Shown piece after piece: positions 1 through 29,337 of a stretch of 29,337 bases of DNA. The DNA lies in NCBI GenBank assembly GCA_043800705.1, contig JAZDMS010000012.1, positions 1 through 29,337 of the forward strand. Reading direction: 5' to 3'. The number at the start of each line of letters is the position of its first letter. Within the stretch, counting starts at the first letter, position 1. Origin of the DNA: Candidatus Altiarchaeota archaeon (GTDB taxonomy: Archaea; Altiarchaeota; Altiarchaeia; IMC4; SCGC-AAA252-I15). The translations under genes were made by a program, and so were the position numbers. The notes below the pieces were generated by a model. That model saw only the letters and a list, made by a program, of their open reading frames with translations, was not told the DNA's origin and did not search any database.

Positions 1-795
1 GCCGCGGGCCTCGCGCTCTCGGGCAACATCGTCTACACCTATACGTTCGCGAACTTCACGGTCTTGCGGTGCCTCGAGCAGATACGCAATGACGCATGCT
101 ACCACAAGGCGAACGTCAAGATACTTGGCGTCGGCTCCGGCCTGACATACGGCAGCCAGGGGATGACCCACCACGGCACCGAAGACCTCGCAGCAGTCGG
201 AGCTCTTCCGAACATGACCGTCTTCTGCCCGGCCGACCCGGTGGAGACTGAGCTGGCTGTCAGGGCGGCGGCGAAGCTGGAGGGCCCATGTTACATCCAG
301 CTGAGGAAGTCCGGGGAAGAGGCGATACACGCCAAGGCCCCCGCATTCAAGATAGGCAAAGCCATCCGTGTACGGGGGGGCAAAGACGTCACCCTATTGG
401 GCACAGGGTGGATAACCCACAACCTGCTGAAGGCCGCCGACCTTCTGGAAAAGGACGGAATCAGTGCCGGCGTCCTGAGCTTCCCTACCCTGAAGCCCTT
501 CGACGAAGCTTCGGTCAGAAATGCCGCAAAGGTTACTCACGGGATAGTGACCGTCGAGGAGAACACGACCGAATTCCTCGGCAAAGCCGCGGCTAAGGCT
601 CTTGTCACCGGCGGATGCCCGGCCCCCCTCCTCATACTAAGCCTTGGGGAAGGCTTCCCAACACCTGTAGGGTGCCAGGAATACATGCTCCGGAAGGCGG
701 GACTGGACCCGGAAGGCATCAGAAAAGCAATCAAACGCTTCATCAAAGACAAAATTCCGAAAAAACGCCCTAAAACCCTAAAAAACAGCCTATAG
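1..795 (+). CDS. Transketolase C-terminal (pyrimidine-binding + C-terminal) subunit, 5'-truncated
   Basis: Frame 1 is open from base 1 (AAGLALSG...RCLEQIRND), with G.THH..ED, PNMTVFCPAD, GKAIRVRGGKDVTLLG, TLKPFD and TVEE motifs of split transketolase subunit B. Confidence 0.88.
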   Translation, partial: AAGLALSGNIVYTYTFANFTVLRCLEQIRNDACYHKANVKILGVGSGLTYGSQGMTHHGTEDLAAVGALPNMTVFCPADPVETELAVRAAAKLEGPCYIQLRKSGEEAIHAKAPAFKIGKAIRVRGGKDVTLLGTGWITHNLLKAADLLEKDGISAGVLSFPTLKPFDEASVRNAAKVTHGIVTVEENTTEFLGKAAAKALVTGGCPAPLLILSLGEGFPTPVGCQEYMLRKAGLDPEGIRKAIKRFIKDKIPKKRPKTLKNSL

Positions 796-911
796 AGTGG
801 TATTTCGGTAACCCCCCCCTTTATATTGGTCCCCGACAATAATTATTGGGGATGGTTGATGCACGCTTACCGTGTCGACTTTTTCTCCGGCTTAATTTGG
901 GGGTGTATGGA

Positions 912-1166
912 ATGTATCCTAAGGCAAAAGGGGTGACGAAGATGGCCAGCGGGTTGAAGCCCGTCCTAGCGAACGACTCGGACAGGAACTTCATAGTGGA
1001 CCCAAAGGTCTTCATCGTATGGAGCCTCTGTAACGGAAAAAACAACATAGACGAGATAAAAATGAAATTCGGGAACAAACTCGGCCTCGACAAGGGCGAA
1101 TCCGACGACACGAACGTCGGCGAGATAATAACTTCCCTCCAACGGATAGGACTGGTGGAGACCTAA
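912..1166 (+). CDS. PqqD/RRE-like small winged-helix protein
   Basis: VWSLCNGKNNIDEI...LQRIGLVE matches the PqqD pattern (IW.L.DG..T..EI...L...GL). ATG 912 follows GGGGTG; the ORF track starts at 846. Confidence 0.6.
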   Translation: MYPKAKGVTKMASGLKPVLANDSDRNFIVDPKVFIVWSLCNGKNNIDEIKMKFGNKLGLDKGESDDTNVGEIITSLQRIGLVET

Positions 1167-1179
1167 AGACCGGTCAGTT

Positions 1180-1218
1180 GCCCTGCCTTGAGACTATATT
1201 TGAACCTCAGGCAGTGCC
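1180..1218. terminator. Imperfect hairpin between convergent genes
   Basis: CTGCCTTGAG (1183-1192) pairs with CTCAGGCAG (1206-1214). Confidence 0.35.
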
Positions 1219-1227
1219 TTTATCTTT

Positions 1228-1755
1228 TTACCTAGGCTTGTTCTGCTGGCAGATGCCATTGACCTCAGACGCATCAGCGCACTTGCACCTTCCATCGACC
1301 TTAGGGCACATCAGATACTTCAGGTCCCTGCAGCAGCAGACCCTTTCCGCCTCGCCTGACGGGAAGACCTTCCTATAAGCGCACCTTATAGCGCACGGAT
1401 CGTCCGAACCCATGTTATAGGTGCAATTGCCGTCTGCTACGACTGACCCCTCCCTGTATCCGGCCTCCAGGCATGCGCCGGAACAGTCCGATACGGTCTC
1501 ATTGCCCAATACCGGGATGCACACGCATTTCTGGCAGTATCCCTCCCTGCACGGGAAGCCCGCGTCGCACTCCTCCGGAGCCTCAAGCAGGCCGTCTCCG
1601 CACCTGGAGCCGGAGTCATCGGCTACAGGAGCGGGCTCCGCGACGTTCAGGTCGCCGACCGGGCACCCGACGTCATCCGCGCAGCCAGCCTCCTTCGCCT
1701 GGTTCAGGCACCCCGCAAGGAGAACCGCCAGAGCCAATACAAGAAGCCGCCTCAT
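1228..1755 (-). CDS. Cysteine-rich secreted lipoprotein
   Basis: MRRLLVLALAVLLAGC signal peptide with lipobox; CGDGLLEAPEECD is a Myxococcus-type Cys-rich repeat; many cysteines overall. Confidence 0.75.
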   Translation of the reverse strand: MRRLLVLALAVLLAGCLNQAKEAGCADDVGCPVGDLNVAEPAPVADDSGSRCGDGLLEAPEECDAGFPCREGYCQKCVCIPVLGNETVSDCSGACLEAGYREGSVVADGNCTYNMGSDDPCAIRCAYRKVFPSGEAERVCCCRDLKYLMCPKVDGRCKCADASEVNGICQQNKPR

Positions 1756-1835
1756 GAAAAACAAATAACACAAACACGCTTAATAACCAGACAAACAATT
1801 ATCTGACAACGAAAACAAGCATATCAGGTGAAACT

Positions 1836-3152
1836 ATGATTATGAGGTCATTCATCGAGGAACTTGACGAGAAAGGCAGACTGATACGGATAGACAAGGA
1901 GGTCGATCCGAAATTCGAGATTGCGTCAATCCTAAAAAGGCTGGACGGAAACGCGGTCTACTTCAGCAAGGTCAAAGGCTACAAGATGCCGATAGTCGGA
2001 GGCCTATGCAGCTCACGGGAACTCATATCAACGGGGCTGGGAACAACGCCTGACAAGCTGGTCATCAAGCTGGCAGACGCCATAGACCACCCGACGAAGC
2101 CTAAAACGGCAAAAACCGCCCCCTGTCAGGAAGTCGTCGAAGACGACGTCAGCAAAATACCCTTCCTAACCCATTACAGCAGGGACAAAACGCCATATAT
2201 CACATCCTCGGTAGTCATAGCAAAGGACCCCGAATACGGCCAGAACATGAGTATCCACAGGATAATGGTTATCGACCCGAAACATCTCATCATCCGAATA
2301 TGCGAGCGCGACCTCCACGAATACCTCAAGCGCGCAGGTGGAGAGCTGGATGTCGCGATAGCGATAGGCACAAGCATGTCCGTGCTCGTAGCCGAGGCTA
2401 TGAGGGTCCCGATAAAGCAGGACGAGCTCGAGATAGCGAACACACTGGACAAGGTAGAACTCGTCAGGGCAAAGACCGTCGACGTCGATGTCCCCGCCGA
2501 TGCGGAGATAATAATCGAAGGCAGGATAACGAAGAAAATGGGCGTCGAAGGCCCATTCGTCGAACTGACCGGCAAATACGACTCCATAGAACGCCAACAG
2601 CCGATAATCGACATCAAGAAGGTGACGCGTCGAAAGGATTCCATATATCAGGCGCTGGTCGGAGGATCGAACGAGCACAAGCTCCTCATGGGCCTTCCGA
2701 GGGAGCCGACCATCTACAACGAAGTCAAGAAGGTCTGCGACTGCAAGAACGTCTCAATCACGCCCGGGGGGGCAAGCTGGCTGCACGCCGTCGTCCAGAT
2801 ACGGAAAAAGAACGCCGACGACGGGAGAAAGGCAATCGATGCCGCATTCAAGGGCCACTCCAGCGTGAAGCACGTCTGGGTCGTGGACGACGACGTAGAC
2901 CCCTTTAACCCGCTGGATGTGGAATGGTCGATGGCAACCCGGTTCCAGGGTGGCAAGAATCTGGTCATGTTCGAGGACTCGAAGGGTTCGAGTATCGACC
3001 CCTCCTCGGAGTATCTTGAAGGCTGCGACAGGAAGAAGACCACGAAGATGGGCTTCGATTGCACAATCCCCTCAGACAGAAAACGTGAGGATTTCCTCAG
3101 GGTAGAAGCTCCGATGAAGATAGACCCGAAAAAATACGGGATCAATCTCTAA
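1836..3152 (+). CDS. ubiD: UbiD-family prFMN-dependent decarboxylase, probably trans-anhydromevalonate phosphate decarboxylase
   Basis: NMSIHR, VPADAEIIIEG, EGPFVE, VVDDDVDPFN..DVEW..ATRFQ, GSSIDPS and KMGFDCT motifs; AGGTGA RBS. Substrate is inferred from AcnX and mevalonate kinase nearby. Confidence 0.9.
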   Translation: MIMRSFIEELDEKGRLIRIDKEVDPKFEIASILKRLDGNAVYFSKVKGYKMPIVGGLCSSRELISTGLGTTPDKLVIKLADAIDHPTKPKTAKTAPCQEVVEDDVSKIPFLTHYSRDKTPYITSSVVIAKDPEYGQNMSIHRIMVIDPKHLIIRICERDLHEYLKRAGGELDVAIAIGTSMSVLVAEAMRVPIKQDELEIANTLDKVELVRAKTVDVDVPADAEIIIEGRITKKMGVEGPFVELTGKYDSIERQQPIIDIKKVTRRKDSIYQALVGGSNEHKLLMGLPREPTIYNEVKKVCDCKNVSITPGGASWLHAVVQIRKKNADDGRKAIDAAFKGHSSVKHVWVVDDDVDPFNPLDVEWSMATRFQGGKNLVMFEDSKGSSIDPSSEYLEGCDRKKTTKMGFDCTIPSDRKREDFLRVEAPMKIDPKKYGINL

Positions 3153-3158
3153 ATAAAT

Positions 3159-3308
3159 TCATCGGGTGAGGATTAATTTCTTATCTTCAACCCGAGCCTC
3201 AATTTTTCCGATGGAGAGTATCCCCATGCTCAAGAACACTACTAAGGGTACGTCTATCCTTACGCTACCGTCCCTCCTCACCTTTATCTTAGCAGCGCCA
3301 ACTATCAT
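3159..3308 (-). CDS. Small AbrB/MazE/SpoVT-like DNA-binding protein (49 aa)
   Basis: Hand-translated MIVGAAKIKVRRDGSVRIDVPLVVFLSMGILSIGKIEARVEDKKLILTR*; swapped-hairpin pattern; overlaps the end of the upstream ORF. Confidence 0.55.
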   Translation of the reverse strand: MIVGAAKIKVRRDGSVRIDVPLVVFLSMGILSIGKIEARVEDKKLILTR

Positions 3309-3462
3309 CTCTCATCAGGAGGACACCCTCTCTTACCTTATTGAACAGAACGAACTCTCCATCCCTTATCGTCATATGCTGGGTCAGTTCGGCAGGTATG
3401 TCGATCACTACTTTGTTTTTCTCCAAACGCAGATTGCACAATCCCTTAACGTCTAAGACCAT
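3289..3462 (-). CDS. Small AbrB/MazE/SpoVT-like DNA-binding protein (57 aa)
   Basis: Hand-translated MVLDVKGLCNLRLEKNKVVIDIPAELTQHMTIRDGEFVLFNKVREGVLLMRDDSWRC*; IDIP...M.I.DG..V.F pattern; GAGGTGG RBS 4 nt upstream. Confidence 0.6.
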   Translation of the reverse strand: MVLDVKGLCNLRLEKNKVVIDIPAELTQHMTIRDGEFVLFNKVREGVLLMRDDSWRC

Positions 3463-3476
3463 TCGACCACCTCAAA

Positions 3477-3560
3477 ATAGTATTGGGTAATCTACTATAA
3501 AAGTATGTATACTTAAATGTTGTAGTAGTATTTATAACAATATGTCCATTAATATTGTGC
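3477..3560. promoter_or_regulatory. AT-rich divergent promoter region with palindromic candidate operators
   Basis: AAGTAT-GT-ATACTT (3501-3514) is flanked by CTACTATAA (3492-3500) and TTGTAGTAG (3520-3528); TATA-like TTTATAA at about 3531. Confidence 0.5.
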
Positions 3561-3561
3561 T

Positions 3562-4530
3562 ATGGACGGGAAGGATTTGGACCAATTACGTGAATGGCTG
3601 GAGCTAACCAATCAGCAGTTTGACATTTTGAAGGCTTTATACACCCTCGAGCAGCGGCGGGAGGATACATCACCTATCAATATCCAAAAGGAATACACGA
3701 AGCAGTGCACGAAACGGATCGAAAGGAGCAACCTATTCACAATAATGAAGCTCCTCATGGACAAGGAACTAATCCAGAAAGCCGACCGCGGCAAATACCA
3801 GCTCAGCATCGACGGCATAAAAAAATCGGTCGATGAAAAGGACAAGATATTCAGGCAGCAGTATTCGCAATTCCAGAAGGCCAGGGAAAACCTCGACACA
3901 TTCCTCAGCGAAGTCTTGGGCCGGGAGCAAAAGCCAATGATCAGATTCCTCAGTCACAAGGAATTGTTCGCCAGCCTCTCGGAAAACCTTAAATACGCTA
4001 CCGAATATTGCGTCAGCGTAAGGGCTCCCGCACTTGTCTCCTCCCGGGCCTTCTACACACTGCTTGACCGGAAGGAGTATCATCAGACATTGGAGGAGCG
4101 CGCATTGGAAAAAAAGGAACTGCGGTTCAGGTGCCTCTCGGATTTCAATTTCAACATCCAATACGACCGGGCGAGGGCCCTTTTCAACGACGATCAGGCC
4201 GCATACTCGGAAATCATCCGCCAGATTGGCAGGCTACAGACGCTGGTGGAGGAATACGACAACCTGGAATTTCACATCCTCCCATATCCGATCGCTTTGA
4301 AGCTGTTCATGCCCGTCGTCGACCGCCCCCAAAAATGCTATATCTACCTCCCCGGATTTTCCAGCATATCCTCCCAGGGCGCGATATACATTAACTCCGA
4401 GGAGATTTCCAGGCAGGCGTACGAGATCTTCAACAAGGACTGCCTTATCAGCACTAAATTAAATGGGAACAATATCATACAAACGACCCGATCGATGAAG
4501 AAGTCACTTGACCGCCACCTGAAGAAATGA
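3562..4530 (+). CDS. TrmB-like transcriptional regulator (N-terminal winged HTH, C-terminal effector domain)
   Basis: LELTNQQFDILKAL...RSNLFTIMKLLMDKELIQK...GKY winged HTH, then a coiled coil and a C-terminal sensor-like region. Confidence 0.6.
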   Translation: MDGKDLDQLREWLELTNQQFDILKALYTLEQRREDTSPINIQKEYTKQCTKRIERSNLFTIMKLLMDKELIQKADRGKYQLSIDGIKKSVDEKDKIFRQQYSQFQKARENLDTFLSEVLGREQKPMIRFLSHKELFASLSENLKYATEYCVSVRAPALVSSRAFYTLLDRKEYHQTLEERALEKKELRFRCLSDFNFNIQYDRARALFNDDQAAYSEIIRQIGRLQTLVEEYDNLEFHILPYPIALKLFMPVVDRPQKCYIYLPGFSSISSQGAIYINSEEISRQAYEIFNKDCLISTKLNGNNIIQTTRSMKKSLDRHLKK

Positions 4531-5357
4531 AAGCGCCAAAACAATCGATAAAACACAATGCGGGCCAGCCGGATTTATCGGGCAAGAAGGTCTTTCTCTT
4601 CGACATTGAGGGCGTGATTTTCCGGGGTAGGGAACCTTTTGAGGCCATCCCCGGGGCTGTAGAGTTCTTGAATTTCCTGAAGTCGGAGGGGAAGGTCGTG
4701 AGGCTCATTGGGAATGCGACGGCGATGAATCCGAGGATCGTCTACGAGAATGCTGTGCGGATGGGAGCCTATCTGGATTTGGGGGACATCTACCTGGCGG
4801 GGGCAATGACCGGAGAATACCTGGCGAAGAGCCACCGGGGAAAGAGGTGTTTCGTCATCGGCTCGGATGTGTTCAAGGCAGACCTCAGGGATGCAGGAGT
4901 CAAGATAGTGGGCTCTGAAGGCTGCGACCTCGTCGTCGTCGGATTCGAAAAGATAACGTTCGATAGGCTCAACGAGGCGAACAGGGCGCTCCTTGGCGGC
5001 GCGGACCTAGTCGCAGCCCACAATGACCGGCTATTCATGACCAATCACGGGCCGATGATGAGCTCAGGAGCGTTCGTCAAGGCCCTCGAATACTCCTCTG
5101 GGAAGAAGGCCATCGCATGCGTCGGAAAGCCGTCGAAGTATTTTTTCAGGAAGGTTTTGGGGAAGCATAAACCCTCCGAAGCGGTCATGACCGGGGATTA
5201 CATCGACGGAGACATCGTCGGTGCCAATGCCTTGGGCATGTCCTCCATGCTGGTGCTGACGGGCGTGACCTCTCGGGAAGAGGCTGCAAAAGCCAGGGGG
5301 GAAAGGAAACCAAGCATTATTGTCGAAAACCTTGGAGACTTGATTCCAAAAAGATGA
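4527..5357 (+). CDS. HAD-IIA (NagD-like) hydrolase
   Basis: FDIEGV, IPGAVEF, VGKPS, MTGDYIDGDI.GA and LVLTGVT motifs; ATGA overlap with the upstream gene. Confidence 0.88.
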   Translation: MKAPKQSIKHNAGQPDLSGKKVFLFDIEGVIFRGREPFEAIPGAVEFLNFLKSEGKVVRLIGNATAMNPRIVYENAVRMGAYLDLGDIYLAGAMTGEYLAKSHRGKRCFVIGSDVFKADLRDAGVKIVGSEGCDLVVVGFEKITFDRLNEANRALLGGADLVAAHNDRLFMTNHGPMMSSGAFVKALEYSSGKKAIACVGKPSKYFFRKVLGKHKPSEAVMTGDYIDGDIVGANALGMSSMLVLTGVTSREEAAKARGERKPSIIVENLGDLIPKR

Positions 5358-5389
5358 AAAACTGAGATAAGATATTATCTAGGTATGCG

Positions 5390-5941
5390 ATGAAGGCCGC
5401 TTCGGATTCTAAGAACCCGTCAAGCGCCCACATGGTCGACCATTCCCGGCGGGTTTGGAAGCGGTGCAGAGCCCTTTCCAAGGCAGTGGGAGGCGATTCT
5501 GAGGTCCTTGTGGCAGCGGCCTATCTCCACGACCTAGGCCGGCACGGCGGCCACATAATACACGGACAAAGGAGCGCAAGGCTGGCGAAACCCATCCTCG
5601 TGAAGGAGCGGTTCCCGAAGGAGAAAATCCCCGATGTCTTGGATGCCATCGCGGTCCATGACTGGCAGACTCCGGACAGGATGCGGAAGACGCTGGAGTC
5701 TCGTATCCTCTACGATGCGGACAAACTGGACGTGTTCGGCGCCATCGGTGTGAAGAGGCACATACTCTACTTCTACCACAATAAGTGCGAGAACGCCTCA
5801 GCCAATGACATCATAAGGATACTGCAGACTAAATGGCGGAGCCTATGCCTGAAGGAGAGCAGGAAGCTGGCGAAGAAAGACTACGAATACGGCATATCTT
5901 TCTTCAAGCGGCTGGCTGCCGAGGAAGGCGGCCAGGCCTGA
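5390..5941 (+). CDS. HD-domain phosphohydrolase
   Basis: H...HS.RV, AAYLHDLGR, HG..SA, AI..H and LYDADKLD.FGAIG motifs. Confidence 0.9.
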   Translation: MKAASDSKNPSSAHMVDHSRRVWKRCRALSKAVGGDSEVLVAAAYLHDLGRHGGHIIHGQRSARLAKPILVKERFPKEKIPDVLDAIAVHDWQTPDRMRKTLESRILYDADKLDVFGAIGVKRHILYFYHNKCENASANDIIRILQTKWRSLCLKESRKLAKKDYEYGISFFKRLAAEEGGQA

Positions 5942-5971
5942 CCGGGTTATCCTCCCCGGCTCTCTGTTGCC

Positions 5972-7078
5972 TTACGTGGCTCTGTCGTCGAGGACTCCCC
6001 CCCATTCGACGACTGTGAATCCCTTCCTTTCGGGTGTGGCCGTTTTAGGGGCCGGCAATATGCCCCCCTCTTTCACGGGTTTGAAGTGGAATATCAGCCT
6101 GATTACCGTATCCGGCTTCGGTGATATGGCCATGCCCATGTTCTCCTCTAAAAATTCGTCGTCCAATACCCGAATCTCATAGTATTCGGATTTTGGCAGC
6201 TCTTCGAGCCAGTAATCCTTGAACTGGGCCGTTTCCTTCTTGTTCAATCCGAGCCTGGGCAGGTTGGCGTCGAACCAGGCGTCCAGATCCCCGTATTCCA
6301 CTATCCACCCCCCCGCTGGGACATCCAATCTCCTCAGCTGCGCCTCGTAGTAGAGGTAGTCGTATCTGCCGTCAATCCGTCCGCTTGGTTCAGCGGACAC
6401 TTCCCAACCGTCTGCGTATGCCGGAAGGCTTTGTGTGATGAATCCGTTCACGTTGATATGGACGCTGATGCTGGCTTTTTCCACAGGGTAGAGGTAGACT
6501 GCCGGCTTCTTCACCCCCGGCGGGAAGGCATGGCCAGCGCAGACCTTTTGAATCTGTTCTATCAGAGTTCCACGGCATCGGTACCTTTTTATCGCTGCCT
6601 CGTTTAATCCGTCTATTATGAGGCTTTTGGCCTCATCGATGCCTGGCGCGGTGCATACTGCGGACGTCGACCGCACCGTGTCGAGGCTGTTGACGATGTT
6701 CGGGCAATCCTTTGATATCGACCCTGTCATCGACTTGGAGGCCGCCTTCGGCTTCTCCATCTGTCTCAGCTCAAGGATCCTGAATGTCAGGTCGTATGCT
6801 CCGTTTTTCGGCTCGACCACTATCTCGCTCTTCTCGAATATGGAAAGTGACGGCACCTCCTCGCTGATGACGATCCTGGACGGCCTGCCCTCCGACATGG
6901 ACTCGTACACGCATCCATAATCCTCACCGCATTCGGCCATTTCATCGCCCGGGGGATGGGTATCCGGGAAAAATATTGCGGGATGGATTATGTAAACCCC
7001 GATGACGGCAACGGCCACAGCAAACAGGAGGACTACCGCTGCGATCAATGATATGATGATGGCCGCTTTCCTGTCCAT
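5972..7078 (-). CDS. Membrane-anchored conserved hypothetical protein (KP.VYLYP family C-terminal domain)
   Basis: N-terminal transmembrane helix; C-terminal KPAVYLYP...GWEV.A.P.G...YLYYEA...GL..KE...F..YW...FTVVEWGG, an uncharacterised domain I recall mainly from bacteria. Confidence 0.7.
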   Translation of the reverse strand: MDRKAAIIISLIAAVVLLFAVAVAVIGVYIIHPAIFFPDTHPPGDEMAECGEDYGCVYESMSEGRPSRIVISEEVPSLSIFEKSEIVVEPKNGAYDLTFRILELRQMEKPKAASKSMTGSISKDCPNIVNSLDTVRSTSAVCTAPGIDEAKSLIIDGLNEAAIKRYRCRGTLIEQIQKVCAGHAFPPGVKKPAVYLYPVEKASISVHINVNGFITQSLPAYADGWEVSAEPSGRIDGRYDYLYYEAQLRRLDVPAGGWIVEYGDLDAWFDANLPRLGLNKKETAQFKDYWLEELPKSEYYEIRVLDDEFLEENMGMAISPKPDTVIRLIFHFKPVKEGGILPAPKTATPERKGFTVVEWGGVLDDRAT

Positions 7079-7103
7079 GTCATCTAATGCGTCTGCGCCT
7101 TAT

Positions 7104-7895
7104 TTAGGCCAGATAATACGCCAACACCGTTAGTCCGAGGATTATCCTGTAGTATCCGAAGATTTTGAAGTCCCTTATGGTGACGTAGTCCATGAATCCG
7201 GCTATGACGGCCCAGGCGACGAGGAAGGATGCTGAGAATCCTACGCCCAGAAGGAGCAGTTCCCTTCCGCTCAAGTCCACTCCCGCCTTCAGGAGGGAGT
7301 ATCCGGAGGCCGCGGCCATGGTCGGTATCGCCAGGTAGAAGGAGTATTCGGCTGCGGCGATCCTCGAGCACCCCAGGGCCATCGCGCCCAGGATGGTTGC
7401 CGCGGATCTGGACGTCCCGGGGATGAATGCGAGGCACTGGATGAGGCCTATCGTGAAGGCCGTCCTATACGAGAGGGAGGCGACGGACGGTATGTTCGCC
7501 TTCATTTTCCTGCATTCCACCCATATCAATGCTACTCCTCCGACCAATAGGGCGACCGCTACGATGTAGGGGTTGAAGAGCAGCTTCTGCAACATTATCC
7601 CCCCTGTGGCTCCGATTACGGCGGCGGGGATGAATCCGACCAGGGCCTTCTTCCACAGTTCGAGTGCCTGCGGCCTTACTTTCCCGTTTGCGAATAGATT
7701 GAGCCTGCCTCTGAAGTAGACCAATACCGCCAAAATCGCGCCGAACTGGATGACTATGTCGAAGGTGTCCGCGAATGCGCCTGTGAAATCTAGGAAACTG
7801 TTCAGGATGATCAGATGGCCGGTTGACGAGACGGGTAGAAACTCGGTCAAACCCTCAACGATGCCCAAAATGACGGATATGATGATGTCGTCCAT
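7104..7895 (-). CDS. uppP: Undecaprenyl-diphosphate phosphatase (BacA/UppP)
   Basis: GIVEGLTEFLPVSSTGHL, IQFGAILAV, PGTSRS.ATI and FGYYRI motifs; start moved to the ATG at 7895. Confidence 0.93.
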   Translation of the reverse strand: MDDIIISVILGIVEGLTEFLPVSSTGHLIILNSFLDFTGAFADTFDIVIQFGAILAVLVYFRGRLNLFANGKVRPQALELWKKALVGFIPAAVIGATGGIMLQKLLFNPYIVAVALLVGGVALIWVECRKMKANIPSVASLSYRTAFTIGLIQCLAFIPGTSRSAATILGAMALGCSRIAAAEYSFYLAIPTMAAASGYSLLKAGVDLSGRELLLLGVGFSASFLVAWAVIAGFMDYVTIRDFKIFGYYRIILGLTVLAYYLA

Positions 7896-7976
7896 TATTG
7901 TCTCGCTCCATACGTATTGGTCGTTGGGAATAATATATCGAGCCCTTTTATATCGTCTTTTTGTATATCCTATATC

Positions 7977-9179
7977 ATGCAACTGACGAGGGATGAAGAG
8001 GCCGTCCTAAGCGGCTCGGCAGGCAATGCGGCCGCGAAGTCGATGAAGATCCTCGTCGCCTTGGGCGAGATTTACGGAGCTGAAAAACTGATTCCCATTT
8101 CGTCGGTGCAAATCGCAGGAGTATCCTTCGATAACCTCGGCGACGCAGGCCTCGAATACCTCGCCGAGCTGGCGAAGGACGGCCAGGTCAAGGTCACGAC
8201 CACCCTGAATCCCGCGGGGATGGACCTCATAGACTGGAAAAAGCTCGGCATCAGCCCCGAATTCGCGCAAAAGCAGCAGAAGGTCATCGAAGCCTTCGAC
8301 AGGATGGGCGTAATCACCTGCTGCACCTGCACGCCGTACCTGGTTGGCAACCTCCCCCACTTCGGGCAGCACATCGCATGGAGCGAATCCAGCGCCGTCA
8401 CATTCGTCAACTCGGTAATCGGCGCGAGGACGAACCGCGAAGGCGGCCCCTCCGCGATAGCCGCCGCGATGAACGGCAAGAGCCCGGAGTATGGTTTGCA
8501 CCTTGACAGGGAACGCAAACCGGATATCACATTCGAAGTCGAGGCCGATATTAAGACGCTCCCTGATTTCGGAGCCCTCGGGTACCTCATCGGAAAAAAA
8601 GCCGAAGGGAAGATACCTTACATACGAGGCATCGAGAGGGCGACGGTCGACCAGTTGAAGAGTTTCTCAGGGTCAGTGGTCACGTACGGTTCTAAGGCGC
8701 TGTTCCACATGGATGGGATAACGCCTGAGGCGAAGAGCCACAAGCCTCCGAAGGAGAAGGTCACAGTCGGCGCGAAGGACCTGGCCGAAGCGTACGCGGC
8801 CTTGAACGACCCGACAGGTCCCATAGACTTCGTTTCCTTGGGCTGTCCTCACGCATCCATAGACGAGATAAGGGAGATCGCGGAATACCTAAACGGAAAG
8901 AAGGTGAAGGAAGGCGTCGAACTGTGGGTGGCGACTGCGAGGCCGACGAAGATGCTGGCAGATGGCCGGGGGTATGTGAAGATTATCGAGGCTGCGGGGG
9001 GCAAGATGGCATGCGACACCTGCATGGTTGTGGCCCCCCTCAAAGGCAGGTTCAAGAACGTGGCGACGACGAGCGGAAAGGCGTGCTTCTACTGCAGGGG
9101 GAAGAACAAGATGCAGGTGAACCTGGGCACATTCCAACAGTGTCTCGACGCGGCCGTAACCGGCCGGTGGGGTGCGTGA
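7977..9179 (+). CDS. Aconitase X catalytic subunit, probably phosphomevalonate dehydratase large subunit
   Basis: TTLNPAG.D, CTCTPY, AWSESSAV...NSV.GARTNREGGPS, LGCPHAS, DTCMVV and T.SGK motifs; start moved to MQLTRDEE. Confidence 0.9.
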   Translation: MQLTRDEEAVLSGSAGNAAAKSMKILVALGEIYGAEKLIPISSVQIAGVSFDNLGDAGLEYLAELAKDGQVKVTTTLNPAGMDLIDWKKLGISPEFAQKQQKVIEAFDRMGVITCCTCTPYLVGNLPHFGQHIAWSESSAVTFVNSVIGARTNREGGPSAIAAAMNGKSPEYGLHLDRERKPDITFEVEADIKTLPDFGALGYLIGKKAEGKIPYIRGIERATVDQLKSFSGSVVTYGSKALFHMDGITPEAKSHKPPKEKVTVGAKDLAEAYAALNDPTGPIDFVSLGCPHASIDEIREIAEYLNGKKVKEGVELWVATARPTKMLADGRGYVKIIEAAGGKMACDTCMVVAPLKGRFKNVATTSGKACFYCRGKNKMQVNLGTFQQCLDAAVTGRWGA

Positions 9180-9752
9180 ATGGCTCAGCTCACCGCCGGC
9201 AACATCGGGAATACCTACAACAATGAGTATGTGTTGAGCGTCGATAGGGCCAAAAAGCGCGAAACACTCCTTCTGGCGGTCCCTTTCCTGGACCGGGTCG
9301 GGAAGGAGATGGCTGACAGGGGCTACGACGCCAAAGAGGCCGTCCCCCGCCTGATGACTGCGGCGCACGACCTCGTATTCGACGTGATCGAGTATTGCGA
9401 GCCAGCCAAGGAAGGCGGCATGCCGACAATTGTCATGAAGGCTTCTGTAGACGCGGATGTGGCGAGGATATATTTCGTCTGGAACCAGAGCATGGGCGTC
9501 GACCTCATGGCAATAGCAAAAAAGGAGAAAGAGGACCTCGATGCGCTGGTGGGCGAGGGGGCTCTAAGCGCCGAACTCGACGGTAGGGCGGATTACGGAG
9601 CGACGCGGAAGGCACAGGGACGCCTCGACGGCATGAGCATGGGACTTGCCCTAGTGGCCGGATTGGCAGACAGATTCGACGAGTTCTACGATCCGGTCAG
9701 AAAACTTAAAACTGTGACCTTGGCGGTCCGGAGGCTGAAGGATGGAGCTTAA
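9180..9752 (+). CDS. Hypothetical protein with a degenerate RsbW/SpoIIAB-like (GHKL) fold
   Basis: LMTAAHDLVFDVIEY resembles the N-box helix; GMSMGLALVAGLADRF...TVTL resembles the G2-box tail. Abuts or overlaps both AcnX genes. Confidence 0.5.
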   Translation: MAQLTAGNIGNTYNNEYVLSVDRAKKRETLLLAVPFLDRVGKEMADRGYDAKEAVPRLMTAAHDLVFDVIEYCEPAKEGGMPTIVMKASVDADVARIYFVWNQSMGVDLMAIAKKEKEDLDALVGEGALSAELDGRADYGATRKAQGRLDGMSMGLALVAGLADRFDEFYDPVRKLKTVTLAVRRLKDGA

Positions 9753-10125
9753 GGGCAGGATAATCAACAAAGGGACCGTCGAAGGCATAGCCTTAGTGAC
9801 GAAGGATCCCATCTCGTTCTACGGCGGAGTAGACCCAAAGACGGGCATAATCTCAGACAAGGACAATGAGCTCAACGGCCAGAGCATCAGGGGGAAGGTG
9901 CTCGTTTTCCCGTTCGGGAAGGGCTCCACAGTCGGCCCATACACCATCTACCAGCTGGCGAAGCTTGGCAACGCCCCTTTGGCGATGGTCAACAAAGAAT
10001 GCGAGACCATCGTCGCTGTGGGCTGCATCATCGCCGACATACCCGCGGTCGACCGGATAGACCTAACAAAGATCAAGACCGGGCAGAAGGTCAGAATAGA
10101 CGGGGAAAAGGTTTCTATTATATGA
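9742..10125 (+). CDS. Aconitase X swivel subunit (DUF126), probably phosphomevalonate dehydratase small subunit
   Basis: ISFYGGVDPKTG, GKVLVFP.GKGSTVG and E.IVAVG.II..IP motifs. Confidence 0.92.
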   Translation: MELKGRIINKGTVEGIALVTKDPISFYGGVDPKTGIISDKDNELNGQSIRGKVLVFPFGKGSTVGPYTIYQLAKLGNAPLAMVNKECETIVAVGCIIADIPAVDRIDLTKIKTGQKVRIDGEKVSII

Positions 10126-10129
10126 ATGT

Positions 10130-10170
10130 GGGGGGAAGTTGTCGCCCAATCCCGGCGCGATATCCCCCCC
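10130..10170. terminator. GC-rich hairpin between convergent genes
   Basis: GGGGGGA (10130-10136) pairs with TCCCCCC (10163-10169), with an inner CGCC/GGCG stem. Confidence 0.35.
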
Positions 10171-10184
10171 TCCTCGGTGGTTGA

Positions 10185-10871
10185 CTAGTTAGCCTTCTCC
10201 ATCAGCGGGCAGGCTGTCACCGTCGGCTGCCCGGGGCACTCCTTGACGATGCAGCCGTTGCCGGCAGTATATGTGTTGCAGGCTTGGCTGCATACGAAGC
10301 CGACCTTCTCGTCGTTCCCGTCTATCGTCGTCGTCCCGTATCCTCCGCAACTTGACTTCCACGTCACAGTCTCGCCCTTGCCGCCTGAGACCTTCATGCT
10401 GCAGCTTGCCGTACCCTGCGCCGGGCAGACTTTCCCTTCCTTGCAGCCTGTAGGGTGGGCGGTACATCCGCCAAGTTCGCTGTAGCATTTCTGCGGCTGG
10501 TAGGTGTTCTGGAATATGCACGTCACCTGTTCTGCGACCTGCGGGCACTCCTTCGTCTCGACGCCGTTGCATACCGTCACCTTGCATCCGTTCTCGTCGA
10601 CGTATGATGTGCATAAGGTCTGGCACTGCTTCATCGAGAAGCCGTCGTCGCAGACTATGCTAATACAGCCCCCATAGGACGTCTTCTGGCAGGCTATGGG
10701 CCTTACCGGCATCGTCTCTGTCGGCATCGGCCTTGGCACCGCCGATATGGCCGCGCTCTGGCCGATGTTTGCCATCGTCTCTTGCACTGCTTTGTTCGTC
10801 TGCGCGAACGCGTAACCAGACGAGACCAAACCCACTATGGCCAAAATGGCCAATAAGCTGTTTCTACCCAT
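10185..10871 (-). CDS. Secreted cysteine-rich repeat protein
   Basis: Signal peptide; repeated C..Y...(N/G)GC....C.G.....C modules; AGGTGA RBS. Confidence 0.75.
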   Translation of the reverse strand: MGRNSLLAILAIVGLVSSGYAFAQTNKAVQETMANIGQSAAISAVPRPMPTETMPVRPIACQKTSYGGCISIVCDDGFSMKQCQTLCTSYVDENGCKVTVCNGVETKECPQVAEQVTCIFQNTYQPQKCYSELGGCTAHPTGCKEGKVCPAQGTASCSMKVSGGKGETVTWKSSCGGYGTTTIDGNDEKVGFVCSQACNTYTAGNGCIVKECPGQPTVTACPLMEKAN

Positions 10872-10982
10872 ATTGTCACCTTACAAATCGTCTGATAGGA
10901 TATCCTCGCCGCTTTATAAGGTGCTGTCGGTTTTGTTCGGTTTTGGCCGAAGAAAAAAAGGACCGCGTAAGAGGGCTTTCCC

Positions 10983-11915
10983 CTAAACCCCTATCTTGGT
11001 CCTGTAGGCCTCATATCCTTCCTTCTCGATGGCATTCGCGACCTTCTCCTGCAGGACTTTCCCGGGAGTGAGGGCGATCATGAGGCCTCCCCGTCCGGTG
11101 CCTGTAAGTTTCGCGCCGAGTGCGCCGTTTTCATTCGCCGCATCGACGAGTTCTTCGAGTTCGTCGCAGCTGAGGCCCATCTCCTGGAGCAGTTCGTGGT
11201 TCTTGTCCATGAGGTAGCCGACGGCTTTCATGTCGCCCTTAAGCAGTGACGCCTTGGCTGCGGCCGCTATCTCGGAGTAGTCTGAGAATATTTTGTCGTA
11301 TTTTTTTCTGTCAGCCTCTCTCGCATTTTTCACGTCCTCCACGACCTCCTTCGTCGATGACGTCAGTCCTGTGTTGCCGAGGACGATCTCGACGGGTTTC
11401 GGCATCCTGAGGAGGTCCATCGTGTTGGCGCCGCCGGAGAGGTTCTTCTGAAACCATATGAGGCCGCCGTATACGGCTGCCGTATTGTCTATGCCCGAGG
11501 GCTTGCCGTGGTATCCTTTCTCGCCTTCGTATGCGACCTCGTTGATCCTCGGCTCGTCGTAGCCGAGGCCGAAGTGCTCGTTCAATGCTCGGGCGATGGC
11601 AGCCGCGGAGGCTGCCGACGCTCCGACGCCGGATGCGGCCTTGAGGTCGCCTGCGAGCGTGACCTTGAGCGGGGTCTTTTCGATGTCGATGCCGCAGGCC
11701 TCGTATATGAGTTTGTTGGACTGCACCTGCTCGTCGTATTTCTCCTTCTTGTATCCTGGCGTGGCGGGCCTTTCGTCTACGAGCTCGTATTTGACGGAGT
11801 CCTCGACTGTGGCGGTGGTCTTGCTGGCGAGCGCGGACGCTATCGCAGGAAATCCGTAGACGACGAAGTGTTCCCCGAACAGTATGGTCTTCCCGTAGCC
11901 GATGCCTGATGACAT
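10983..11915 (-). CDS. mvk: Mevalonate kinase
   Basis: GKTILFGEHFVVYG, SGVGASAA, HGKPSGIDN and GAKLTGTGRGG GHMP-kinase motifs. Confidence 0.93.
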   Translation of the reverse strand: MSSGIGYGKTILFGEHFVVYGFPAIASALASKTTATVEDSVKYELVDERPATPGYKKEKYDEQVQSNKLIYEACGIDIEKTPLKVTLAGDLKAASGVGASAASAAAIARALNEHFGLGYDEPRINEVAYEGEKGYHGKPSGIDNTAAVYGGLIWFQKNLSGGANTMDLLRMPKPVEIVLGNTGLTSSTKEVVEDVKNAREADRKKYDKIFSDYSEIAAAAKASLLKGDMKAVGYLMDKNHELLQEMGLSCDELEELVDAANENGALGAKLTGTGRGGLMIALTPGKVLQEKVANAIEKEGYEAYRTKIGV

Positions 11916-11947
11916 GGTAGATACAATCTGCGGGCGAAGATAAAAAT

Positions 11948-12163
11948 TCAGAGGTATTCGCCTAGCCTTCTTTGCTTCATCCTCTGCCTGCAGACCCTAC
12001 AGAGCTTTAGGCCTCTCTTTTCGGCCTTTTCGCGGGTTTTGAACCTTAGCTGGTTTTCCTTCAGTATCTGCTTCTGGTGGTGGCATCCGGCGCCTGTGGC
12101 GTGGAATAGGCCGTTTTCGGATTTGAGGCTTGAGATGTAGATCTGTTTCGCCAACGCCGCCAC
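11948..12163 (-). CDS. Small Ada-type zinc-binding-like protein with a C-terminal PIP-box-like motif
   Basis: FH.....C.....I...N...F.TRE.A...G...C..C pattern; ends QRRLGEYL; GTG start. Confidence 0.55.
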   Translation of the reverse strand: MAALAKQIYISSLKSENGLFHATGAGCHHQKQILKENQLRFKTREKAEKRGLKLCRVCRQRMKQRRLGEYL

Positions 12164-12188
12164 CTTGGAGTATATTGTGAACGTCCTA

Positions 12189-13142
12189 TTAAATGGGGTG
12201 GGCCCCTTCTGCGACCTTGTAGTGGCGGTATTTGAGGTTGTTGTCTTTCAGTTCGCGGGTGACCTCCCGGCTGTATTGGTGGAGTGTGAAGACGTAGACT
12301 GCGCTTCCGCCTGCGACGGTCCAGTATGCGGGGATCTTCCTCTCCCTCATCCCGAGGACGAGGTTGATGGCCTCCCCCATCTGCGGCTTTATCACGTCCA
12401 TCCCCATCTCGCTGAACATGGTGTGGACGGTCCTGGCTTCGGCCTCTGCTATCTTCATGAAGCCCAGAAGGTCGTTGCCGTCGACGAAGCTTTGCAGGTT
12501 TCTCAGGCGTTCCTCGACCTGCTTGGTTCGCTTCGGATGGTCCTTGTGCCTCGTGACCATGAGGTGGAGGTTGTCTGCGGGGAAACGCTTCAGTTCAGGG
12601 AACGGTATCGCGTATATCATGAGGTCGTTGAAGAATGAGGCGTCCTTCACCTGGTGCGCCCTGATGTTGCCTTTGGCGTCGACTTCGCATATTGAAAGGC
12701 CTCCTATGAGGCTACGGTATGCGGTCTCGCTGACGGGTTTGGCGAGCTCTATGAGGCGCGTCATCGGCGAGCCGAGTTCGAGGAGGTCGTCGACGGCGGA
12801 AACGAGCGCCGCCGCGCCGGAATCGCTCGAGCCTGTTAGGATGTCGTGGTTGACGGACTGCACGGATGCTCCTGTTCGTTCCGCGGCGAGGGGCAGCATG
12901 TCCCTGATTATCTCGACGGCTGCCAATGCGCGACCTTCCGCCGGGGCTGCTCCGTTGAGGCTGAATGCGGGCTCCTCATCCGTGAGGGAGGCCGATGTCT
13001 CCGTCTTTGCGTTGTGGTGTATGTCGGTGACCGCGATGCTGGCGTGGTTGTGGGCCGATATCCGAAGCCGGGAATCCCTGAACCCTTCCGCGAACACGAT
13101 AGGCAGGCCCGGATAGGCCACCGCCTTGGCGTGCGCTTTCAT
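12189..13142 (-). CDS. Diphosphomevalonate decarboxylase superfamily member, mevalonate-3-kinase-like
   Basis: AYP start, ILTGSSDSGAAA, SETAYRSLIGGL, R.P.D..H and VAGGSAVYV resemble Thermoplasma mevalonate-3-kinase as I recall it; lacks the NIALIKYWGK and DAGPN motifs of true decarboxylases. Confidence 0.75.
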   Translation of the reverse strand: MKAHAKAVAYPGLPIVFAEGFRDSRLRISAHNHASIAVTDIHHNAKTETSASLTDEEPAFSLNGAAPAEGRALAAVEIIRDMLPLAAERTGASVQSVNHDILTGSSDSGAAALVSAVDDLLELGSPMTRLIELAKPVSETAYRSLIGGLSICEVDAKGNIRAHQVKDASFFNDLMIYAIPFPELKRFPADNLHLMVTRHKDHPKRTKQVEERLRNLQSFVDGNDLLGFMKIAEAEARTVHTMFSEMGMDVIKPQMGEAINLVLGMRERKIPAYWTVAGGSAVYVFTLHQYSREVTRELKDNNLKYRHYKVAEGAHPI

Positions 13143-13176
13143 ATGGTTTTATTGGACGTGTGACAATATATCTGCC

Positions 13177-13833
13177 GTGCCTGCCGCCATATTCGACCAG
13201 GATGGGACCCTCGTAGACCTCTTTGAGCTGCATTTGAAGGGCTTTCAGGAGGTTTTAAGGGGTAGGTTCGGCCTTGAGTTCGGGCGTGAAGACCTGGCAA
13301 AATATTATGGCAAGACCGGGGAGGAAATAATGCGGAGTTTTCTCTCCAAGCACGGCGTATCTGCTGATCCCCGCCCTTTGGCTGTGCGCAGGAGGCAGTG
13401 GGTCGTAGACAACATCGGATATTGCAGGGTCCTGCCCGGAGTCACGAACCTTCTTGAAGGGCTCCGAGAGGCTGGGGTCCCTATGGCGGTCGGAACGTCC
13501 AACACCAGTGAGCTTGCCGGGGCGATCCTGAAGTCCTGCGGCTTGGACGGTTTCTTCGCATGCGTCTCCTGCAGGGACGATACGTTGAGGGGGAAGCCTG
13601 CGCCGGACGTGTTCCTGTCCGCAGCCAAAGGGCTTGGAGTCGTTCCTTCCGAGTGTGTGGTGGTGGAGGACTCAGTCTTCGGCGTCCAGGCCGCAAAGGC
13701 TGCGGGGATGAGGTCGATCGCGGTCTCGACCGGCATGCACACACGCAGGGAGCTTGAGGGGGAGGGCCCGGATATGCTCGTTTATTCGCTCTCCGAAGTG
13801 GCTGCCGCCACCGTGGTCAACCTCTTTAAATGA
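13177..13833 (+). CDS. HAD-IA phosphatase (beta-phosphoglucomutase/CbbY-like)
   Basis: IFDQDGTLVD, GKPAPDVF and VVEDS..GVQAAKAAGM motifs; GTG start chosen to avoid overlapping the divergent gene. Confidence 0.88.
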   Translation: MPAAIFDQDGTLVDLFELHLKGFQEVLRGRFGLEFGREDLAKYYGKTGEEIMRSFLSKHGVSADPRPLAVRRRQWVVDNIGYCRVLPGVTNLLEGLREAGVPMAVGTSNTSELAGAILKSCGLDGFFACVSCRDDTLRGKPAPDVFLSAAKGLGVVPSECVVVEDSVFGVQAAKAAGMRSIAVSTGMHTRRELEGEGPDMLVYSLSEVAAATVVNLFK

Positions 13834-13851
13834 GAAATGCTATCTATTAAG

Positions 13852-14271
13852 ATGCGAGCGGCTGCGATAATCATGTTGGCGTTGTCAGTCTGCGGCTGCA
13901 TTAGCCAGGATGCGGAGATCAAGCCGGACGATGCGAAGATGAACGCACTGTTCGCGAATGCGCTGGGGCAGGGGAACAAACCGGCCGAGACTTCAACGAC
14001 CATGTTCCAGCAGGCCACCGCTGACGGGGGCATAGCTGCGACGGTAGAATCTTCGTCGACGACTCAAACCTTGCAGACAACTTCTTCGACGGTCCAGCCA
14101 TCTACAACGACGTCGACTCTACTGAGGACCATAGAGTGTAAGGCAATAGAGAATGCGATGGGTCAGAAAGACTGCGATAAGGGATACTGCAACCAGACCG
14201 GGATGACGTGTCACTATTTCCAGGGGACCCTGTTGAAGGCCGGACGATGCGTGTGCATGCTGCGGAATTGA
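13852..14271 (+). CDS. Secreted or lipoprotein with Ser/Thr-rich linker and C-terminal Cys-rich domain
   Basis: MRAAAIIMLALSVCGC lipobox-like signal, Thr/Ser tract, 6 C-terminal cysteines; alternative start at 13837. Confidence 0.7.
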   Translation: MRAAAIIMLALSVCGCISQDAEIKPDDAKMNALFANALGQGNKPAETSTTMFQQATADGGIAATVESSSTTQTLQTTSSTVQPSTTTSTLLRTIECKAIENAMGQKDCDKGYCNQTGMTCHYFQGTLLKAGRCVCMLRN

Positions 14272-14310
14272 CAGTCTAGGGATTTTCTGGGCCTCAGCTC
14301 CTTTGTAGTT

Positions 14311-15357
14311 TCACTTCCTGAGTTCTGGCATGACTATGTTCGCATAGTTCAGCGCGACTACCAGGATCATCGGGCCGAGGAAGAGTCCTGAGAGGCCGAA
14401 GGCTGCGGGGCCGAGGAGGTAGGCCATGAGCATCAGTCCCGGGTGTATGCGTCTGCCTGTGACTCTGGGCTTGAACATGAAGTTGGGTACCCAGTCGACT
14501 AGGACGACCGTGGCTGCGGCGAAGGCCACGACAAACCAGAGGTCCGAGCCGATCCTGCCGTTGACGGCGGCCCAGGCTGCGAGGACGCCGATCGCAGGCA
14601 TCCAGAAGAGGACGACGCCTATCATGGGGACGAGGCTCGTGACCCCGCAGACCATCGCCAGAAGCAGCGGGTACGGGAGGGCCATACCTGGCGGAGCAAT
14701 CATGTTGAGCAGAGAGAACACAAGGCCCGCCATGAACGCTATGAAGAAGGCGGTGAAGATGTTACCCATGAAAACCCTGTGGATGTCGGCGTCGACGGCC
14801 TTCAGGTATCTGTCGGCAAGGTCCCGCTCACCCCTGTAGATGTCTTCGACGATCCATCTCCTCAGCCGGTGCCCGTCCATGAGCAGGTACAGGGCTATGG
14901 TGAACATCAGCATCACCTTGAATATCATTCCCATGGCGTTGAACAGGATCATGCCGGCTATCGGCCAGGCCTGCTGGATGTTCTTGTCATCCCGGATCAG
15001 CGTCATCAACTCTCCTGGGGTCATGTTTGCCATGATGGACGAGTACTTCGCGGTCGCCTTTTCTATGACGTCCAGGTACGGTATGTTGGATGCGGACGTC
15101 AGATGCGACAGCTCGATGGCGGCTGCGCCAAGGCCGTATAGGAAGACGACAGTGACCGGCAGAAGGAGGATGAAGAGGGATATGAAAGCGCTTGCAGCCT
15201 TAGATCTGAACCTCTTCAGGAGTCTGTCGTAGATCGGCCTCCCGATGTAGTAGACGAATATGGCAAAGACGAGGACGTCGGCGACGTTCACGACCATGGC
15301 GTAGATGAGGAATGCTATGGCGGCGCCCAGGACCAGCCAGGTATTCCTGTTTTTCAT
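14311..15357 (-). CDS. AI-2E family transporter (UPF0118)
   Basis: Multiple transmembrane helices; YLLMDG, LVPMIG and KP...GRRIHP......L.G...FG..GLFLGP motifs; GGAGGT upstream. Confidence 0.88.
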   Translation of the reverse strand: MKNRNTWLVLGAAIAFLIYAMVVNVADVLVFAIFVYYIGRPIYDRLLKRFRSKAASAFISLFILLLPVTVVFLYGLGAAAIELSHLTSASNIPYLDVIEKATAKYSSIMANMTPGELMTLIRDDKNIQQAWPIAGMILFNAMGMIFKVMLMFTIALYLLMDGHRLRRWIVEDIYRGERDLADRYLKAVDADIHRVFMGNIFTAFFIAFMAGLVFSLLNMIAPPGMALPYPLLLAMVCGVTSLVPMIGVVLFWMPAIGVLAAWAAVNGRIGSDLWFVVAFAAATVVLVDWVPNFMFKPRVTGRRIHPGLMLMAYLLGPAAFGLSGLFLGPMILVVALNYANIVMPELRK

Positions 15358-15408
15358 GTTTAGGATTTACCCCTGGAGGTAATAAAACATGCCGCCCTAG
15401 ATTAAGCC

Positions 15409-16563
15409 ATGGGCGGATACGATCTGGTTGTGGCGGGTGCGGGCCCCGCCGGGCTGACGCTGGCTTGGAAGGCATGCGATCGCGGGCTTAGAGTCCTCGT
15501 CTTCGACAGGAAAAAGGACTCCTCGGACATAGCGTATACCACGTCGGGCAGCTTCATAGACCTTGATCATTGGGGCCTTCCCGCGGACGTCGCTCACCCC
15601 ATCGACGGGATACGCTTCTCATCGGACGGGGCCTGCCTAGAAGGGCGGGGGAAGGCGTGCGTCATCAGAAGGAGGCGCCTCTTGGCGGAGCTCGAGAATC
15701 GGTGCGTCAGCCTCGGCGCGGACATCAGATACTCGTGCTCGGCAAAGAAGGTGGAAGTCGATGGCGGAAAAATATCGGGGGTCGGGTTATCCGACGGTTC
15801 CGATTTGAAATCGACACTTTACGCCGACTGCTCAGGCCTCGGCCAGGTCTTCAACAGGGCTCTTCCGGTATTCACCGGCAAACCGACGCAGGCGCTGGGC
15901 TTCGAGTACATCGTGACATTGAAGGCCGAGCCATCGATCGCCGAGCTGTACATGGGCAGGGCAGTCAGGGGAGGATACGGGTGGCTCTTCCCTCTGAGCG
16001 ACAAGGAGGCGATAGTCGGGGCCGGGACGCTGAGGAGGGAGCTCTTTCCGAAGATCAGGGACATGCTCGATAGCATGCTTGCCCTTCCGAGATTCAGGGC
16101 GCGCATAGAACTCACGCCGATAGAGTCCCACTCCGGAATCTTCAACACCGGCCACCCGCTCAGATGCTTCCATCGGGGCAACCTCTTCCTCGTCGGAGAC
16201 GTCGCATTGCAGGGCAATCCCGCCGCGGGGGAGGGGGTCCGGTTCGTAATGGATGCCGCAGACATGGCGGCGAATGCCGCGTATGATGCGGTAAAATCAG
16301 AAGACCTGTCAATGTTGGCCGGATACAGCAAAGCATGGGTCAAGAAATATTATTCCCCCTTCAGGATGAATTATCTGCTCCAGAAGGCGCTTGTCTGGTT
16401 ATCAGAACATGATAGTGTCCTTGACTTCACAATCCGGACCGGCGCGAAAGCCAGCGATGACACGCTCATCACCCTCATCAAAGGGGGGGCCGATCCGGGA
16501 TTCCTCTTGAGAAAGCTGCCGAAACTAGTGTATAAGCCGTTTTCCAGCCGAAAGCGTGATTGA
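15409..16563 (+). CDS. Geranylgeranyl reductase family FAD-dependent oxidoreductase
   Basis: VVAGAGPAG, GGYGWLFP and VGD.A...NP..GEG motifs. Confidence 0.85.
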   Translation: MGGYDLVVAGAGPAGLTLAWKACDRGLRVLVFDRKKDSSDIAYTTSGSFIDLDHWGLPADVAHPIDGIRFSSDGACLEGRGKACVIRRRRLLAELENRCVSLGADIRYSCSAKKVEVDGGKISGVGLSDGSDLKSTLYADCSGLGQVFNRALPVFTGKPTQALGFEYIVTLKAEPSIAELYMGRAVRGGYGWLFPLSDKEAIVGAGTLRRELFPKIRDMLDSMLALPRFRARIELTPIESHSGIFNTGHPLRCFHRGNLFLVGDVALQGNPAAGEGVRFVMDAADMAANAAYDAVKSEDLSMLAGYSKAWVKKYYSPFRMNYLLQKALVWLSEHDSVLDFTIRTGAKASDDTLITLIKGGADPGFLLRKLPKLVYKPFSSRKRD

Positions 16564-16580
16564 CCCCTCTCATCGTCGCC

Positions 16581-17789
16581 CTATTCGTATCTTAATGCCT
16601 CGACGGGCTTCAGTTTGCTTGCCTGCCCTGCAGGAAGAACCCCCGACAGGCTGCCTACTACGAAGCTGAATGCCAGTGCGCCGAATATCAGCTGCCAGGA
16701 CGTGTTCGCCCTCAACAGGTCGTTTCCGAGCACGGCCTGGCCGACGTATTCGACGGACTTGCTCATGGCGAGCCCCATCACGATCCCGATCGCTCCGCCG
16801 ACGGTGCCGAGGACGCCGGCCTCTATGAGGAACAGCCATCTGATGTCGCTGTTTCTTGCCCCGATGGCCTTCATCACCCCTATCTCCCTCGTCCGCTCCA
16901 GCACGCTGGTGTACATGGTGTTCATTATGCCTATGCCGCCTACCATGAGGGATATGAGCGCGATCCCGACGAGGAAGGCCTGGACGGTGTTGAGGATCCC
17001 CCCGACGCTCTCGAGGAGCTGTTCTGATGTCTGGACCATGAAGTCCTCCTCGCCCTCCTTCTGGTTCCTGTCCTTGCGCATCTTCGCCTTTATGTCCTCC
17101 GCCACCTTGGAGATGTCCGCTCCCTGGCGAGCCTTCACGATAAGCTGGTTGTAGTCCTTGTCTTTGAACAGTTCCTCTGCGGTGTCGAGGGGGATGTATA
17201 CGTTCTTGTCGTCTTCAGGGTTCCCGACCTTATCCATGATGCCCACGACCTTGAACTCGGTGTCGTCTATCCTGATATTGTCGTTCAATTTCACGTTCTT
17301 GTGCTTCAGGAAGTCGCCGTGGGCGAGCGTGTACCCGACCGCGACCGAATGCTTGTCGGTCGGATAGAACCTGTTGCGCCCCTCTATGGTCTTGAAGGTG
17401 CTCATCCCCTCGATGACGTCGAACCTGCTGTCGGTGGGCGTTCCGATGACGATGGTATAGGCGACCTCCTTCTGGAATGTTATCTTGGATAGTTTTACGA
17501 TGAAAGGCGCCGCGTTGTCCACGCCGTTGACGCTCCTTATCAGGTCCTCGTCGTGCCTAGTCAGCTTGCTTGAGCCGAAGCTCTCGAATCCGGAGCCTGG
17601 CATGACCAATATTATGTCCGTCCCCATGCTCGCGAACTGGGTGTCTATCGCGTCCTTCAGTCCCTGGCCGAGCGATATGAGCGAGACGACGGCGGCGATG
17701 CCGATGAATATCCCTATCATCGTCAGCCAGCTGCGTATTCCCTTCTTCGTTATGTTGCTGAGGGCGATCCTGAAGTATTCGGTTTTCAT
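16581..17789 (-). CDS. MacB/FtsX-type ABC transporter permease
   Basis: RSWLTMIGIFIGIAAVV, GIMNTMYTSVLERTREIGVMKAIGA and PVEALRYE motifs. Confidence 0.93.
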   Translation of the reverse strand: MKTEYFRIALSNITKKGIRSWLTMIGIFIGIAAVVSLISLGQGLKDAIDTQFASMGTDIILVMPGSGFESFGSSKLTRHDEDLIRSVNGVDNAAPFIVKLSKITFQKEVAYTIVIGTPTDSRFDVIEGMSTFKTIEGRNRFYPTDKHSVAVGYTLAHGDFLKHKNVKLNDNIRIDDTEFKVVGIMDKVGNPEDDKNVYIPLDTAEELFKDKDYNQLIVKARQGADISKVAEDIKAKMRKDRNQKEGEEDFMVQTSEQLLESVGGILNTVQAFLVGIALISLMVGGIGIMNTMYTSVLERTREIGVMKAIGARNSDIRWLFLIEAGVLGTVGGAIGIVMGLAMSKSVEYVGQAVLGNDLLRANTSWQLIFGALAFSFVVGSLSGVLPAGQASKLKPVEALRYE

Positions 17790-17790
17790 C

Positions 17791-19014
17791 TTATCTGGAC
17801 CTTATGGCATCGACGGGTTTCATGTTTGCGGCGCCTCTTGCCGGCATCAGCCCCGAAAGGCATCCCACCACGAAGCTGAACGCGAGCGCCCCGACGATCA
17901 GGAGGGGGTCCGCAGATGCGTGTAGCAGGTCTATCCCGTAGAATGTCTGGGCGACGTATGCGACGCCGAAGCTTATCGAAAGCCCCATCAAGACCCCGAT
18001 CATCCCCCCGACGAGTCCGAGCAGCCCGGCCTCTATCAGGAAGAGGGCGAGTATGTCGTCGTTCTTAGCCCCTACTGCCTTCATGATCCCTATCTGGTTG
18101 GTCCGCTCCAGGACGCTCGTGTACATGGTGGTCATTATCCCGAGGCCGCCAACCAGGAGGGATATGGCTGCGATGCCTGTCAGCACCGTCTGTACGACTC
18201 CTATGATGGTCATGAACGTCTGCATGACCTGCTCCGCGGTCTGTACTGTGAAGTCTTCCTCGCCTTCCTTGAGTCCGTGATCCCTTCTGAGGCTGGTCTT
18301 GACGTTCTGTGCGACTTCAGTGACGTTGAACCCCTTATTCGAGCTGATGGTGACCATGTTGATCTCCCTGTCTGTGGCGGGATACATCGTCCTCAGGGTT
18401 TCGAGGGGAATTATCAGCTTCTTGTCCTGCTGCGGGTTTCCGGTCTTGGGGGTGAATCCCACGATAGTGAAGTCCGTCCCGTCGACTGTTATCTTGTCGC
18501 CTCTTTTTACCTCCTTCTTGAATTCCTCGGTTGCCTGGGTCCTGGCGATTATGGCGTTGTATCGGTCCGTTGGAGTGAGGTATCTGCCCTCGTCGACTTT
18601 CATGTAGTCTATGGTCTTCATGTATTCCAGCGTCTGGGGCGTGAATTCGACTCCCATGAGGAAGGCGGTCTTGGTCTCCCCCTGGAATTCGACGTTGACC
18701 ACCTTCCTGTAGAAGCCTATGCCGGTATCCACGCCTCTTGCGGAGAGGATGACGTCCAGGTCGTGTTCGACTAGCTTGGCGGACGAGAGGCCAGGCTGGA
18801 AGGCCTGGAAGCCTCCGCCTCCGGGGACTATGATTATCCTGTTGACGCCGATCTTCTGGAATTCGGTGTCTATGTAGCTGTTCAGTCCTTGGCCTAGCGA
18901 GATGAGGGCCACGACTGCCGCTATCCCGACGAATATCCCCAGCATGGTCAGCCAGGTCCGAAGACCCCTGCTGATCAGGCTGTGTGTTGCGTATCTCAGG
19001 TAATCGGCTAACAT
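17791..19014 (-). CDS. MacB/FtsX-type ABC transporter permease (paralog)
   Basis: RTWLTMLGIFVGIAAVV, MYTSVLERTNQIGIMKAVGA and PVDAIR motifs. Confidence 0.93.
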   Translation of the reverse strand: MLADYLRYATHSLISRGLRTWLTMLGIFVGIAAVVALISLGQGLNSYIDTEFQKIGVNRIIIVPGGGGFQAFQPGLSSAKLVEHDLDVILSARGVDTGIGFYRKVVNVEFQGETKTAFLMGVEFTPQTLEYMKTIDYMKVDEGRYLTPTDRYNAIIARTQATEEFKKEVKRGDKITVDGTDFTIVGFTPKTGNPQQDKKLIIPLETLRTMYPATDREINMVTISSNKGFNVTEVAQNVKTSLRRDHGLKEGEEDFTVQTAEQVMQTFMTIIGVVQTVLTGIAAISLLVGGLGIMTTMYTSVLERTNQIGIMKAVGAKNDDILALFLIEAGLLGLVGGMIGVLMGLSISFGVAYVAQTFYGIDLLHASADPLLIVGALAFSFVVGCLSGLMPARGAANMKPVDAIRSR

Positions 19015-19027
19015 ATCCGCCCTTGCC

Positions 19028-20344
19028 CTATTGTTTCCTGAAGATCTTCCTGTCCAGGAATCCGGTCACCACGCCGACTATCTTCATCAGGAGCCAGATG
19101 CCTATGTAGGATATTATGAGCACCGGCACGATCATCAGGTAGCCCAACATCTGCTGCGACCCGTTTTCTGCGGGGTGCAGCCTGTCGTATTCGGGGGCTC
19201 CAAGGACGTTCATCTGCAGCTCGTCGTCTTCGGAGTGGACCTGGTTGTTGTTCTCCTCGGTGTAGGACACCCTTACCATTATGGGGATCTTGCCTTCGAC
19301 GCCTTCCTTGACCAGTATGTTGAAGTCTTCGGACTGGAAGTCGTCGGACGCCAGGTTGCCGATGTATGCGTCGCTCTTGGAGATGACCGTGTATTTGTCG
19401 GTGTCCTGGATGCTCAGGGACAGGAACTTCGCCTCGACGAATCCCTTGTTGGCGATGCTTATCGTCACCTTCCCCTTCGTGCCGGCTTTCATGTCGTCGA
19501 AGCTGTCCAGGCTCGCCATGACCCTGGGTATCCCCTGGACTTTTACTCCGAGGTTCTTGGTCATCGTCTGAATGGTGCCGTCGCGGTCCGTGTACCTGAC
19601 TTCAAGGGGTATCGAATAGGCCTTAGGCGTTGCCGCGGAGTCGACGTAGAGCTGGTAGACGACGTTGTTGCTGGACTGTCCGCTCATGTCTCCCACGTAC
19701 ACGCTCGAGGACTTCAGGACCGTCAGGGGCGCGGTCGCGTTCAATGAGACGTAGACATGCCTCGCTATGCCGCCGCCCACGTTTCCTACCGACACCTTGA
19801 AGGCCTTGGTTTCGCCTGCCGTCAGCTGGTTGTCGGAGTCGACTGCGAACTTCGGCACCCCGCTCACGTCGATGGTTATGTCCTTCGACAGGATCGGCTC
19901 CTCAGGGCCGCCGGTGTAGTTCAGGCTCCCCTTCATAATGGAGAACGTCAGCGTATAGTTTGTCGGCGGGGCGTTGTCTGCGATGTGTATCTGGAAGGGC
20001 GTCGTCCAGGTCTCCCCCTGGAACAGGTGGCCGACCGTCCTTTCCCCCTCCTTTATCAGGATGTATTGGCCTGTGGCCTCGTCCTTCGGGGCTATGGTGG
20101 CGCGGTAGGTCGAGTCTGCGTTCTCTCCGAGAGGTATGCGCTCCTTGTTGTTGGAGGAGCTCTCGTATATGTTCCGTTTCGGTGAGGGGCCTTCGTGGAA
20201 CTTTACGTTGACGTCCACGTCCATCCCGGGCTCTATGTGGGGCGGGTCCATGGATACGGAGTCGAATTTGACCTGTCCCATGGCTGGGTAGGCTGTTAGC
20301 ATTAGCATCATCATCACTGCCGCAACGTATGTTGTTCTCTTCAT
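19028..20344 (-). CDS. COG1361 S-layer-domain-like membrane-anchored protein
   Basis: Signal peptide, Ig-like repeats (N.G...A..V; YVGD/YIGNL) and a C-terminal transmembrane helix; usual partner of archaeal MacB-type operons. Confidence 0.8.
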   Translation of the reverse strand: MKRTTYVAAVMMMLMLTAYPAMGQVKFDSVSMDPPHIEPGMDVDVNVKFHEGPSPKRNIYESSSNNKERIPLGENADSTYRATIAPKDEATGQYILIKEGERTVGHLFQGETWTTPFQIHIADNAPPTNYTLTFSIMKGSLNYTGGPEEPILSKDITIDVSGVPKFAVDSDNQLTAGETKAFKVSVGNVGGGIARHVYVSLNATAPLTVLKSSSVYVGDMSGQSSNNVVYQLYVDSAATPKAYSIPLEVRYTDRDGTIQTMTKNLGVKVQGIPRVMASLDSFDDMKAGTKGKVTISIANKGFVEAKFLSLSIQDTDKYTVISKSDAYIGNLASDDFQSEDFNILVKEGVEGKIPIMVRVSYTEENNNQVHSEDDELQMNVLGAPEYDRLHPAENGSQQMLGYLMIVPVLIISYIGIWLLMKIVGVVTGFLDRKIFRKQ

Positions 20345-21078
20345 TTTTCAATTCCTCCCTCTACTACCTTTCCGTCTCTTATGTTTATTATCCGGTCAGC
20401 GTACTTCGACAGCTTCCCGTCGTGCGTGACCATTATTATCGTCTTCTTGTCCCTCTCATGGAGCGTGGTCAGGAGTTCCATTATCTCCTCTCCCCTCTTC
20501 GAGTCGAGGTTGCCGGTGGGTTCATCCGCCAGTATCACGGGGGGGTCGTTGGACAGTGCCCTTGCGATGGCGACCCTCTGCTGCTCCCCGCCTGACAGTT
20601 CGGTGGGTTTGTGGTACATCCTGCCTCCGAGGCCTACGGTCTCCAGGAGCCTCTTCGCCCGTTGCTCCCTCTCGTATGTTGGGACGTCCTGGAACATCAT
20701 CGGCATCATGACGTTCTCCATGGCGGTGAGGCTGTTTATGAGGTTGAACTGCTGGAAGACGAACCCGATTTTCCTCCCCCTTATCTGGGCGAGATGGGAT
20801 TCGTCGAGTTCCGCGATGTCATGGTCGTCGAGGAATATCCTGCCCCTCGTCGGGATGTCAAGGCATCCGACCATGTTCATCGACGTGCTTTTACCGCTTC
20901 CTGACGGGCCCATGATGGCGACGAACTCGCACGGGAATATGTCCAGGGTGAGGCCCCGCAGGGCCGGGACTTCGACCTCCCCCATCTTGTATATCTTCCA
21001 GACGTCAAGGAGCCTGATTATCGGCTTGCCATCGCATTCCAGGCTTTTATTCGTTATTTTGTGGCCCTTTTCGGTCAT
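20341..21078 (-). CDS. ABC transporter ATP-binding protein (LolD/MacB-like)
   Basis: GPSGSGKS Walker A, LSGGEQQRVAIARAL, ILADEPTGNLD and VTHD; ATGA overlap with the regulator gene. Confidence 0.95.
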   Translation of the reverse strand: MTEKGHKITNKSLECDGKPIIRLLDVWKIYKMGEVEVPALRGLTLDIFPCEFVAIMGPSGSGKSTSMNMVGCLDIPTRGRIFLDDHDIAELDESHLAQIRGRKIGFVFQQFNLINSLTAMENVMMPMMFQDVPTYEREQRAKRLLETVGLGGRMYHKPTELSGGEQQRVAIARALSNDPPVILADEPTGNLDSKRGEEIMELLTTLHERDKKTIIMVTHDGKLSKYADRIINIRDGKVVEGGIEK

Positions 21079-21551
21079 CTTATCCCCTCTATCATGGCTT
21101 CGAACTTGTGGCACATTTCGTGGAACGTCTCATAACTATGCCTAAGTCGCTTAATATTCTCCCTCTTGGCTGTCGCATCCGTGCTTTTGTCTTCTTTTAA
21201 GAGGTTTTCAGCCTCCGCCAATATCTGGATCATTGACTGGGCCTCCCGCCTTGCGGATTCCATCTTTTTCCTGTGGGCCAGGACGAGGTCGTGGACGCAT
21301 TCGAAGTATATCTTCTTGCTTCCGGGCTTCTTGAATTTTCGGACGTCCATGGTCCGCTCGATTATCTCAAGCGTGTTGCAGACGGTGGAGATGCTATAGC
21401 CAGTCTTCTTCGATATCTCCTGCATCCCAAGCGGCTCATTGGAGAGGAATAACGAGATGTATATCCTCATCACCGTCGGGTTGAAGCCCTGCCTCTCAAA
21501 GAGCTTCACGACCTTTTCCACGAGTTCGGCCTCGGCGAATTTACCTGGCAT
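21075..21551 (-). CDS. GbsR/MarR-type HTH transcriptional regulator
   Basis: G......RIY..LFLS.EPL.M.EI...TGYSISTV...L...V.K...PG.KK.YF pattern. Confidence 0.85.
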   Translation of the reverse strand: MPGKFAEAELVEKVVKLFERQGFNPTVMRIYISLFLSNEPLGMQEISKKTGYSISTVCNTLEIIERTMDVRKFKKPGSKKIYFECVHDLVLAHRKKMESARREAQSMIQILAEAENLLKEDKSTDATAKRENIKRLRHSYETFHEMCHKFEAMIEGIR

Positions 21552-21623
21552 TTTTGATATACTCTATATACTATATATTCTAAATATTACGTTTTTCCTA
21601 TATATAAAGTATATATCTGGGTA
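21552..21623 (-). promoter_or_regulatory. AT-rich promoter region of the ABC operon
   Basis: Very AT-rich with several TATA tracts (TTTATATA on the minus strand near 21600-21608) in a GC-rich genome. Confidence 0.5.
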
Positions 21624-22580
21624 TCACGCCAGTTCTGCCCCCCTATACTCTTCCATGTGGCTTTTGAACCAGGCTATCGTGCCCTCCAGTCCCTCATCCA
21701 GGCCGAGATTGGGGCTCCATCCGAGCGCTTTCTTCGCCTTTGTGTTGTCTGCGACCCAGCATTCCGTCTCGAATCCTGGAGTCGGCCTCCGTCCGAAGAG
21801 GAGCCTGGAATCCGGCCTGATGAGGCCGTGTATCCTCTTTGCGACCTCCTTGACCGAGTGCTGGCTGCCTGACCCAATGTTCAATACGCTCCCCCCTATC
21901 CTCTTGGCCTTCATCGCCTTGATGAACGCCTCGACGACGTCGTCGACGTGGATGAAGTCCCTCGTCTGGCCGCCTGAGGTGAGCTCGACGTCCCTGCCGG
22001 CGAGGCAGCCTGCGATCACCGTTGGCACGAGCCTCATCGGCTCCTCCCATGGGCCGTATGCGGAGAAGAGCCTGAGGGTCGCGATGGGTTTGCCTTCAGT
22101 AACCGCGGACGTCCTGCAGAACAGTGTGGCCGCCGCCTTCGTGACCCCGTACATGTTGACCGGCTCCAGGACGTCGTCTTCCGTCATGGGGTGGTCCTTT
22201 ATCCCGTATTCGGAGGAGCTGCCTGCGTTGATGAACGAGTCGTAGGAACGGTCGGCTGCGGCGTTCACCAGGTTAACCGTGCCGAGGAAGTTGGTGCCGA
22301 TCATCCTGGCCTGGTCCTTCTGCGTCCGGGGATAGCTCCCGTAGGCCGCAAGGTGCAGGATATGGTCTGGCTCGGCCTCGTCGATAATCATCTTCAGTGC
22401 CCTTGCCTCCCCGAGGTCGCTATCGTGCCTGATTATGTTGTTCAGGATGTCCCGTATCCTCCAGAGTGAGGTCTCCTTCCTGAGGATGGTGTGGACCTCG
22501 TATCCTTCGCCGATGAGCCTCCTTGCGAGGTTGGCTCCGACGAATCCGCCGGCTCCGGTGATAAGGACCCTCTTTACCAT
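21624..22580 (-). CDS. NAD-dependent epimerase/dehydratase (extended SDR)
   Basis: ITGAGGFVG, GSSSEYG, YGVTK and TRDFIHVDD motifs. Confidence 0.92.
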   Translation of the reverse strand: MVKRVLITGAGGFVGANLARRLIGEGYEVHTILRKETSLWRIRDILNNIIRHDSDLGEARALKMIIDEAEPDHILHLAAYGSYPRTQKDQARMIGTNFLGTVNLVNAAADRSYDSFINAGSSSEYGIKDHPMTEDDVLEPVNMYGVTKAAATLFCRTSAVTEGKPIATLRLFSAYGPWEEPMRLVPTVIAGCLAGRDVELTSGGQTRDFIHVDDVVEAFIKAMKAKRIGGSVLNIGSGSQHSVKEVAKRIHGLIRPDSRLLFGRRPTPGFETECWVADNTKAKKALGWSPNLGLDEGLEGTIAWFKSHMEEYRGAELA

Positions 22581-22669
22581 AATACTCAAAATAGTGGCTC
22601 ACCCCGTTAAATACGCACTTTTCCCGCGCTCTCTGGGCGCTTATCCCTCGCACTTTCCTATGCACTTAG

Positions 22670-24535
22670 GTGAAGTATTTCCCGTATTCCCGGGTAAGAG
22701 GAGGGCAGTCAGAGTTCCTGCAGGACTGCCATGAGGCCGTGGGAGCCGGGGCGGCTCTCGTAGCACATGCTCCCACCGGCATCGGCAAGACCGCCGCGGT
22801 CCTGTCGGCCGCGATCGAGCACGCGCTCAAGGAGCACAAGACAGTATTCTTCCTCACGCCGAAGCACACCCAGCATACCATCGCTGTCGACACGGTCAGG
22901 AGGATATCGGAGAAGCATAGTCTCCACCTCTGCCTCGTGGACATCATCGGCAAGCAGTGGATGTGCCCCCACAAGGTCCATGACCTGAGCTCGAGGGAGT
23001 TCAACGAGTTCTGTCGCACGCAGAAGAAGGACGAGCTGTGCGAATACTACAACAACACCCGCAAGGCCAAGACTACCGCGAAGGCGCAGGAGGCGATCAC
23101 GCGTATAATCGCCCGCCCGATGCACAACGAAGAGGTCCAGATGACATGCGCGCTCAACAAGCTATGCCCCTACGAGGTCCTTCTGGAGGCGGGCCGCAAG
23201 GCCGACGTCGTCGTATGCGACTATTTCCACATATTCAGCCCACCCGTTCGCAGAGCCTTCCTGAACAAGCTCGGCAAGACCGTGGAGGACTCGATACTAG
23301 TCGTCGACGAAGCCCACAACCTCCCCGACCGGATCCGCAGCATCATGAGCCACCGGATCGGGACATACTCCCTGGAGCGGGCTGCCAAGGAGGCCAGCAC
23401 CCTGAACTTCAGGCAGCTTTCGGAGGAGCTGATAGGGGTGTCGAAGTCCATGAAGAAGCTAGCAAGGAAGATAAAACCCTACCAGGAGAGGTACGTCGAC
23501 AAGCGCGAACTGGTCGACGAGGTCGTCAGCGTCTCGGGGATGGAATACAAGGAATTCGCAGCCGAGGTCGAAAGTCTCGGCGCGCAGGTGCTGAAGATCC
23601 CCGGCAGGTACCGCAGCCACGCGGCGAACATCGCCAGGTTCCTCGAGGAATGGGTCGGGGAGGACATGGGGTTCACGAGGATCATGAACAAGGACGAGCA
23701 CGTCAACATCGCGAGGAAATGCCTGGACCCCAGCCTGTCCTGTGCGGATGTTTTCTCCACAGCGCATTCGGCGATACTGATGAGCGGGACGCTGACCCCC
23801 TTGAACATGTACTCCAGCGTGCTGGGGCTGAAACCGGAGCGGACGATGGAGAGGGCCTACAGGTCGCCGTTCCCCAAGGAGAACAGGCTCACGCTCCTTG
23901 TCCCGGGGCTCACGACGAAGTTCGCTGAACGGACCCAGCACATGTACGACAAATACGTCTCCACAATCTCCTCGATGCTTACGACGATCCCGGGCAACGT
24001 CGCCGTATTCTTCCCCTCATACCATCTCCTAACCGACATCGGCCTCAGGGTGAGGACGAAGAAGGAGCTGGTCGTCGAGCGGCAGGAGATGACGAAAGAG
24101 GAGCGGCTGAAGCTGTTCCACCGCCTGGTCCAGCTTCAGGGGGCGGGCGGCGGGGCCCTCATGGCCGTCCAGGCGGGCAGCTTCTCGGAAGGCCTCGACT
24201 TCCCGGAAAACATGCTCGACGCCGTCATAATAGTCGGACTCCCCCTGGAGAGGCCTAATCTGGAGACCCAGGCATTGATCGACTACTACGACTTCAAGTT
24301 CGAGCGCGGCTGGGACTTCGGCTATATCTACCCTGCAATGAACCGTTCCCTGCAGGCCGCAGGCCGCTGCATAAGGAGCGAGACAGACCGGGGAGCCATA
24401 ATCCTCCTCGATGAGAGGTTCAAGTGGGGGAACTACAGGAAATGCTTCCCCTCTGATTTTGAGTTTATTGTGACAGAGACTCCTGAGAAGTATCTGAAGC
24501 GGTTCTTCGAAACATCAGGTATGTGCCACCTTTAG
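22670..24535 (+). CDS. xpd: XPD/Rad3/DinG family Fe-S DNA helicase
   Basis: APTGIGKT, Fe-S cysteines (CP...C...CEYY...CPYE), DEAHN, MSGTL, FFPSY, SEGLDF and QAAGRCIR motifs. Confidence 0.92.
   Translation: MKYFPYSRVRGGQSEFLQDCHEAVGAGAALVAHAPTGIGKTAAVLSAAIEHALKEHKTVFFLTPKHTQHTIAVDTVRRISEKHSLHLCLVDIIGKQWMCPHKVHDLSSREFNEFCRTQKKDELCEYYNNTRKAKTTAKAQEAITRIIARPMHNEEVQMTCALNKLCPYEVLLEAGRKADVVVCDYFHIFSPPVRRAFLNKLGKTVEDSILVVDEAHNLPDRIRSIMSHRIGTYSLERAAKEASTLNFRQLSEELIGVSKSMKKLARKIKPYQERYVDKRELVDEVVSVSGMEYKEFAAEVESLGAQVLKIPGRYRSHAANIARFLEEWVGEDMGFTRIMNKDEHVNIARKCLDPSLSCADVFSTAHSAILMSGTLTPLNMYSSVLGLKPERTMERAYRSPFPKENRLTLLVPGLTTKFAERTQHMYDKYVSTISSMLTTIPGNVAVFFPSYHLLTDIGLRVRTKKELVVERQEMTKEERLKLFHRLVQLQGAGGGALMAVQAGSFSEGLDFPENMLDAVIIVGLPLERPNLETQALIDYYDFKFERGWDFGYIYPAMNRSLQAAGRCIRSETDRGAIILLDERFKWGNYRKCFPSDFEFIVTETPEKYLKRFFETSGMCHL
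24427..24509 (+). repeat. xpd 3' end, in-gene copy of a 150-bp-offset duplication
   Basis: 67/83 nt identical to 24577-24659; 13 of 16 differences are synonymous. Confidence 0.92.
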
Positions 24536-24573
24536 GTGGCACTCGCGGCGCGTGTGCACGGAGCGAGCCGTGC
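24523..24573 (+). repeat. Structured interspersed element, copy 1 (9-bp inverted repeat + 31-bp conserved motif)
   Basis: GTGCCACCT-TT-AGGTGGCAC followed by TCGCGGCGCGTGTGCACGGAGCGAGCCGTGC, 29/31 identical to 28013-28043. Confidence 0.85.
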
Positions 24574-24576
24574 TGC

Positions 24577-24667
24577 GGGGAACTACAGGACATGCTTCCC
24601 GTCGGACTTCGAATTCATAGTGACCGAGACGCCGGAGAAATACCTGCTGAGGTTCTTCGGGGCCTAG
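24577..24667 (+). pseudogene. Displaced second copy of the xpd C-terminal coding segment
   Basis: Encodes GNYRTCFPSDFEFIVTETPEKYLLRFFGA*, versus GNYRKCFPSDFEFIVTETPEKYLKRFFETSGMCHL* in the gene; its TAG overlaps the dapF stop codon. Confidence 0.85.
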
Positions 24668-25536
24668 AATGCGTAATTGCCCTGGAAGGTCTCCTCCGCC
24701 CCCCCTATAAGATATGCCCTGCCTATGTCGCCCATGGAGCCTTCTAGCTGAACCCTTATGTCCCCGCCCCTGGCGTGAAAAAGGATCTGCTTGAAAATGT
24801 CCGCCTTCCCGTTCAGTACGGCCGCCACGGCCGATGCGCATATCCCCGTCCCGCATGCGAGGGTCTCGTCCTCGACGCCCCGTTCGAAGGTCCTTATCTT
24901 GAACTCGTTTTCTGCGACCTTCTGGACGAAGTGCGCGTTCGTCCCGCTTGGGAAAAGTATGGTGTGGTTCCTTATCAGGGCGCCGTTTCTTCTGACATCC
25001 GCCTTTTCCACATCCCTTACGAAGACGATCGCATGGGGGTTGCCCATGCCGACGGACGTTATGTCGAATTCCTCGTCTGCGATCCTTACGTGCTGGTTTA
25101 TGAACGTCTCATCCGGCTTGCCCGCCACCTGGGCCTCGCCGCGCAGTACCTGCGGCCTGCCCATGTCGACCTTCTCTTCCGTGGCCTTGTCGGCTTCGAT
25201 GGTGAGTTCGATGGTCTTGATCCCCGCCATGGTCTCGACGTCGATCTTTCGCTTCCTGAGCTTGCAGTGCTCGTACAGGTATTTGGCAAGGCATCTTATG
25301 CCGTTGCCGCACATCTCGGCCCTTGAGCCGTCGGGGTTGTAGAAGACGAAGTTCGCGTCGTGGGTCTTGGACTTCTGGGCGAATATCGCTCCGTCTGAGC
25401 CGATGCCGAAGTGCCTGTCGCAGGCCTTCTTGACGAATTCGGGCTTTCTCCCCTCAGGAATCCTCTCCTCATCCCATTCGTCCACGACTATGAAGTCGTT
25501 GCCTGTGCCATGCATCTTCGTGAATGCGATATCCAT
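24664..25536 (-). CDS. dapF: Diaminopimelate epimerase
   Basis: KMHGTGNDF, EMCGNGIRC, MGNPH and ERGVEDETLACGTG motifs. Confidence 0.95.
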   Translation of the reverse strand: MDIAFTKMHGTGNDFIVVDEWDEERIPEGRKPEFVKKACDRHFGIGSDGAIFAQKSKTHDANFVFYNPDGSRAEMCGNGIRCLAKYLYEHCKLRKRKIDVETMAGIKTIELTIEADKATEEKVDMGRPQVLRGEAQVAGKPDETFINQHVRIADEEFDITSVGMGNPHAIVFVRDVEKADVRRNGALIRNHTILFPSGTNAHFVQKVAENEFKIRTFERGVEDETLACGTGICASAVAAVLNGKADIFKQILFHARGGDIRVQLEGSMGDIGRAYLIGGAEETFQGNYAF

Positions 25537-25653
25537 GTGCGCTTACCCTGTATACTGGGCCAATATACGGTTTTAAAGTATATATTCACGGATCGGCGGG
25601 GGATCCCGTATTTTAAGCTCTGCTGCTTATTAAGGTTTCAACGGTTGGTTTAC

Positions 25654-27975
25654 ATGGTCAAATGCCTTCTGGACGCGGATTATGTGACTAAGGACGAGAA
25701 GCCCGTGATCCGGTTATTCTACAAGACCGAGGCCGGCCAGCTCATCGAGGAGGTCACGGGCTTCGAGCCATATTTCTATGCGCTTCCGAGGGCCGATATC
25801 GGCGCTTTGGAGGATTCCATGAAGGGGCTTGCAGGCGTAGTCCGCGTTGAGCGGCTCAGGCTCCTGGAGAAAGGCAAGGAAACCGACGTCTTGAAGGTAG
25901 TCCTCAGGCAGCCGAAGGACGTCCCCCAATTGAGGGATTCAGTCGCGAGGCTCCCCACGGCCGCAGGCTACAGGGAGGCCGACATACCGTTCGCACGCCG
26001 TTACATCATCGATTCTGGCATCGTCCCGATGGAGCATTCGGAGGGGGTGGAGCTGAACGTCGCAGCCGTCGACTGCGAGATCGCCGCCGACGGCGAGCCG
26101 GATGCGTCGCGCCATCCCCTATCGATGATAAGCTACGCAGACTCGAAGGGATTGAGGCGGGTGTGGACCTTCGAGCGGAAGAATCCCGGCCTCGACTACG
26201 TCGAGGTCGTCAAGGACGAGGCTGCGATGCTCAGGAAGCTCGTGGACACGGTGCGCGAGCAGGGGATAGACATACTCACCGGATACAACACCGACAACTT
26301 CGACTTCCCCTACTTCGAGGGGCGGGCCGCCAAGCTCAGGGTCGAGCTGGACTTCGGCTCCGACGGAAGCAGGCTTAGGATGGAACGCAGGGGGATGAAC
26401 AACGGGGCAAGGATCGTCGGCAGGCCTCATGTGGACATGTACCCCGTCTGCAGGCAGGTCTTCAACCTCCCCAGATACCAGCTCGAGGACGTCTACGCGA
26501 GCCTCTTCGGGGTCGAGAAGCTGGACATCAAGGTCAGCGAGATATCGGAGTTCTTCAACGGCACCGACCCGAAGAAGTTCGCGATACTCTGCGAGTACTC
26601 CCTCTCCGACGCGGACGCCACCCTCAAGATCGCGCTGAAGATGCTGCCCCTCATGTACGAGATGTCGAAGATCATCCGGCAGCCGCTGTATGAGACGTCG
26701 AGGATGCGAAGCGGCCAGCGTGTGGAGCACCTGCTCGTCGAGGAGGCCCACCGGCAGGGGGTCCTGGTCCCCAACCGCCCCTCGGAGGAGGAGTTCGACG
26801 AGCGGGAGGACGCACCCTACGAGGGGGCCTTCGTCGTAGACCCGAAGAAGGGGATACACGACAACATCGTACACTTCGACTTCACGAGCCTGTATCCGAG
26901 CATCGTCATATCCCACAACATCGACCCGACCACATTGGACTGCGAATGCTGCGAGGCATCCGCGCCGAAGGCCCCCAACGGCCACTGGTTCTGCACGAAC
27001 GCGAAGGGCTTCATACCGGAGGTCCTCGGGTGGCTTCTTCAGAAGAGGGCTGAGGTCAAGAACCGGATGACGGCCGAGGCGGACCCGGAGCGGAAGAAGA
27101 TTCTTGACGTTGAGCAGCAGGCGGTGAAGCTCCTTGCAAACAGCATGTACGGCTATTACGGCTTCCAGAGGGCCAGGTGGTACTGCAGGGAATGCGCGGA
27201 GGCAATCGCAGGCTGGGGGCGGGAATACATACAGGAGACGATCAAGGTGGCCACAGCCGAGGGTTTCGAGGTCATATACGGCGACACTGACAGCGTCTAC
27301 CTAACAAGGGACGACCTCAAGGACACGAAGGAGATCATAAGGCGGGCGATGGAGTTCCAGAAAAAGATAAACGACAGGCTGCCTGAGGCGATGGAGCTGA
27401 AGTATGAGGACTTCTACCTCAGGGGGATATTCATCACGAAGAAGAGGTACGCTGTCATAAACCAGCAGGGGAAGATGACGGTCCGCGGGCTTGAAACGCG
27501 CAGGAGGGACTGGTGCGAGGCCGCGAAAGGCACCCAGCAGAAGGTATTGGACGCGCTTCTGAAGGACCGGGACCCCGAGAAGGCCGCGAACGTCGTCAAG
27601 GAGATGGTGCAGCGGATAAAAGCCGGCAACGTCCCGCTCTCGGAGCTGGCGATCAACACGCAGATGACCCGAAACCTGGGGGGATACGTAACAGAGGGCC
27701 CGCATGTGGCGGCTGTGCGCAGGGCGATGAAGGAGGGGGTGGACTTCAAGCAGGGCGACATCATCACCTACATCGTCACGAAGAAGGGGGGCTCAAGCGG
27801 GAACATCGGCGAGAAGGCCGTCATCATCGACCATGTGAAGGAGGGGGACTACGACGCAGACTACTATATCAACAACCAGGTCCTGCCCGCGGTCATGAGG
27901 ATCCTCGAGGCCTTAGGCTACCAGGAGGACGAGATGAAAGGCAAAGGGAAACAGATGACTTTAGGTGACTGGTAG
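25654..27975 (+). CDS. polB: Archaeal family B DNA polymerase
   Basis: LDADY N-terminus, ExoI DCE, GYNTDNFD, DFTSLYPS, KLLANSMYGY, YGDTDS, KKRY, YYINNQVLPA and C-terminal PIP-like QMTLGDW; start moved to ATG 25654. Confidence 0.96.
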   Translation: MVKCLLDADYVTKDEKPVIRLFYKTEAGQLIEEVTGFEPYFYALPRADIGALEDSMKGLAGVVRVERLRLLEKGKETDVLKVVLRQPKDVPQLRDSVARLPTAAGYREADIPFARRYIIDSGIVPMEHSEGVELNVAAVDCEIAADGEPDASRHPLSMISYADSKGLRRVWTFERKNPGLDYVEVVKDEAAMLRKLVDTVREQGIDILTGYNTDNFDFPYFEGRAAKLRVELDFGSDGSRLRMERRGMNNGARIVGRPHVDMYPVCRQVFNLPRYQLEDVYASLFGVEKLDIKVSEISEFFNGTDPKKFAILCEYSLSDADATLKIALKMLPLMYEMSKIIRQPLYETSRMRSGQRVEHLLVEEAHRQGVLVPNRPSEEEFDEREDAPYEGAFVVDPKKGIHDNIVHFDFTSLYPSIVISHNIDPTTLDCECCEASAPKAPNGHWFCTNAKGFIPEVLGWLLQKRAEVKNRMTAEADPERKKILDVEQQAVKLLANSMYGYYGFQRARWYCRECAEAIAGWGREYIQETIKVATAEGFEVIYGDTDSVYLTRDDLKDTKEIIRRAMEFQKKINDRLPEAMELKYEDFYLRGIFITKKRYAVINQQGKMTVRGLETRRRDWCEAAKGTQQKVLDALLKDRDPEKAANVVKEMVQRIKAGNVPLSELAINTQMTRNLGGYVTEGPHVAAVRRAMKEGVDFKQGDIITYIVTKKGGSSGNIGEKAVIIDHVKEGDYDADYYINNQVLPAVMRILEALGYQEDEMKGKGKQMTLGDW

Positions 27976-27981
27976 TTTTTT
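27976..27981 (+). terminator. Oligo-T archaeal terminator candidate after polB
   Basis: TTTTTT immediately after the TAG stop codon. Confidence 0.45.
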
Positions 27982-27990
27982 CTAGTGCAT

Positions 27991-28043
27991 GAGGGGTCTA
28001 AGACCCCTCGATTCGCTGCGCGTGTGCACGGAGCGAGCCATGC
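27991..28043 (+). repeat. Structured interspersed element, copy 2 (9-bp inverted repeat + 31-bp conserved motif)
   Basis: GAGGGGTCT-A-AGACCCCTC, GAT, then TCGCTGCGCGTGTGCACGGAGCGAGCCATGC. Confidence 0.85.
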
Positions 28044-28091
28044 GATGATGTGTAGGGTAACGGCAAGCAGATGACTCTTGGGGATTGGTAG
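28044..28091 (+). pseudogene. Displaced second copy of the polB C-terminal coding segment
   Basis: Reads DDV*GNGKQMTLGDW*, versus DEMKGKGKQMTLGDW* in the gene; 28056-28091 matches 27940-27975 at 28/36 nt, mostly synonymous changes. Confidence 0.8.
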
Positions 28092-28139
28092 CCAAAAGTT
28101 TACAAGATGTGACGTCGATTTTTCAGATGACATATTCCC

Positions 28140-29129
28140 CTATGGTGCTGCGCTTACCGTCGGCTGTTTCGCTACGCCTAGTAGTTTGATCCTGAATTTC
28201 AGGTTTTTTCCGGCCAGTTCGGGGTTGAAGTCGAGGGTCAGGTTCTGGCTGTTGACGTCTATGACCTTCGCAGGCCCCATGAGGGTGACCACTTTCTGGC
28301 CCGTTTGGGCTTCGATCTGTATGATGATGTCGGTGTCCGTGCCGTAGACCTGGGCTGGGCCGAAGACCGTGTTCAGTGTGGCGTTCCCCTCAGGCATGTA
28401 CCTGAAGGTCACGATGTCGTTCGAGACCGCCAAGACCTTCATCGGCCACGTGAGCTCGAACTCGCTTTTGTTCTCAAGTATGAATTCCAAGCCTATAATC
28501 GGCTCTTTGCCTATGTCCTGCCTGAACTTTTCGACCGTGACGTTCTGGACGATCGGGCTCCTTTGCTGCTTCTCGACGACCTGTATGTACCTCTTGTCAG
28601 GCTGGCCGTATCCCTTCTCTGGCGAGACGAGGACTTCCTTATCCTGTCCGACCCTCATGCCTTCCACAGCCTCTTCGAAGCCGGCTATGAGGCTGCCATA
28701 CCCCAATGTGAATGTGAGCGGTTCATATGTCCTCAGAGGGTTCTGTATCCCGCTATCTTTCGCAATCGTCAGGTTCGAGGAGTCAAAGACCGTCCCGTTT
28801 TCCAGGAACCCGGTGTAGTCCACTGTCACTATGTCGTTCTTTTCCGCCAGGTTGGCGTTTTTCTCTTTTGCCGGATTTATTGTGGTCGTTGTCGTGGCCG
28901 TCTCTTTCCCAGGCTCCTGGCTCATCATGACTACCATGCCCGCGACCGCGACGAGCACGATTACCGCCCCGATTATCAGCTCCTTCGGCATGGGCTTATT
29001 TGAGTCCTTCTGGGGTGCGGCAGCATGCGTTTGCGCAATTTTCCCCTCTGCGGAGGGCTTGCTCTTGCGTTTCCTTGCCTTGCTGCCTTTTGCCGCCGCC
29101 TCGATTGGGATATTTTCCTCTTCGCCCAT
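28140..29129 (-). CDS. Membrane-anchored FKBP-type (SlyD-like) peptidyl-prolyl isomerase
   Basis: VDYTG.LENG.VFDSS, LI.GFEEA..GM.VG, P..GYG and LDFNPELAGK.L.F motifs; N-terminal basic region, transmembrane helix and Thr tract. Confidence 0.9.
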   Translation of the reverse strand: MGEEENIPIEAAAKGSKARKRKSKPSAEGKIAQTHAAAPQKDSNKPMPKELIIGAVIVLVAVAGMVVMMSQEPGKETATTTTTINPAKEKNANLAEKNDIVTVDYTGFLENGTVFDSSNLTIAKDSGIQNPLRTYEPLTFTLGYGSLIAGFEEAVEGMRVGQDKEVLVSPEKGYGQPDKRYIQVVEKQQRSPIVQNVTVEKFRQDIGKEPIIGLEFILENKSEFELTWPMKVLAVSNDIVTFRYMPEGNATLNTVFGPAQVYGTDTDIIIQIEAQTGQKVVTLMGPAKVIDVNSQNLTLDFNPELAGKNLKFRIKLLGVAKQPTVSAAP

Positions 29130-29194
29130 TTTCAGCACAAAAATAGAATACCTATTATATCATATCTCAATAAAAACGTTAGTGGTCCGGGATT

Positions 29195-29335
29195 TCAGCC
29201 AAGCGGCCCCCAGATGATGCCGTTGCTTTTGTGCAAGAGTCCCGATGAGGGGTTCTGGTACGCTATCGTAATGTTGATCCTGTAATAGGAGCCGACCTGC
29301 GTGCTGCTGTCCAGTGCGCAGTTCGTGAAGACCAG
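29195..29335 (-). CDS. C-terminal end of a hypothetical, possibly pilin-like secreted protein (5'-truncated)
   Basis: Hand-translated ...LVFTNCALDSSTQVGSYYRINITIAYQNPSSGLLHKSNGIIWGPLG*, with host-like codon usage. Confidence 0.5.
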   Translation of the reverse strand: MVFTNCALDSSTQVGSYYRINITIAYQNPSSGLLHKSNGIIWGPLG

Positions 29336-29337
29336 CT

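What the first reader, a model, noticed from the sequence alone, without database searches (positions are those of the whole stretch)
24427..28091. Recurring gene-end replacement cassette: gene 3' end / hairpin / conserved 31-bp motif / recoded copy of the same 3' end, at both xpd and polB
Seen in sequence: two unrelated genes 3.5 kb apart share one architecture. Each has a perfect 9-bp inverted repeat at its end (24523-24542, which spans the xpd stop codon; 27991-28009) with different stems but a similar CT-N1-2-AG centre. Each repeat is followed by a 31-bp motif (24543-24573 and 28013-28043, 29/31 identical) and, within about 3 nt, a second copy of that gene's own last 16-30 codons. The paired copies differ mostly at synonymous sites. 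Established knowledge: integrative elements that insert into coding genes often carry a replacement 3' end. Inference: a fresh tandem duplication would be near-identical, so synonymous-biased divergence implies both copies evolved under protein-level selection, and one end probably came from a diverged relative together with the element. No integrase, transposase or reverse transcriptase is nearby and each insert is only 116-150 bp. Candidate models are a non-autonomous element that swaps gene C-termini, the scar of a larger element, or a scaffold-plus-guide RNA matching the adjacent gene. I do not recognise it as a described system.
Basis: partly seen in the sequence, partly recalled or inferred. 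Interest (0 to 1): 0.92.

Follow-up and report, generated by a model that had tools for sequence, protein, structure and literature searches.

The report
Mobile hairpin cassette replacing gene ends
Two housekeeping genes of an uncultured archaeon each carry a roughly 60-base folded mobile element that arrived with its own spare copy of the gene's end, and close relatives of this element sit inside tRNA genes as introns, which may show how such introns spread.

Summary
At xpd and polB, a structured module M of about 55-64 nt sits between two copies of the gene's last 16-28 codons. M has a variable hairpin, a linker and a terminal hairpin NNACGG-AGCGAG-CCGTNN. The same module occurs about 100 times in MAGs labelled Altiarchaeota, DPANN and Thermoplasmatota, and was not found in viral contigs. 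It is not in Rfam, and no paper in the library holds its sequence.

In 46 listed copies the right-hand repeat starts 0-10 nt after M's exact 3' end, and the repeats are 18-136 bp long. Targets are protein-gene 3' ends and tRNA genes. In both window genes, third-position GC falls sharply where the left copy begins. This suggests the left copy was imported with M.

The reverse complement of M lies in the anticodon loop of a tRNA-Arg and a tRNA-Ser with no duplication. A sister family forms a tRNA-Thr intron.

The own genome (87.6% complete) shows no reverse transcriptase, TnpB or IS200-type transposase. No integrase lies near either copy.

Best reading: M is a non-autonomous mobile element, kin to tRNA introns, that travels with a replacement gene end. 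How it is mobilised is unknown.

The parts
22670..24535 (+). xpd (Rad3/XPD helicase) as now read. Its last 36 codons come from the left repeat copy, a 13-nt tail and the first hairpin of M, with the stop TAG at 24533-24535.
   Evidence: ORF list; Pfam DEAD_2, HBB and Helicase_C_2; translation ...RFFETSGMCHL*.
24427..24509 (+). Left (imported) copy of the xpd 3' end.
   Evidence: Aligns 67/83 to 24577-24659. Third-position GC is 17/28 codons, against 23/30 and 24/30 just upstream and 0.83 for the whole gene.
24520..24573 (+). Module M, copy 1. The variable hairpin is at 24523-24542, the linker at 24543-24555, and the terminal hairpin GCACGG-AGCGAG-CCGTGC at 24556-24573.
   Evidence: Sequence; nhmmer E = 4.9e-11; pair counts on alignments A2 and A3.
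24577..24667 (+). Right (native, displaced) copy of the xpd 3' end, with its own stop. It reads ...RFFGA* and runs straight on into the convergent dapF.
   Evidence: Third-position GC is 24/28. The same-genus relative G034 ends ...RFFSGA... with no module.
24664..25536 (-). dapF (diaminopimelate epimerase), convergent with xpd. This is context only, not part of the element.
   Evidence: Pfam DAP_epimerase.
25654..27975 (+). polB (family B DNA polymerase). Its last 16 codons are the left repeat copy.
   Evidence: Pfam DNA_pol_B and DNA_pol_B_exo1; translation.
27928..27975 (+). Left copy of the polB 3' end, reading DEMKGKGKQMTLGDW*.
   Evidence: Aligns 35/48 to 28044-28091. Third-position GC is 9/15, against 28/30 and 27/30 in the 60 codons before it.
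27984..28043 (+). Module M, copy 2. The variable hairpin is at 27991-28009 and the terminal hairpin GCACGG-AGCGAG-CCATGC at 28026-28043, with one C/A mismatch.
   Evidence: Sequence; nhmmer E = 3.3e-10; alignment A3.
28044..28091 (+). Right copy of the polB 3' end, reading DDV*GNGKQMTLGDW*. It has an in-frame TAG, so it is no longer coding over its whole length.
28140..29138 (-). FKBP-type isomerase gene, convergent with polB. This is context only.
   Evidence: Pfam FKBP_C.

Best explanation
Each cassette is an insertion of a small non-autonomous mobile module, M. M is about 55-85 nt long. It has a variable hairpin, a linker and a terminal hairpin NNACGG-AGCGAG-CCGTNN, and its 3' end is exact.

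M belongs to a family spread through MAGs labelled Altiarchaeota, DPANN and Thermoplasmatota. Its reverse complement also occurs as a tRNA intron.

M does not travel alone. It moves together with the piece of the target gene that lay beside it in the donor. That piece runs from the insertion point to the gene's end, and for 5' ends it includes the promoter region.

Inferred mechanism: the unit M plus carried gene end enters a new genome by recombination between the carried copy and the chromosomal gene. This could be a Campbell-type single crossover. It could equally be a join at M's 3' end that is resolved by homology on the other side. Either route leaves: gene body, imported end, M, displaced native end. 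The gene stays intact, and any downstream gene keeps its native upstream sequence.

No enzyme is encoded in the unit. Host recombination or an unidentified trans-acting enzyme must do the work.

Shown: the anatomy, the recurrence, the folding, the composition break and the presence inside tRNA genes. Inferred: the recombination route and horizontal movement.
For: Recurrence:
- The motif, allowing up to 3 mismatches, is in 17 of 49 genomes of the order, against 1 hit for the reversed control.
- It is in 67 stretches of the genome collection and 40 metagenome stretches.
- These gave 104 distinct 84-nt copies.

Anatomy:
- 46 listed copies have a direct repeat of 18-136 bp whose right member starts 0-10 nt after CCGTNN. 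In many of them the left member abuts M's 5' end.
- The last four bases of M are not part of the repeat: matches at the four positions are 12, 14, 13 and 19 of 46.
- There is no target consensus.

Folding:
- The terminal hairpin is 99.3% paired in 92 distinct sequences. There are 82 double-change cells, against 25 in shuffles, and the two outer pairs use four pair types each.
- The first hairpin is 100% paired, with compensatory changes in 5 of its 8 pairs, in 13 sequences.
- The third copy in the own genome has GCGG/CCGC where the others have ACGG/CCGT.

Imported left copy:
- Third-position GC drops at the start of the left copy in xpd and polB and in L101.
- Differences between the copies are mostly synonymous.
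- At tRNA 5' ends the left copy brings a different upstream region.

Genes are preserved:
- At the trpE/trpG junction, three genomes have M at the same nucleotide, and both genes remain intact.

Cargo is possible:
- In L076, a 21-bp tRNA-Ser repeat lies 630 bp from M, and a 174-aa ORF with no Pfam family lies between them.

Repeated use of one site:
- At the polB end, same-genus G034 has a decayed module, while G035 and G036 have none.

Intron kinship.
Against: - No mobilising enzyme was found. The own genome has one tyrosine recombinase, on another contig, and no RT, Y1 transposase or TnpB. It is 87.6% complete.
- Presence of RT or Y1 transposase does not track presence of M across the 49 genomes.
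- No free or circular form, no donor genome and no filled-versus-empty polymorphism within one population was seen.
- The composition evidence rests on three loci of 15-28 codons each. The polB right copy is itself low in third-position GC (9/15) and carries a stop.
- Several repeats are identical or nearly so: 48/48 in L017 and 54/55 in L153. These fit a plain target-site duplication equally well.
- The strand bias is not explained. M is sense to every protein gene I looked at, but antisense to 23 of 25 tRNAs that carry a repeat.
- The inner four pairs and the loop of the terminal hairpin were fixed by the search pattern, so their constancy is partly an effect of how copies were collected.
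Confidence: 0.5

Rival explanations
1. M is an ordinary transposition product. A trans-acting enzyme makes staggered cuts 18-136 bp apart, and gap repair gives a target-site duplication. The divergence between the copies arose afterwards, through homologous exchange of the gene with relatives.
For: M is a discrete unit with both ends roughly fixed within each subfamily. Many repeats are identical or near-identical and abut M on both sides. Tandem arrays of M plus repeat exist in L100, L112 and L170.
Against: In both window genes the composition break coincides with the start of the left copy. Later exchange with random crossover points does not predict this. At tRNA 5' ends, unrelated upstream sequence of 10-100 nt lies between the left repeat and M. 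No known prokaryotic DNA transposase gives duplications this long and this variable (recalled).
Confidence: 0.2
2. The cassettes are scars of larger integrase-bearing elements, such as viruses or plasmids, that integrated into gene ends. M would be the arm next to the attachment site, left behind after the body was lost.
For: Direct repeats of a gene end with an imported copy are the signature of such elements. One copy (L076) still holds 600 bp with an ORF. One M lies about 600 nt from a tyrosine-recombinase gene, on the far side of the tRNA-Glu it targets (G046:C3).
Against: Among the copies whose loci held more than about 700 nt to the left of M, only 2 have the left repeat more than 380 nt away. 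None of 10 ORFs on the element side of M in 6 loci is an integrase. No copy was found in the viral contig collection. More than 20 different targets would need many integrases or one with no site preference.
Confidence: 0.12
3. The spread is RNA-mediated. M' is an intron RNA released by the tRNA splicing endonuclease. It is ligated to other RNA ends, copied into DNA, and recombined into the homologous gene.
For: M's exact boundary equals the 5' splice site in the two interrupted tRNAs. M' abuts the exact 3' end of an intact tRNA in 14 listed loci and the 5' end in 2. Covariation shows a folded single strand.
Against: A reverse transcriptase domain was found in only 6 of 49 genomes of the order, and in 1 of the 17 with M. 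No CCA lies at the tRNA 3'-end junctions, where the gaps are -2 to +2 nt. M is sense to protein genes but M' is sense to tRNAs, so one RNA polarity cannot explain both. The strand that folds better is M, not M': 72 against 25 of 98.
Confidence: 0.1
4. M is the scaffold of a guide RNA and the right repeat is its guide, as at the right end of TnpB/IscB transposons. The recoded left copy would then be immune to cutting.
For: The right repeat always begins directly after a structured, exactly bounded module. The left copy is recoded at synonymous sites in xpd.
Against: The own genome has no TnpB-type domain and no Y1 transposase. The module is about 55-85 nt, shorter than described scaffolds (recalled). 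Many left copies are identical to the right copy, so they would not be immune. No nuclease gene is linked to M.
Confidence: 0.03
5. The junctions are chimeric co-assemblies of two strains.
For: The window is a MAG contig. No read set that spans both junctions could be laid.
Against: The same three-part architecture, with the same module, recurs in dozens of assemblies made by other groups and in a second contig of this genome. Co-assembly cannot create a shared structured module with covarying stems.
Confidence: 0.01

Closest known systems
Archaeal protein-spliced (bulge-helix-bulge) tRNA introns, and the proposed 'intron transposition' among tRNA genes. I saw Fujishima et al. 2010 only as cited in passages of PMC4090602.
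   Same: The reverse complement of M lies in the anticodon loop of a tRNA-Arg(GCG) and a tRNA-Ser(CGA) with no duplication. A sister family is the 81-84-nt intron of tRNA-Thr(TGT). Similar intron sequences recur in different tRNAs and at different positions.
   Different: The window copies are not inside an RNA gene. They lie after protein-gene ends, on the strand opposite to the intron orientation, and between target repeats. A bulge-helix-bulge motif at the window copies was not tested. The passages I read describe no flanking duplications and no protein-gene targets.
Integrative elements that target gene ends and carry a replacement end. These include tRNA-targeting archaeal viruses and plasmids, their integrase-less derivatives (cis-mobilisable elements in bacteria; recalled), and the 1.8-kb recombinase element beside a tRNA-Thr 5' fragment in Caldiarchaeum (PMC3293823). 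For that paper I saw only the listing and the start of the abstract; the details are recalled.
   Same: There are direct repeats of the gene end. One copy is imported. The gene stays intact. tRNA genes are favoured. The same site is used repeatedly, and tandem accretion occurs.
   Different: There is no recombinase in the element or beside it. The body is only about 55-85 nt. There are more than 20 different targets and no shared core sequence. The repeat boundary lies at the exact end of a folded module.
MITEs (miniature inverted-repeat transposable elements).
   Same: M is small, non-coding, multi-copy and non-autonomous, and lies between genes.
   Different: M has no terminal inverted repeats. 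Its two ends are unlike each other. The duplications are 18-136 bp and variable, not short and fixed.
IS200/IS605-derived palindrome-associated elements and TnpB omega-RNA right ends (features recalled).
   Same: Both have a subterminal hairpin, an exact 3' end and a strand-specific fold. Flanking DNA directly follows the structured end.
   Different: Those elements make no target duplication and insert next to a fixed 4-5-nt site. No Y1 transposase or TnpB is present in the own genome, and Y1 transposase does not co-occur with M across the order.
SINE-type retroposition by target-primed reverse transcription (features recalled).
   Same: Both involve a short structured non-coding unit, an exact 3' end, variable and sometimes long target duplications, and co-mobilised upstream sequence.
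   Different: Reverse transcriptase is absent from most genomes with M. M has no tail repeat. The imported flank always matches the gene that was hit.
Diversity-generating retroelement template and variable repeats (features recalled).
   Same: Both have two copies of a gene's 3' end with a hairpin after the first copy.
   Different: The differences between copies are not confined to adenines, and there is no reverse transcriptase.

Membership tests
Archaeal bulge-helix-bulge tRNA intron | Lies inside a tRNA (or other RNA) gene, and its removal restores a complete RNA. | tested here: not met
   The window copies follow protein-gene stops and are not inside an RNA gene. Some family members do meet the feature: L011 tRNA-Arg and L077 tRNA-Ser by ARAGORN, and the L011 exons align 62/74 to an uninterrupted tRNA-Arg. 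Infernal's tRNA model reported neither of them.
Archaeal bulge-helix-bulge tRNA intron | Splice sites lie in two 3-nt bulges around a 4-bp helix. | tested here: inconclusive
   The L011 fold pairs the anticodon loop with the intron's 3' end and leaves a 3-nt bulge. The L077 fold shows no clear motif. The window copies were not tested.
Archaeal bulge-helix-bulge tRNA intron | Cut out by the splicing endonuclease and joined by the RNA ligase. | not testable with these tools
   No RNA data could be laid.
Integrase-type integrative element carrying a replacement gene end | Direct repeats of the target (attL/attR) flank the insert. | tested here: met
Integrase-type integrative element carrying a replacement gene end | The element-borne copy restores the gene. 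| tested here: met
   The xpd and polB reading frames are closed by the left copies. Intact tRNAs use the left copy in 25 listed loci.
Integrase-type integrative element carrying a replacement gene end | A recombinase gene lies inside the element. | tested here: not met
   The inserts are 116 and 150 nt. None of 26 window ORFs scanned has a mobile-element family. None of 10 neighbouring ORFs elsewhere is an integrase.
Integrase-type integrative element carrying a replacement gene end | A shared core sequence is present at the crossover in all targets of one recombinase. | tested here: not met
   There is no consensus around 45 junctions.
MITE | Terminal inverted repeats and a short target duplication of fixed length. 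| tested here: not met
   The two ends differ. The duplications are 18-136 bp.
IS200/IS605-type element or TnpB guide-RNA end | No target duplication, and a Y1 transposase or TnpB in the genome. | tested here: not met
   Duplications are present. PF01797 and PF07282 are absent from the own genome, which is 87.6% complete.
Retroposon (target-primed reverse transcription) | A reverse transcriptase is available in the genome. | tested here: not met
   PF00078 is in 6 of 49 genomes of the order, in 1 of the 17 with M, and not in the own genome.
Diversity-generating retroelement | Differences between the two repeats are confined to template adenines. | tested here: not met
   The differences involve all four bases, mostly at third codon positions.
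Any Rfam RNA family | A match to a curated covariance model. | tested here: not met
   Nothing relevant at E up to 10 in 24300-28300.

The most novel reading that the evidence does not exclude
M is the mobile DNA form of archaeal tRNA introns. It is a self-folding module of about 60-85 nt with no gene of its own. It inserts into tRNA genes and into the ends of protein genes, and it uses the adjoining piece of the target gene as its homing address. Where the local RNA can be spliced, it survives as an intron with no duplication. Elsewhere it survives only when it brings a spare gene end. If so, this would be a homology-addressed mobile element with no dedicated enzyme in cis. It would give a concrete route for intron gain in archaeal tRNA genes.
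Probability: 0.3. Interest if true: 0.9.

Novelty: new variant of a known kind. Interest (0 to 1): 0.8.

Why it matters
How protein-spliced introns reach archaeal tRNA genes is stated to be unknown. A 2014 review says so in passages I read (PMC4090602). [quoted passage not shown]

Here one sequence family is seen in three states:
- as an intron in the anticodon loop;
- as an insertion at other tRNA positions and at exact tRNA ends;
- as a cassette at protein-gene ends that carries a replacement end.

That gives a defined sequence with which the question can be tested.

It also shows that essential genes such as xpd, polB and trpE/trpG, and tRNA genes, can be invaded without loss of function because the invader brings the displaced part. 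The result is short foreign C-termini and foreign promoters in housekeeping genes. It also leaves tRNA fragments that annotation will mis-call.

Tried and rejected
Tested and dropped:
- Known RNA family: none.
- Diversity-generating retroelement: the differences are not adenine-specific.
- Stop-codon read-through: xpd copy 1, M and copy 2 are in frame with a single TAG, but the polB period is 116 nt and out of frame, so I dropped this.
- The last four bases of M as part of the target, or as a guide for it: not supported.
- Target consensus: none.
- A rule that junctions in tRNAs fall in loops: dropped. Positions 12, 28 and 30 are in stems.
- Extra non-canonical introns without duplication: virtual splicing of 105 copies gave only the repeat-type loci and L077.
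- Three 'tRNAs with 1.4-2.4-kb introns' in the own genome: these overlap long ORFs and are probably false calls.
- A close donor for the left xpd copy: the best relatives are only 68/88 and 69/85 identical.

Searches that gave nothing:
- Expression: no RNA holder was listed.
- The single DNA run covers only 27738-28051.
- Literature: four motif strings were searched anywhere in text. 4 papers hold one of them; the 2 listed are unrelated. Word searches gave no description of this element. Supplementary files were not consulted.
- No covariance model was built. No structure, complex or protein-homology job was run, because the element encodes no protein.

Denominators not printed: searches did not print how many copies they examined. 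One search counted 104 distinct copies. That count includes one spurious regex hit (L101:6506) and one probable chance hit in a Microbacterium record (L089). Several rows are the same locus in related genomes, or the same record held in two collections, so they are not independent.

Full report
**What is in the window**

The window is a whole 29.3-kb contig of a 2.0-Mb MAG with 43 contigs, 87.6% complete.

xpd (22670-24535) and polB (25654-27975) are confirmed by Pfam. Each faces a convergent gene, dapF and an FKBP isomerase respectively. None of the 26 window ORFs I scanned has a mobile-element family.

- the 9-nt inverted repeats at 24523-24542 and 27991-28009;
- the 31-nt motif, 29/31 identical, at 24543-24573 and 28013-28043;
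- a second copy of each gene's end directly after the motif.

The xpd repeat is 83 nt (24427-24509 against 24577-24659, 67/83 identical, period 150). The polB repeat is 48 nt (27928-27975 against 28044-28091, 35/48 identical, period 116).

The 22-mer core is absent from 100 shuffles and occurs only twice in the genome. A profile search finds a third, diverged copy on contig C30.

**The module**

Aligning copies shows a discrete module, M.
- In the window's subfamily it starts (A)GTGC(G/A)T.
- It forms a first hairpin whose stem sequence varies.
- It continues through TCGC-NNN-GCGTGT.
- It ends in a hairpin NNACGG-AGCGAG-CCGTNN.

In 13 close copies the first hairpin is 100% paired, with compensatory changes in 5 of its 8 pairs.

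In 92 distinct copies the terminal hairpin is 99.3% paired. Its two outer pairs use four pair types each, and there are 82 double-change cells against 25 in shuffles. The copy on C30 changes ACGG/CCGT to GCGG/CCGC.

The loop AGCGAG is complementary to the upstream CTCGCT. That pairing shows no covariation and is broken in many copies.

M folds more stably than its reverse complement in 72 of 98 copies. This could partly reflect base composition.

The inner stem and the loop were fixed by my search pattern, so their constancy is partly an effect of how the copies were collected.

**Distribution**
- With up to 3 mismatches the core is in 17 of 49 genomes of the order, 1-6 copies each. The reversed control hit once.
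- An exact degenerate pattern found 67 stretches in the species-level genome collection. The records are labelled Altiarchaeota/Altiarchaeales, Nanoarchaeota, Woesearchaeota, Iainarchaeum and Thermoplasmatota, with some loosely labelled archaea and one Microbacterium record that is probably chance.
- The same pattern found 40 metagenome stretches and no viral contigs.
- Rfam has no matching family.
- No paper in the library holds the motif strings in a relevant context.

**The architecture is general**

In 46 listed copies a direct repeat of 18-136 bp flanks M. Some of these rows are the same locus in related genomes. The right member starts 0-10 nt after CCGTNN, and the left member often abuts M's 5' end.

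The last four bases of M belong to M, not to the repeat. There is no consensus at the junction.

Protein-gene targets are 3' ends, and M is always sense to the gene. They include the trpE/trpG junction, which is hit at the same nucleotide in three genomes with both genes kept intact.

tRNA genes are the commonest target:
- 25 listed loci have an intact tRNA plus a duplicated fragment. M is antisense in 23 of them. Junctions fall at tRNA positions 12, 15, 18-19, 28, 30, 33-34 or 53.
- 16 listed loci have M's 3' end abutting an intact tRNA within -2 to +2 nt: 14 at the tRNA 3' end and 2 at the 5' end.

The own-genome copy on C30 duplicates tRNA-Gln 1-20 together with its upstream region.

**The left copy is imported**

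| Locus | Third-position GC before the left copy | Left copy | Right copy |
|---|---|---|---|
| xpd | 24/30 and 23/30 codons | 17/28 | 24/28 |
| polB | 28/30 and 27/30 codons | 9/15 | 9/15 |
| L101 (trpE/trpG) | 0.76 for the gene | 10/15 | 14/15 |

In xpd, 13 of the 16 codons that differ between the copies differ synonymously. In L101, 7 of the 9 differing codons are synonymous.

A displaced copy that drifts in place should lose its coding character faster than the copy in use. The xpd right copy instead keeps host-like codon usage. So the left copy is best read as foreign and recent.

The polB right copy is low in third-position GC and has an in-frame stop, so that site looks older. In same-genus G034 a decayed module sits at the same polB site, while G035 and G036 have none. 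The xpd site is empty in all 13 relatives examined.

At tRNA 5' ends, the sequence between the left repeat and M is an upstream region unrelated to the native one. The imported piece therefore includes regulatory DNA.

**Link to tRNA introns**

In intron mode, ARAGORN places the reverse complement of M inside a tRNA-Arg(GCG) (L011, 80 nt) and a tRNA-Ser(CGA) (L077, 87 nt). Both are at the anticodon-loop intron site. The exon meets the NNACGG end of the module within one base, and there is no duplication.

The L011 exons align end to end with an uninterrupted tRNA-Arg(GCG) of another genome, 62/74 identical. Its predicted fold pairs the anticodon loop with the intron's 3' end across a 3-nt bulge.

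Infernal's tRNA model did not report either gene. For these two genes the intron reading therefore rests on ARAGORN and the alignment.

A sister family has the same layout: a 5' hairpin GTCGG-N6-CCGAC, a linker, a second hairpin and TGCAC. It is the 81-84-nt intron of tRNA-Thr(TGT), supported by ARAGORN and by Infernal at 49-51 bits. It also lies outside genes beside tRNA fragments. That the two families are homologous is suggested by layout and short shared strings only.

**What moves it**

Nothing in cis. The own genome has one tyrosine recombinase, on another contig, and no reverse transcriptase, Y1 transposase or TnpB-type domain. Across the order, neither RT nor Y1 transposase tracks M. 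ORFs beside M are housekeeping genes.

One copy carries cargo: 600 bp with a 174-aa ORF of no known family, between a 21-bp tRNA-Ser repeat and M. One M lies about 600 nt from a recombinase gene on the far side of its tRNA.

**Reading**

The data fit a unit made of M plus the adjoining gene end. It enters a genome by recombination between the carried end and the chromosomal gene. This yields: gene, imported end, M, native end.

That reading explains four things:
- the foreign tract begins where the repeat begins;
- genes survive;
- promoters or stop codons come along with the element;
- the same sites are used again.

It does not explain how M reaches a new kind of target, what M itself contributes, or why M's strand differs between protein genes and tRNAs.

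The alternatives remain open, with the weights given in the rival explanations. They are plain transposition with long staggered cuts, scars of larger elements, and an RNA route.

**Novelty**

I found no description of this module or of this architecture. I read passages of PMC4090602 and the abstract and outline of one preprint. Supplementary files were not seen.

Gene-end replacement by integrative elements is a known kind of system. The new features here are the miniature, gene-less form and its kinship with tRNA introns.

Noticed in passing
window 24428-24667: xpd copy 1, M and copy 2 lie in one reading frame, broken only by the TAG at 24533-24535. In the polB right copy, an in-frame TAG at 28053-28055 aligns with a Lys codon (AAA) of the left copy. 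This is probably chance and decay. I ran no search for pyrrolysine machinery.
   Followed up: partly
G000:C30:300-620 (L194); also L018, L021, L024, L172, L176, L180: A second small element, ATGCACC-hairpin-GGGAAGA in tRNA sense, lies 10-40 nt upstream of several tRNA genes and directly next to M's 5' end. In the own genome it occurs only at the M-bearing tRNA-Gln locus, in two copies, plus one unrelated hit. It may be part of a longer form of the element.
   Followed up: partly
G000:C14:126605-126769, C24:1772-1945; L021, L028: Another repeated intron family, with long CTTTTTCTTTCTT/AAGAAAGAAAAAG hairpins, fills the canonical intron site of different tRNAs in this and related genomes (Ala, a tRNA called with anticodon tta, Asn, Glu). 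The introns are 89-122 nt.
   Followed up: no
G000:C24:1772-1945: ARAGORN calls a tRNA with anticodon tta ('tRNA-Stop') that carries a 99-nt intron. It may be a mis-registered tRNA or a suppressor-like gene. I did not examine it.
   Followed up: no
L100, L112, L170, L029, L176: Tandem arrays of M plus repeat occur (unit 184 nt in L100). In other loci, two or three modules of different age sit around one tRNA.
   Followed up: partly
L088, L091, L130 (a MAG labelled Thermoplasmatota): Here M is part of a repeat unit of about 240 nt. It is followed by a second hairpin with the same stem type but a different loop (CGACGG-ACCTTT-CCGTCG). This hints at a wider superfamily that my pattern could not collect.
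   Followed up: partly
L012, L030, L164 right flanks: In these loci, M's 3' end abuts a conserved structured sequence (GGGACACTCAAAA-hairpin-TTTTGGTGCG). It has no Rfam match at gathering score and may be an unannotated RNA gene.
   Followed up: no
L186 5376-6287 and 8735-8811: A cluster of about ten tRNA genes lies next to an M copy, with a group II intron domain 2.5 kb away.
   Followed up: no
L078, L099, L116 (MAGs with DPANN labels): The DPANN-type copies share a further ~100 nt of conserved, hairpin-rich sequence to the left of M. The element there may be about 200 nt long.
   Followed up: no

Follow-up and report, generated by a model that had tools for sequence, protein, structure and literature searches.

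A foreign-looking 3' end of xpd and a conserved hairpin element in an archaeon of the Altiarchaeota

The xpd gene of a Candidatus Altiarchaeota archaeon ends in a short stretch of foreign-type codon usage, and a second copy of the gene end lies 150 nt further downstream. We consider it probable (about 0.58) that a 150-nt unit was inserted at a 14-bp core and that the 3' end of the live xpd gene is not the original one. The unit would comprise the last ~23 conserved codons of xpd in a xenologous version, 13 nt of filler and a two-hairpin element of ~50 nt, the latter supplying the new stop codon of xpd. The native end would thereby have been moved downstream by 150 nt; it still adjoins dapF there and has apparently begun to decay. 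The window analysed comprises 29,337 nucleotides (contig JAZDMS010000012.1, forward strand) and belongs to a 43-contig draft assembly of 2.0 Mb that is 87.5% complete.

Two copies of the xpd end and the junction with dapF

The live xpd gene (22670-24535, forward strand) encodes a Rad3/XPD helicase of 621 amino acids ending in ...KRFFETSGMCHL*, and its reading frame is intact through to the new stop. Profile searches identified the domains Helicase_C_2 (3e-39), DEAD_2 and HBB, and the protein is 67–73% identical to its orthologs in the same genus. The gene end forms part of a direct repeat of 83 nt (24427-24509 and 24577-24659, start-to-start spacing 150), with 67 of 83 positions identical (81%); the local alignment score was 47.8, against best scores of 6–13 at repeat-free loci under equal scoring. 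The first 14 nt (GGGGAACTACAGGA) are the same in both copies. Native-type codon usage stops at the first copy of this core (24427-24440, forward strand), which is followed within the live gene by the imported-looking, xenologous copy with T-ending codons (24441-24509, forward strand) and by the filler (24510-24522, forward strand). The filler is part of the new xpd tail (ETSG..) and has no homology to the native xpd end; the tail that it encodes is shared by none of 120 orthologs. The two copies are separated by 67 nt without an open reading frame. The displaced native end (24577-24667, forward strand) starts with the second copy of the core (24577-24590), and its translation ends in ...GNYRTCFPSDFEFIVTETPEKYLLRFFGA*. 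It meets dapF (diaminopimelate epimerase, 24664-25536, reverse strand; DAP_epimerase, E 4e-59), which is convergent to xpd, in a CTAG at 24664-24667, where the TAG of the downstream copy (24665-24667) and the dapF stop codon (reverse complement of 24664-24666) have TA in common. By arithmetic, a crossover within the 14-bp core would take out 150 bp and leave a gene ending in ...RFFGA*. The repeat, the identical core, the reading frames and the interlocking stop codons had been described in an initial annotation made from the sequence, and all of them are present.

The initial annotation had also contrasted T-ending codons in the in-gene copy with host-like codons downstream, and this contrast was borne out by the composition of the 23 codons that follow the core. 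Here the live copy has a GC3 of 0.57 and a T3 of 0.35, the downstream copy values of 0.83 and 0.00, and the body of xpd values of 0.84 and 0.06. Sliding 23-codon windows over the body (n=563) gave a minimum GC3 of 0.65 and a maximum T3 of 0.17, so that the T-richness of the live copy was matched by none of the 563; the compositional argument for xpd encompasses these 23 codons in total. The foreign-type composition is restricted to 24441-24509, and the downstream copy resembles the gene body. The 16 nucleotide differences between the copies fall at 12 of 27 third positions versus 4 of 54 first and second positions, which corresponds to a pS of 0.77 and a pN of 0.05. Transversions account for 7 of the 12 third-position differences (alignment read by eye), as is seen between distant orthologs. 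The data support the view that the live copy has a foreign composition and that its differences are near-saturated silent changes.

A donor was sought in several collections. Third-position matches to the live copy did not exceed 17 of 27 in any of 19 relatives; a 22-mer from the live copy yielded no archaeal matches in genome contigs (3 chance bacterial ones) and none in metagenome contigs, and a 28-mer from the native copy was likewise without matches in metagenome contigs. Three public runs contained 0.04 of the sampled words, with 24488-24823 lacking contig coverage; contigs from those runs reached just the conserved parts of xpd and dapF of relatives.

The arrangement in relatives bears on which of the two ends is the older. 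Convergent dapF was found within 1.5 kb of xpd in 10 of 19 relatives, with overlapping gene ends in two of them (G001 and G007), and the junction is uninterrupted in relatives; the tight xpd-dapF junction is ancestral. The two-residue tail of the downstream copy (GA) is typical, tails of 1–3 residues being the commonest among the 120 orthologs. Because the downstream copy has body-like codon usage and abuts dapF stop-to-stop as in relatives, we take it to be the native end, displaced, and regard the live end as imported-looking, in agreement with the ancestry proposed initially. The comparison with orthologs at the protein level points the other way: the live-copy amino acids agree with the ortholog consensus, two of them being lysines present at their positions in 106 and 43 of 120 orthologs, respectively. 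This is the resemblance to the upstream copy that had been named beforehand as speaking against a native downstream end, and it holds for the amino acids. The downstream copy carries T and L at these positions, and since neither residue occurs there in any of the 120 orthologs, we read them as decay or relaxed constraint in the displaced copy. Altogether the interpretation in the initial annotation is partly supported. Displaced xpd ends are also carried by three other genomes.

The same residues argue against a functional downstream copy. Such a copy could be part of an old insert under selection, expressed by read-through of the TAG or by re-initiation at an in-frame GTG (24536), to give a peptide or an extended XPD. 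The silent-only divergence would on this view stem from selection acting on both copies. The 150-nt spacing does preserve the frame, an open reading frame (24536-24667) follows directly after the TAG, and the displaced copy is without a stop or indel. On the other hand, 5 of 11 pairs have a spacing that is not divisible by 3 (116, 172, 142, 136 and 140 nt), as does a sixth (161 nt); the displaced copy of polB (see below) has an in-frame stop, and TAG is an ordinary stop codon here, being used by xpd, dapF and polB alike. Selection in place would, moreover, give no reason for the foreign-type codon usage in the live copy, and we regard a functional downstream copy as very unlikely.

The hairpin element and repeat pairs at other gene ends

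The DNA between the two xpd copies carries, besides the filler, two predicted hairpins. Hairpin A (GTGCCACC-TTTA-GGTGGCAC, 24523-24542, forward strand; predicted fold) contains the live xpd stop codon, TAG at 24533-24535, which spans the loop and the 3' arm. The conserved right end of the element (24543-24573, forward strand) comprises a linker (TCGCGGC), an invariant GCGTGT and hairpin B (GCACGG-AGCGAG-CCGTGC, 24556-24573), and the second core copy begins 3 nt past hairpin B. The family motif, GCGTGT followed by NNACGG-AGCGAG-CCGTNN with paired outer bases, is matched exactly at 24550-24573. It occurs 53 times in 17 of 49 genomes of the order, compared to a single match for the reversed control. 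The two outer pairs of hairpin B covary (16 compensatory cells, 98.1% paired), and none of 500 shuffles scored as high. About 50 nt of the element (TGCCACC...CCGTGC, 24525-24573) are identical in an element beside a tRNA gene of another genome (L045). An Rfam search of 24300-28300 at E ≤10 gave nothing relevant, with one weak sR49 match inside polB.

The element was found in 40 distinct contexts, one of which is a chance bacterial match. A flanking repeat whose right copy, a displaced gene or tRNA end, lies 0–6 nt past hairpin B is present in 20 of the 40, with the copies 60–160 nt apart, and in 7 of the 40 a complete tRNA gene terminus lies 0–3 nt from the element. The repeats vary in length by site, from 15 to 83 nt or more; the ends of the element (GTGCGT... 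and ...CCGTGC) are not inverted, and the copy number is low, at 1–7 per genome. The element carries no gene and belongs to a family that is conserved across Altiarchaeales. The right end of the family (hairpin B) is sharply defined and conserved in structure, and the left side is variable, consisting of filler and a piece of the upstream gene. The xpd insert is not a one-off, as the layout is met again at the ends of many genes and tRNAs in the Altiarchaeota group.

A second element of the same family lies 3.4 kb from the one at xpd, at the end of the gene for a family-B DNA polymerase, polB. The live 3' end of polB (..DEMKGKGKQMTLGDW*, 27928-27975, forward strand) is the left member of a second pair of repeated gene ends and is followed by the element (27976-28043, forward strand), with a T-run, hairpin A (27991-28009), GCGTGT (28020-28025) and hairpin B (28026-28043). 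The displaced polB end (28044-28091, forward strand), translated DDV*GNGKQMTLGDW*, comes directly after hairpin B and is decayed, with an in-frame stop. The stretches 28013-28043 and 24543-24573 are 94% identical and are the sole two copies in the 2.0-Mb assembly. A polB repeat with a matching left boundary is present in a genome of the same genus (G001). The conserved element family, the copy at polB and the recurrence across the genome and the order had been overlooked in the initial annotation.

Silent-only divergence between the copies was seen in each of the 8 diverged pairs examined, namely xpd, polB, C26, C18, C30 and C34 of this genome and xpd of G005 and G022. Among the 7 differing pairs of this genome, GC3 of the live copy is lower than that of the displaced copy in 5 and equal in 2. 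In the C18 pair, a serine switch between AGC and TCG shows that the copies evolved separately for a long time while under selection. One pair (C10) has 2 nucleotide differences only, and three further pairs are identical. At trpE/trpG and polB the exact repeat boundaries are shared between genomes, which could reflect old inheritance and gene conversion instead of repeated import. A genome-wide statistic for repeats between gene tails and downstream DNA was not above the in-gene control, because of repeat proteins; instances rather than enrichment are therefore reported here.

These pairs are relevant to an alternative in which the hairpin element alone was inserted near the xpd stop with an 83-nt duplication of the native target, and the live copy diverged later, either by a short foreign gene-conversion patch anchored in the conserved element or by raised local mutation under selection. 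Identical pairs do exist (C33, 67 nt; C33, 37 nt; xpd of G027; trpE of L039, 48/48), the conserved 50 nt of the element would be a good recombination anchor, and target duplication is known for bacterial restriction-modification genes, with long variable repeats over starts and stops (PMC2853133). Neutral drift in a displaced copy would, however, hit all codon positions, unlike the differences between the xpd copies, and evolution in place would retain the host codon bias, whereas T3 is 0.35 in the live copy versus 0.06 in the body. A conversion patch would require a donor with an element at the same xpd site, and none was found. We judge later divergence of a native duplication unlikely.

A chimera of two co-occurring strains, produced in assembly or in binning, is hardly credible. 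The assembly is an incomplete draft and the copies resemble alleles from two lineages, but the shared 14-nt core is too short for joining assembly paths, and a conserved element stands between the copies. The layout is also present in many assemblies of independent origin, among them a 1.39-Mb contig (L054) and the genome of a single cell (L052).

Enzyme search and a possible route of insertion

Profile searches of this genome (87.5% complete) yielded no reverse transcriptase (RVT_1) and no matches to PF01797 (Y1 transposase/RAYT) or PF07282 (TnpB). The genome has a single tyrosine recombinase (C17:487-957), which looks XerA-like. Y1 is present in 17 of 49 genomes and does not track the element, and across the 49 genomes none of the three families reverse transcriptase, Y1 and TnpB followed the element's distribution; nor did tyrosine recombinase. 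A diversity-generating retroelement was considered and rejected: the differences between the xpd copies are not adenine-specific (A in either copy at 4 of 16 differing positions, alignment by eye), and RVT_1 had no match.

A cognate integrase for the element was not found in these searches. A further alternative is that the insert is the remnant of a larger integrase-borne element that brought its own gene end to the 3' end of xpd and has since lost its interior. Direct repeats with an identical core and an insert that restores the gene end would fit such a scar, and tRNA genes often neighbour the element; in one genome (L086) an integrase gene of 403 aa adjoins a tRNA gene that also bears the element, but it lies on the opposite side of the tRNA. 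With 60–160 nt between the copies in the 20 repeat-flanked contexts, there is no space for a gene. Partial tRNA copies (≥12 nt exact) were absent within 3–14 kb to the left of 6 elements, 3 of which abut a complete tRNA (aragorn), and there were no matches to the 241-nt region in phage and plasmid collections or to a 20-mer in viral contigs. A scar of this kind is quite improbable.

The insertion of a 150-nt unit at the core could have proceeded as follows. The mobile unit would be the element plus any flank to its left, and it would pair, on the basis of homology, with the recipient's version of that gene end. It would do so in the form of single-stranded DNA (D-loop) or of a small circle (Campbell-type single crossover). 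Joining at the left edge of the homology would leave the recipient's own copy directly after hairpin B. Identical repeat pairs would then stem from transfers within a population and diverged pairs from distant relatives; the direction of transfer is one that we infer. Two points were counted against this mechanism: an identical core of 14 nt is very short for ordinary homologous recombination, and a homology-guided step does not account for the first insertion into a new gene.

It is possible, and we put it forward tentatively, that Altiarchaeales harbour an undescribed form of mobile DNA: tiny, structure-defined hairpin elements that would move with an upstream gene end and be spliced by homology into the corresponding gene of other lineages, without a recombinase of their own. 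A host nuclease/ligase step at hairpin B might set the end of the cassette, and distant relatives might in this way steadily exchange recoded ends of genes and tRNAs, with the native ends left as fossils.

Relation to known systems and significance

Integration at gene ends is known from e14 and phage 21, which enter the 3' end of icd of E. coli and restore it, and from genomic islands at tRNA 3' ends. As in e14/icd, the insert at xpd provides the live gene end, the differences are mostly silent, the native end is unused downstream and an identical core is shared. The xpd insert differs from these in being 67 nt and gene-less, without an integrase or other gene between the repeats, and the family differs in its repeats of 15–83 nt or more, its many unrelated protein targets and its use of both tRNA ends. 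REP/BIME, Correia-type and MITE repeats are short, gene-less, hairpin-forming and multi-copy, and the present elements share these features and a position just behind genes. Unlike MITE and REP sequences they have no terminal inverted repeats or fixed short target duplication and only one defined end, and no RAYT/Y1 transposase or TnpB was found here. Integron gene cassettes carry attC hairpins and insert without target duplication; a comparison of how the two might work is limited to the structure-defined 3' hairpin, the junction at the hairpin foot and the compensated variation of the outer stem, as R/L boxes, IntI and an attI platform are lacking. The tyrT/rtT locus of E. coli contains 178-bp repeats that each re-create a tRNA 3' end, and here, too, units without genes follow one another behind a tRNA gene, every one of them bringing a copy of the tRNA end; the organism and the sequence are different, and tyrT/rtT repeats have no known link to the ends of protein genes or to recoded copies.

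Insertion with long target duplication was reportedly described by Nobusato in 2000. Furuta, Abe and Kobayashi (2010; PMC2853133) describe kilobase inserts of restriction-modification genes with long variable target repeats, often across a gene start or stop; these inserts have no transposase and no inverted repeats, and their repeats are near-identical. The xpd locus is similar in its target repeat of >30 bp (83 nt) at a gene stop, in an insert without a transposase and in the uninterrupted state of relatives. It is dissimilar in that the xpd copies are only 81% identical (pS 0.77), near-identity being met at C33 (twice) and at xpd of G027. The tiny archaeal hairpin element, with many repeat pairs silently diverged to near saturation, likewise sets the family apart from the restriction-modification inserts of that account. 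The recombinase-bearing 1.8-kb element at a tRNA in PMC3293823 is a different one. In the literature searched, no description was found of gene-less hairpin inserts with silently recoded copies of gene ends, the nearest parallel being the long target duplications that accompany inserted restriction-modification genes.

The presence of end pieces from other lineages in essential genes (xpd, polB, trpE and tRNAs) affects gene phylogenies, the annotation of starts and stops and estimates of horizontal transfer, and every displaced native end is a dated fossil of the event behind it. If the hairpin element does guide insertion by homology without an enzyme of its own, this would represent a new route of gene-border remodelling, a natural short-homology knock-in.

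The xpd–dapF junction

The xpd open reading frame (22670–24535, plus strand, 621 aa; Pfam Helicase_C_2, DEAD_2 and HBB) is convergent to dapF (24664–25536, minus strand; Pfam DAP_epimerase, 4e-59). A repeat search and alignment revealed an 83-nt direct repeat, formed by the end of the xpd frame (the live copy, 24427–24509) and a downstream copy (24577–24659), with 81% identity, a spacing of 150 nt and full identity over the first 14 nt (the core). The live end translates to GNYRKCFPSDFEFIVTETPEKYLKRFFETSGMCHL and the downstream copy, intact from the core onward, to GNYRTCFPSDFEFIVTETPEKYLLRFFGA, each followed by a stop; the TAG of the latter (24665–24667) interlocks with the dapF stop in the CTAG at 24664–24667. 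All points listed in the initial annotation are present in the sequence. Immediately behind the TAG of the live xpd, and in frame with it, a GTG opens a 43-codon frame (24536–24667); were the stop read through or translation re-initiated here, a peptide repeating the XPD C-terminal motif would be appended or made separately.

The initial annotation took the downstream copy to be the ancestral end and the live copy to be foreign-looking, and both proposals found support. The 23 post-core codons of the live copy have a GC3 of 0.57 and a T3 of 0.35, those of the downstream copy 0.83 and 0.00, and the xpd body 0.84 and 0.06; the live values lie outside all 563 sliding windows of the body (GC3 minimum 0.65, T3 maximum 0.17). 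Over 27 aligned codons the copies differ at 12 third positions, seven of them by transversions (read from the alignment), and at 4 first or second positions (pS 0.77, pN 0.05), a divergence of the sort that separates distant orthologs and not recent drift. A long target duplication made in place, with divergence afterwards, is contradicted for xpd by this codon-position pattern and by the foreign codon bias of the live copy; for pairs that are still identical (see below) it is possible.

Comparison with related junctions pointed the same way: dapF is convergent to xpd and at most 1.5 kb away in 10 of 19 relatives, and two of these genomes (G001, a member of this genus, and G007) show the overlap of gene ends that is seen here between the downstream copy and dapF. 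In 120 database orthologs mostly one to three residues follow the ..FF, which the GA tail of the downstream copy fits; the ETSG... tail of the live copy occurs in none of them. At two positions the orthologs side with the live copy, which has K and K, their commonest residues: the downstream copy has T where they have K/R/Y/E and L where they have K/E/R/Q and others, and neither T nor L occurs there in any of the 120. We take these substitutions as a sign that the native end, displaced and no longer used, has begun to decay. Codon usage, difference pattern, synteny, tail length and signs of decay together support a native end downstream and a foreign-looking live end.

A hairpin element at gene ends

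The live xpd stop sits within the first of two adjacent hairpins (A, 24523–24542; B, 24556–24573), predicted to fold with −34.1 kcal/mol (z −2.05). Over 50 nt (TGCCACC...CCGTGC) the xpd insert shows full identity with an element that neighbours a tRNA gene in another genome (L045). When the region was searched against the whole 2.0-Mb assembly, a second copy of 24543–24573 was found at 28013–28043 (94% identity); allowing up to 5 mismatches, the assembly holds these two only. The exact 20-mer GCGTGTGCACGGAGCGAGCC matched 20 stretches of other public genomes, 19 of them archaeal and mostly labelled Altiarchaeales or Altiarchaeota, and one a chance bacterial match. When up to 2 mismatches were allowed, 17 of 49 genomes in the order together gave 53 matches, as against 1 for a reversed-pattern control. 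In 35 aligned copies GCGTGT is invariant, the linker reads (C/T)CGCNNC, hairpin A lies upstream, often after TAGTGCGT, and hairpin B has the form NNACGG-AGCGAG-CCGTNN, its two outer pairs varying with compensation (GC/GC, GA/TC, CA/TG, TA/TA, GG/CC, TG/CA). In a covariation test of hairpin B 98.1% of the cells were paired, with both sides changed in 16; none of 500 shuffles scored as high, and slid controls were 21–52% paired. The covariation was not selected for, because the 3' partners lie outside the search pattern.

The second element directly follows the stop of a family-B DNA polymerase gene, in the same layout as at xpd (27928–28091): the live end ..DEMKGKGKQMTLGDW and its stop are followed by a T-run, a hairpin, the conserved motif and, directly behind it, a second version of the last 16 codons, displaced and decayed (DDV*GNGKQMTLGDW*, asterisks denoting stops). 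The two elements are 3.4 kb apart in the same orientation and flank dapF and polB. At the polB end of G001 there is a repeat of 48 nt whose left boundary is the one seen here, together with a related insert that opens with CTAGTGCAT and a hairpin; no polB-end repeat was found in the other 28 genomes examined. The polB frame as listed (854 aa, GTG at 25411) is about 80 aa longer than in relatives (772–792 aa) and overlaps the dapF 5' end (25411–25650); its true start is probably further downstream, near an AT-richer stretch (25550–25700). That the downstream xpd copy is still translated is disfavoured by its T and L substitutions, by the stop within the displaced polB copy, and by spacings at other loci that are not multiples of three.

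A displaced xpd end lies 60–95 nt past the live stop in 3 of 19 relatives (G005, G022 and G027, from two families); the hairpin inserts there are different ones, and the left boundary takes two additional positions. The shortness of the core rules out an assembly chimera, as does the fact that the layout recurs in assemblies made independently, one of them a 1.39-Mb contig and another a single-cell genome. In the present genome the layout is found at no fewer than seven other gene ends: on contig C33, genes 2359–4071 and 10637–12199 (repeat regions 4000–4202 and 12163–12361); C18, 33654–34886 (34805–35078); C10, 6499–8016 (6351–6544); C26, 21614–22696 (21470–21703); C30, 34449–35534 (34345–34490); and C34, 9012–9320 (9274–9496). 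Three repeat pairs are identical; the two C33 pairs are 100% identical and both start with GTACATGAG. pS is far above pN in all eight clearly diverged pairs: besides xpd, these are polB (0.95 and 0.12), C26 (0.83 and 0.10), C18 (0.35 and 0.06), C30 (0.67 and 0.03), C34 (0.64 and 0.03) and the xpd pairs of G022 (0.77 and 0.11) and G005 (0.33 and 0.05). The C10 pair (0.12 and 0.03) differs by 2 nt only. Among the seven differing pairs of this genome, GC3 of the live copy is below that of the displaced copy in five and equal in two. A diversity-generating retroelement (DGR) is excluded, the differences between the xpd copies not being adenine-specific and no reverse transcriptase having been found. 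A simple genome-wide repeat score did not exceed the in-gene control because of repeat proteins, so that instances are claimed here and not statistical enrichment. These further ends bear other hairpin families, e.g. a hairpin-TTCGCCAGC-hairpin type with about 12 copies. In this second family a stem-loop with a GAGCGAAGCGAAT-like loop, TTCGCCAGC and a second stem-loop closing with GCTG follow one another (e.g. C19:20125, C23:482 and 636, C35:50130, C25:46840); the motif GAGCGAGC is common to both families.

Junctions and a possible route of insertion

In 20 of 40 distinct contexts (one being the chance bacterial match) the element is flanked by a direct repeat of the surrounding DNA, whose right copy starts 0–6 nt past hairpin B; loci scored as lacking a repeat gave scores of 6–13 at arbitrary offsets. 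The repeats are 15–83 nt long, with copies 60–160 nt apart. Seven of the 40 contexts adjoin a complete tRNA gene precisely at its terminus: at its 3' end where the gene lies on the opposite strand, or at its 5' end where both share a strand. Among the repeated targets are xpd, polB, several tRNA 5' parts and the end of trpE where it overlaps trpG. To the left, the insert consists of variable filler that is often T-rich or built from further hairpin modules; the element is thus sharply defined at one end. In three Altiarchaeales genomes (L039, L047, L053) the element lies inside the trpE/trpG ATGA overlap, with a repeat of 48–62 nt that starts at the same base (ATGAACAAGG) in each; between its copies there is no difference in one of these genomes and about 25% divergence in another.

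The event at xpd added foreign-type DNA with the core as left and hairpin B as right bound. We infer that the mobile unit would comprise a gene-end piece, filler and element, and that its joint with the recipient gene would lie where their homology begins on the left. This could occur by a Campbell-type single crossover of a small circle at the core. Alternatively, a single strand ending at hairpin B could form a D-loop with the gene end of the recipient; the recipient strand would then be nicked at the D-loop's left edge, and the incoming strand ligated to it at both ends. By each of these routes the right copy would start exactly behind hairpin B, repeats would vary in length, wholly foreign left copies would stand beside wholly native right copies, and pairs would be identical where the donor belonged to the same population. 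The first entry of an element into a new gene may be represented by those copies that lack a repeat and adjoin a complete tRNA gene. Against such joining count the shortness of the 14-nt core and the failure to find a donor for the live xpd copy or an enzyme for the joining. This genome has one tyrosine recombinase (XerA-like), and no reverse transcriptase, Y1 transposase or TnpB was found in it. Among 49 genomes, reverse transcriptase occurs in 6, Y1 in 17, tyrosine recombinases in 30 and the element in 17, and none of the three tracks the element. Genes for tyrosine recombinases of about 270–300 aa lie some 450–750 nt from a contig end in many MAGs of the order, which suggests a neighbouring repeat that breaks assemblies.

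Relation to known systems

Integrative elements that restore a gene's 3' end are the closest known design, and the xpd insert resembles them (e14/icd). The insert might by this analogy be a remnant of an integrase-borne element; against this, the repeat-flanked instances are all tiny, searches yielded no full-length form, and the sole integrase nearby is separated from the element by its tRNA gene. At that tRNA gene (L086, 1560–1800, in G016), which carries an intron-like insert of about 100 nt with its own hairpin, a 403-aa integrase gene lies at the 3' side, and a hairpin element with a copy of the tRNA 5' end at the 5' side. In footprint the nearest known case is that of bacterial restriction-modification genes inserted with a long target duplication, in which 46–423-bp repeats often span gene starts or stops (PMC2853133). 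Unlike these known cases, the inserts here are gene-less, built around a conserved, covarying hairpin and placed at tRNA termini and protein-gene ends, and many of their repeat pairs are silently diverged. A literature search found no description of gene-less hairpin inserts with silently diverged gene-end copies. Overall, the xpd finding of the initial annotation is real and its reading largely right, and the locus gives a clear, datable instance of a more general and apparently undescribed way in which gene ends are remodelled.

Follow-up and report, generated by a model that had tools for sequence, protein, structure and literature searches.

Why does the family B DNA polymerase gene (polB) of a Candidatus Altiarchaeota archaeon carry its last codons twice, once within the gene and again just beyond its stop codon? 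The locus lies in a 29,337-nt stretch of contig JAZDMS010000012.1, here called the window, for which an earlier note had reported that the polB tail recurs 116 bp downstream. Both copies are present as quoted, with eight changes over 36 nt and 10 of 11 residues identical, and the in-frame TAG claimed for the downstream copy was found at the position given in Table 1. The complete repeat is 48 nt, of which 35 (73%) are identical, and the longest identical run between the two copies is 9 nt. A 151-nt contig piece of sequencing run X1 (depth 2, zero differences), which may be the source sample, spans positions 27901-28051, bridging the left polB junction fully and the right junction by 8 nt only.

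Table 1. Features of the polB and xpd loci in the window, with the basis for each call where one was recorded (an asterisk in a translation marks a stop codon).
Feature	Position	Strand	Basis
In-gene copy of the xpd/Rad3 helicase end, with A+T-shifted codons	24427..24509	+	Codon adaptation 0.54
Second copy of the two-hairpin module	24520..24573	+	22-nt core identical to polB module, 0 expected by chance
Displaced, host-like xpd end with its own stop	24577..24667	+	Codon adaptation 0.86
polB, family B DNA polymerase, 773 aa	25654..27975	+	Pfam DNA_pol_B (3e-84) and exo1; start codon predicted from the length of orthologs
In-gene copy of the last 16 polB codons (DEMKGKGKQMTLGDW*), likely an element-borne surrogate end	27928..27975	+	
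PIP-box-like motif QMTLGDW in the functional polB copy	27952..27972	+	Alignment with Thermococcales PolB C-terminus; 32/32 orthologs
T-run and conserved GTGCAT module start (GTGCAT at 27985-27990)	27976..27990	+	
Hairpin 1: 8-bp stem, 3-nt loop; stem sequence variable among copies, pairing kept	27991..28009	+	
Conserved linker (TCGC..CGCGTGT)	28010..28025	+	
Hairpin 2: 6-bp stem, AGCGAG loop, one C-A mismatch here; ends exactly at the junction	28026..28043	+	
Displaced polB end copy (DDV*GNGKQMTLGDW*), TAG at 28053-28055	28044..28091	+	
FKBP-type peptidyl-prolyl isomerase gene, convergent; ancestral polB neighbor	28140..29138	-	Adjacent to polB in genomes G001 and G003

The 68-nt spacer between the polB copies holds a module of about 60 bases (27985-28043) with two hairpins, and the stem of the second closes on the base that precedes the downstream copy. 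The spacer region folds with a z of -3.3 (27976-28050). Across 88 non-redundant loci, the outer two pairs of hairpin 2, positions that the search pattern left unfixed, are Watson-Crick in 173 of 176 cells, compared with an average of 71 and no more than 91 cells in shuffles. This covariation involves nine different fully paired combinations, and the next pair outward is random. Read on the strand shown, the hairpin-1 stems (about 12 distinct ones) contain 15 G-T mismatches against one A-C, besides 36 other mismatches. The G-T excess suggests that the strand shown is the folding strand, and it is equally compatible with RNA and with DNA; mini-hairpin loops displayed no clear strand bias (17 vs 24, strict form). 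An Rfam search of the module returned no match of note, and a search within it for an internal guide with complementarity to the target was negative. Structural descriptors proved either too narrow in strict form (3 hits) or too wide in loose form (1628 hits). The layout common to the loci is an upstream copy, a short spacer, hairpin 1, the linker, hairpin 2, and a downstream copy that starts 0-6 nt past hairpin 2.

The window contains a second case, at the end of xpd. There the xpd frame extends past the in-gene copy into the module, and its stop codon lies within the hairpin-1 loop (24533-24535). The two xpd copies differ by 13 synonymous and two non-synonymous codon changes, and in another genome (G005) xpd is also duplicated, with a junction elsewhere than in the host genome.

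The earlier note had proposed a comparison of polB 3' ends in relatives. Among 32 orthologs (29 with at least 250 nt of downstream sequence), the duplicate is present in two, the host genome (G000) and a genome of the same genus (G001), and absent from 30; no ortholog has the duplicate but lacks the module. Three other genomes of the genus are empty at polB. The insert of G001 lies at the same polB base and contains a different module variant, in which the second hairpin is enlarged and again closes at the junction. The two polB copies of G001 are closer to each other than to those of the host genome, and the two inserts are likely independent insertions. In G001 the FKBP gene adjoins the downstream polB copy, just as it adjoins the single polB end in the insert-free genome G003, indicating that the downstream copy holds the ancestral position.

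The suggestion that the downstream copy is displaced is therefore likely to be correct. Decay, which had been offered as the cause of its divergence, explains little of the difference between the copies: first codon positions account for three of the 13 changes, third positions for 10 and second positions for none, a distribution that departs from a duplicate-then-decay model (p=0.018). Later decay is suggested only for the TAG and for the one mismatched pair in the stem of hairpin 2. Codon usage had also been invoked, on the ground that the in-gene copy uses AAA and TTA codons uncommon in polB. This holds for AAA, which makes up eight of the 56 polB lysine codons, three consecutive ones being in the in-gene copy. 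TTA is not diagnostic; polB has six, one of them lying six codons upstream of the repeat. Codon adaptation is 0.47 for the in-gene copy and 0.44 for the downstream one (4th and 3rd percentile of random 16-codon windows), so that both are about equally unlike host usage and the codon argument is weak at polB. With five mismatches in the first 12 nt after hairpin 2, G rather than A at +6 of the downstream copy, and codons equally odd on both sides, neither the crossover nor the donor copy can be fixed at this locus.

Matches to the module were found in 13 of 20 genomes of the same family. An exact core pattern matched 65 GTDB loci, 64 of which are in 28 genomes titled archaeal (by hand count), and 38 metagenome loci. 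By their titles, the archaeal carriers are Altiarchaeota, Thermoplasmatota, Nanoarchaeota/Woesearchaeota, Iainarchaeum, Methanosarcinales or unnamed archaea, and the titled carriers with loci like those in genomes of the same family are mostly Altiarchaeota. In the sole bacterial GTDB match of the exact core the stem is broken. Three loci (L067, L116 and L117) were removed as chance matches before loci were counted, and related copies among the carrier loci are not independent. IMG/VR viral contigs gave zero matches to the strict core; looser and second-family patterns gave two, nine and one, which appeared chance-like among the matches listed. Only weak matches were obtained in PLSDB (best listed E 0.1), nearly all of the listed ones within tniB.

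In 39 of 78 loci with enough flank, the sequence after hairpin 2 (from a start at -3 to +6) was found to have a copy upstream, compared with 5 of 374 shifted controls. Two of these 39 anchored duplicates are tandem copies of the unit itself, and the other 39 loci have no detectable duplicate within 750 nt. Duplicate periods range from 84 to 673 nt and lengths from 14 to 130 nt, with half of the duplicates 25 nt or shorter. Tandem copies of the unit occur at three loci (L078, L090 and L146). The targets are diverse and include tRNA 5' and 3' ends, 5S rRNA, polB, xpd, and the ends of trpE, DNA ligase and other housekeeping genes; target names were recognized by eye from translations, except for polB, xpd, dapF and FKBP. 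trpE is struck at one site in three genomes, and at one locus (L065) its two copies are identical over 48/48 nt. The module is sense to polB, xpd, trpE and a tRNA-Cys (L086), and antisense to ligase and most tRNAs; these orientation classes rest on examples, and an automatic classification of tRNA ends assigned four of 88 loci, one of them wrongly. Occurrence of the module both sense and antisense to host genes points to insertion at the DNA level. In four inserts, 400-670 bp long, an A+T-rich frame begins next to the module and is encoded on the opposite strand. At several loci the contig breaks off a short way upstream.

The pattern of divergence at polB recurs in other coding targets. In 26 hand-picked pairs, 16 of this module family and 10 with other spacers, we counted 129 synonymous and 37 non-synonymous codon differences. 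The changes fall at third (138), first (42) and second (15) codon positions, the 15 of 195 at second positions contrasting with about 27% expected under decay (p 2e-11); two of the pairs (4 changes) were misframed, and corrected frames give 136/43/16. With most differences synonymous, the copies are likely to be alleles that diverged and not target-site duplications that decayed. Judging from these substitution patterns, each copy appears to have evolved within a functional gene before the two came together, the simplest setting being two different lineages. Besides polB, 13 of the 26 pairs have a longest identical run of 8-15 nt, and such runs are short for RecA-type recombination.

A weak site preference accompanies the junction. 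About 35 of 58 target clusters have A at +6 and about one has C; with looser clustering, A occupies +6 in 23 of 40 (p ~1e-5). AAC at +6 to +8 occurs in eight of 58 clusters, compared with about one at other positions. The two copies are 0.78-0.92 identical over positions 0 to +5 and 0.95-1.0 identical over +6 to +10, a rise that is partly due to detection bias, and the polB pair is without this +6 to +10 identity block.

The polB tail had been described as a PIP-box pattern, and preservation of a clamp-binding motif as the importance of the event. The tail does appear PIP-box-like: it aligns with the C-terminal QVGLGAW of Thermococcales PolB, which we take to be a PIP box, and Q..[LIM]..[WF] ends polB in all 32 orthologs. 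Preservation of the motif is not the main story, as the same module duplicates xpd, trpE, ligase, tRNA and 5S rRNA ends. Any viable insertion at the polB end would have to retain the PIP box, and the polB/PIP-box angle is by itself ordinary.

We propose that the two polB ends and the module are likely the scar of a tiny, enzyme-less mobile element that carried a captured gene end and integrated at the corresponding end in a new host. That the locus is an integration scar with a surrogate end appears highly probable; for the particular route proposed here the odds are about even. The travelling form would be circular, with the captured gene end placed after hairpin 2; this spare end likely comes from a related organism. 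The circle would likely fold as single-stranded DNA on the strand shown here, and would be the substrate of a trans-acting enzyme, most likely one of those tyrosine recombinases that use folded single strands. A single crossover no more than about 10 nt from hairpin 2, weakly favoring A at +6, would turn the element's copy into the working gene end and push the host's end downstream. The survivors would be only those insertions that rebuild a working end (at polB, one with the PIP box). New targets could be gained when excision takes along DNA from downstream of hairpin 2.

Searches for an enzyme covered the module flanks and the carrier genomes. Flanks of up to 6-10 kb around the 88 non-redundant loci revealed neither a shared enzyme nor a large element ending in the module. 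Five carrier genomes (87-92% complete) yielded no Y1_Tnp (HUH transposase); RVT_1 and TnpB were likewise found in zero of five carrier genomes, as were Y2_Tnp and RepB_primase (five genomes each), for which the controls were also silent. Over five carrier genomes each, Cas1 was found once, a resolvase once, and DNA_primase_S in one copy each; the host genome has no Cas1. Phage_integrase is present in 3/5 and 4/5 carrier genomes. In these genomes integrases are located at tRNA 3' ends, and on contig C30 of the host genome a truncated integrase-like frame, recognized by eye, follows a tRNA-Gln. The single XerA/IntI-like recombinase of the host genome lies on contig C17, not beside the module. 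It is about 45 aa shorter than IntI4 at the IntI insert, which it lacks, and scores below the TIGR02249 cut-off; 23 of 49 genomes of the order encode relatives, and the DNA upstream of it is cassette-like. Among 42 recombinase loci, a clear module copy is present only at L231, at a shared tRNA. No circle, empty allele or excision joint was seen in the contigs of one shallow run. The enzyme may arrive on a transient replicon, and the carrier genomes are incomplete.

The scars could instead derive from larger integrative elements of an ordinary kind, viruses or plasmids that each encode a tyrosine integrase and bring a surrogate end, after a central deletion that left attL, one arm and attR. At icd, e14 provides a recorded case of a surrogate end with synonymous changes (PMC13626634), and the integrases at tRNA 3' ends, the truncated frame after tRNA-Gln, the 400-670 bp inserts with an A+T-rich gene and the loci near an upstream contig break would all suit such an origin. 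We nevertheless consider it unlikely: the flanks of the 88 loci reveal no large element that ends in the module, the strict core is unmatched in IMG/VR with looser patterns at chance level, and the target range is far wider than the archaeal integrase switching described in PMC8371274, which involves tRNA classes only. Alternatively, the module could be the origin or end signal of a rolling-circle element, HUH or primase-driven, whose circles, carrying downstream host DNA, are inserted by host RadA with no site-specific recombinase. Such a process would accommodate variable duplicate lengths, tandem units and conserved targets, and GTG after a hairpin is reminiscent of ssiA, at which RepB' primes (PMC8567376). 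Half of the duplicates are, however, 25 nt or shorter with identical runs often of 8-15 nt, there is a positional base preference at +6, no Y1 transposase was found in five genomes, and the hairpin-to-GTG distance is about 12 nt here compared with 3 nt in ssiA, which makes this origin quite unlikely.

A transposase or casposase making a staggered cut would leave copies that are initially identical and then drift, the downstream one decaying. The identical trpE pair and the stop codon in the downstream polB copy are what it would produce, but the scarcity of second-position changes largely refutes it for coding targets. The tenfold variation in duplicate length, the absence of terminal inverted repeats, and the lack of Cas1 in the host genome and of TnpB make it more improbable still, and we give it very little credence. 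Slightly more credible, yet still highly improbable, is a kept host device, either a recombination-switched alternative C-terminus or a structured RNA controlling convergent genes. Both hits in the window are DNA-metabolism genes with convergent neighbors, the module is structured, and downstream copies are often in frame; yet only two of 32 genomes have the module at polB, in different variants, the spare polB copy contains a stop, Rfam gives no match, and the targets are of every functional kind. An assembly artefact joining the alleles of two strains is the least probable explanation. The genome is a metagenome assembly and the copies are allele-like, but a 68-nt structured spacer separates them, the layout recurs in dozens of independent assemblies, and the contig piece of run X1 covers 27901-28051 free of differences.

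The scar of an enzyme-less element, our preferred reading, resembles several known systems in part. In E. coli, a working end and a displaced copy of icd (icdC) flank the e14 prophage, with mainly synonymous differences (PMC13626634). Integrative elements with surrogate ends are described as 9-23 kb long with their own integrase, tRNA ends being favored by archaeal ones (PMC13626634, PMC9897764, PMC8371274). Here too a gene end is directly repeated so that the reading frame is restored, and tRNA ends are favored, whereas the insert is about 70-600 bp (the 68-nt spacer at polB) with no integrase gene between the repeats, and dozens of unrelated targets are struck in both orientations instead of one target or a narrow class. 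With integron cassettes and their attC sites the module shares structure conserved over sequence, apparently strand-biased folding and, in the route proposed, an enzyme able to act in trans (PMC9668308, PMC4792948). Some mid-size copies contain one promoterless-looking A+T-rich gene, and the weak AAC enrichment at +6 to +8 is a further likeness. Unlike attC, the module lacks a long fold and paired R boxes, as judged from alignments and folds against the R-box consensus, and the C17 recombinase lacks the additional domain of IntI and lies away from the module. To our knowledge, attC insertion does not duplicate its target.

REP/BIME sequences with RAYT, IS200/IS605 derivatives and MITEs are small, non-autonomous hairpin repeats that are sometimes tandemly amplified; we know of none that makes a long, allele-like target copy. 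Membership in IS200/IS605 or REP-RAYT was rejected on the absence of the Y1 HUH transposase from the five carrier genomes, an absence that at 87-92% completeness is no proof. A MITE or transposon target-site duplication was rejected on the missing terminal inverted repeats, the lengths of 12-130 nt and the allele-like divergence, and a diversity-generating retroelement on differences that are not A-specific and on RVT_1 in none of five genomes. The IntpTN3 integrase of Thermococcus is an archaeal tyrosine recombinase reported to recombine homologous DNA with low sequence specificity, over segments of at least 104 bp, which shows that relaxed archaeal recombinases exist (PMC5495485). In the duplicates studied here, identity is often less than 20 nt and is tied to the hairpin end. 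The ssiA site of plasmid RSF1010 is described as a hairpin followed by a GTG triplet, with mini-hairpin-type loops (PMC8567376, PMC13037366). It differs from the module in spacing, and the module has a second hairpin and a target junction after it; ssiA was compared by description only, and the likeness remains a lead.

The module family is widespread and enzyme-less, replaces gene ends, and is apparently undescribed. A search of largely open literature returned no paper describing the module or its reuse at unrelated essential-gene ends across archaeal phyla. Surrogate gene ends are already known; what appears to be new is a single enzyme-less module at dozens of unrelated essential-gene ends in several archaeal phyla, together with the recurrence at the same polB base, the strand bias of folding and the weak site preference. 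More doubtfully, the module and its captured gene end could form a DNA address within a retargetable insertion system, such that a changed 15-100 nt past hairpin 2 would give a new landing site and the address would double as a gene repair patch. Were the captured sequence such an address, the trans-acting enzyme would be a candidate for a naturally programmable integrase, one that exchanges essential-gene termini between lineages, the PCNA-binding tail of the replicative polymerase among them. The scars also imply a steady flow of protein termini from lineage to lineage, and they account for the spurious tRNA fragments and unusual C-termini of such genomes. In the host genome, a same-strand fragment lies within 1.5 kb of 21 of 34 ARAGORN tRNA calls, a count made with no control and including some doubtful calls. 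A genome-wide repeat scan at the protein level was swamped by simple repeats and was replaced by other duplication scans, in which the host genome displayed more gene-end duplications with other hairpin spacers (50 rows past the filter, many by chance). One other spacer family has the same plan: a hairpin, a CTTCG linker, and a terminal hairpin against the copy.

The xpd helicase reading frame in the window continues into the module, the ~60-base two-hairpin unit between duplicated gene ends, and reaches a stop codon within the loop of hairpin 1. The xpd product gains a new 8-residue tail (ETSGMCHL) from this read-through.

Features of the window and of other contigs of the same genome.
Sequence	Position	Feature
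Window	24510-24535	xpd frame running into module
Window	1836-3152; 7917-10125; 10983-11915; 12189-13142	Putative metabolic genes (named by eye)
C15	52010	tRNA 3' copy spacer family
C22	34106	tRNA 3' copy spacer family
C23	4162	tRNA 3' copy spacer family
C35	49899	tRNA 3' copy spacer family
C30 (locus L232)	590-5700	tRNA 3'-end array
C17 (locus L118)	175-993	Recombinase
C1	243-480; 22184-23108	Degenerate 7-base repeats
C12	76829	Degenerate 7-base repeats

Two extracted loci (L100 and L111) have an inverted hairpin-1-like unit at the far end of the insert, 400-640 nt upstream of the module, and one A+T-rich frame is flanked there by two outward-facing hairpin-1-like units. The module of one Thermoplasmatota genome is embedded in mosaic repeats of 200-400 nt (L051, L064, L066, L069, L085, L087, L108, L109), most of which lack the target copy, the duplicated host gene end.

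Within the genome of the window (G000), duplicated gene ends with different hairpin spacer families were found on contigs C14, C18, C19, C25, C26, C33 and C37; the genes concerned, argG, RNase Z, ABCE1, a GH57 protein, pheS and a glutaredoxin, were identified by eye. In another spacer family, spotted by eye on four contigs, a tRNA 3' copy pairs with a complementary stretch downstream, and the result is a single long, imperfect hairpin with the target sequence inside it. Substrates resembling attC, the integron cassette site, likewise fold with the target sequence in the hairpin.

Downstream of tRNA-Gln on contig C30, approximately six tRNA 3'-end copies are arrayed across 5 kb, separated by single A+T-rich genes and toxin-antitoxin-like pairs; a truncated integrase-like frame adjoins the tRNA. 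Contig C17 encodes an XerA/IntI-like recombinase without the additional domain of integron integrases. Genes for its close relatives are often found near the ends of contigs (200-900 nt away), accompanied by a common TAAC..TTA site and hairpin-rich DNA upstream.

Genes in the window that resemble those for a UbiD decarboxylase, both the large and the small subunit of aconitase X, a mevalonate kinase and a GHMP-type decarboxylase suggest a modified archaeal mevalonate pathway. The 7-base-period repeats on C1 and C12 are long.
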